From Eledone cirrhosa (lineage: Eukaryota), in assembly GCA_964016885.1 (NCBI GenBank), contig OZ024743.1, forward strand, positions 128,340,001-128,404,000: a stretch of 64,000 nucleotides of DNA, read 5' to 3'. The number at the start of each line of letters is the position of its first letter. Position 1 is the stretch's first letter. The translations under genes and the position numbers were made by a program. The notes below the pieces were generated by a model. The model saw only the letters and a program-made list of their open reading frames with translations, was not told the DNA's origin and did no database searches. Below, piece by piece: positions 1-64,000 of the stretch.

Positions 1-2106
1 AGAGACTATTAAATGAGGAGAATAAGTGGGAAAAAGATAGTCTGCCCCAAATCGATCCAATAGAAGGATCAGCGGTGCAAGTTAAAGGTAGTATAATAAG
101 TAAGGCAATCAAAGATATGAAGACAGGTAAGGCAGCTGGGCCTTCGGAGATAGTTGCTGAGATGTTGAAGGCATCTGGAATGGTGGGACATACTATGGTC
201 ACCCATATAGTTAACCAAGTAATACAGAATGGGGTCATACCAAAAGACTGTCGAAGCAGCATCACCATTACTACTACAAGGGTAAAGGAGATGCTCTAGA
301 TAGAGGAAACTATAGAGGCATTAAGTTAGTTGACTAGGTCATGAAGGTCACAGAAAGAGTTATAGCACAACTAATCAGAGAGCGGATTGATCTAGATGAA
401 ATGCAGTTTGGATTTGTGTCAGGTAAAAGTACCACAGACGCTCTTTTCCTTGTACGACAACTACAAGAAAAGTAACTAGCTAAAAGTAAACCCCCTCTAC
501 TTAGCTTTTGTAGACCTAAAAGCCTTTGACAGAGTCCCCCACTTCATTATCTGGTGGGCTCTTAGAAAACTAGGTGTAGATGAATGGCTTGTGAGAGCTA
601 TACAAGCTATGTATAATGAAACAGTCAGCAAGGTTAGAATTAACAATGAATATTGTGAAGAATTTAGTGTAAAAGTTGGTGTTCACCAAGGCTCTGTCTT
701 TAGCCCCCTTCTATTTATTATTGCCCTTCAGGCTATAACAGAGGAGTTCATGACCGGCTGCCCATGGGAACTCCTATACGCAGATGATCTAATGCTCATA
801 GCTGAATCAATGGCTGAACTAGAAAAGAAATGCCAAACATGGAAGCATGGCCTAGAATCAAAAGGCCTTAAAGTTAACTTGTCTAAGACTAAAGTCCTAG
901 TTTGTAGAAAGGAAAATAAGGCACAGGTACCCTCAGGGAAATGGTCTTGCTCAGTATGTCCCAAATGCAAACTATGGGTACATAAAAGATGTAGTGGGAT
1001 CACAGATAAACTATCTAAGAACGTAGACTTTATATGTGGCCGATGCTCAGATGCAATAGGTAGCAAGTGTCCACAGGATACTAGCCCCTTCTATTGCCCA
1101 GATGGTTCTATAGAAATAGTAGACACTTTCCGTTATCTGGGTGACAAAATCAGCAGTGGTGGAGGGCGTTCTGAAAGTACAGTTGCCAGAGTCAGAACGG
1201 GATGGAAAAAGTTCAGAGAGCTTATACCGCTGTTGGCCACAAAAGGTTTCTCTCTAAAAATGAAAGGCAGATTGTATGATGCTTGTATAGGAACAGCAAT
1301 ACTACATGGCAGTGAGACATGGGCACTGCGTGCAGAGGAGCTGCGTAGACTGGAAAGGAACGAAGCATGCATGCTCTGTTGGATGTGTAATAGTAACATA
1401 CGTGAACGGCAAAGCATAAATGAACTAAGTGAGAAATTAGGAATAAGAGGGATCAGATGCTGTTTACTCGAGAGTATGGCCACGTGATGCGCATGAAAGA
1501 CGACAGCTGTATAAAAAAGTGCAGGGCGATCAAAATTGATGGTAGTTACGGAGTAGGTAGACCCAGAAAAACCTGAGACAATCTGATAAATTCCGACCTT
1601 ACACACTTGCACCTCTCTAAGACAATGTCACTGGACCGAGATCTTTGGCGCTACGCAGTAATACAGAAGACCCGCCTTGCCTATGTACAAAGCGAAACCT
1701 ACAGTCAGTAGGCACTTCTTAACCAAATATACACCCCAACCCACTACCCCTACCCTATCCTCCCATCAACATCACCCTCTCTTTATAAAGTTGGTACCAC
1801 AACATCCAGTCCAAATAAAGGAGATAATGAGATCGAGATCGAGATCGTGTAGATGTCACGAGAAAAAACACACAGTCCACACTGTAATGTGGCCATGTAG
1901 GTAACACGGTAAAAAGTTCCCAGTTCCACACTGTAAATGTGGTTGGTGTTAGGAAGGGCATCCAGCCATAGAAAACCTGCCAGATAGTCCTATATGAGCG
2001 AGACATGGTCACCCGATCAACCTTGCCTCAAATGGGACAACTCCCGTCTAACCCATGCTAGCGTGGAAAATGGACGTTAAACGAAGATGATGATGATGAT
2101 GATGAT
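1..2106 (+). mobile_element. Degenerate RTE-clade LINE (RT remnant, 3' UTR and (GAT)n tail), entering from the window start
   Basis: Frame-broken RT with KAAGPSEIVAEMLKA, GVHQGSVFSPLLF, LLYADDL and FRYLG. Colinear with the copy at 41631-43918 and ends in (GAT)n. Has stops, frameshifts and an in-frame deletion within the PHD finger. Confidence 0.93.
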
Positions 2107-3333
2107 ACATACATATTTATATATATATATATATATATATTTAAACATATGTATATCTTTTTTAAAACCATAGACATTTCTGAGATATATATAGTTAACT
2201 TGACTGGTACATATATTAACCACTCTGGAAAGATGAAAGGAAAATCCTACTTCAGCAGGGTTTGAGCTCAAAATATTAATAATGTAAATGCCATAAGCCA
2301 TTTTGTCTGCAACTACATGACATAATAGTTTCTAGTTTTAGCACAAGGCCAGCAATGTATAATGGGGCGGGCATTATATTGAAATCCTAGTACATGGTTG
2401 GTACTTAATTTTATCGACCCTGGAAGGATGAAAGGCAAAGTTGACCTCAACAAACTTGAATTTAGAATAAATAGATCAATGATATGTAACCTAATGGTTA
2501 TGGTCTTCAATTCACGATCATAAGGTCGTCGGTTCAATTCTTGGATCCAAATGGTTCATTGTATGTTGTTTTTCATAAGACTAGAGTCCCTAACATTAAA
2601 ATATCCAAGAAACCTCCACACGAAGTAAACTAAACTTGCATGGGTGAGAGCTGTAAATTTCATTTCGTTTATCAAATACTGCATGACATTTTGTCCAATG
2701 CTTTAATGATTCTACCAATTTCTGATCCTGCATAAATGATGAATCCTAATATAAGTACAAGGCCAGCAATTTAGGGAAGGTGAAAGTTAAATAAATCAAC
2801 CCCAGTATTATACTGGTACTTTTTATTTTTTTATCCTCGGGCTGACTCTAGTGCAGCCCTGTATAAATAATTTAAAAAAAAGAAAATGAAAATATTTCAG
2901 AATAGAAACATGGATATTTTTAAAAGGACCCAAATATAACCTTTTCTTTTTAAAGGAATTTTTGTAAAAAATAAAATTTGCTTAATAAATTATATGTACA
3001 TGGTATGTATTATGAATGGAGACACTGTCACAGCCAGACACAGCTACACATACATACACACAACCCAAGTCAAATACAAATACATACTCACACATGTATA
3101 TCATCATCATCATATTTAACAGCTGTTTTTTCTATGCTAACTGTATATCACATCACAATTAAACATACACACCCCCATATATCTTCTGACAAGAACATAC
3201 ACACTCACACAGACACACAGAAAATACTCCCACATACATATAATGGTTACAGCTCACTGGCTGGAACCAATAAAAGAATAAAGAGAGAAACTGTTGAACA
3301 CACACACACAGACACACACACAATCTACGTGTG

Positions 3334-3370
<37 letters not shown>

Positions 3371-3388
3371 GAGAGAGAGTGAGCGAGA

Positions 3389-3454
<66 letters not shown>

Positions 3455-3642
3455 ACGTAGGAGTTGTGGTAAGGAACCAGATGGACCATAACGTACCAGA
3501 GTACTGAATACTTAGGGTAGTGGAGTGGGTAATAGGAGAAAGTATGACCCCGACGGCAGAGCTCAAGCCGTTTCGACGGCTATTTCTGGACTAGCCGCCG
3601 AAACGGCTTGAGCTCTGCCGTCGGGGTCATACTTTCTCCTAT
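3455..3642 (-). mobile_element. Short fold-back element in (TA)n containing the 3' half of a hammerhead ribozyme (PLE pseudo-LTR-like)
   Basis: Inverted arms at 3532-3582 and 3592-3642. Read outward from the centre, each arm gives GAAACGGC-ttgagctct-GCCGTC (stem III plus GUC). Homologous to 16903-17095 and flanked by (TA)n on both sides. Confidence 0.7.
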
Positions 3643-3654
3643 ATATATACATAT

Positions 3655-4015
3655 AAAATACACCCCCCGTCCCACCACCACCACCCCCACCCCATCCACA
3701 CCGCCCCGTTCTATGTAAAGTTATGTTGGTGCCACACTATCCAGGCCGAAACAAATGAGATCGTGTAGGTGTCACGACAAAAAAAACACACAGTCCACGC
3801 TGTAATGTGGCCATGTAGGCAACACGGTAAAAACCTCCCAGACCCACACTGTAAATGTGGTTGGTGTTAGGAAGGGCATCCAACTGTAGAAAACCTGCCA
3901 GACAGTCCTATGCGAGCAAGACAATCACTCTTGCCTCAAGTGGGACTACCCCCGTCCAAACCCATGCAAGCGTGGAACACGGACGTTAAACGTTGATGAT
4001 GATGATGATGATGAT
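3655..4015 (+). mobile_element. RTE LINE 3' UTR fragment (5'-truncated insertion) with (GAT)n tail
   Basis: Near-identical to the reverse complement of 56305-56650 and similar to 43580-43918. Confidence 0.88.
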
Positions 4016-4068
4016 AAGTAGGCCGAATTTACTTGCAAACCGCCAGAGATTCGATTTTACTGATTTCC

Positions 4069-4070
<2 letters not shown>

Positions 4071-4129
<59 letters not shown>

Positions 4130-4570
4130 TAGATAGATATATAGATAGATAGATAGAGACAGAGAGAGAGATATCAGTGTGTGTGTGTGTGTGTGTGTTT
4201 GAAGTAATATTTATGTGGAGTTGTGAGTGTACATGGGAGTGAATATGTGAATGTGTGTATGTGTCTGTCCATGTGTATATGTATATATGTCCACATGTGT
4301 GTGCGTATATATGTATATACACACACACACACATATATATACACACACATATATACACACGCACATATACATATATATACAAACACACATATATATATAT
4401 ACACACATATATATATACACACACACACACATATAGACATATATATATGCATACACATATGTATATACACACACATATATACACACACACACACACACAT
4501 ACATATAGACATATATATATATATGCACACACATGCATATATATACATATATATATATGCATGTGTATGT
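4071..4570. repeat. Compound (TA)n/(TAGA)n/(TG)n/(CA)n microsatellite
   Basis: Directly visible. It produces the spurious Y/I/C/V/H/T ORFs. Confidence 0.95.
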
Positions 4571-4747
4571 ACATATCCAGTGTCCCCACTAGACCAAACA
4601 ATTACACAACACAGCAGGGACTGTATATAATGATGCGTAAGATGTAGCCATTTCCCAAGGAAACTCCTTTCAACATAGACCCACTGTGATCAGAAGCGGG
4701 TTAATGGGTCTATTGGACTCCCATATGTCTGCAGTTGCCCACTTTAC

Positions 4748-5915
4748 ACCATCATCATTACAACCATCATCATCATCATCATGACCTCCATTACAACCAT
4801 CATCATCATCATGATCATCGCCATTACAACCATCACCATCATCATGATCACCGCCATTACAACCATCACCATTACAACCATCACCATCATCATGATCACC
4901 GCCTTTACAACCATCACCATCATCATGATCACCGCCATTACAACCATCACCATCATCATGATCACCGCCATTACAACCATCACCATCATCATGATCACCG
5001 CCATTACAACCATCACCATCATCATCGCCATTACAACCATCATCACCATCATGATCATCGCCATTACAACCATCACCATCATCATGATCACCGCCATTAC
5101 AACCATCACCATCATCATGATCACCGCCATTACAACCATCACCATCATCATGATCACCGCCATTACAACCATCACCATCATCATGATCATCGCCATTACA
5201 ACCATCACCATCAACATCATCATCACAATTACAACCATCACCATCATCATGATCACCGCCATTACAACCATCACCATCATCATGATCACCGCCATTACAA
5301 CCATCACCACCATCATGATCACCGCCATTACAACCATCACCACCATCATGATTAACGCCATTATAACCATCACCATCATGATCACCACCATTACAACCGT
5401 CACCATCAACATGATCACCGCCATTACAACCATCACCATCATCATGATCATCGCCATTACAACCATCACCATCATCATGATCACCGCCATTACAACCATC
5501 ACCATCATCATGATCACCGCCATTACAACCATCACCATCATCATGATCATCGCCATTATAACCATCACCATCATCATCACCATTACAACCATCACCATCA
5601 ACATCATCATCGCCATTACAACCATCACCATCACCATGATCACTGCCATTACAACCATCACCATCATCATGATCACCGCCATTACAACCATCATCATCAT
5701 GATCACCGCCATTACAACCATCACCATCATCATCGCCATTACAACCATCACCATCATCATTACAACCATCACCACTACCACAGCCACTGCCATCATCATC
5801 ATCATCATTATCATTATCCCCATCATAACCATCATCCTCACTATCACAGCTGCCACCACCCCTACCATCAATATCACCACTGCCATCAGCACCACCACTA
5901 CCATAATAATCATCA
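4748..5915. repeat. 33-bp minisatellite (GCCATTACAACCATCACCATCATCATGATCACC) with 27- and 30-bp variants, decaying into (CAT/CAC)n
   Basis: About 30 tandem units. Translates as DDGDGCNGGDH on the minus strand or HHHHHDHRHYN on the plus strand. Confidence 0.95.
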
Positions 5916-6541
5916 TAAAAAAAAGCAAATGAGATAATTGTACACCACACAAGTACATTTGCTTTGTAGGGATACATCTCTGTCTGCTTGTCTGTCTGTC
6001 CCCCACCCCCACCCCCTCTCTCATACACACACACACACACACATGTACACACATATTCACAACAACTAAACATGTATACATGTGCATACATAACACACAT
6101 GTTCACACATACACACAGAACATTCATGTGTCCACACATATACATACAACATAGACATGAACATGTGCACACAAACTTAGACTTATATACAAACACATAT
6201 CCAACACACACACAGACACATCTTCAACAAATGCACACACATCCAACACACCCACAACTCTCCAACACACACACACACACACATTTCAAAACTTTCTAAA
6301 CTATGTCCTGTCAGCTTCCACTCACAACAAACAGTCCTCTATCAAAGCCTCACCCTTTCACTCATCACAATAGCAGTGCTGATAGGGGGTGGTGATGGTG
6401 GTGGGGGGGAGCCATATTTCCCACACAGTACACCATAGCATCTTCTTAAAAGAAGAATACATTAGATAACATAGTTTAGACAGATATCAATTTTTAATTT
6501 AGGAAGGCCAGCCAATTTGGGGAAAAGGCGAAGTTGATTAA

Positions 6542-6762
6542 CCCTTTAGCATTTACATTACTCTATATTTACTATTGTATTGTCATGGTAAAGGCTTTAC
6601 CTCACATAATTATTTCACATAATATTGAATCTATGAGAATTTGATATTATTTATTTTGAGAACAATACCTTAACGTCAGTATGAGTGGCTGGTTTTAGTT
6701 GCTTTGAACAGAAAGAGGTGAGAAAATTCTGGCTGGATACAGCTGGTTTAAATGCAAAGGAG
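6542..6762. mobile_element. piggyBac-like MITE
   Basis: TTAA on both flanks, with termini CCCTTTAGCATTTA and TAAATGCAAAGGAG. An inverted sister copy lies at 43930-44150. Confidence 0.75.
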
Positions 6763-7345
6763 TTAAATCAACCTCCAGTACTTGACTAGCTCTTTATTTT
6801 GTCAACTCTGGAAGGATGACAATCAAATTGACCCTGGCAGGATTTGAACTCAGAATAGTTTGTAAAGAGCCAGAATAAATACTGTGAAGGCATTTTTCTG
6901 ACATTCTACCGATTCTGCCAATCCACCACCCTGGTCTAGAGAGATATTGGTTTGAATTTTTAAAAATGTGGGATGGCCATATCCAGAATGTCTTTAATCA
7001 TAGGTTTGATGGATCACATCTGACCTGGGACTAAAGAACTTATTGTCCTACACTCGACTGATATGTATATATATAGTACTTTATCTTATTGACCCAAAAA
7101 AGGATGTAAGGCAAGATTTGAACTCAGAATGTAAAGCATACCTCTAAACTACATTTTTGGCCTTGTGTCAAAGTAAGAAATGAATGATAATATCAATAAT
7201 GATTTCTAATTTAGGCACAATGCCAGCAATTAGTAGGGGAGGAGAAAGTCGATTATATCAACCTCAGTATTTTACTGGTACTTTATTTTATTGATATAGG
7301 AAAGATGAAAGATAAAGTTGACCCCCACCCAAATAATAATAATAA

Positions 7346-7560
7346 TAATTGTTTCTACTTTAGGCACAAGGCCAGCAATTTGTCGGGGAGGGGAAAGTTA
7401 ATTAAATCGACCCAAGTGCATTACTGGGGATTTATTTTACCAATCCCGTAAGGATGAAAGGCAAAGTTAACCTCGGCAGGATTTGAACTCAGAACATAAA
7501 GGGCCATAATTCTATGCTGCAAAGCATGTTGTCTGATGCTCTACCGATACTGCCAAACCA
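7346..7560 (-). mobile_element. tRNA-related SINE, family A (A box, insert, B box GAGTTCAAATCC, (ATT)n tail)
   Basis: The core AGGATGAAAGGCAAAGTTAACCTCGGC...ATTTGAACTCAG recurs in more than 10 places (for example ~2400, 6800, 11100, 15200, 20220, 22030, 23240, 23640, 23860, 33310, 34500, 40070). Confidence 0.75.
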
Positions 7561-9133
7561 ATAATAATGTTGGGATTATTTTATCAATCCTACCATTTGT
7601 TTGCCAAATGTTGCTTAAGCAAAAGGAAAGGGGATATATTTTCATAAGAATTCTCGTTTTCTATGTGATTTTGTAAACTTTCCACACTTAAACCAACTCC
7701 ACGGTGGTCAAAACCTCTGTTATCCACTCTCCTGTTCTGAACTCCTCCTGCTCCGTTTGTTCCCCCATCTCTCTAGTTTTAGCACCCACCCATCCTCTAA
7801 CTCTGTTATACATCTGTGACTAAAAACATCTTTTGTAAACAACTTTAAGTGGGGAAGGGGAACAGAATATTTTTGTGGCACATCTCTTGTGTTGGGCTAC
7901 ATATTGTGTCCATATGGCTGGTATCACTTCACTTTTGGCCCCCTCCATATCTCTCTACTTCTCTCTCTCTCACACACACATACACAGAATTTATGTAATC
8001 GCACACAGCCATAAATCTTACACACACACACACATGCCTTTCTCACTTTATCACATGTATTCACTAACACACAGTTATAATATAATCGCTGGTATTCACA
8101 CAAATATACTCTAACAAAAACATATAAATACATATTATTTCATTCACATTACATACCCACTGATCAATACATCCATATGTACCTCACACGTTAATACACA
8201 ATAACTCATCTACAAAGGTATACACTCTTTTTCTAACATACACACACTAAAGTAAACACACATAGAGGACATATTCTCTAAAACAATACATGCCCCTCCT
8301 CACACTTACATTTATTTATTAATTCTCACTTATGGGGGTTTAGCCACAAGAGGTTTCTTGGGTGTTTTAATGATAGGATGCGCCAATCCTGTCATGGAAA
8401 ACAATGGGCAATGAAGCCTCTTGCTCAAGAACACAACATGCTACCTGGTTCAGGAATCAAGCCCAACGCCCTAACCCCTAGGCCACATACCTTCACATAC
8501 GCACATACTTTCCTTACCCACATATGCCCACACACATACATATTTCCTTTATACACATATCCTCTCACCTATACATATATACTCCCTTTACACACATATT
8601 CTCCCACCACATATGTATCCCCCCCCCCACACACACACTTGCCTTCATCCACACATGTAGATGTACACACCCTATACACCCTCAATACATGCTGTGTTGT
8701 CTTCATCTATCATTACATGGTAAAATTATATATACCAATAAGCAAATTAAATATAGCCAGGGGTGGGAAAAACTAGAAGGGGTAGAGGAATACAGTCTAT
8801 CTTCTTTCATGGGGTGAGGAAGCAGGGACAACAGTAAATACCTGCACATTAGTTAGTGAATATCATCATCATCATCAACGTTTAACATCTATCTTCCACG
8901 CTAGCATGGGTTTAGGTGGCTTTATCTGTGTATGTGTGTGCGATGTATATATATACAGACGTACAGTAGTATGTATATATATTCATACATGCACACATAT
9001 ATATATATATGTACGTATGGGTTTACCGAACATATATTATAATGCTCGGTTTGTTTGTAAACAAACATCCTGAATTAAGCCGTACAGTGTTTAGCAACCA
9101 TCGTTGCCCTTTTGTTTAACACTGACAAAGGAT

Positions 9134-9174
9134 CGATGTACTAGTTTCAAGCTTATTAGCTATCATCAGCACCG
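9134..9174 (-). ncRNA. Type I hammerhead ribozyme, core essentially intact
   Basis: Minus strand reads CGGTG CTGATGA T AGCT-aata-AGCT T GAAAC TA GTA CATCG. Stem I is CGGTG/CATCG (extendable by AAGG/CCTT), stem II is AGCT/AGCT with a U-U pair at its base, stem III is the palindrome ACTAGT, and the triplet is GUA. Confidence 0.82.
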
Positions 9175-9804
9175 TATACCTTCCTGCCAGATGATTGAAC
9201 GTCTGAAAGTATATACTTTCCTTATGCATATTAACGGCTGAGCAGCCTAATTTGCATATCGAGTGAGTTAATCGGCCGGGCGCACCAAAAACGATAAATG
9301 GAAAAAATGAAACGAAATTTCATTTCTCACTCTTAGTACGGCTGTTACTTAAATATAAGTATGTATACGTACATACATATATGTATACAGACGTACAGTA
9401 GTATGTATATATATATACACATACATGCACACATATATATATGTACGTATGGATTTACCGAACATTTATTATAATGCTCGGTTTGTTTGTAAATATATAC
9501 ATACATGCACACATATATATATGTACGTATGGTAAATCCATATGTACATATATATATGTGTGTATATATATACATACTACTGCACATCTGTATACATATA
9601 TGTATGTACGTATACATATTTATATATAAGTAACAGCCGTACTAAGAGTGAGAAATGAAATTTCGTTTCATTTTTTTCCATTTATCGTTTTCGGTGAGCC
9701 CGGCCGATTAACTCACTCGATATGCAAATTAGGCTGCTCAGCCGTTAATATGCATAAGGAAAGTATATACTTTCAGACGTTCAATCATCTGGCAGGAAGG
9801 TATA

Positions 9805-9845
9805 CGGTGTTGATGATAGCTAATAAGCTTGAAACTAGTACATCG
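9805..9845 (+). ncRNA. Type I hammerhead ribozyme, C3U core variant (TTGATGA)
   Basis: Identical to 9134-9174 except for the first core base. Confidence 0.72.
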
Positions 9846-12020
9846 TTCCTTTGTCAGTGTTGAACAAAAGGGCAACGATGGTTGCTAAACACTGTACGGC
9901 TTAATTCGGGATGTTTGTTTACAAACAAACCGAGCTTTATAATAAATGTTCGGTAAATCCATACGTACATATATGTGTGCATGTATGTATATATATATAC
10001 ATACTACTGTACGTCTGTATACTTATATGTATGTACGTATACATACTTATATTTAAGTAACAACCGTACTAAGAGTGAGAAATTAAATTTTGTTTCATTT
10101 TTTTCCATTTATATATATACTAATTTGATTAAAATAAAATTGTTGTTATTTTGTTATTTTGATTGCTAACCTTCTTTCCTTCATTAACCCTTCTGTTATC
10201 ATATTTCCAATGAAAGACTGTAATTCAATTGATCAATGAACAATTTGGAGGGATTTACTAAAATTATTAATTATTTCATTATCAAATGGTATTTATAACA
10301 TGACAACAAGTTTTTATATAAAATTATCTTGGAAAATTTAAATAGGAACCCTATTTTGATTCATAGAATCAGAGCTGGTTTGGGATGGGTTGGTATTAAA
10401 AAGTTTAAACAGTAAGTAAAACAAGAAAAAAAGAATCACCTGAAGTATTTTTTTTCTTCTTTTTACACTTTATTAACAGTTTCCTTTCTCTTTAGGAATA
10501 ACATAAGATAAAATTAATTAGAATTCAAATAAACTAGTGATTATCTGCATCACTAATGAACCAAAATAAACAGTTGAAATACTTTGTTGAAGAAAGATAC
10601 AGATAAAGTTTGTGTGTGGAGAGACATGAAGCTATCTTAATTAACAAATTTTAATGACATATGATAGGAAGGAGCAGTGTGGTTAAGAAATGTCACTTCA
10701 CAATCACCTGGTTACACGTTCAATCCCACTGGCACCCTCTTGGATAAGTGTTTTCTATTTGTAGACTGGAGTTAACTGATGCCTTGTGAATCAAAGTTAA
10801 TAGACAGAAACTGTAAACAAAGATGGAAAGAAGAGGATGGAGGAAGGAAAAAAATAAGGAAAAAGAAAGAAAAAAGGAGAAACAAAGAAAGAAGAAAGAA
10901 AGAGAAAGAAAGGACAGTTATGATACCAGGTCCATTATAGTCATTGTAACATTTCTTATATCCATCTATCCATGATCACTGAACTCCTAGCTTGAACACA
11001 GCTGATTTCTTCCAGAGAAATTGAAGTGGATGGGGGCAAAAAAGAGATAACGGGAGAATCAACCCAGTACTGGACTGATACTTTATTTAAGGACCTCAAA
11101 AGGATGAAAGGCAAAGTTGACGTTAGTGGGATTTTAACTCAGTACATACAGCTGAAATGAATGCTTAACAGCATTCTATCCAAAGTTCTAGTGAATCTGC
11201 CATTTAGCTGTTATACTAAAAGTAAACATGGAGAGAGACCAGGGGTTAGAGTGTTTGACAATCAAACAGAGACAATATAGGTTTTAAGAGAACTTTTCAT
11301 TCTGGCCTACTATATGATTACCTCTCTAGTGCTGGTGCCATGATAAAATGTAGTGTTAGTGTAGGTGCCATGATAAAATGTTCCTAGTGCACTCTGTAAA
11401 GTGATTGGCATTAGGAAGGGCATCCAGCCATAGAAACCATACCAAATATAGAATGTAAAGAACAAGATGGGTTAATCCAGCATGCCTGGTCATTACAGCC
11501 TGTTTAACTCATGCCAGTGAAGAAAGTGGACATAATACGATGATGATGATGATGATGATTCCTTGTATATACACATTACAGAAATCTCTCTGATGTTTTT
11601 CCATCCACCATTACTCCATCACCAAGTTCTTTATATCTTCCACGTTAATCTCTTCTTGTCTATTATGTTTACCACAAGAGATTTCATCTGGGTGGTGTGG
11701 TCCCAGATCCATATTGGCAATGATAACTTTCCCTATACAGACACATTAACAAAGTCTCTGGTGTTTCTCCATCAATGATTGCTCTATCACCAAGTACCTC
11801 ATATCTTTCACTTTTATCTCTTCTTGTCTATAAATTTTACCACAGGAGATTTCATCTAAAATCTATATGTTGAAACTTTCTTTTATCATTTCTTTTATTA
11901 TCTCTTTTCTTTATTTCATCTGTTTTGCCCCCAATTATTATAAATTTTATTATCTATTTATTGTTTTATTTCTTCTTAATTTTTCCCAATCTTAAACACA
12001 CATGTTCTACAAAATGCTCT

Positions 12021-12907
12021 TTTCTTCAATCCTACCATCTCCAAACTGTGACCCATTGAACCCCCCACCCCACTAACTCTCTGTAATATTCTGAAGAAAT
12101 CAATGCGGAAGCCTCTATACAGTTGCTCAATCTATATTTGCTAGAAATAGTAACCAATTCTTCCTCAAATCATATCCTACCATATTAAAAATAGACGGAC
12201 ACATTTGACAACTATATCTATACAAAAAACATGTGGTGATCATGGTTGGATAGCCTTTGATTGCATATTTCTTGATTAGGATTAACCTGGCACTAAACAG
12301 CAATAACAATTTGTAATTGAAATAGTTCTGTGGTTGATAATACCAACAACCTCCTTTCATCAAAAACACATGCACTAATTGTATTTCACTTCAGTTTTAT
12401 TAATCAATTAGACAATTAGTTCAATAGTCAGTTGATTTATTGGTTTGTCAAAGTTCTTTCGTCACAACCCATGACCATAGCACACTACATGCCCTTGTGT
12501 GCTTCCTTTTTGTTGACACATAAATATTGATATCTAATAGAGATATAAGATCACGCATTTTGATGAAAGGAGGTTGTTGGTATTATCAACCACAAAACTA
12601 TTTCAATTACAAATTGTTATTGCTGTTTAGTGCCAGGTTAATCCTAATCAAGAAATATGCGATCAAAGGCTATCCAACCATGATCACCACATGTTTTTGT
12701 ATAGATATAGTTGTCAAATGTGTCCATCTATTTTTAAGATGGTAGGATATGATTTGAGGAAGAATTGGTTACTATTTCTAGCAAATATAGATTGAGCAAC
12801 TGTATAGAGGCTCCCGCATTGATTTCTTCAGAATATTACAGAGAGTTAGTGGTTGGGGGGAGAGAGTTTCAATGGGTCACAGTTTGGAGATGGTAGGATT
12901 GAAGAAA
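12021..12907. repeat. Long inverted repeat: ~345-bp arms (12021-12365 and 12558-12907) with a ~190-bp spacer
   Basis: The arms are near-identical reverse complements, and the same peptide appears in ORFs 12127- and 12527+. Confidence 0.92.
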
Positions 12908-14085
12908 CTATGATCAAGAACTCAATGGAGGTAAGTGATGTCATGACTTCAGATGAATTTCAGACAATGATGTAAAAAGTAATTGGCATCTAGCCATAGA
13001 AAAATTGCCAAACAAAGGCAGTGAGGTCTCTTTAGTTGTTGGTGAGTGTTCAACGATATCAACCAACAGATGACTGATACTAATCTGGTAACACTGTTTG
13101 TGTGTGTTGGACATCCATTAGTTATGATGATGAGTCTTCCAGTTGTTAGACCAATGGAACAGCATACTCATAAAATTAACATGTAAGTTGCTAAGAATTG
13201 CACACACCATGCATCCTTAAAGTTTTTCTCAGGGAGATTCAACATGACACTGGCTCTTTGAATTAAAGATACAACTCATTTTTCCCAGCTATGTAGACTG
13301 GGGCAATATGAAATAAACTGTCTTAGTTAAGGACACAATGCACTGCCAGGAATCAAACTGACGACGTTACGATCATGAACCAAACACCTTAATCACTAGG
13401 TCATGTACCTTCACAATTACACTATTCATCATCATCATTTTCATCATTTAACATCCATTTTCCATGCAACAGTAAAGCAACCAGCTTACAGATCTACTTA
13501 CTGTCTTGACATCCTCTAGAAAATAAATATTTAAAAATTACATAATTAAGAAACAATTTAGTCAGAAGCCTTTTAATCATGTTGATACCAATTTGCCTGA
13601 GACAAAATGTGATACAAAATTCTCCATTTTAAAGTATTTTATTTAAATCAAAAGCTTCTTTCATATATAAGAACTTTCTGTTGTGCCAAACAACACCTTA
13701 ATAATGGAGAAATTAGTTATTTTATTACACTCTTCCAAATTATTGCTTATTTTAAAAAATCAATTGAAACACTTGGACCATTTCATTGGAAATATAGCCA
13801 CAAAAGGGTTAATAGAAAATCATTATGAAGAATGTCCATGGCTTCTGGTCAGCTTAAAGTTGCTAATTCCAGCATGGTGTTGTTATCTTTAGCCATTAAA
13901 CAGTCACTGTAGGCATTAAATAAACATTTGTATTCACTATCAGCCTTGTTCCAAACAGATGATGGCTTTCTATAAATATACAAACAAAGAACAAAAAAAC
14001 CTTGATACTTTTTTTCTCAACTGAACTCTACAAATTTCCTCTCTCTTTTTCATACATATGCTAGTGTGGAAGATGGACGTTAAAC

Positions 14086-14118
<33 letters not shown>

Positions 14119-14341
14119 AATGATGATGATGATGAGGATGGTGATGATGATGTATATGTATATATATATATATATATATAAATTTAAGAATAAACAGGGG
14201 CTGTGTAGTTGCTGGATAAGGTGTACTTATAAAAAGAGGAAAGCAAGAACGGGAGAAAATTTTCCTTCATCAGTTGTCTGCTGGGGGTCTTGGACATTTC
14301 AACATATATATATATATATATATGCCTTTCATAGATAATGA

Positions 14342-14376
<35 letters not shown>

Positions 14377-14450
14377 TAGAAAGTGAGGTTTTTTTTACAA
14401 AATGAAAAATAACCGGTGTCCTACACGAGTGAAAGTATAAAGAAAAAAAG

Positions 14451-14721
14451 ATGAAATCGAAAATGCAACTGGAGTCTTATTTAAAAAAAATATATATATA
14501 TATTTATTTGGTTCCTTTACCGGTTTCGCAGTTCTTCTGCTTTTTAAAAGTAGAGTTGAGATGGAGGGTCTGGTTTTTCTCACATGATGTGAGAAAAACC
14601 AGACCCTCCATCTCAACTCTACTTTTAAAAAGCAGAAGAACTGCGAAACCGGTAAAGGAACCAAATAAATATATATATATATTTTTTTTAAATAAGACTC
14701 CAGTTGCATTTTCGATTTCAT
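14451..14721. repeat. Perfect 271-bp palindrome (135-bp arms, 1-nt spacer at 14586) with a decayed HHR-like motif
   Basis: The centre reads CTCACAT g ATGTGAG. The arms contain TTAAAAA GCAG-aagaa-CTGC GAAAC CG GTA AAGG. Flanked by (TA)n and (TC)n. Confidence 0.92.
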
Positions 14722-14723
14722 TT

Positions 14724-14777
<54 letters not shown>

Positions 14778-15311
14778 CACATACAATGGTGTTGATGATA
14801 TATCAGTGGGTGTGTGTGCATGTATATACATATGTGTGCATGTATATACATATGTGTGTATACAGAAATACAACTATCATGTCTCACCCTTTACCTATAT
14901 AGGAGGTGCTGAAGAACTAGCTAAATGAAATTGTCAAATGGATAATTATTAATAATCTAAATACTAGAAACAATCTGTGTAGAGTTCCAAAAAAAACATG
15001 ATAAGGATCTTATAAGTAGTTTCCCTTTAAAATCAATTATTTCAACAATCAATGATCAACAATTTAAAATTCTAAGTGGATTCTTGAAATAGAAGCAAAT
15101 ATTTAACATTTTATGCACCATAATTAGTTGGTGAACTGGCAGGGTCGTTAGAATGTTGAATAGAGTGCTTTGTGGTATTTGTTCCAACTCTCTGCTCTTT
15201 CAGTTCTAATTCCACTGAGGTAAACTTTACCTTTCATCTATTCAGGTCGATAAAAAAAAGTACCATTCCAGTACTGGAGTCGATTCATTTTTTTCATTTT
15301 TCTTTTTTTTT

Positions 15312-15634
15312 TTTTACGTTCGCTTTTCCCTGCTTGCAAGGGTGGGACGGGAACTGATTCTGGCTTGATTTCTACAGCTGGATGCCCTTCCTAACATCAA
15401 CCTTATTTACAGTGAGTGCTGGGTGCTTTTTTTGCCGTGACACCTCCACGACCACTTTGCAGTGGAATGATATGGACCCCAGTCCCTATCATCTCATTTC
15501 TACAGCTGAGTAAACTGGAGCAATGTGAAATAAAGTGTCTTGCTCAAGGAAACAACACATCACCCGGTCTGAGAATTGAACTCACAACCTTTCGATTGCA
15601 AAGCCAATGCTCTAACCACTAAGCCATGTGCCTC
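15312..15634 (-). mobile_element. tRNA-head SINE, family B, with RTE-derived 3' tail
   Basis: Reverse-complement copy of 47534-47865. Confidence 0.85.
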
Positions 15635-15910
15635 TATATCTCTTTCTCACTGCCTTTTTCTTCCTCTCTATCCTTCTCTGGAAGAATCCTATGAACTCAG
15701 GCCTGGAGAGGAGATAGATTCTGCCAGATTTAAAATGCCCTAAGTAATGTTGTATTTCAATATGGTGCCTCTACGACTCCCTCAGGAGTTATGGCTCCAT
15801 ACTATACCAATTACCTGGGATGAATTAAATGAAGCCCTTCAGTAGAGTAATTGTAACATGTATCTATCTGTCTGTTTCTCTCTCTCTCCCTCTCTAACTA
15901 TCTATCTATC

Positions 15911-16611
15911 TCGAAAAAGATTTGTCCCAGATGCGTGTGCGACGAGGAAACCGTTGCACACGCATTGGTACACTGCTCGGGCATTGCCGATCTGTGGGGC
16001 TATGTCGAACAACTGCTGTCAAGGGTGGGAACGATCCGGTTGACCACCGAGTCTATTGTAATGATCAAGCCGCCTCCCCTCTTCAAAAACGAAGGAGAGG
16101 CGGTGTTTCTGTGCGTAATAGCCATAGCGAAAGAGGTTGTATGGTGGACGCGTCTGAAAGGACTGAGGTTAGACACCTTTCTCTCTGGCCAACAACTGGT
16201 CCGTTTCTTCCGATATCATTTCGGAAGAAGGATCAGGATGGAGAGAGAGGTGCTGCACCCCAGCCGTTTTTATGAAAGATGGGTGAAAGTGGCGAGAATG
16301 GCCCGTGTGAATGGGCCTTCACTCTACATCAGACTATAGGTGAGGAAGATGAAAGATCAAGGGAGCACCCCCTCTCTGTGCTTCTGAGGAGAAGGGTTGC
16401 ACACTTTTTTTCGGGGGTGTGTGCGACCCCCCAAGGCGCCTCCTCCCTATTGAGGATTGTGTTATAAAATTTATTTTGTTATATTTTATTTTATTTTTAT
16501 ACTTTTATATTTTGTTGCTGCCTCCTCCATATTGAGGACGCCTTTGCATGTAAACTCCCCCCTTTGTACTTGTCCCACTTTTGATGCCCTGGTGGCAAAT
16601 AAAAAGAAAGT
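15911..16611 (+). mobile_element. 5'-truncated L1/Tx1-clade LINE (zf-RVT/CCHC C-terminus and 3' UTR) inserted in (TATC)n
   Basis: CPRC..(frameshift)..EETVAHALVHC...LW...AKEVVWWTR...FYERW is a typical Tx1/L1 ORF2 end. It has an AATAAA/A-rich tail and TATCTATCTATCT on both sides. Confidence 0.85.
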
Positions 16612-16870
16612 TATCTATCTATCTGTCTATTCCATCACATTCATACGCTGGCTTTTTTTCTTTTACTCCAATCAGTTTCTTGCTCTTATCACCTTTGATC
16701 ACTCTTTCTTCCTCATCTCTAGGTGAGTGGAAAAAAATGAAAAAGAATTGTAAATATAGGGTAGATATAAATATTATAAATATATAGAGAAGATGAAGTT
16801 AATAGTATAAATATAAAAACATGATAGATATATAAATTGAAGATGAGGTTAATAGTGTATGTGTATACAT

Positions 16871-16902
<32 letters not shown>

Positions 16903-16905
<3 letters not shown>

Positions 16906-17095
16906 GGAACGAGTAGGACCACGACGGCTGAGCTCAAGCCGTTTCGACGGCTAATTCTGGACTAGAATTAGCCGTCGAAATGGCTTGAGCTCAGCCATCG
17001 GGGTCCTACCTCGTTCCTATTACCCACTCTACCCTAAGTATTGAGTACTTTGGTGCGTTATGGTCCATCTGGTTCCTTACCACATTTCCTTCGTT
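16903..17095 (+). mobile_element. Short fold-back element in (TA)n with the 3' half of an HHR (same family as 3455-3642, opposite orientation)
   Basis: Arms at about 16903-16958 and 16964-17020 with loop GGACT. Contains GAAACGGCT-tgagctc-AGCCGTC. The unique tail matches the reverse complement of 3455-3531. Confidence 0.7.
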
Positions 17096-17146
<51 letters not shown>

Positions 17147-17176
17147 GCCAATCTCTCGGACTTTGAAGTGCTGAGA

Positions 17177-17398
17177 ATATAGAATTAATGTAAAAAGGAT
17201 GATGTGCTCATTTACAGAGATACTATAAAATTTGGTTATAAAAAAATCTCCCAGATACCGAGCCGGTAGCTGGGAGATATGACGTTCAGTTCCTCATAGT
17301 GGCTGATAGTAACTACTTTTTCAGTCTTTTAAGGGTCTTCACCTTATTTTATAGCATGCCCATGCAGGAGCACATCATCCTTTACATTAATTCTATAT
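17177..17398. mobile_element. MITE-like element with 30-50 bp terminal inverted repeats and an internal hairpin
   Basis: ATAGAATTAATGTAAAAAGGATGATGTGCTC at the left end and GAGCACATCATCCTTTACATTAATTCTAT at the right. Internal ATCTCCCAG...CTGGGAGAT. Confidence 0.65.
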
Positions 17399-18038
17399 GT
17401 GTATGTATGTATTTATAAGTTGTGAAGTTTCATTTTTCAAATCCCTAATCATACTTTGAATTGGCAAAGCCTCACTTTGAACTCATATGTCTAATGACAC
17501 CATTTATGATTTTCAAATAATTTTGTGTCAGTACTCAATTGCAGCTACTGGGTTCCTCAGGCCTGCCAAAGGTTCACATCTCATAGATGGTCCTGTGTTC
17601 TACTGAGTGCAATTTATTGTTACACCAGCACTCAGTAGGTTGTCATATCTTTCTCACAATTGAAGGTTAATAGTGTAGGTGTAAATCAGTGGTTCTCAAC
17701 GGTGGGCCAAGGGCCCACTCAGTGTGCCTGGGACAATTTTGAGTGGGCCCAGAAAAATTTCAGTGGGCCTGGAAATTTTTTCAGACTTTCTTGGAACTTA
17801 AGATCACACAAAATGACAAACTTTTTTTAAGTCTGAATGTTCTGTGATAAAATCACATGACTTAAGTTGACCTGCATTATTTGGGGTGCAATAACGCAGA
17901 CACCTGCATATGTCTGCGTTCTTGCACATTCATGCACACCTGTGCCTACTCAAGGCATATATGTTCCAGAAATCTTGGACGCTATAAATGTGGGTGCAAT
18001 AGAAATGAAATTGAGTTGAGGTTTTTACATTTCGTCTT

Positions 18039-18322
18039 GGGTTACTGAATTAATTTCGCCCGGTGAACCCCAACAAAAGTTACTCCCGTTGTTTATATCT
18101 GTAAAGTGACTAAAACAAATGTAATATATTTATGGTTAGGGTTAATTCAACCCTAACCCAACCCCTAAGCCTAAAAAATAACCCTAACCCAACCCTAACC
18201 CTAAAAAATATATTACATTTGTTTTAATCTTTAGTCACTTTACGGATATAAACAAGGGGAGAAACTTTGTTTGGGGTTCACTGGGCAAAATTAATTCAGT
18301 GGCGAAATTAATTCTGCACCCC
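18039..18322. mobile_element. Mutator-like MITE with a 9-bp TSD and a central telomere-like (CCCTAA) block
   Basis: TSD TTTCGTCTT at 18030-18038 and 18323-18331. TIRs are GGGTTACTGAATTAATTTCGCC and GGCGAAATTAATTCTGCACCCC, with long internal inverted arms. Confidence 0.82.
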
Positions 18323-18487
18323 TTTCGTCTTGCGGATCTGTTTTGCAGTCTTTACTGGGTGAGTTTGCTGTTTTCTATAAACAATTTCCAACCTTTTTAT
18401 TGTTATTCTTTATGTTAAAAGTGAACAATGTCTTTTTTCTTGTATAATAAAGTTGTTCCACATTTTTAATGTCATTAAGGCAACATA

Positions 18488-18790
18488 CAGAGTGGGCCAA
18501 AAGTATGTACACTATTAGTAAAAATGCATTTTACAAAGAAAGAATATGCTATTACATTAATTTGTACTTTTTTAAGCAATTTATATAGCTTTTCGGTACG
18601 CGGTAATCGCGTCTAGAATCATTTGTAGATAATTATTTCCAACCACAGTTCCATAAATGAAATTTGGTCCGTCAACGCTTTTGTTGGCCAGGTTGTCCAC
18701 ATTGCGTGATAAAGCAGTTATATCTTCGGAATAAAATGATTCGTTCAGATTTAGCCTTAAATAATATGACATACATGAAAAGGGCTTGCA
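18488..18790 (-). mobile_element. Tc1/mariner-like remnant
   Basis: TA|CAGAGTGGGCCAAAAGTATGTACAC resembles a TIR end. The peptide VDGPNFIYGTVVGNNYLQMI resembles the GP-FF-GTV-G--YL-ML motif of IS630/Tc1/mariner transposases. Confidence 0.5.
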
Positions 18791-18883
18791 AAACGATAAT
18801 TGTTAATTTGCCATGATATCTAACATTTACCAGCCTTTTTGCTGTTTTCTTTCGTTTTAGTTTTATCTAATTTTGTCAGTGTC

Positions 18884-19850
18884 ATGTCATCGAATTCTAC
18901 CAAACGACCGTTTACTAGGAGCTATAATGAATACTTTCTACTTCTCAGCTTTGCACCATCAGAAATCGATTCCGATAGGCCCAAATGTGTGGAGTGTGGA
19001 AAGTTAATGACAAATGATTCCATGAAGAAGTCAAAGTTATTACCGCATCAAAAAGCTGCACACCCGACCTCCGTTGGAAGAAGTGTTGAATATTTTAAGA
19101 ATAAGTTGGAAACACGCAGAAGAAAGTCACAACTTCCGATGCAGATGTTCATGCAAAAAAAGAACGATGTTAACAAAAAGGAACTTAAATTGAGTTATAT
19201 CGTAAGTGAAATCGTCACAAAGGTGTGTAAACCTCACACGATCACCGAACTCCTGGTAAAACCGGCCATGCTTGCGTGTGCAAAGGAAATGCTGGGAGAA
19301 GAATCCACCAATATTTTATCGAAAATTCCACTTTCCAATGACACAATCAAACGCAGACAGGATGAAATGGCAGCAGATATTGAAAATCAGCTGGTGCAGA
19401 AGCTTCGAGTACTCAAATTTTCTCTCCAAATTGATGAAACGACTCTTCATAACTGTGCATTTCTTCTTGCCTATGTTCGGTTCATTGAGGGAACGTGTAT
19501 TCGTGAAGAAATGCTTTTTATGAAATCATTGAAAGACACAAAAAGCGAATCCATTTTTGCATCAGTGTATGAATATGTTGAAGAAAAAAAACATCCCACT
19601 TTCTAATCTACTTCAGATTGCCACAGACGGTGCAAAAGCTATGACGGGTGTACATAATGGATTCATTGCAAAAACCGCACGTCTTATCCATACACTGCAT
19701 CATTCACCGTCAACACCTTGCAGCCAAATGCCTAAGTAGCGACATGGAGCATGCACATCAAGTTGCTATTTCAAGTGTTAAAGCGAATGGTCTCTACGAA
19801 TGATTGTTTTCAGAACTGTGTGAAAATGAAGAACATATATACATTTTATT
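18884..19850 (+). pseudogene. hAT transposase pseudogene (ZBED8/SCAND3/FAM200-like)
   Basis: BED-like PKCVECGK...DSMKKSKL..H....H, then KPHTITELLVKPA, KIPLSNDTIKRR and FSLQIDETT. After a frameshift near 19590 it continues IATDGAKAMTG and H.LHCIIHRQHLA. Confidence 0.9.
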
Positions 19851-20574
19851 TCAATTAATTAACTCTTAACATATGTACCACATGAAATCTCATTAGCAAG
19901 ACAGTCTTGAACACATACAAAACAGCTCTGTGGCTACATCCCATGAAAATACTTGCTCTAATACTACAAATTTTCACAATGATCTGTCCACTAGGAAAGA
20001 TACTATAAACATTGGAAATAACAAGCTCGTTTTTAGATAATTTTTGCAAAATCATTCCAGAATGTAGATTATACTGTAGTTCCCTGAAAGTATGAAACTT
20101 CCTTTTGGACAGGACTCTAATCCTTATATTTTCAGCTGGCCTTCTTCCAATGTTAACAAGAATTATTATAGAGCAGTGGATTGGCAGTATTGTTTTACGG
20201 GTTATGACCTTTTACGTTCTGAGTTCAAATCCTGCTGAAGTTAGCTTTGCCTTTCATCCTTACAGGGTTGATAAAATACAGTACCAGTAATGCACAGGGA
20301 TCGATTTAATCGACTTTGCTCCCCCATAAGTTGTTGGCCTTGTGCCTAAATCAGAAACCTTTATTATTACAGTTGTTGATGTTACTGATGAAACATGCTT
20401 AAAACATTACTATATCAGTATGTGGGTGAGGAGATAAACTAAGTCTCCTACACTTGTTCTTTCAGCCCACCCTGATTACTAAATAAAATAAATGAGTTTT
20501 TGTTTTAATTAAACAATAAACTAAATATAAAGATAACCATCTCCCATCCTCCTGTACGTCTCTTCTGTTACAAC

Positions 20575-20880
20575 AACCTCCACAACCACCACCACCATCA
20601 ACAACACTATCACCAGTACTGCCACCATCTGCACTGCAATCACTACAACCTCCTCAGTCATCGCCACAACTATCATCACCATTACCACTGCCACCATTAC
20701 CAGCACCATCACCAGTACTACCACCACTACCATCATCATTACTAGTATCATTGCCAATACTACCACCACCACCTTCACCATTACAAATACCACCACCACA
20801 CTCAACAACACCAATACCACCACCACCATCAAAACCACCAGTTCCACCACCAATATCACCACAATGCCACCGCCACTGTT
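20575..20880. repeat. Degenerate (ACC/ACT/ATC)n trinucleotide tract
   Basis: Directly visible. It gives the poly-V ORF. Confidence 0.85.
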
Positions 20881-21957
20881 AATACAGAAATGATGAGTGG
20901 AAATGTTTTGATAGCATGACATTTATAAGTAATTGAACACTGTCAGGGCCAGTAAGATCAGAGTTTTAATGAAGCATACTTTTACCAAAAATATGTCATT
21001 CCAATCTAGTTAGTATGTAGCTTATTGAACCACTTGATTTATGGGTTCAATTCCAGATAGAGGACTGAATTTTTGCTTTTGCCTTATTTTATTTTTTCCT
21101 TATCACCATCATTGTTTTTACATAGACTTTTCCATGCTGGCATGGGCTGGACAGGACTTCTTTGGGTAATGTTTTACAACTGGATGCCCAGCCTGACACC
21201 AAACCTTTTAGACACTTCTTATGACATAAGGATACAGTGTACCTATTCCTAAACCAGATATTGTTGCTAAAATACTTTTACATTCATATTTTTAATATAA
21301 TATTAATTCAATCTCCTATCAAACACCATCAACCAGCATAAGCTATCACTCACTCCCTTACCATTTCATCAATCTGATTTCCCTTATCACACCCATATTA
21401 ATATACTTTCCTCTTTCAACCTCTTATTCATAACTTTCTTTCTATTCACATATTCAGTTATATTTGCCTTCACTGAGCAGATATTACATGGAGTAGAGTG
21501 GTGTCTTTACTTTTGTAGGAGATAAGACACTCTTTCTCTAGCTCTAGATAAAATGCACCTAGTATTCTGTGTAAAGTAGTTAGCAATGGAACAGTGACAA
21601 TTTAGAATAAAAAGGACTCATTAGCCATGCTAAGAACTTGACAACCTCTCTACTGTTGGTGCCAGGATACAATATACCCACTACCCTCTGTAAAGTGGTT
21701 GATGTTAGGAAGGGCATCTAGCCATGGAAACCATACCCAAAATGGAATGTATGAGAAAAATGCGGTTGCCAGATCTGTCCATCCAACCCATGCTAGTATG
21801 GAAAATGGACATAAAATGATGATAATGCTCTCCATGGCAGTGAAGGGTGAATTTATGTGGAAATTTACAAGTAATACCAGAGTGAACGAGTCTTTATACA
21901 CTTGAATGCATTTCTTAACATTTAACACTTTCATCAAATAGCTGCTTTTGTTTTTCA

Positions 21958-22170
21958 ATATTGGCAGTATCGGTAGCAGGTCGGCCGCGATGCTTTGCAG
22001 CATAGAGTTACGGCCCTTTATGATCTGAGTTCAAATCCCGCCGGGGTTAACTTTGCCTTTCATCCTTACGTGGTCGATAAAATAAAGTACCAGTCATGCA
22101 CTGGGGTCGATTTAATCGACTTTCGCCTCCCCCCAAAATTGCTGGCCTTGTGTCTATATAAGAAACCAAT
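21958..22170 (+). mobile_element. tRNA-related SINE, family A (well preserved, CpG-rich)
   Basis: TGGCAGTATCGGTAG (A-box-like), then GAGTTCAAATCCCG (B box), then GCTGGCCTTGTG. Confidence 0.78.
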
Positions 22171-23189
22171 ATTGCTAGAAACAACTCTCTTGATACCAGT
22201 GGCTCTGAAACAATTAGTTATATATTAGCATATCTTTTTGATGAAGAACAGTGACCACAGATCTTGTATGTGAAGATCTAGGCCAGACTGGACAAGATAT
22301 GCAGTCTAAAGATCTCATTTATGAAGATTTAGTCCATATTGGATACATATATTCAGCAGATGAGTAACATAGAACCAAAGCCATTATTTCAAAGTTGTTA
22401 GTTTCTATAGAATACTATTCCATGTACTCAAATTGGCCCTTAAATTATATCAGTGTTTCTTGAATGATATTCTATGTTCTAGGAATATACCAAAATATGT
22501 GGGATTGAATCTTTGTTTAATTTAATATTTAATTTCTTATTTTCTTCCTTATTTCTTAGATGGAATGCAAAAACTTGTGTTTTCACAGGATTAACAATCA
22601 ACTCTTTTGACATCAAACTAAATGTAACCAACCACAATATTCTACAATATCTAAAATCCTTCCATTCATAATTTTATATAAGAATTTTTCTTCAGTTAAG
22701 TTCCAAATATCAGCTCAATAATGAGAATGTTAGACATTTTATTAAATCCCTCCAAATTCTTGATTATTTTCAAAATTATTTGAAAATCAGAGGTAATGTT
22801 TTTTTTTTATTAGAAATATGGTAATGAATGGGTTAAATTAATGTCAATATCAACATTACCATCATCATTGTTTGACATCTATTTTTCATGCTGGCATGGG
22901 TTGGATAGATTATGACTCACATCAGTTCTTATTCGACATTCCTGCTCTCCCAGATGGGCCAGAGGATCATGTCTCACTTCTCTCTTATACATTCTAACTT
23001 TTGTCTTTATGTATGTAAGGTATGGTCCTGCAACTCCTGATGGAGTCGTAGGGGTTCCGTATTGACATACAGTGTTTCTTGGGCATTTAAAGCCTAGTGG
23101 AGCCCATCCCTCTCCAGGCCTCAGTACACCAGATTTCTTGCAGAGAAGGATAGAAAGTGAGAGGGAGAACGTGAGAAAGAGATACAGAG

Positions 23190-23968
23190 GAGGAATCGAC
23201 TCCAATACTAGTAGACTGGTACTTTTATATTGACCTTGAAAGGATGAAAGGCAAAGTTGACATTGACAGGATTTGAACTCAGAGAAAGCAAAGAGCTGGA
23301 ACGAATACCACAAAGCATTATGTCCGATGTTCTAACGACTCTGCTAATTTGCCACCGTTAATAGTAATAGCTTATTATGTGTGTAGTGGTTATGGTGGCT
23401 CCATAAAAAAATGCATTCAGTACATAATTTTGTTAATTCAAATATTCGTAGCTTCTTTACTAGTTGACTTGTGTATGACCGATTGACAGAGTGTTGAATT
23501 AATGTTTCCTTTTGTTTTGATTCTATATTTCTATGTGAACTATTCATTTAATTAAATAATTGTTTCTACGTTTTGGCACAAGGCCAGCAATTACCTAGTG
23601 CATTACTGGTACTTTATTTTATCGACCCCGTAAGGATGAAAGGCAAAGTTAACCTCGGCGGCATTTGAACTCAGAATGGCAAGGGCCGTAACTCTATGCA
23701 TCAAAGCATGGCGTCCGACCCTCTACCGATACTGCCAATCCACCTATTAAATAATGGTTGCTGATTTAGGCACAAGGCCAGCAATTTTGAGGAAGGGGTA
23801 AGTCGGTTAAATGGACCCCCATGCATCACAGGTACTTTATTTTATCGACCCCATAAGGATGAAAGGCAAAGCTAACTTGGCGGGATTTGAACTCAGAACA
23901 TAAAGGGCCATAACTCTATGTTGGAAAGCAGGATGTCTGATGCTCTACCGATACTGCCAATCCACCAG
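23190..23968 (-). mobile_element. Cluster of three family-A SINE copies (~23190-23358, 23560-23745, 23757-23968)
   Basis: Three co-oriented matches to the family core. Confidence 0.75.
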
Positions 23969-25587
23969 TGATATATGTGTAAGTGCTGAATTTTGAAATT
24001 TGACAGATCATTTGGAAAATTTGCAGTACAAAGCCTAATTTTTCATGTGATGCAGTCATTGTGCTATCTTTTGTATCTTTTCAAAAATGTTTTGCTAATA
24101 TAGTTTCTTGTAGTACATGACAGTTAAGAGTTAAAGCAGCACTGGTGGTTGTTTTCAATGCCATTTATATGTCCCCATTTGACTCTCTATACATAAATCA
24201 GCAAGATTACATGGAGCTTTATAGTTTATTACCAATCTTCTTGAAACCATTGGGTGTCGTCACCTAACTATATTCCTAATGTTTTAATTTGTCACCAGAG
24301 AACTATATTTTCTCCTTAAAAGAGCAAAAGATAAACGTGTGTGTGTGTGTGTGTATACATGTGCAAATATACAAACACACACATATCTCATACTTTTTCT
24401 TTTCTAAGTTAACAAGACAGCAATCTTGTATCTTTAAAACAAGTCAAGAGAAAGTGTGTGTGTGAGAGAGAGAATCACTTTTAAGGTTACTGAAAAGGAT
24501 ATATTATAAATAGATTAAAACACACACACATATGTGTATATGTGTGTGCGCGCGCGTGCGTGTGTGTGTGTGTAATACGCACACTTAGCAGTAAACAGTT
24601 TTTGTGGTTTTGGGGTTTTTTTTGGCAGAGAAGTCTCTTCTCAACCACACCGACTGTCTGTGAGGAAGTCAGATGTCAACATTCGTCAGACATAAAGAAT
24701 TTCAAACACAAAAAAGCCAAGAGTAATTAATGCCATTAATTTCCATGTGTTGAAAATGATTTTCTGAAAGGAAACCTACATCACAGCCACTTACATTTTC
24801 CCCCCAATTGCTTTTGATATTAGATGAAAACTAACATTCTTTCTAACTCTAACATGTTACAAAAGATGAGAGAGAATAGAGACAAGAAGAAGAAACAACC
24901 ACCATGTAATGTCAGTGGGTAATGGATAGTAAGAACATAGATTTAAAGAGAAGCTTGTCAAACAACATTAATAACTAATTTGAGTGTATGTATGTATGTA
25001 GGGGAAGGGAGCAGGCTAAAGAATGGAAGGATTGAGAATAGAAAAGCAATTGTGTGTGAGAGGCATATTTAGCTGCAATCAAAACACAGCCAGCCATTCC
25101 TAGCATGGAAGAGATAAATTAGCCTCTCTCTCTCTTCTGATTATCTTTTACTTGAAAGAAACTGGGAAGGAGCCAAAAGGCAATTCTAATTTATACATAC
25201 AAACCTTAGATTATTCTAGAAAATTAGACAAGTTCCAGAATAAAGTTTCTCTTGTAGTTTGTGGTTTAATGCTTGTATTAAGCTTTCCACTTTGTTAACT
25301 TACTTTGTCAATATATATTACTTTTGTCCCATTATGTTTGTAGTAGGAAAAAAATGCTGGGTGGTCTTCTGAAAGATTGAACAAGGTAAATAACTTACTT
25401 CTTATCGCTGTGTAATAGACCATTTATTACGATTACACACACACACACACACACAGATATATATGTGAGCAAGACATGGTCACCTGACCTGGCATTGCTC
25501 ACAACAGGACAACTTGTCTAATCCATGCTAGCATGGAAAAATTGATGTTAAATGGTGATGATGATGATGATGATTTTATATATATAT

Positions 25588-26773
25588 ATCATTATCACCA
25601 TTTTATGTCGATTCTTCCATGTTAGCATGGGTTAGACGGGCTGTTCTGTGGGGGGGGGGGGGGGGGGGCAATGTTAGGTCAGCTGACCTTGTCTTGTTCA
25701 TACGGGAACTGATCTTTACTTAATTTCTACAGCTGGATGCCCTTCCTAACACCAACCTCATTTACAGTGAGTGCTGGGTGCTTTTTTTCTGTGGCGCCTA
25801 CACGTCCACTTTACAGTGTGGGCTGAGTGCATTTTTGCCATGGCACCGCCACGACCACCTTGCAGTGGGAGGGTGTGGGGGCATATTATCTATATGCTTC
25901 AGCTTCGGGTTGTTCCCATGGGAAGTCAGGTCTTCTGTATTACTGCATAACACCAGAGGTCATAGTTGAGAGGTAAAATTGGCCAAGGTCCGCTTTTATC
26001 ACCTCATCCCAGGTCATCTTGGGTCTCCCCACTCCACGGCTTCCATCAACTTTTAGTGCTCTGCACCTTTTTATGCAGCTGTCATCATTTATACACATCA
26101 CATGTCCATACCAACGCATCCTCCTCTCCTGCACAAAGCATTTGATTCCTCTTATGCTCAGTCTCTCTCTCAGTTCATCTATGCTTTGCCGTTCGCTTAT
26201 ATTACTATTACACATCCATTGGAGCACGCAAGCTTCGTTTTTTTCTAATCTACGCAAGTCTTCTACACACAACGCTCAGGTCTCACTACCATGTAGCATT
26301 GCTGTTCGTATACACACATCATACAGTCTGCCCTTCATTTTGAGGGGAAAACCTTTTGCAGTTAGCAGTGGCAGTAGCTCCCTGAACTTCTTCCATCATG
26401 TTCTTACCCTGGTTACTGTACTTTCAGAACACCCACCTCTGCTGTTAATTCGGTCACCTAGGTAGCAGAAGCTAACTACTGTTTCTACAGAGCCCTCCCA
26501 GAGTTTGGTAGTGCTTGTTTCCTGTGGCTGTTTGCTGCTTACTGTCCCAACACAGCTGCTACATGTGAAGCCTACATTCCTAACTAAGCTTCCTGAGATC
26601 CCACTACATCTCTTGTGCACCCATAGTTTGCATTTGGGGCAGAGGATAGAATTCCTACCTACTGAGGGGATCTGGGTTTTGTTTTCTCGTCTACTTACAA
26701 GGACCTTCGTCTTTGACAGGTTGACTTTGAGCCCCCTTTTTTCTTATCCCTGCTTCTATGTTTGGAATTTCTT
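25588..26773 (-). mobile_element. Degenerate 5'-truncated RTE LINE (RT C-terminus, PHD remnant and 3' UTR)
   Basis: HKRCSGI...CSSC, SFCYLGD, LRRLEKNEA and RMRWYGHVM...GRPKMTW, with the 3' tail shared with the other copies. Confidence 0.9.
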
Positions 26774-27615
26774 TATATATAGTTGCTGTGCTGTTTATCC
26801 ATAAAAGTTGCATAATGACTTTTCATTGATAAGCAGGTGTAAGCAGGTAAGAGCACTCCACATCAGTTGTATCTATCCAGCTTAAAGGTGGGGATCAAAC
26901 ATAACAGAATTACCATGTATGAAATAAACATTAAGGCAGAAACATCCGTCCTAACGTTTATTTCATACATTTATTCTATAAATATTGAAAGGTTGATGGC
27001 TAGCACCGTCTGTGGATTCCAGCAGAAGCAGTGGGGGACAATTGTCAATGCATATTTCTGGCTGTGGCCATCACCAGGACAGTGCTTCCCCATGCTCTCT
27101 TGTGGAACTTGAAACAGGCAAAAATATGTAGTTTTTTTGCCTGTGTAGATAGGCTGACAGGTAAAAAAACTATGTATTTCCAAATGTTTATTTATCAAAC
27201 ATACCATATATCATTAGATATATGAAATTCACATACTTGTATGTATACAGCCCTGTTAGAGCTAAAATTTTTATTTAAATAAATATATATGTATGATATA
27301 AAAGAGACATGTTTGTTGGTTAGTGTCTTTGGCATCACACAAAAACAAAAACTCAATTGAAAAGTAAGTACTTGAATGGAATAATAGTATACCCAGATAG
27401 GTTTATTAATTCTCATGTTATAACATCAAAAAAAAAAAGAAAAACATCCCAGGTAGGCTAACCAGCCCAACTGCTATTTCTAGCAGGTTGGGAAACAACT
27501 GTAAGGGATTGTCTCTACACTGTCAGCGATGTTCATGTTTCATGGCCAGCATCTCCGTAAAGTTGAACTCTGGTTTACACATCCACACACATTTATATAT
27601 AATTGTCTATCTATA

Positions 27616-28310
<695 letters not shown>

Positions 28311-28768
28311 CCAAATGTAACATATTAAATATGTTAGAATTATGTGCTTCTCAATAAATTAGCTCAATAGATATTATCCAGAGCAATATTAAGTCAAAAG
28401 TAGAAGATATATGTATATATATATATAGCGAGAGAGAGAGAGAGTGAAAGAACCATATAGCCAGAGAAGACACAGTATATTGTGCATACACTAAATATAT
28501 ATTACAGAGAAGAACATGTACTCAAGATGGAATTAAAAGAGGCCTTATGGTGCCATTTCATTAACTGTAAACTGTGATTTAAAATCAATCTATGTGAACG
28601 AATATCGATCACAAACCATCAAATAAGATTAAACCACAGCAGACTCAGAAAACATGTCAGAGGTATAGTCTTTAACATTCTAATAGGAAAATAGAAGCAA
28701 AAAAGTAGTATATAGAGCAATTCTCTGGATATATAATATATATATATATATATACAAACACACACACA

Positions 28769-29142
28769 GAAACAAATGAGATCGTGTAGGTGTCACGACA
28801 AAAAAACACACAGTTCACGCTGTAATGTGGCCGTGTAGGCAACACGGTAAAAACCTCCCAGCCCCACACTGTAAAAGTGGTTGGTGTTAGGAAGGGCATC
28901 CAGCTGTAGAAAACCCGCCAGACAGTCCACGCTGTAATGTGGCCGTGTAGGCAACACGGTAAAAACCTCCCAGCCCCACACTGTAAATGTGGTTGGTGTT
29001 AGGAAGGGCATCCAGCTGTAGAAAACCCGCCAGATAGTCCTATGCGAGCAAGATAATCACTCTTGCCTCAAGTGGGAAAACCCCCGTCCAAACCCATGCA
29101 AGCGTGGAACACGGACGTTAAACGTTGATGATGATGATGATG
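28769..29142 (+). mobile_element. RTE 3' UTR fragment with an internal ~120-bp tandem duplication
   Basis: Matches 43660-43918. The block CACGCTGTAATGTGG...CCGCCAGA occurs twice, and there is a (GAT)n tail. Confidence 0.85.
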
Positions 29143-29299
29143 AGGTGCTGGAATGGCTGAGTGGTTAAGGAGTATGCTTTACAAACAGTTGGTTCTTGGT
29201 TCAGTCATGCTACATGAAACCTTAGGTAAGTATCTTCCACTATAGCTTCGTAAGTGTAATTTAGTAGGTGGGAACCACAGAAGCCTGTCATATATGATA

Positions 29300-30067
29300 C
29301 TAGCAGTGGTACCCGGCGTTGCACGGGATAAGGTATTTTGGAATGTGGGCCACCAACAGACCTAATCATGGAAAAACTGCATGCCTTGACAATATGTAAA
29401 GAAAATAAACCTAATACTCTCATGGCTGGATAATCTTTAAGATTTTCCTCGATGAAGCAAGAAAAATGCAGGTTTTCACCTAATGCAGGCTCTAGGGGAT
29501 CAAGAAAATGAATTTTTTTTATGTGCATAATATGCTTTGAAATTTCGGGAAAATCGGCTAGATGTAACGCCTCCAAAAAGCCCTAAAAAGCTTTAAAAAT
29601 GCATTCTTTCACTTAATGCGGGCCCCAGATCAAAATGTTGAATTTTCACTCCCTGAAACATAAGTAATACACATGTAAAGTTTGAAAAAAATCGGGTGAG
29701 TTCTTCTCGAGTTTTAGGGAGGATTCAAACTCACAGACACACACACACAGACAGACAGACATGCTCAGGGAAGTGACGTAATGCAGACAGCCAGACATAC
29801 AGACAGATATTATAAGGGCGCAACGTTATATGTATGTATCTATCTAAAAAGAGAAAGACTAAGAATTATAGAGAGAGATCGCTAAATCGCCTAATGCAGT
29901 CGGTCGGTCCCTAGGGCATTGAAAATTTGAAATTTTTTTGCTCAAAACACTCCCTGAAACATATGTATTACATGTGTAAAGTTTGAAAACAGTCAGTTGG
30001 GTGTTTCTCGAGTTTTAGGGATTCAAGCTCACACACAGACAGACATCCTCAGTTTTATATATATAGA
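29300..30067 (-). mobile_element. Complete non-autonomous Helitron inserted into a tRNA-derived SINE
   Basis: The minus strand begins A|TCTATATATATAAAA and ends CCCGTGCAACGCCGGG (hairpin)...CTAG|T. There is an internal duplication (~29640-29770 and ~29940-30050). SINE halves lie at ~29144-29290 and ~30070-30210. Confidence 0.88.
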
Positions 30068-30233
30068 TAATATATGTATGTGTAACCATGTCTATGTTCA
30101 GGTCTGTGTTTATGTTATGTAACTTAGAGGTTGAACAAAAAGAGATTGATAAAATAAGTGCCTGACATAAAAAAAAAACAACTAAGCACTGGGGTTGATA
30201 TATTCGACTAAATTAATAGAAGAATATATACAT

Positions 30234-30286
<53 letters not shown>

Positions 30287-30597
30287 TACACATAATCAGT
30301 TCTGTATGAGCAAGACACGGCATTGCTCACAACAGGACAACTTGTCTAACCTATGCTAGCCTTGGAAAAATGGACGTTAAATGATGATGATGATGATATA
30401 TAAACATTATGTGCAAAGCTCACACTTTTGAACTTAGGAAAGAAACACTGAGGGAATAAAGTAATAGATGTAGGATGGTCAAGCATAGAATATACCTGCA
30501 AGTACAGTCAGTTGTTATAAAATTGCAACTCAGAGGGATACAAGGTTTGAACCCTTGTAGCAGTCACTAGTAATTTCTTTTTCCATCTCTAAGGGTC

Positions 30598-30726
30598 TTT
30601 ATAAGCTATGTCATAGCTACTGACTGTACTTGCAGCTATTTTTATAAGCTATGTCATAGCTACTGACTGTACTTGCAGCTATTTTTATAAGCTATGTCAT
30701 AGCTACTGACTGTACTTGCAGCTATT
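30598..30726. repeat. Three perfect 43-bp tandem repeats
   Basis: TTTATAAGCTATGTCATAGCTACTGACTGTACTTGCAGCTATT x3. Part of the unit is inverted relative to ~30497-30519. Confidence 0.95.
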
Positions 30727-33700
30727 TTCTATGCTTCTACCCTTGAGCATCTTACATCTATAAATGAATAAATATATAAATAAATGAATAAATATATATA
30801 TAGATATATACATACATACACACAGAGAAAGAGAGAGAGACTTTATATATTTTAAATTATCTTCTGCTGAGAGAAAAAAAATGTATGTCTAAAATCATTA
30901 TATAATAAAATGTAATAAAAATACAATTCTTTATTCTAAAAAATGTAGTATTATTCTAAAATCATTTCAAAGATTTCTATGAGCCTCTGGGTCAAGAGAA
31001 AGAAAAATGTTCTAAGTTCCAAGAGAAAAGAGACAATCTTTGTATAATCTATTTATTTATTAGTTGTCTATGTTGTATGTTGCAACAGAAAAGGAGATAA
31101 AGTTAAGTGTTAAATGTAAAATATAACAACATCAGTGAAGAAACAAAACGTTGAGAATTGATGAATAAAACATGTATAAAGAAAACAGTTGACACAGACA
31201 AAAATGAAATGACTTAATAGTTGAAGAGTTCCCACTCATGAAGCCCTGGGCTCAATCCCATTGCATAGCATCTTGGGTGTGTCTTTGTAAGCTTTGTAAA
31301 GGAAATTGGGTAGATAGAAACTGCATGAAATCATATGTCGATGGAATACACAAACATTAATTCAATATGTAGGTAGTTCAACTGGACATTTATCATCATA
31401 TATAAGCATGTGTACCAATGAAAGAAAAGAGTACTTGGTACATTCTGTGAAGTATATATATGTAGGTAGGCAGTAGTCACACATAGTCATTACTTAGAGT
31501 TTCATAGGCATGAAAGCCTGTCTAATCAATCACATCTCTGCTATGAGTGAGCCCTTTACAACAAAGGTGGATCCTTATTGATCATTGGTAAGCTTGGTTC
31601 TCACTGGATGAAGCTACATCAGATAATGAAAATTGTTGCAGACTGCTGGCATAAGACCCTGCAAGGTTCAATTAGAGTATGAAAAAGTCTACTAGGGAGC
31701 AAAGAAAGCCACTCAGTTGAGATTAATTTTCATTTGCAATGGAGCTGACCCATCTAGTTTCCCTGATGTAATTTTATGGGTTGGCCAGTTGAAACTGATC
31801 CAAGAAAAATACCCATTTTGAAATTATCTTGCCCCTATTGATAAAATAGTGTAGATTTTGGTCATACAGTCCCCTAGAATGGTGCGACCAACATTTGCAC
31901 TACAGAACATCTCAATGAACATCTGATAAACAAAGCTGGAGGAGAATTTTGAGCCTGATGTACATCATCATCATTGTTATAATCATTTTCCATTGGTTTT
32001 TCCATGCTAGTATGGGTTAATCGAGACTTTCTGAGGCAGTATTTGACAGCTGCCTTTACTCAGATATACGGTTTAATCTGGCAGACAATCACCCACAACC
32101 AAAAGGGATTGTTGCCACCAATGACAACTGAAGTTTCTTGAAAATTTTCTTCATCCAAACATCTTATCTATATTTAAGGAAAGTTTAAAGTTTTTGCACC
32201 CAAACACCTTCATGATGTGTTAAGTAAACCCCTTTGTATTTGTTTATTCTGGTTTTATGTAAATATATTGTTTAGTGCAAAAAAGAAGAAAACAGCAATG
32301 AATACACACATATAACTATTTGTTATATATGTATATACACATGAGCATAAACATGTGTAATTATTTTTGTGTGTGTTGGATATATAACAGTTTTCATAAG
32401 AGTTGAATCTGATATAATGTGAAACCTAGGTTGAAAAATGTTAAGAGTGCAGACAGACATTTAGCTTCAGTCATGCTAAACTATGTAGCTTTGCTTTATC
32501 AGGCAATCAACTGATAGAAATTCAGTTGCAAGATTATATATAAACACAGATTAGAAATTGTACAATATGAGAACTTAACCCATGCCAATATTGTTTCTGA
32601 GGCACTTGACTTTGTTTATACTATCTGATAAATTCGGTGCTGTTATTGCTCTGGAGTGGTTAAAATACACTGTTCTCTTATAAGTGATTTTTTTGTTTCA
32701 CAAGCTTAACCTCGCTCTCTTTCCCAGCTACAGATTTTAAATCACTTATTCCATGTTTACTATCAGCTAGACAAATTGGTAAATTTGTATGACTTGTTGA
32801 CCCTTTTGATAAAAAAATTGCCTGAACTCGCCCCTGGTTGTATGATCCAAAACTGTTTATTTTAAAGTGTTTATATTTATCTAAAAAACCTTCCATCATA
32901 ATTTTATGTAGGAATCCTGGTAAAGTTTTACTCCAAACACTAGCTTAATAATGGGAAGGTTAGTTATATTATTAAATCACTCCAATTCTTGATTATTTTC
33001 AAAATGTTTTGAAAATCATGGCAGTGTCTTTCATTAGAAATATGGTTACAAAAGAGTTAAAGTGTTCATCTTTATCTAAAATAAAATCCATCATGATTTT
33101 ATGTAAAGACCTGTCTTAAGTTATGTTCCAAACACCAGCTTAAACACGAGAAAGTTATGTTACTAAATCTCTCCTAATTCTTGATTATTTTCAAACTGAT
33201 TTGAAAATAACAGGCAGTGTCTTATTAGAAATATGATAATTGTTTCTACTTTAGGCACAAGGCCAGCAATTACCCAGTGCATTACTGGTACTTTATTTTA
33301 TCGACCCCGTAAGGATGAAAGGCAAAGTCAACCTCAGCGGGATTTGAACTCAGACTATGCTGGAAAGCATGGCGTCCGACCCTCTACCGATACTGCCAAT
33401 CCACCACCCTTCGTATCATAGAAATATGATAATGAAAGTATTAAAGCAAGCATTTTGAAAATGAATCTAATACCTAGCATATACAAATGGGATTTATTTT
33501 CAATAAGTTACACTGTAGCAATGATATCATGGAAGAATCATTCAAAAACACACCTACAAACTGCTGGTCTTTTATTCTTTTACTGGTTTCAGTCGCTAGA
33601 CTGAGACAATACCTTCAAAGGATTTAGTCAATCATGTCAACTCCGGTACTTATTTTATCCATCTCTATTTATCAGATGACTAAGTTACAGAACATAAATC

Positions 33701-36561
33701 GGGTACAACTTAAGTATAGTGATGTAAATGAAATGTTAAAATGGAGTGCATATTTATAGAGACCACTCAAGAAGTCATGTGAATGGGTGTCAGCCAGTGA
33801 AATAAAAACACTACTCACTCATCATATTCAAAAACCTAAAACTTTGACCAGCATATTTAGAGTATTTCTAACTATTTGACATTAACATCACTATAAAATT
33901 AAATTAACAGGCAAATATATGGGATTTGAACTCATCAGAAGGAATTCCCAGATTTCATTGAAATCACACCATCATACATAGATCTACCAAGAATCAGACT
34001 ACACAGAAACATTCATCTGATGGGAGGCCATAGTTAATGTAGAATGGTAAACAACAGAACACAGTGTGAAGAGCAACAATGTGTGGAAGCTATTCTAATG
34101 TCTTTTGAACTGGAAGATTGTCGCAGTGAGGAACATTATCAAGCTGTTTGTCAAAGATGGTGTCACTTTGACAAAGTTGAAAACACTGACCTTATAGCAT
34201 CACTGTTCTATGCCTCAGTGCTCACAAATAACATTCTTTATCCTTCTTTTTTCTTTAAGGAGAAATGAAAGGAAATTACACAAACACTATTGATATCTAT
34301 TGTAAAACTGTAAATATGATGTAGATATTTGGATGTATGAGATAATACATCATCATCATCATCATCATAGTCATTATTGTCCTTACACCCCATCTGCTTT
34401 TTCATACTTGTATGGGTTGAATGACACTTTTAGGGGCCATTTCTCTGTGGCTGGATGCCTTTCCTGGTACCGACCCTTTAATATTGTTGACTTTGCCTTT
34501 CATCCTTACGGGGTCGATAAAATAAAGTACCAGTAATGAACTGGGTACTTGCTGGCCTTGTGCCTAAAGTAGAAACAAATATTTTAAGTATGGAATATAT
34601 CGCTGACATTTTTCAAACCACTAAGCTGATGGTTGTATTGTTTTTATGAGGAACATAAGCAAATGGTACTGCTTCAATATGGAGGCACATGCAGCAGCTG
34701 ACACACACATGACCAGGCAGACATATATGATGGACTTCTGTACAGATTCTGCAAACTAAATTCATTCACAAGACATTGGTTGGCCTGAGACTTATAGTGG
34801 CAGACACTTGCAATTGAACCTAGAACCATGTGATTATGAAGAGAATTCTTAACTAAACAGCTATGTTTGCACTTTTATATATCATATGGATAGTTGAAAC
34901 AATTTAAAAGTAATTAAACTCTTAAATAAGAATTAAAAAAAATATATATTCATTATATATAATTTCAGAAATCTTTTTAATGGAAATTTCCCTGCCATTA
35001 ACTAATGTTAGAACCAATATAGAAATGTGAAATCCTCATTCAAAAAGAGAGTGAACATTTTCATAACTATAACTCCAATGTTTAGAGGGGCCTATGTGTT
35101 TCAATTAATTGTTAGTATAATCGAAATTTGGGGAGAGGTTTAGTAAATTAGCTGCAGTTTATATATGGTATATTATGTTGGTGTTGACCAACTAAAATCG
35201 CATGTTATCATTGACATTTTAGTTAGAATTTTAATTTAAATATGAATACTTTGGTACAAGGAATTCCAGGTGGATTGAATTTAACCCTTTTGATTAACTG
35301 TCTCGAATTCTGCAATACAAAATTGTGTATTTGAAAGTGTCTAAAACCTACCATTATGATTTTACATGTCAATTTTTGTTAAACTCTGTTCCAAATGGCA
35401 TCATAACCTTTTTGATACCAAACCACCTGTGACTGCAACTTCTAGAAAGTGTTTATTTTTATCTAAACATCTTCCATCAAAATATTACATGAGAAGTTTG
35501 CTAAGTTATCTTCTAAAAACCAACTTGATAGTCAGAATGTTAGTTATATAACTAAATCCCTCTAAAAATCATGTAACCCATACCTATTCAAGTACAACAC
35601 TGATTATCCAGCTTCCTTGTTTCCTGGTTAATGCCAGATTATCTGTTTTTGGCAGATTAGATAATTCACTAGAAATATTATGGAACAAAAAAAATACTTT
35701 CTCTATCCCTCAACTATAATAATATAAAGATGCTTAAAAGTAAATCTAAAACAATATGTTAATGCTCTAACAGGAATTAACTAATCTAGAGTTTCATGGA
35801 AAATACCAGTGTCCAACCATAATTATATTTGGATTAAAAGAGTTGCTGAATCATCAGTTGTTGGAAAATTGATGTTGTACCAATATTTACAGACAGTCCC
35901 CACCATCCTAATTGTAATAAAATCATTAAATGAGACAAAAATTATTTTAGAAACAGCCTACATTGTAAAGTGGTTGTGTTGGTATCATAAAAAAAAAACA
36001 CCTAGCCCATACTGTGAAGTGGACATGTAGGTGCCACGACAAAAAGCATCCAGCACACACTGTAAATGTGATTGGCAAGACACAATCACTTGACTCAACT
36101 CACCTCAAATAGGACAATCTGTCTAACCCATGCTAGCGTAGAGAACAGATGTTAAACAATGATGATGATGATATATACACATGCACACTAATTGTTAAAA
36201 TCCAAATGGAGGGTCCATTCTTTTTTTTACAGACCATCCATTGTGATTTTACCAATCAATATACCAGCTCAGTACATAAATATGCATTGAGTACTATGTA
36301 TATAAAAAATAAATAATCTAACATGGCTACTGAGATAGTTCTTGTGACAAGGTCACAGCTTAAAATATCCATAATGAAACTTACACAAACAGATTGTATA
36401 TGCCTTACAATACACCTCTTATGAATAAAGTTATGTTAGTGCTACTGCTAAATAATAATTCTGTTTATTAAATTTTATTGAAAGACACCTTGTCTAGCAG
36501 AACCTCAGAATTTTTTATGGACCTCTGGAGTTTGAGAGACACTGTAGGGGATTGCCAGTAC

Positions 36562-36670
36562 CTGTTTGTAGACATTGTCATAATACACTTTAAAGTCTCT
36601 GCTAACAATAGACTGGCAACTTCTTCAGAACAGCAAAGCTGAAGATATTTTACAACTGCCACAAAAGGAA
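36562..36670 (-). CDS. Putative internal coding exon of an unidentified host gene (109 nt)
   Basis: Polypyrimidine tract and TTTAG acceptor, AG|GTACTG donor. Only one frame is open: xPFVAVVKYLQLCCSEEVASLLLAETLKCIMTMSTN(R/S). The sequence is non-repetitive, but I do not recognise the peptide. Confidence 0.45.
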
Positions 36671-39600
36671 CTAAATCAAAATAAAAAAAAAAGAATGCTT
36701 AATGGATTATAACAGATCTTATCAGAAAATGTCATAACACAATGACATATTTCCTCATCATCTGAGAGATAGACAAAATAAACAAAAGGTTGATATATTG
36801 CAAAAGTTTTTGGTTCCTTCTGGTAAATCAAATAGTGTTAAAAAAAAAAAATTATGTTTTTTTTGTTTTTTTTTAGCTATATCACAGCCAGGGGAAAAGG
36901 CAGGACACATAACTGTTTACTGAGCCTCCAAAGCTGTGGGAGGGTGGAAAGTATCCTCAAACTGGAAACCCGCCCTGAATGTTTGCAACAAAGTGAATTC
37001 TGCTAAAGACATCCAAAGGTCGTCATGTTAAAGCAGGCAATGGATCAAATCTACCATCCATGTGGGCTACAGGAGGATTTGAACTCAGAATACAAAGCAC
37101 CAGAACAATTATTGCTTTACTAATTATACCAGCCTAATCTTTATCTATCAATCCTGGAAAAGGTAAAATTGATCTAAGTGGGATTTGAACTTAGAACAGA
37201 AATAGCAAAATAAATACTGCAAGGCATTTCATCCAATTCTCCACTTGTTTACTACATTTCGTTATTCTGGCAGTAAACTATGTTACCAATGACATTGATG
37301 GGTAGATTAATATTGGTTTCTAATATAGGGACAAGCATGGCTGAGTAGTTTGCTTTGCAACCAGTGTGTTGGGTTCAATCACACTGAGCGGCACCTTTAG
37401 CAAGTGTCTTTTGCTATAGCCTTGAGTTGACAAATGTTTTGTGAGTGAAATTTGGTAGATGGAAACTGCAGAAGCCCACTGTGTATACATATATATTGAG
37501 TCTCAGTGGTAAGAGGACCAGAAAGACTACAAATAGGAAAGTAGTACACACACATATATATATGATATATATATATATATATGGGGGTGATATTCTGGGT
37601 CCTTGTATGTATTATGATAAATGGCTAATTCCCTTCAAGGTGCTGCCCTAACATGGCCACCAAAGAAAGACTGAAATCAGTAAAAGAATAAAAGAATACA
37701 TTTTGGAGCAGAAGTTAGTTAAATCATAAAAAAAAAACATGAAGTTTATTTCGGTTTCATTGGTATTGAATGACTGAGAGTACAAGACTGGAGGGAATGA
37801 CAGTCCATTGTAAGGTAACTCATTTTAGCTGAGTTGACTGGAGCAGTATGAAATAAAGTGTTTTGTTCAAGAACACAAAGCACTGCTTGGTCCACGTATT
37901 GAACCCACAACATGATGATTGTGGGCTCAACATATTAACCACAAGGTTGCATACCTTCACTTCTTTGGACAGGATGCCAATCCATCACAGTGTTAAACCC
38001 CCAGCTACTGCACGTAGTCATTTTCAGTTAAGTATATTGGAGCAATGTGAAATGAGGTGTTTTGCTGAAGAACACAATACACAACTTAGTCCAGGAATCG
38101 AACCCCCAAAGGATGAACAGCAAATTAAACCTCAGTTGTATTTGGACTCAGAATGTAAAGTACCAGAACAAATCGCTGCATGGTATTTTGACTAATGCTC
38201 TAATAATTCTGTTGTTTCCCCAGGCTTAAATGGATTAATATTAAAATTTAATCAAATAAATGAAATCTTAAGGAACTTCCTTCCTCGGCTGAGATTTTTT
38301 TTACTATATACCAACCCCACTTTTCATTCCAGTTAATTGTGTGGGAGGTTCAGTATTTAAGTCAATATCTATTTTCCAAAAGTATCACTGTCTTAATCCT
38401 TTCCTGACCATATTGTTAATTAAATATATTCTATATCATTTAATTGATAAAGAATTTTAAAGTATTTACTAAAATCATTATTTCATTATTAAGATTATAA
38501 CTTAGTATATGGTTCTTATATCAAATTATGCTGGAAATTTTAATTTACATAAGAATTCTTTAAGATGAGTGATTTTGTTTCATAGAACCAGAGTTAGTTT
38601 TAGCTGAGCTGGACTGGTATCAAATGATAAAAATGTAAATTTTGAAATGTTCTAAAACCAATTTAAACAGAACAATTAGTTGTATGGTTAAGAAGTTCAA
38701 TTTGCAAGGACTTGTTCCAAGTTCATTCTCACTGGGTGGCACTTTGGATAAGTGTCTCCTGCTGTACACTCAGGCTGATCAAAGTCTTGCATGTAGAATT
38801 TGATAGAATGCAGAAGATAATCTTGTTTGTGTGTGTGAGAGAGAGAGAGAAAGAGAGAAAAAGGGAGAGAAAGGAATATATATATATATAGAAAGAGAGG
38901 AAGATAGAGAGGGTTGAGTCTGTGTAACTGTTTAAGTTATTATTGTCAATATCTATTTTTTTTTGTGTGAAGGAACACAGTCTAGTAACTTTATTTCATG
39001 TTGCCCCAGTCCAGACAGCTGAAATAAATTAGTACGAGCAGCAGTTGGGAGTTAACCCAATAAAACTGGGATAAACTCTGACCTGATGAGCCTCAGAGCT
39101 TGAGAAAGACTTTAACTTGTTATTTTATTACAGCATCAACGTCAGAAAAGATAGATCATACACCTTTAGTGAAACAGTCATGAAAATATAAAATTTGAAA
39201 TCTAAACAGAACAATTAACCATAGTTTTTACTTCTATTCATTCATAACTGATACATTTTCCAGTTGTTAAAACACAAACAGAGGTATGTTTGCTTAAAGA
39301 AAAATAAATCTTTCAAATAATAAACATTGACTGTTAATATCCATAAACTATTAGCCTACAAAAACAAAGGCAGTTGACAAAAAATAATTTTAAATAGAAG
39401 AATAAAAACACCACCAAAACATAAGTTGTTAATGCATAAACCTAAAGCTTGGTATCACATCTGTATATTCATATAACTACAGAAACATTTCTGATTAGTT
39501 TTAATGCCTGTATTTTCAATGTGAGAGGTGAGAGTCCTAGCTGGTGGAGTGAAGGAAACTTTCCAGAATCAATGCTGACTAAAAATCTTTCACAGATATG

Positions 39601-40199
39601 AAAGTTATATGACAATATATCTTTCAATGACACATCATGAACCTTAAGAAGTACTTATGATCAACACCAGTAACAAATATCTCATCAAATATTGAGTGGC
39701 ACTAGAAGTACATATTGTATCAAATCTTCAAGACACCAACACTACATTTTCATTATCATCAAAATCTTTTTTACATCCATTTCACCATGCTAGTATAGGT
39801 TGGGTAGACATTTTCCAGCACTCAGCCCTGCCATTATTGAAGGGTATTCCTCTGTAAAGTGGTTGGTGGTAGAAAGAGCATCCAGTCATAGAAGCCATGT
39901 CAAAATTGGAACATACAAGTGTGGCACAGTCCCCTAGCCTGTGTAGGAAAGCAGTAACTTTGAATAATAACTGACTTGAACCATAACAACCCATTTAACC
40001 TGTGCCAGCAAGAAAAGCAGACATGTTTTGCAGCATAGAGTTACAGCTCTTTATGTTCTGAGTTCAAAGCCTGCCAAGGTTAGCTTTGCCTTTCATCTTT
40101 ACGGGGTCAATAAAATAAAGTACTAGTAATGCACTGGGGTCGATTTAATTGACTTTCCTCCTCCTGAAAATCTTTGGCCTTGTGCCTAAAGTAGAAACA

Positions 40200-40618
40200 A
40201 TTATTATTACACTGCATTACCAAGTGCAGCTCTGTACACCTTGGGTATGTGGTATTATTTCTATTATATTGAGAGTACTCTTTGTAATATGTGTGCAGTA
40301 CCTAGTGATGTTATTTTTTTGTATGCTGTATATATTTGTACGTCCTGGGGCTTTGGTTATGTATCTGTCTGTGTGTATTTTTATCATTCCTGAAGTACCT
40401 ATTATTATAGGTATTGTTTCTGTTTTCATCATCCACATTTGGGTTATTTCTATCTCTAGATATCTATATTTGGATGGTTTCTTCATTTCCTTGGTAGACA
40501 GATTGCGATCTGTGGAGATTGATATATCAATTAGAAGACATTTTTTTTTTTCTTTGTGGTCTTTGACTATAATCTGGTTGGTTGGCCTTGATCTCCCTGT
40601 CAGTGTGTATTGACATAT
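40200..40618 (-). mobile_element. R4/Dong-like non-LTR retrotransposon 3' remnant (restriction-like endonuclease)
   Basis: Broken frames read HTDREIKANQPD...KCLLIDISI..DRNLSTKEMKK.SKY..LEIEI.QMW.MKTETIPIIIG..G, the RLE C-terminus. It ends in (TAA)n and its 5' side abuts (TAG)n. Confidence 0.82.
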
Positions 40619-41630
40619 TACTACTACTACTACTACTACTCATGCATATATCATAATCTTGATTCCAGTATATTCTATCTCTAAATAAAGTGAGACACAA
40701 AACAAAACCCTGAAAGACATATAATCTGGTATTTTAACTTTCTATCTCTAAAGTATTCATTATTAACCATATTCATGTCAACCCACCTGACACTGCATTT
40801 GGCTCTATTAAACAATACCTCTAATTATAAAATACTTGTATTTAAATACCATCAATCATCTTTAAAAAAAGAGGTCACACTGGAAAATAAAGTCCTAGAT
40901 ACACTATGTCTGAACTAAGATGTGTTACCTGTCAAAACTGATATACCCTTGTTCAGAGCTGACCATCTCAGCATCCAGTGCTAGTACTATGATAAATTGC
41001 ATCCAGTCCACTCTGTAAAGTGATAATGCTGATATCATGAAAAACAAACCCATGCTATTGTCACAAAAACAACGAAACAAACACACCCTGTAAGGTGGTT
41101 GATGTTAAAAGGGGCATCCAATCATAGAAATCAAGCCAAATATGGGCATCACAAGCAACACCACATCACCACCACCACAACAACAACAACGAACACAACC
41201 ACAATGAGAATAACACAACACCACTGCAAACAACACAACAACCACCACCAACAACAAGAAAAACAACGATAACAACAACCAATTTCAAAGAATGCAGCAC
41301 CAATTTATTATCCCTTTCATTACTCTATTTCTGATGAAATACTGTTTATGGTTTTCAAATAATTTTGAAATAATCAAGAATTTGAGGGATTTAGTAATAT
41401 AAGTCAATTTCCTATTATTAAGCTGGTGTTTCATATAAAGGTATGTGTGCATGCATATACATGCACACGTCTCAACTCATGATTTTCATATCCAGTCTAG
41501 GTCTGAACTTAGTAAATGTTATTAATAGCTGTAATATAAGTTAACAAATGTTCTTACATAAAATTATGATGGAAGGTTTTTAAATAAATATAAGTTCAAA
41601 TAAATATAAGTTCAAAGTTTAAATAAATAT

Positions 41631-43918
41631 AAGTTCAAGCATGTTCTACAACGTGAGGACCAAAAACGTGAGGTGTTCAGGATTGCCAGGCAATGTGTCA
41701 AGGAAAACCGTGATATTGTCGGGGAGAAGTGTGTGCTTAACGATGATGGCATACTTGCCATCACCGACGCTGATAAGAAGGTAGCTTGGAAGTGTCACTA
41801 CGAAAGGCTTCTAAATGAGGAGAACAAATGGGAGAAAGACAGTCTCCCCCACATCGACCCAATAGAGGGACCAGCAGTGTTAGTCCAGGGTAGTACAATA
41901 AGCAAGGCAATCAAAGATATGAAGACGGGTAAGGCGGCTGGTCCTTCGGAAATAGTTGCTGAGATGCTGAAGGCATCTGGTTCGGTGGGACACACCATGG
42001 TCACCCGGATAGTTAACCAAGTCGTACAGAATGGGGTTGTTCCGAAGGACTGGCGTAGCAGCATCATCGTTAACTGCTATAAGGGAAAAGGAGATGCCCT
42101 AGATAGGAGTAACTATAGAGGCATTAAATTAATCGACCAGGTCATGAATGTCATGGAAAAAGTAATAGCGCAACTAATCAGAGAGAGAATTGATCTAGAT
42201 GAAATGCAGTTCGGATTTGTGTCAGGCAAAAGTACCACAGACGCTCTTTTCATTGTACGACAACTACAGGAGAAGTACCTAGCTAAAAGTAAACCCCTAT
42301 ACTTAGCTTTCGTCGACTTGGAGAAAGCCTTCGACAGAGTCCCCCGTTCCATTATCTGGTGGTCTCTTAGAAAACTAGGTGTTGACGAATGGCTTGTGAG
42401 AGGTATACAAGCCATGTATAAAGAAACAGTCAGTAAGGTTAGAATTAACAACGAATATAGTGAAGAGTTTAGCGTAAAAGTTGGTGTCCATCAGGGCTCT
42501 GTTCTTAGCCCCCTACTATTTATTATTGCCCTTCAGGCTATAACAGAGGAGTTCAAGACCGGCTGCCCATGGGAACTCCTATACGCAGATGATCTAACGC
42601 TCATAGCTGAATCAATGACCGAACTAGAGAAGAAATTCCAAACATGGAAGCACGGCCTAGAATCAAAAGGCCTTAAAATTAACCTGGCTAAGACTAAAGT
42701 TCTAGTTTGTAGGAAAGAAAATAAGGCGGCAGTCCCATCTGGGAAATGGCCATGCTCAGTGTGTAGGAAAGGCGTAGGTAGAAACTCCATTTTATGTCCC
42801 AAATGCAAAGTATGGGTGCATAAAAGATGTAGTGGGATCACAGGTAAGCTAAGTAAGAACATAGATTTTACATGTGGCCGGTGCTCTGGTGCAATAAGTA
42901 GCAGCAAGTGCCCACAAAATACTAGCTCCTTCAACTGCGCAGAGGGTTCTATAGAAATAGTGGACAGCTTCCGTTACCTGGGTGACAAAATCAGCAGTGG
43001 GGGAGGGTGCTCTGAAAGTACAGTAGCTAGAGTCAGAACTGGATGGAAAAAGTTCAGAGAGCTTATACCACTATTAGCCGCTAGAGGGTTCTCCCTAAAA
43101 ATGAAAGGCAGGTTATACGATGCCTGCATACGAACAGCAATGCTGCATGGCAGTGAGACCTGGGCATTGTGTGCAGAGGATATACGCAGACTAGAGAGGA
43201 ACGAAGCTTGCATGCTCCGCTGGATGTGCAATAGTAATATATGTGAACGGCAAAGCATAAACGAACTAAGGAAAAAATTAGAAATAAGAGGGATCAGATG
43301 TTGTTTACTCAAGAGAAGGCTACGTTGGTACGGTCACGTGATGCGCATGAAAGACGACAGCTGTATAACAAAGTGCAGGGCAATAAAGATAGACGGTAGC
43401 CACGGAGTAGGCAGACCCAGAAAAACATGGGACGAGCTGATAAATTCCGACCTCACACGCTTACACCTCTCCAAGACAATGTCACTGGACCGAGACCTTT
43501 GGCGGTACTCAGTAATAGAGAAGACCCGCCTTACCTAAATACAAAGTAAAAACCTACTACAGTCAGTAGGCATCTCTATCAAAACACCCCCTCGTCCCAC
43601 CACCTCCACACCCCCCCTTTCAATGTAAAGTTATGTTGGTCCCACAACATCCAGGCCGAAACAAATGAGATCGTTTAGGTGTCACGACAAAAAAACACAC
43701 AGTCCACGCTGTAAATGTGGCCGTGTAGGCAACACGGTAAAAACCTCCCAGCCCCACACTGTAAATGTGGTTGGTGTTAGGAAGGGCATCCAGCTGTAGA
43801 AAACCCGCCAGACAGTCCTATGCGAGCAAGACAACCACTCTTGCCTCAAGTGGGAAAACCCCCGTCCAAACCCATGCAAGCGTGGAACACGGACGCTAAA
43901 CCTGATGATGATGATGAT
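41631..43918 (+). mobile_element. Young 5'-truncated RTE-clade LINE with 3' UTR and (GAT)n tail
   Basis: Uninterrupted RT frame, ~380-bp 3' UTR and tail. A possible imperfect TSD is ATAAATAT/ATAAACAT. The 5' part overlaps the copy at 63500-64000. Confidence 0.96.
41673..43538 (+). CDS. RTE LINE ORF fragment: reverse transcriptase with an inserted PHD-type zinc finger (APE endonuclease missing)
   Basis: NYRGIKL, QFGF, AFVDLEKAFDRV, GVHQGSVLSPLLF, YADD (42582-42593), C4HC3 finger (42753-42884), [15 protein letters not shown] and GRPRKTW. The GTG start only reflects the truncation. Confidence 0.93.
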   Translation: MFRIARQCVKENRDIVGEKCVLNDDGILAITDADKKVAWKCHYERLLNEENKWEKDSLPHIDPIEGPAVLVQGSTISKAIKDMKTGKAAGPSEIVAEMLKASGSVGHTMVTRIVNQVVQNGVVPKDWRSSIIVNCYKGKGDALDRSNYRGIKLIDQVMNVMEKVIAQLIRERIDLDEMQFGFVSGKSTTDALFIVRQLQEKYLAKSKPLYLAFVDLEKAFDRVPRSIIWWSLRKLGVDEWLVRGIQAMYKETVSKVRINNEYSEEFSVKVGVHQGSVLSPLLFIIALQAITEEFKTGCPWELLYADDLTLIAESMTELEKKFQTWKHGLESKGLKINLAKTKVLVCRKENKAAVPSGKWPCSVCRKGVGRNSILCPKCKVWVHKRCSGITGKLSKNIDFTCGRCSGAISSSKCPQNTSSFNCAEGSIEIVDSFRYLGDKISSGGGCSESTVARVRTGWKKFRELIPLLAARGFSLKMKGRLYDACIRTAMLHGSETWALCAEDIRRLERNEACMLRWMCNSNICERQSINELRKKLEIRGIRCCLLKRRLRWYGHVMRMKDDSCITKCRAIKIDGSHGVGRPRKTWDELINSDLTRLHLSKTMSLDRDLWRYSVIEKTRLT

Positions 43919-43929
43919 AAACATTTTAA

Positions 43930-44150
43930 TCCTTTAGCATTTAAACCAGCCATATCCGGCCAGAATTCTCTCACCTCTTTCAGTTCAAACCAGCCATAAC
44001 TGGCCACTCATACTCATGTTAAGGTATTGTTCTCAAAATAAATAAAATCAAAATCTCATAGATTCAATATTATGCGAGATAATTATGTAAGATAAAGCCT
44101 TCACCACAAAAATACAATAGTATATATAGAGTAATGTAAATGCTAAAGGG
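43930..44150. mobile_element. piggyBac-like MITE (sister of 6542-6762)
   Basis: TTAA flanks, with TCCTTTAGCATTTA and TAAATGCTAAAGGG termini. Confidence 0.8.
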
Positions 44151-44337
44151 TTAAAATATCCACTGAGCTAGAATGAGTGCAATCAAAAGTAAACTAGTTG
44201 TCCTTGTTTGGCAAGAGACTTGATCTGTGACCGAGACTGTGATGTTGAAACTGAAGCAATTACATCATGGAGTAGTCATTTTAGCCAGTCAAATGACACA
44301 CAAAATCAGTTAAATCCTCTTTAATTTTTGGTGAAGT

Positions 44338-44730
44338 GGAGGCATGAGGCCTAGGGGTAAAGGTGCTTGACTTACAATGATAATGTAATGGGTTCGATTC
44401 ATGGGCAGTGTTACAAGATTTGTTCTTGAGCAAAACACTTCATTTCACGTTGCTCCAGTATACTCAACTGAAAATGAGTAACAGCAATAGCTGGGGGTTT
44501 AAACCTGCAATGGACTAGCATCCTGTCCAGGGGGACTCTTGAACTCTTAGGCTTAGGCGCTTCACGTTGCTCCAGTATACTCAGCTGAAAATGAGTACCA
44601 GCAATAGCTGGGGGTTTAAACCTGGAATGGACTGGCATCCAATCCAGAGGGGAGTCTTGTGCTCTTGCCATGAAACCAGGATAAGTACCAGCCTAACGAG
44701 ACTTCTGGCTTAAGACAGACTTTAGTCTTA
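44338..44730 (+). mobile_element. tRNA-head SINE with an internal ~100-bp tandem duplication
   Basis: GGGTTCGATTC B box and TTGAGCAAAACACTT core. TTCACGTTGCTCCAGTATACTCA.CTG is present twice. Confidence 0.7.
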
Positions 44731-44993
44731 GACTATTAAAGTGGAAGTGTGTTAGTGACTAGCTCGCAAATAGTGCAACAAAAATGTTGACATTAAGAAA
44801 CAAATGTTAAATGGAAAGTGAATTTAACAGGCTTTTTGTGGTTTTTAATGGCTAAAATGACTCTTCCATGATGTCACATATATATATGTGTGTGTCAATG
44901 TCAGTATAAATTAAATGGAAAACAACACAGCAAAATGATACAGTAGAATAAAGATATATATTAATTTAATGATAAATATAGTTGGAAAAACAG

Positions 44994-45028
44994 TCCTAAC
45001 GATTCAAACACTAGTTCTTCATCAGAAA
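44994..45028 (-). ncRNA. Decayed minimal hammerhead motif (PLE pseudo-LTR-like)
   Basis: TTT CTGATGA AGAAC-tagt-GTTT GAAT CG TTA GGA, with GAAA mutated to GAAT. Confidence 0.45.
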
Positions 45029-45482
45029 ATAGAATGAGAAATAAAAGAAGAAATAGAAAGAAAGCGGATAGTGAGAAGAGGAAGAAATGGGAAAAAATAT
45101 TTTTGGAGAAAAAAACATGTATGTGTTCAATTAGCTATATATTGTCCAACCCATGCTTGCAGGGAAAATGTAAATAAAATGATAATATAACTGATGATGC
45201 TGATGAGGGTATATGTGTATATACATTACACATACACATATATATATATACATATATATATATAGATAAAAGGTGAAGTTGGAAATAGCACAGAAAATAT
45301 ATTTTAGGGTCTGGTTTTCTTTTTTTCCCTTTCTTTGATGCATCATTGTGACATTATTGACATTATTGAAAAGGTGATATTATTGAAAAGATGGCATTGA
45401 AAAAATGAGAGGGACAATTCTTTAAAATAAAAGCTTTATAGTGTATATAAAATATATAAAGTATTACTGGATTCGATGTGTG

Positions 45483-45598
45483 TATAGTGTGAGGGTGTAT
45501 ATATAACAATACACACGTGTGCTTGGTGGTGGTGGTGTTGAACCCCCCCCCCCCTTCCCACACACGTGTGTATTGTTATATACACACCCTCACACTAT
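45483..45598. repeat. Inverted repeat with ~39-bp arms and a G-rich/C-rich spacer
   Basis: TATAGTGTGAGGGTGT...ACACACGTGTG and its reverse complement, next to (TA)n. Confidence 0.85.
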
Positions 45599-46296
45599 AT
45601 ATATATATATACACACACACACACTCCCTAAAACCATATTCCAATAACAGAATTTCTTTTACAACCCTACTGTTGCCATAGAATTTGTCTCTAGCTTACA
45701 ATTCCCCATCCCCATTTGAACTCTTGACCAGTCAATTAACACAATCAGATATACACACACACATATTTACAGAATATTTCCTTTGCCCCAAAAAAACAAT
45801 TTTGTTCTGTGAAGAAACATACCAACACTACTGCTAGTATCATGACTACACACCTCTCTCTATATATATACACAAGAATTCATTCTCCAGTCCACTTCTG
45901 AAGATGGAAAAAAAACTTACTCCAACACTTAATTTTAAATCTTTAATTTTTAGTTTTTAATTCCTATTAATTCTTTTGTTAAGAGGAATTTTAATAATAC
46001 ATCGAAACTGGTAATACTTTATATATATTATAAAATTTTTTTAAAAAGAAATGTCACTCTCATTTTTTCAATAATGTAACTGTGACGAATCAAAGGAAAA
46101 AAAAACCCCAAAAACAGACCCTAAAATATATTTTTCATGCTATTTCCAACTTTACCTTTTCTCAATATCCACTGTTTTGTATAGAACCTTACTTGCCTTT
46201 TCTAATATGCACACACGCACACACACATATATAATTATATTTGTTTTGCAAGGTTTTTTATATGAAATCGTGTGTCAAAACAAATATTGTTATACT

Positions 46297-46558
46297 TGGG
46301 GAGGGTCATATTGTTGTAATAATATTGCCAGAAATAATAACAGAACACACTCACTGCTTGGTTGGTTTTCGCGTCTGTATCTTTTATATCTCCACAGTTA
46401 ATTCATTTGGTCCTCAATGTTTATCATTGACTGACCAACGGTCAAAAATAAAAGTTACAAATATAATATAAAAGATACAGAAGCGAAAACCAAACAAACA
46501 GTGAGTGTGTTCTGTTATTATTTCTGGCAATATTATTACAACAATATGACCCTCCCCA
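46297..46558. mobile_element. MITE-like or fold-back element with ~92-bp inverted arms
   Basis: TGGGGAGGGTCATATTG...CTTTTATAT and ATATAAAAG...CAATATGACCCTCCCCA. Confidence 0.75.
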
Positions 46559-46923
46559 TATTTATATATATATATATATTAAAATATATGATAAACACGA
46601 AACATGTTTACATTGCAACAGACAAAGTTAGCTATTAATGAAATAAACTAATTAAAGTGAATACAAATTGTCTGTCTCGATATAAGTCAATAAAGACAAG
46701 CTTATATTGGCAACGGCCATGATTCCTGGACAGATTTAAATTTCAAAATGCAAACCCGTTCCGTAGACGAATTTGAACCTCGAAACCTAAATCCGTTTCG
46801 CAACGGTGGAATGTGAATTGAAAAATAAAGAGAATCAAAATGGAATAGAAATAAAAAGTGAAATATCCAAATCTTCTGTGCTTATCAACAGGAATCCAGT
46901 AAAATTAGTATATCTCACATCAA

Positions 46924-46954
<31 letters not shown>

Positions 46955-47184
46955 TTCACCCAGCTTATGCTGATCGGATAACTATCATGATTGCTTACTG
47001 TTTTCCCAACCTTCGGTTTGCTTTTCCTTCTGTTGTTTACTTGTCTCACTCGCTTTACGCGTTTCACTTGTCCCAATAGCTTATTTTAGTTATTGCTCAC
47101 ACCAACCTGAGGTATCTGATTTTTAATGCGATGAAATACCAATGAAGGTTGGCAAATCACTGATGAGGGACTAATTTTATAATA

Positions 47185-47238
<54 letters not shown>

Positions 47239-47533
47239 AGAAGTTATATTCCAACGGCTTAATTTAAATGTACAGGATTTAAACCTCTCCAACACTAATT
47301 TGCATAATAGACCAATAATAAAATTAGTAACCCCACTATCCGGGAGCTTCCAACCAACATGGTCACATTCTTTAAGGGTATGTCAATATTTGTTTATAAA
47401 ACTGATCTATATTATATTTTATCTGATGAAAGCGCACCATAATTTGCTTTGGTGTCCTTGATGTATAATGAAATAAATATGGTTATATAAATATAGTTTC
47501 CATTTGTAATATATTGTATATATATATATATAT

Positions 47534-47865
47534 GGAGGCACATGGCTTAGTGGTTAAAGCATTGGCCTTGCAATCGAAAGGTTGTGAGTTCAATTTTCAG
47601 ACTGGGTGATGTGTTGTTTCCTTGAGCAAGACACTTTATTTCACATTGCTCCAGTTTACTCAGCTGTAGAAATGAGATGATAGGACTAGGGTCCATATCA
47701 TTCCACTGCAAAGTGGTCGTGGAGGTGCCACGGCAAAATAGCACCCAGCACTCACTGTAAATGAGGTTGGTGTTAGGAAGGGCATCCAGCTGTAGAAATC
47801 AAGCCAGAATCAGTTCCCGTCCCACCCTTGCAAGCAGGGAAAAGCGGACGTAAAATGATGATGAT
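47534..47865 (+). mobile_element. tRNA-head SINE, family B, with the 3' tail of the RTE subfamily at 61581-62443
   Basis: A box TGGCTTAGTGG, B-box-like GAGTTCAATT, and tail CCCGTCCCACCCTTGCAAGCAGGGAAAAGCGGACGTAAAA(TGA)n. Inserted in (TA)n. Confidence 0.87.
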
Positions 47866-47880
47866 ATATATATATATATA

Positions 47881-49639
47881 TATCAAAATGAAAATCCGAA
47901 GGCAAGGTAAAATTCCAATCATTTAATCATGACACGTGTTTCAATAAGAGATAAATCAATTGTGAAGCCATGATCGATTATCACTGATCTCATCAAATTC
48001 TTGATATGAGGGAGAAAAGATAACGATGTTCTCTCACAGAATTCATTCCCTCATATGGAGACACACCAGTGAGAGACACAGCGACTGCTATTAGCTTCAG
48101 TTGAGGTCATAAAAGTTTTCAGATTTCTATCGCTGCAAAAGACGACGTTGGACATCAATCAAATCTGTAGGGATACATTCAGTCACAGATAAAAGTAAGT
48201 GGGTACACACACACTCCACACCCACATACATCGGCTCGAGGTCAAAGAAAAATATATACATATATATACACACATCAATACAGTATTAAACCTGTAGAAT
48301 TAGCGTGGGTGGGTACAGACACACTTTCACACACACCGAAGCAATGTCCGAGCAAAAAAAAACAAATATAATAAAACAAATATAAGAATGTACCAACACA
48401 GCACTCACCGAAAGTTAGTTCACAAAGCAACAGAAGCTATGTCGGTCAAATCTCAATTTGACGATGTAAATTGGAAATATTGGCTTAACCAACGCCCCAT
48501 ACACACACGCGCGCGCGCAAGTAAGTTCAGTGTTCTGCTATATGTGTATAGATCGAATTGTAACATCCATATCTTCAAGTGTATGTTATGGTATATACAC
48601 ATCCGAATCGTCCAAAAAAGGGTATGTCCGGGTATATACACATCCATGTGAAGAGCAAGCAATCAGCTCATGTCGAACTCCTTGTGTCCCGCTGTCCCAT
48701 TGAGAATCTGTGTCACCAAATCTGTGCGTACAAGCAACAGCAATGTAGGCCAGCAAAGGGCTCCGTGTAGGGTTGGGTAATGGGTAAATGCGTCCGCAAG
48801 TGCGATTTCCCGTCATATGGGCCAATGAGCTTTTAAGATAGTTGTTTGAGTGGTGGAGGTGAAGTAAGAAAACACAGGACAGTAAAATCCAAAGGATGTG
48901 TGTAGGCCCATTAATGGTGTGTTAGTATTATTGTTCAATCCATAACAGTGAGTCCTCCATGGTTAGATGATCATGCATCAAAACCTGGTGTAGTGTTCAG
49001 TCGGTAGGAACGTGACAGTCGTAATTGTGGGAGCTCAATGTATAAAGGAAACGGGTACTGTGTGTAGAGCTATGTATAATCAATCTAACTATTTACTAGC
49101 TAGGTATTCTAAAAGAGAGCACTCAGCTGTGAGAACTCCGTGGAAACAGGCCGAGTATCGTTTGCAAGTGCGCAAACAATCTTAGCCGTCTAACTACCTA
49201 AGTGTGTGACTGTCCGTTTATTGAGAGAACTCTATGGCTAAAGTAGAGAGGGGAGGAGTTATTGGTAGGTTACCTTCCAAAAATTCTGCAGAAGGTTTTC
49301 GAGGTTCTATGTTGACAGTTGCTGAAAAAATCTGCTCTCCTATTAATTAATAGGGGGGCCGCCTCTAATAATATTAAAAGTTTCAGCTATACATAAATTG
49401 CAGATGCCAGTGCTGCCGTTATAAGGTTGGGCTGAGCAAACTATGGACCGTGATTAAATGATTGGAATTTTACCTTGCCTTCGGATTTTCATTTTGATAC
49501 TTATACTCCATTTTACATCATCTAGCTGTTACCTCAAATGGAATTGGAGATATACAAAAGCGTGGAGAACTTAATATTGCTAACATAAAGTTATTGGACC
49601 ATTTTACACAACCAATAATGCACCTTACTATATAACAAC

Positions 49640-49640
<1 letters not shown>
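47881..49640 (-). mobile_element. 5'-truncated Penelope-like element with an inverted pseudo-LTR piece
   Basis: The minus strand at 49449-49270 encodes SIVCSAQPYNGSTGICNLCIAETFNII..LINRRADFFSNCQHR, the PLE endonuclease C-terminal CNLC..E..LN.R...C.H motif. A decayed HHR lies at 47925-48000, 49450-49499 is the inverted copy of 47881-47930, and both ends lie in (TA)n. Confidence 0.8.
47925..48000 (-). ncRNA. Decayed type I hammerhead with a long stem II
   Basis: TTGATGA, an irregular stem II (GATAATCGAT/ATTGATTTATC), then GAAAC ACGT GTC (palindromic stem III, GUC triplet). Stem I pairing is poor. Confidence 0.55.
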
Positions 49641-49672
<32 letters not shown>

Positions 49673-49769
49673 TTATATATGTGTATACATGTGTGTGTAT
49701 ATATATATATATATAAATAAATAGGAAGTGTAAGTCAGCAGGTTAAAATTAACTTTCTTTAGCATATTC

Positions 49770-49828
49770 GCTGTTATATATATTTCGGTGATAACAATTA
49801 AGCAACAGCTATGACCTCATCAGACAAC
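49770..49828 (-). ncRNA. Type I hammerhead ribozyme with intact core
   Basis: GTTGT CTGATGA GGTcATAGC-loop-GTTATcACC GAAA TATATA TA ACAGC. Stem I is GTTGT/ACAGC, the G10.1-C11.1 pair is present, stem III is the palindrome ATATATAT and the triplet is AUA. Confidence 0.8.
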
Positions 49829-49897
49829 TAGTATTTGCACAGAAAAACCCAAATTAATAAATATAAATTCATTTGGGTATGCTCTGGTACCTTCATA

Positions 49898-49998
49898 CAG
49901 GGTGTCCAAAGAAATGTATACAGACTTCAATAGCACTCTAATAAATATTGCATGTACAGGTAATTAAAGTGTGTATACATTTTTGGGAGGACACCCTA
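49898..49998. mobile_element. Tc1/mariner-type MITE (~100 bp)
   Basis: TA|CAGGGTGTCC.AAGAAATGTATACA at the left end and TGTATACATTTTTGGGAGGACACCCT at the right. Confidence 0.7.
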
Positions 49999-50018
49999 TG
50001 TATATATATATATATATA

Positions 50019-50376
50019 TCATCATCACCGTTTTACGGCCATTCTTCCACGCTAGCATGGGTTAGACGGATTGTCCTGTTGTGAGCAGTGTCCGGTCCGC
50101 TGACCTTGCCTTGCTCATACGGGAAATGATTCTGGCTTGATTTCTACAGCTGGATGCCCTTCCTAACACCAACCTCATTTACAGTGAGTGCTGGGTGCTT
50201 TTTTTTCATGGCGCCTACACGTCCTCTTTACAGTGTAGGCTGGGTGCTTTTTTGCTGTGGCACCTCCACAACCACTTTGCAGTGGAATGATAGGGACAAC
50301 ACATCACCCGGTCCGAGAATTGAACTCACAACGTTTCGATTAAAAGCCCAATGATCTAACCACTAAGCCATGTGCC
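50019..50376 (-). mobile_element. tRNA-head SINE, family B head with a different RTE-derived tail
   Basis: Head as in 47534. The tail CCGTCTAACCCATGCTAGCGTGGAA matches the LINE ends at ~2045-2106 and ~25600-25640. Confidence 0.82.
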
Positions 50377-50377
50377 T

Positions 50378-52597
<2,220 letters not shown>

Positions 52598-53205
52598 GGT
52601 GGCTGCCAACTCGTTTTCGAGTACGGCCACTACTTTATATCCATGTAGGAGAACCCCTACCGATGCGCTGAACGAATGTGACTTTTTAGTCCAGCCAGCG
52701 ACTTGAAAACTCTGGCACAAAGACTACACTTGTGACCATTATTGACACATAGTGCAGGGCCCATGGTACCATGTGATGACAAGTGCAGAGAGATCTCCAG
52801 ATATAAAGCAATGCCTGTGCTGTGAAGCTTTTATAGTGAGCAAAGGCACTGCACAAAGCCAGTCCCACTCTCTTAACCAAGATGATATTTACCAAAAAGA
52901 AGAACAAGTCAACATCATTGGATACCATCAGGGTTGCAGGTGTTATATCAGAGTTTTCCTTCTCCTAGAATTCTGCCTTGACAAAGGCTAAGGGGTCATC
53001 TCTCCCGGTGATTTTGGATGGCTATTGAGTCTTAAGAGCTCCCTTGCCCTTTGACAGGTTTTGTTTTTAGTCCTGCAGGATGTCCAAAGTCACCCTCCTC
53101 ACCAAGAAACCTTGGTGGGGTTGCCAGTTTAGTCGCCAACGACCCGACCATGAGACAGGTTGTACTGGGATACATGTTACCAGTAGCACCAACTGGTGAC
53201 CTGAC
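52598..53205 (-). mobile_element. Probable RTE LINE 5' UTR-derived segment embedded in (TA)n, with an HDV-like ribozyme candidate at its 5' end
   Basis: The minus strand has CTAGGAGAAGGAAAACTCTGA, which from memory resembles RTE 5' UTRs. The 5' end has partial HDV-fold elements (CCAGT/ACTGG, GG-hairpin-CTAA). No ORF was recognised. Confidence 0.45.
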
Positions 53206-53206
53206 A

Positions 53207-53238
<32 letters not shown>

Positions 53239-54499
53239 CATATATATACATATATATATACATATATATATATATATACATATATATACATATATATACA
53301 TATATATACATATATATATATACATATATATACATATATATACACATATATATATATACATATATATACATATATATACACATATATATACATATATATA
53401 CATATATATACATATATATATACATATATATACATATATATATACATATATATACATATATATATACATATATATACATATATATATACATATATATATA
53501 TACATATATATGTATATATATACATATACATATACATATATATATACATATATATATTTGGAGGAGGTTATAGTTCACTTGAAGCATTGTGTAATGAGGT
53601 ATAAACGTTTGAATATGTATAATAAAGCCAAAACAATGCAGGTATGGACATAGAAAAAAGAATGCAATTGCAAAAGATATTGTTGACAAATCGTCTTTTA
53701 CCTTAGATTTATTTAAATGTCCTTAATTTTTGAGATAATATCTCTTCTTCAGAGGGAAATAAAAGTCTCAAACCAGCCTTCTAAATATCTTGCGAAGCCA
53801 TGCTGACAGGAAATAGTATAGAGTATCTGTTCTATCTCTCATGTCAAAGAGTTAAAATTAGATGGATAAAGAGTAGTCTCCCTTTAAAAGGGATTTGTTT
53901 AGGGTTTTTTTTTGTATATATACATGCCTGTTTAAGTGTGTGGGAGAATGCATGAAGGTGTAAGTATGTGAGTGTGTGTGTGTGAGTGTGAGAAGATAAG
54001 TCTATTCGTAAATGTGGGGGATAGGTGTTATCTGGTGTTAGAACTGGTTTTGTGTGTGTATGTGTGAGAGAGAATAAGTGGAGGTGTAAGCGTGTGTGTG
54101 TGTGGGGTGTGTAAATATGGGGCTAGAAGCCCTATCAGATTATAAATTGGGTGTTGAGTTCTAGTCTATTATTGACTGGTGGTTGTGTTTTATCTATAAT
54201 TAGTGCTTCCTTAATTCTAAGATTGCCGAGGTTTCTTTCCTTAGTTTCTATCCTAACTGTTACGGTTTTGTCGGTGTTTTTGCATTTAACTAGGTGTTTC
54301 TTAAATGAGGAAGCGTTAGTATTGAGGTGTTCTTTTATTCTTATGTGGAGTGGTCTGGTGGTGCTACCTACGTAGAAGTTGTTGCATTTGTCACACTCTA
54401 GTCTGTATACGACGTAAGCCTGGTGTCATAGGTCTGTGTCGTTGATGGGACAGTTGGCTAGTCTGCAGCAGTTGTCATGTCTGGTGGAGTGTCTTCGGA

Positions 54500-64000: not shown

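What the first reader, a model, noticed from the sequence alone, without database searches (positions are those of the whole stretch)
3455..17095. Two independent hairpin insertions of one family fold back inside hammerhead stem II
Seen: 3455-3642 and 16903-17095 are homologous ~190-bp elements in (TA)n. Read outward from the hairpin centre, both arms give TAGCCGTC GAAA CGGC(T)-loop-(A)GCCG TC, which is the 3' strand of stem II, the GAAA core, stem III with a GAGCTC palindromic loop and the GUC triplet. The CUGAnGA half is absent and is replaced by the inverted copy. The turn-round points differ (loop GTCCAGAAA versus AGTCC), so the events look independent. Inference: the cDNA snaps back on the ribozyme's own stem II and self-primes second-strand synthesis, which would explain how PLE-type inverted ends form.
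Basis: partly seen in the sequence, partly recalled or inferred. Interest (0 to 1): 0.75.

Follow-up and report, generated by a model that had tools for sequence, protein, structure and literature searches.

The report
Twin-primed Penelope retrotransposon hairpin stubs
These two hairpins are real, stub-sized insertions of a Penelope-like jumping gene with over 16,000 such hairpins in this genome; they likely form when two separately started DNA copies run off the front end of the element's RNA and are joined head to head, not when one copy folds back on the ribozyme, which would explain how this class builds its mirror-image ends.

Summary
Both hairpins are real and were formed independently. 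They are the shortest insertions of an intact Hydra-clade Penelope-like element (719-aa RT plus GIY-YIG protein) that targets (TA)n. The parent carries a type I hammerhead fold with a UUGAnAA (U3:A8) core, not CUGAnGA (2,687 copies).

Stem II snap-back is refuted: its product has 1 pattern match, not genuine, against 16,276 hairpins. In 30 of 67 paired copies, element 2 among such cases, the short arm holds bases the tail arm lacks; in 11 the arms do not overlap. Inner ends pile up at -4..+9 around a TATA/Inr-like start in loop II, also in copies with no inversion (552 joins versus 4 at -13). A minor class starts exactly at the predicted ribozyme cut.

Best model: twin priming at two fixed RT starts (+61, +141), run-off at the RNA 5' end, microhomology joining. 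No RNA data were available, so the start site is inferred; 0 of 17 long copies stop there. This scan reported the same reading before on other DNA (37 notes, at least 14 genomes, including this one).

The parts
3455..3593 (-). Element 1 tail-bearing arm (T arm): parent positions -1 to about +140 (+1 = A of the Inr-like TTTAGTC); holds the 3' half of the hammerhead and the tail
   Evidence: matches parent unit 1-144 at 87.5%
3592..3642 (+). Element 1 short arm (S arm): parent +11 to +61, ends at CCTAT joined to (TA)n
3592..3593 (.). Element 1 head-to-head junction, 2-nt TA microhomology; T arm reaches 12 nt further than S arm
   Evidence: parent sequence
3455..3531 (-). Element 1 tail (about 77 nt), the stretch between the two fixed outer ends; in the parent it runs on into the 5' UTR of the ORF
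3622..3623 (+). Predicted hammerhead cut site (GUC|G, parent +41/+42) in the S arm; the 5' half of the ribozyme is missing here, so the stub would not self-cleave in cis
   Evidence: inference
16903..16964 (-). Element 2 short arm (S arm): parent -1 to +61; reaches 6 nt further upstream than the T arm
16964..17095 (+). Element 2 tail-bearing arm (T arm): parent +6 to +141
   Evidence: matches parent unit 6-144 at 92%
16964..16964 (.). Element 2 junction, 1-nt microhomology; geometry that fold-back of the tail-bearing cDNA cannot give
17021..17095 (+). Element 2 tail
3402..3454 (.). (TA)n target flank of element 1 (no target-site duplication can be read in it)
17095..17143 (.). (TA)n target flank of element 2

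Best explanation
The hairpins are the shortest insertions of a Hydra-clade Penelope-like retrotransposon, and they likely form by twin priming: the element's enzyme would cut both strands of a (TA)n target, start one cDNA at RNA position +141 and one at +61, let both run off the RNA's 5' end, and the two cDNA ends would then be joined head to head through short microhomologies or small insertions. Shown: parent element, two fixed outer ends, tail-plus-short pairing, junction spread, sharp upstream limit of the inner ends, second peak at +42. Inferred: that +1 is a Pol II start (TATTTAAA at -29, TT(T/C)AGTC Inr), that +42 marks RNAs cut by the U3:A8 hammerhead, that both arms are first-strand cDNAs, and that end joining closes the centre. 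The turn falls in loop II because the RNA likely begins there; stem II pairing plays no part.
For: Parent: intact ORF, partial tandem and inverted tail-bearing copy at L148. Census of the first 100 tail ends on C1: 71 have an inverted partner, 67 ending near +61 and 4 at +141. The S arm reaches further in 30 of 67, the T arm in 24, equal 13; in 11 the arms do not overlap. Of 167 inner ends, 109 lie in -12..+12, 0 in -13..-60, 9 further up. Solo arms joined to (TA)n: 552 at -1/+1, 151 at +11, 4 at -13. Read depth in an independent run rises about 15-fold at +1 and falls about 300-fold after +141 (contigs). Arms begun further downstream also end there (5 of 13), and L287 jumps from -3 back to +254. 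Two-template cases: L132 and L237 have arms of different subfamilies; L035 and L036 join an arm head to head with another PLE family. +42 peak: 22 of 49 distinct places versus 7 at +43 and 1 at +41 (hand tally). In vitro a PLE protein nicks and extends both strands and starts at two sites bounding the tail (PMC11167929, main text read). TATA plus Inr in a pLTR has a precedent (PMC3846280, passages).
Against: No RNA data, so +1 and +42 are not shown as RNA ends. 0 of 17 long copies (14 insertions) that carry 1.5 kb or more of the ORF side stop at +1; 16 read through it, so a single linear RNA class starting at +1 cannot explain long copies. The cap-derived G test is inconclusive (7 of 100 versus 1 of 100, p 0.065, two of the 7 adjacent). 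Arms share a subfamily in 82 of 90 hairpins (17% at random), which fold-back also predicts. Later deletions in palindromes could mimic non-overlapping arms. The -13 control pattern covers only the AATT subfamilies, about half of the 552. The pattern favours late starts, and two +42 pairs are neighbours (20 of 47 if merged). PMC11167929 found no RNA-seq reads ending at the HHR cut in Anolis.
Confidence: 0.68

Rival explanations
1. One reading: the cDNA snaps back on the hammerhead's own stem II and self-primes the second strand.
For: Breakpoints do cluster in loop II and the 3' strand of stem II; the parent has a real stem II; arms mostly share a source.
Against: The product (antisense loop II plus AAATAGCCG followed by TCGAAAC) has 1 match, a chimera with an ORF fragment, against 16,276 hairpins. 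No inner end of 167 reaches the 5' strand of stem II. The hot spot is present without inversion.
Confidence: 0.03
2. One cDNA runs from the tail to the RNA 5' end, folds back on a 1-4 nt microhomology and copies itself to +61; later deletions in the palindrome centre scramble the junction.
For: Element 1 fits this geometry. Arms share a subfamily in 82 of 90. The T arm is longer in 24 of 67. Self-priming was proposed in PMC3846280.
Against: The S arm is longer in 30 of 67 and 11 have no overlap. It needs second-strand synthesis to stop at exactly +61 in nearly every case, an end also seen on long and solo copies. Mixed-subfamily and mixed-family arms exist. Four T+T arm pairs exist.
Confidence: 0.14
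3. Twin priming is right, but the inner ends mark an early RT stall at the AU-rich inner helix of stem II in a longer RNA, not the RNA's 5' end.
For: The inner helix 3' strand spans about -3..+4. Long copies pass +1 without a scar. Ends spread over -4..+9.
Against: RT would pass the GC-rich stems I, III and II first. Nothing ends between -13 and -60. 0 of 17 long copies stall there. TATA and Inr motifs sit at textbook spacing. L287 jumps at -3.
Confidence: 0.12
4. An ordinary MITE with one fixed hairpin, mobilised as DNA.
For: Short, palindromic, tens of thousands of copies in TA targets.
Against: Junctions differ from copy to copy. The arms are the terminal repeat of an RT-encoding element. 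The ends are unequal.
Confidence: 0.01

Closest known systems
Hydra clade of C-terminal EN+ Penelope-like elements, including Hydra-1_Obim (PMC8557442, section 11 and supplement rows read)
   Same: Single short ORF with RT then GIY-YIG; RW(K/R), DKT, CxCX5C linker, CxxC and CxH in EN; (TA)n targets; hammerhead in the terminal repeat. By eye the N-terminus resembles Hydra-1_Obim.
   Different: Hammerhead core UUGAnAA with a long stem II (Hydra-1_Obim has ctgaagag and an 8-nt loop 2); unit 3,542 bp against 'generally <3 kb'; RWR for RWK. The arm 11-mer was not found in that supplement (line breaks may hide it).
Canonical EN+ PLE insertion: partial tandem pLTRs, adjacent inverted 5'-truncated copy, one-sided 30-40 bp tail (PMC3846280, PMC8557442 Fig. 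2 text, PMC2377424)
   Same: Head-to-head inversion, tail at one end only, TATA/Inr-like motifs in the pLTR, AT-rich targets.
   Different: Tail is 77-80 nt; most insertions are 190-bp stubs; junction geometry contradicts the self-priming proposed in PMC3846280.
PAc (Anolis Poseidon) in vitro target-primed reverse transcription (PMC11167929)
   Same: Both target strands nicked and extended; two internal RT starts bounding the tail, near the pLTR-ORF junction.
   Different: That paper does not treat inverted insertions; it saw no reads at the HHR cut, whereas a +42 class exists here.
L1 twin priming (Ostertag and Kazazian 2001; recalled, paper not held)
   Same: Two target-primed cDNAs of opposite orientation joined by microhomology.
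   Different: In L1 the second start is variable and the arms do not overlap; here both starts are fixed, the arms usually overlap, and both end at one RNA position.
Non-LTR retrozymes and U3-A8 hammerheads of Schistosoma Cercyon PLEs (PMC4209133 parts 1-2 of 4; bioRxiv 10.64898/2026.07.22.740005 part 1 of 5)
   Same: Type I hammerhead from a pLTR, palindromic loop III, U3-A8 core variant.
   Different: The stubs are inverted, not tandem, and hold only half a ribozyme; the parent's stem III has 5-6 bp.

Membership tests
Hydra-clade PLE | Single ORF, RT followed by C-terminal GIY-YIG EN | tested here: met
   719 aa, YRDD at 348, AYIGLT at 606; Atlas look-alikes at 0.97-0.99, some clusters with GIY-YIG or RVT_1; Pfam gave no hit
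Hydra-clade PLE | RWK motif present, GxKF/Y absent | tested here: met
   RWR at 37 (conservative variant); no GxK[FY]
Hydra-clade PLE | DKG changed to DKT | tested here: met
   DKT at 117
Hydra-clade PLE | CxCX5C linker instead of CX2-5CxxC; CxxC and CxH in EN | tested here: met
   CNCPDRSIC at 572, CNLC at 670, CKH at 698, no CX2-5CxxC
Hydra-clade PLE | Insertion into (TA)n | tested here: met
Hydra-clade PLE | Placement in the Hydra clade of an RT tree | not tested
   no reference proteins were held as tool sequences; by-eye likeness only
Type I hammerhead ribozyme (parent pLTR) | Core CUGAnGA, or a compensatory 3:8 pair, 5' of stem II | tested here: met
   UUGAnAA (U3:A8) in 97 of the first 100 of 2,687 matches. 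Literal CUGAnGA is not met. Parents of element 2's subfamily read CUGAGAA, a C3/A8 mismatch
Type I hammerhead ribozyme (parent pLTR) | Stems I-III around the core, GAAA, NUH | tested here: inconclusive
   L148 folds as the hammerhead in its minimum-energy structure (z -0.73); L143 and L144 prefer an alternative fold; no Rfam match
Type I hammerhead ribozyme (parent pLTR) | Self-cleavage | not testable with these tools
   indirect only: inner ends peak at +42
Type I hammerhead ribozyme (the two stubs) | Complete core | tested here: not met
   5' half absent in both elements
MITE | One fixed structure with equal terminal inverted repeats shared by all copies | tested here: not met
Non-LTR retrozyme | Head-to-tail tandem units each with a whole hammerhead | tested here: not met
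   stubs are head-to-head half ribozymes

The most novel reading that the evidence does not exclude
The genome records the whole PLE cycle. Linear RNAs, capped at a promoter hidden inside the hammerhead's stem II or cut by the U3:A8 ribozyme, give twin run-off stubs. Unit-length circles made by that ribozyme (or repeated end-to-end jumps) give the seamless partial and multi-unit tandems that never stop at +1. The promoter placement would also switch the ribozyme off in the mRNA's 5' copy.
Probability: 0.3. Interest if true: 0.8.

Novelty: new variant of a known kind. Interest (0 to 1): 0.5.

Why it matters
How Penelope-like elements form tandem and inverted ends, and what their hammerheads do, are named as open questions in PMC8557442 and PMC11167929. 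This family offers tens of thousands of independent insertion records. They reject the published self-priming idea for this family, tie the in vitro findings (both strands extended, two RT starts) to the genomic structure, and name exact RNA positions (+1, +42, +61, +141) that CAGE, RACE or a reconstituted reaction can test. The two copies themselves are ordinary.

Tried and rejected
Rfam on the whole window gave 300 matches; the 150 listed were microRNA models on microsatellites. Rfam on the parent pLTR gave none. A CTGAnGA parent search gave 62 matches with scattered spacing; none of the 30 read forms the core. My early idea that junctions centre on a CTAG palindrome was dropped: the parent reads TT(T/C)AGTCC. 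A 3' splice site at TTTAG or TCCAG was considered; no shared upstream exon appeared in the loci read. RNA evidence: no RNA holder listed; only contigs were laid. Pfam and PDB sequence searches of the ORF were blank. The cap-G test was inconclusive. Target-site duplications cannot be read in (TA)n. (first census, anchor-biased, some over-extension by chance ATTC matches) was replaced; a few ends at -4 or -7 there are still over-extended, so only bins are used. Literature searches listed no paper that, by title or abstract start, applies twin priming or 5' run-off to PLE inversions; most subscription journals are not covered, and the supplements of PMC11167929 and PMC3846280 were not read.
Full report
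1. Observation. Both elements are present as described: 3455-3642 and 16903-17095, opposite orientation, 83% identical, each a long hairpin with a one-sided extension of about 77 nt inside (TA)n. The genome is 3.0 Gb. A 24-mer of the arm has 52,348 exact matches, tail ends joined to TA number 29,932, and tight hairpins 16,276; reversed controls give 0.

2. The parent. A search for CTGAnGA upstream gave 62 scattered matches, none of the 30 read forming a core. Unselected copies showed the real upstream sequence. It leads to an intact element at L148: a 719-aa ORF with RT and C-terminal GIY-YIG, in a partial tandem with an inverted tail-bearing copy. Its motifs (RWR, DKT, CxCX5C, CxxC, CxH) fit the Hydra clade as defined in PMC8557442 (section 11 read). 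I took the Hydra lead from earlier notes and checked the motifs; no tree was built. The tandem unit is 3,542 bp.

3. The hammerhead. The parent reads ACCCC-UUGAnAA-stem II-GAAA-stem III-GUC|GGGGU; 2,687 copies match, 97 of the first 100 listed with U3. A U3-A8 core is described for Schistosoma PLEs (PMC4209133, parts 1-2 of 4 read). L148 folds as a type I hammerhead at minimum energy, though not better than shuffles; L143 and L144 prefer an alternative fold. Rfam does not match it. Parents of element 2's subfamily have CUGAGAA, a mismatch. With +1 at the A of TT(T/C)AGTC, the core lies at -43..-37, the 5' strand of stem II at -36..-28, a TATTTAAA at -29, and the cut at +41/+42.

4. Snap-back on stem II fails. 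The product would hold antisense loop II, then AAATAGCCG, then TCGAAAC. It has one match, a chimera with an ORF fragment. I then took the first 100 tail ends on C1, all of them analysed. 71 have an inverted partner: 67 end near +61 and 4 at +141. Of 167 inner ends, 109 lie in -12..+12, 31 in +13..+61, 18 beyond +61, none in -13..-60 and 9 further up. The short arm reaches further in 30 of 67, the tail arm in 24, and 13 are equal; 11 have no overlap at all. A second strand copied from the tail-bearing cDNA cannot hold bases that cDNA lacks. Element 2 is such a case (S arm to -1, T arm to +6); element 1 is not.

5. The hot spot belongs to the template. Solo arms joined straight to (TA)n number 552 at -1/+1, 151 at +11 and 4 at -13, all with the same TA microhomology (the last pattern covers only the AATT subfamilies). 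Contig depth in an independent run steps up about 15-fold at +1 and down about 300-fold after +141. Of 13 shorter arms that extend past the tail into the 5' UTR, 5 start in the same zone, and L287 repeats -3..+254 in tandem. TATA and Inr motifs at this spacing suggest a Pol II start; a pLTR start and such motifs are reported for other PLEs (PMC2377424 and PMC3846280, passages). A cap-derived G is only hinted at (7 of 100 versus 1 of 100, p 0.065). No RNA run was available.

6. A second class at the ribozyme cut. Earlier notes suggested this and I tested it. Six of 31 census ends in +13..+61 fall in +41..+43 (p 0.01). Among 49 distinct places in the first 100 rows, 22 start at +42, 7 at +43, 1 at +41 and at most 5 at any other position (hand tally). 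The pattern favours late starts and two pairs are neighbours, but the excess over +43 remains. This suggests that some templates had been cleaved in vivo.

7. One or two templates. Over all 121 hairpins held, including score-selected loci, the arms share a subfamily signature in 82 of the 90 that could be typed, against 17% for random pairs. Most insertions therefore use one RNA or sibling RNAs. Of the 8 discordant cases 6 differ by one base; L132 and L237 differ by more. L035 and L036 join an arm head to head with the 3' end of another PLE family.

8. Result against the simple model. None of 17 long copies (14 insertions) stops at +1; 16 read through it and one ends at +68. One locus holds four whole units in a row plus flanking partial ones, without scars. 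Long copies need a circular or tandem template, or an efficient jump from the 5' end to the 3' repeat. Circles were proposed in PMC4209133.

9. Mechanism. Shown: parent, fixed outer ends, pairing of a tail arm with a short arm, junction geometry, two inner-end peaks. Known from PMC11167929 (main text read): a PLE protein nicks and extends both strands and starts at two internal sites bounding the tail. Inferred: twin priming, run-off at a capped or ribozyme-cut 5' end, end joining. Confidence 0.68; fold-back plus later deletion 0.14; structural stall 0.12; stem II snap-back 0.03.

10. Novelty. The insertion architecture and the self-priming idea are in print (PMC3846280, PMC8557442). My searches listed no paper applying twin priming with 5' run-off to PLEs; L1 twin priming is recalled, not read. 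I set down this reading before opening earlier notes. Those notes hold the same reading 37 times in at least 14 genomes, including what looks like this family in this genome; they are unchecked and are not counted as support. The two copies are ordinary, but the family makes an open question testable: interest 0.5.

Noticed in passing
L279-L281 (G000:C1:91472500-91495000): One insertion with four whole seamless 3,542-bp units plus partial ones, then over 100 copies of a 55-bp ORF segment at the inversion junction, then the short-end arm: looks like rolling-circle or repeated jumping, with RT slippage at the joint.
   Followed up: partly
L287:1123-1700: Tandem copies of parent -3..+254 behind an inverted short arm; suggests RT jumping from the RNA 5' end back to +254.
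   Followed up: partly
L035, L036, L031, L054, L042: Arms of this family joined to pieces of other repeat families; in L035 and L036 the partner is another PLE (29-43% identity to this endonuclease) in inverted orientation.
   Followed up: partly
L069, L150, L238: Parents of element 2's subfamily have a C3/A8 mismatch in the hammerhead core (CUGAGAA) in several copies; possibly an inactive ribozyme in a subfamily that still spread.
   Followed up: no
L143, L144 versus L148: Subfamilies differ by linked changes (GCTCGG with GCCGTC; GATCGG with GCTGTC) that shift the predicted fold between an alternative hairpin and the hammerhead.
   Followed up: partly
window 14441-14730: A 290-bp near-perfect palindrome (99%) of another family with (TA)n inside both ends and a GCGAAAC motif in each arm; may be another fold-back insertion.
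   Followed up: no
window 8946-10027, 18044-18300, 45483-45599, 46297-46558: Further inverted repeats of other families; 18044-18300 has TAACCC-like repeats at its centre.
   Followed up: no
window 3700-3780: Element 1's right flank holds another repeat with a GGCCGAAAC motif; similar sequence flanks L023.
   Followed up: no
window about 50000-64000: Long low-GC microsatellite arrays with strong negative GC skew.
   Followed up: no
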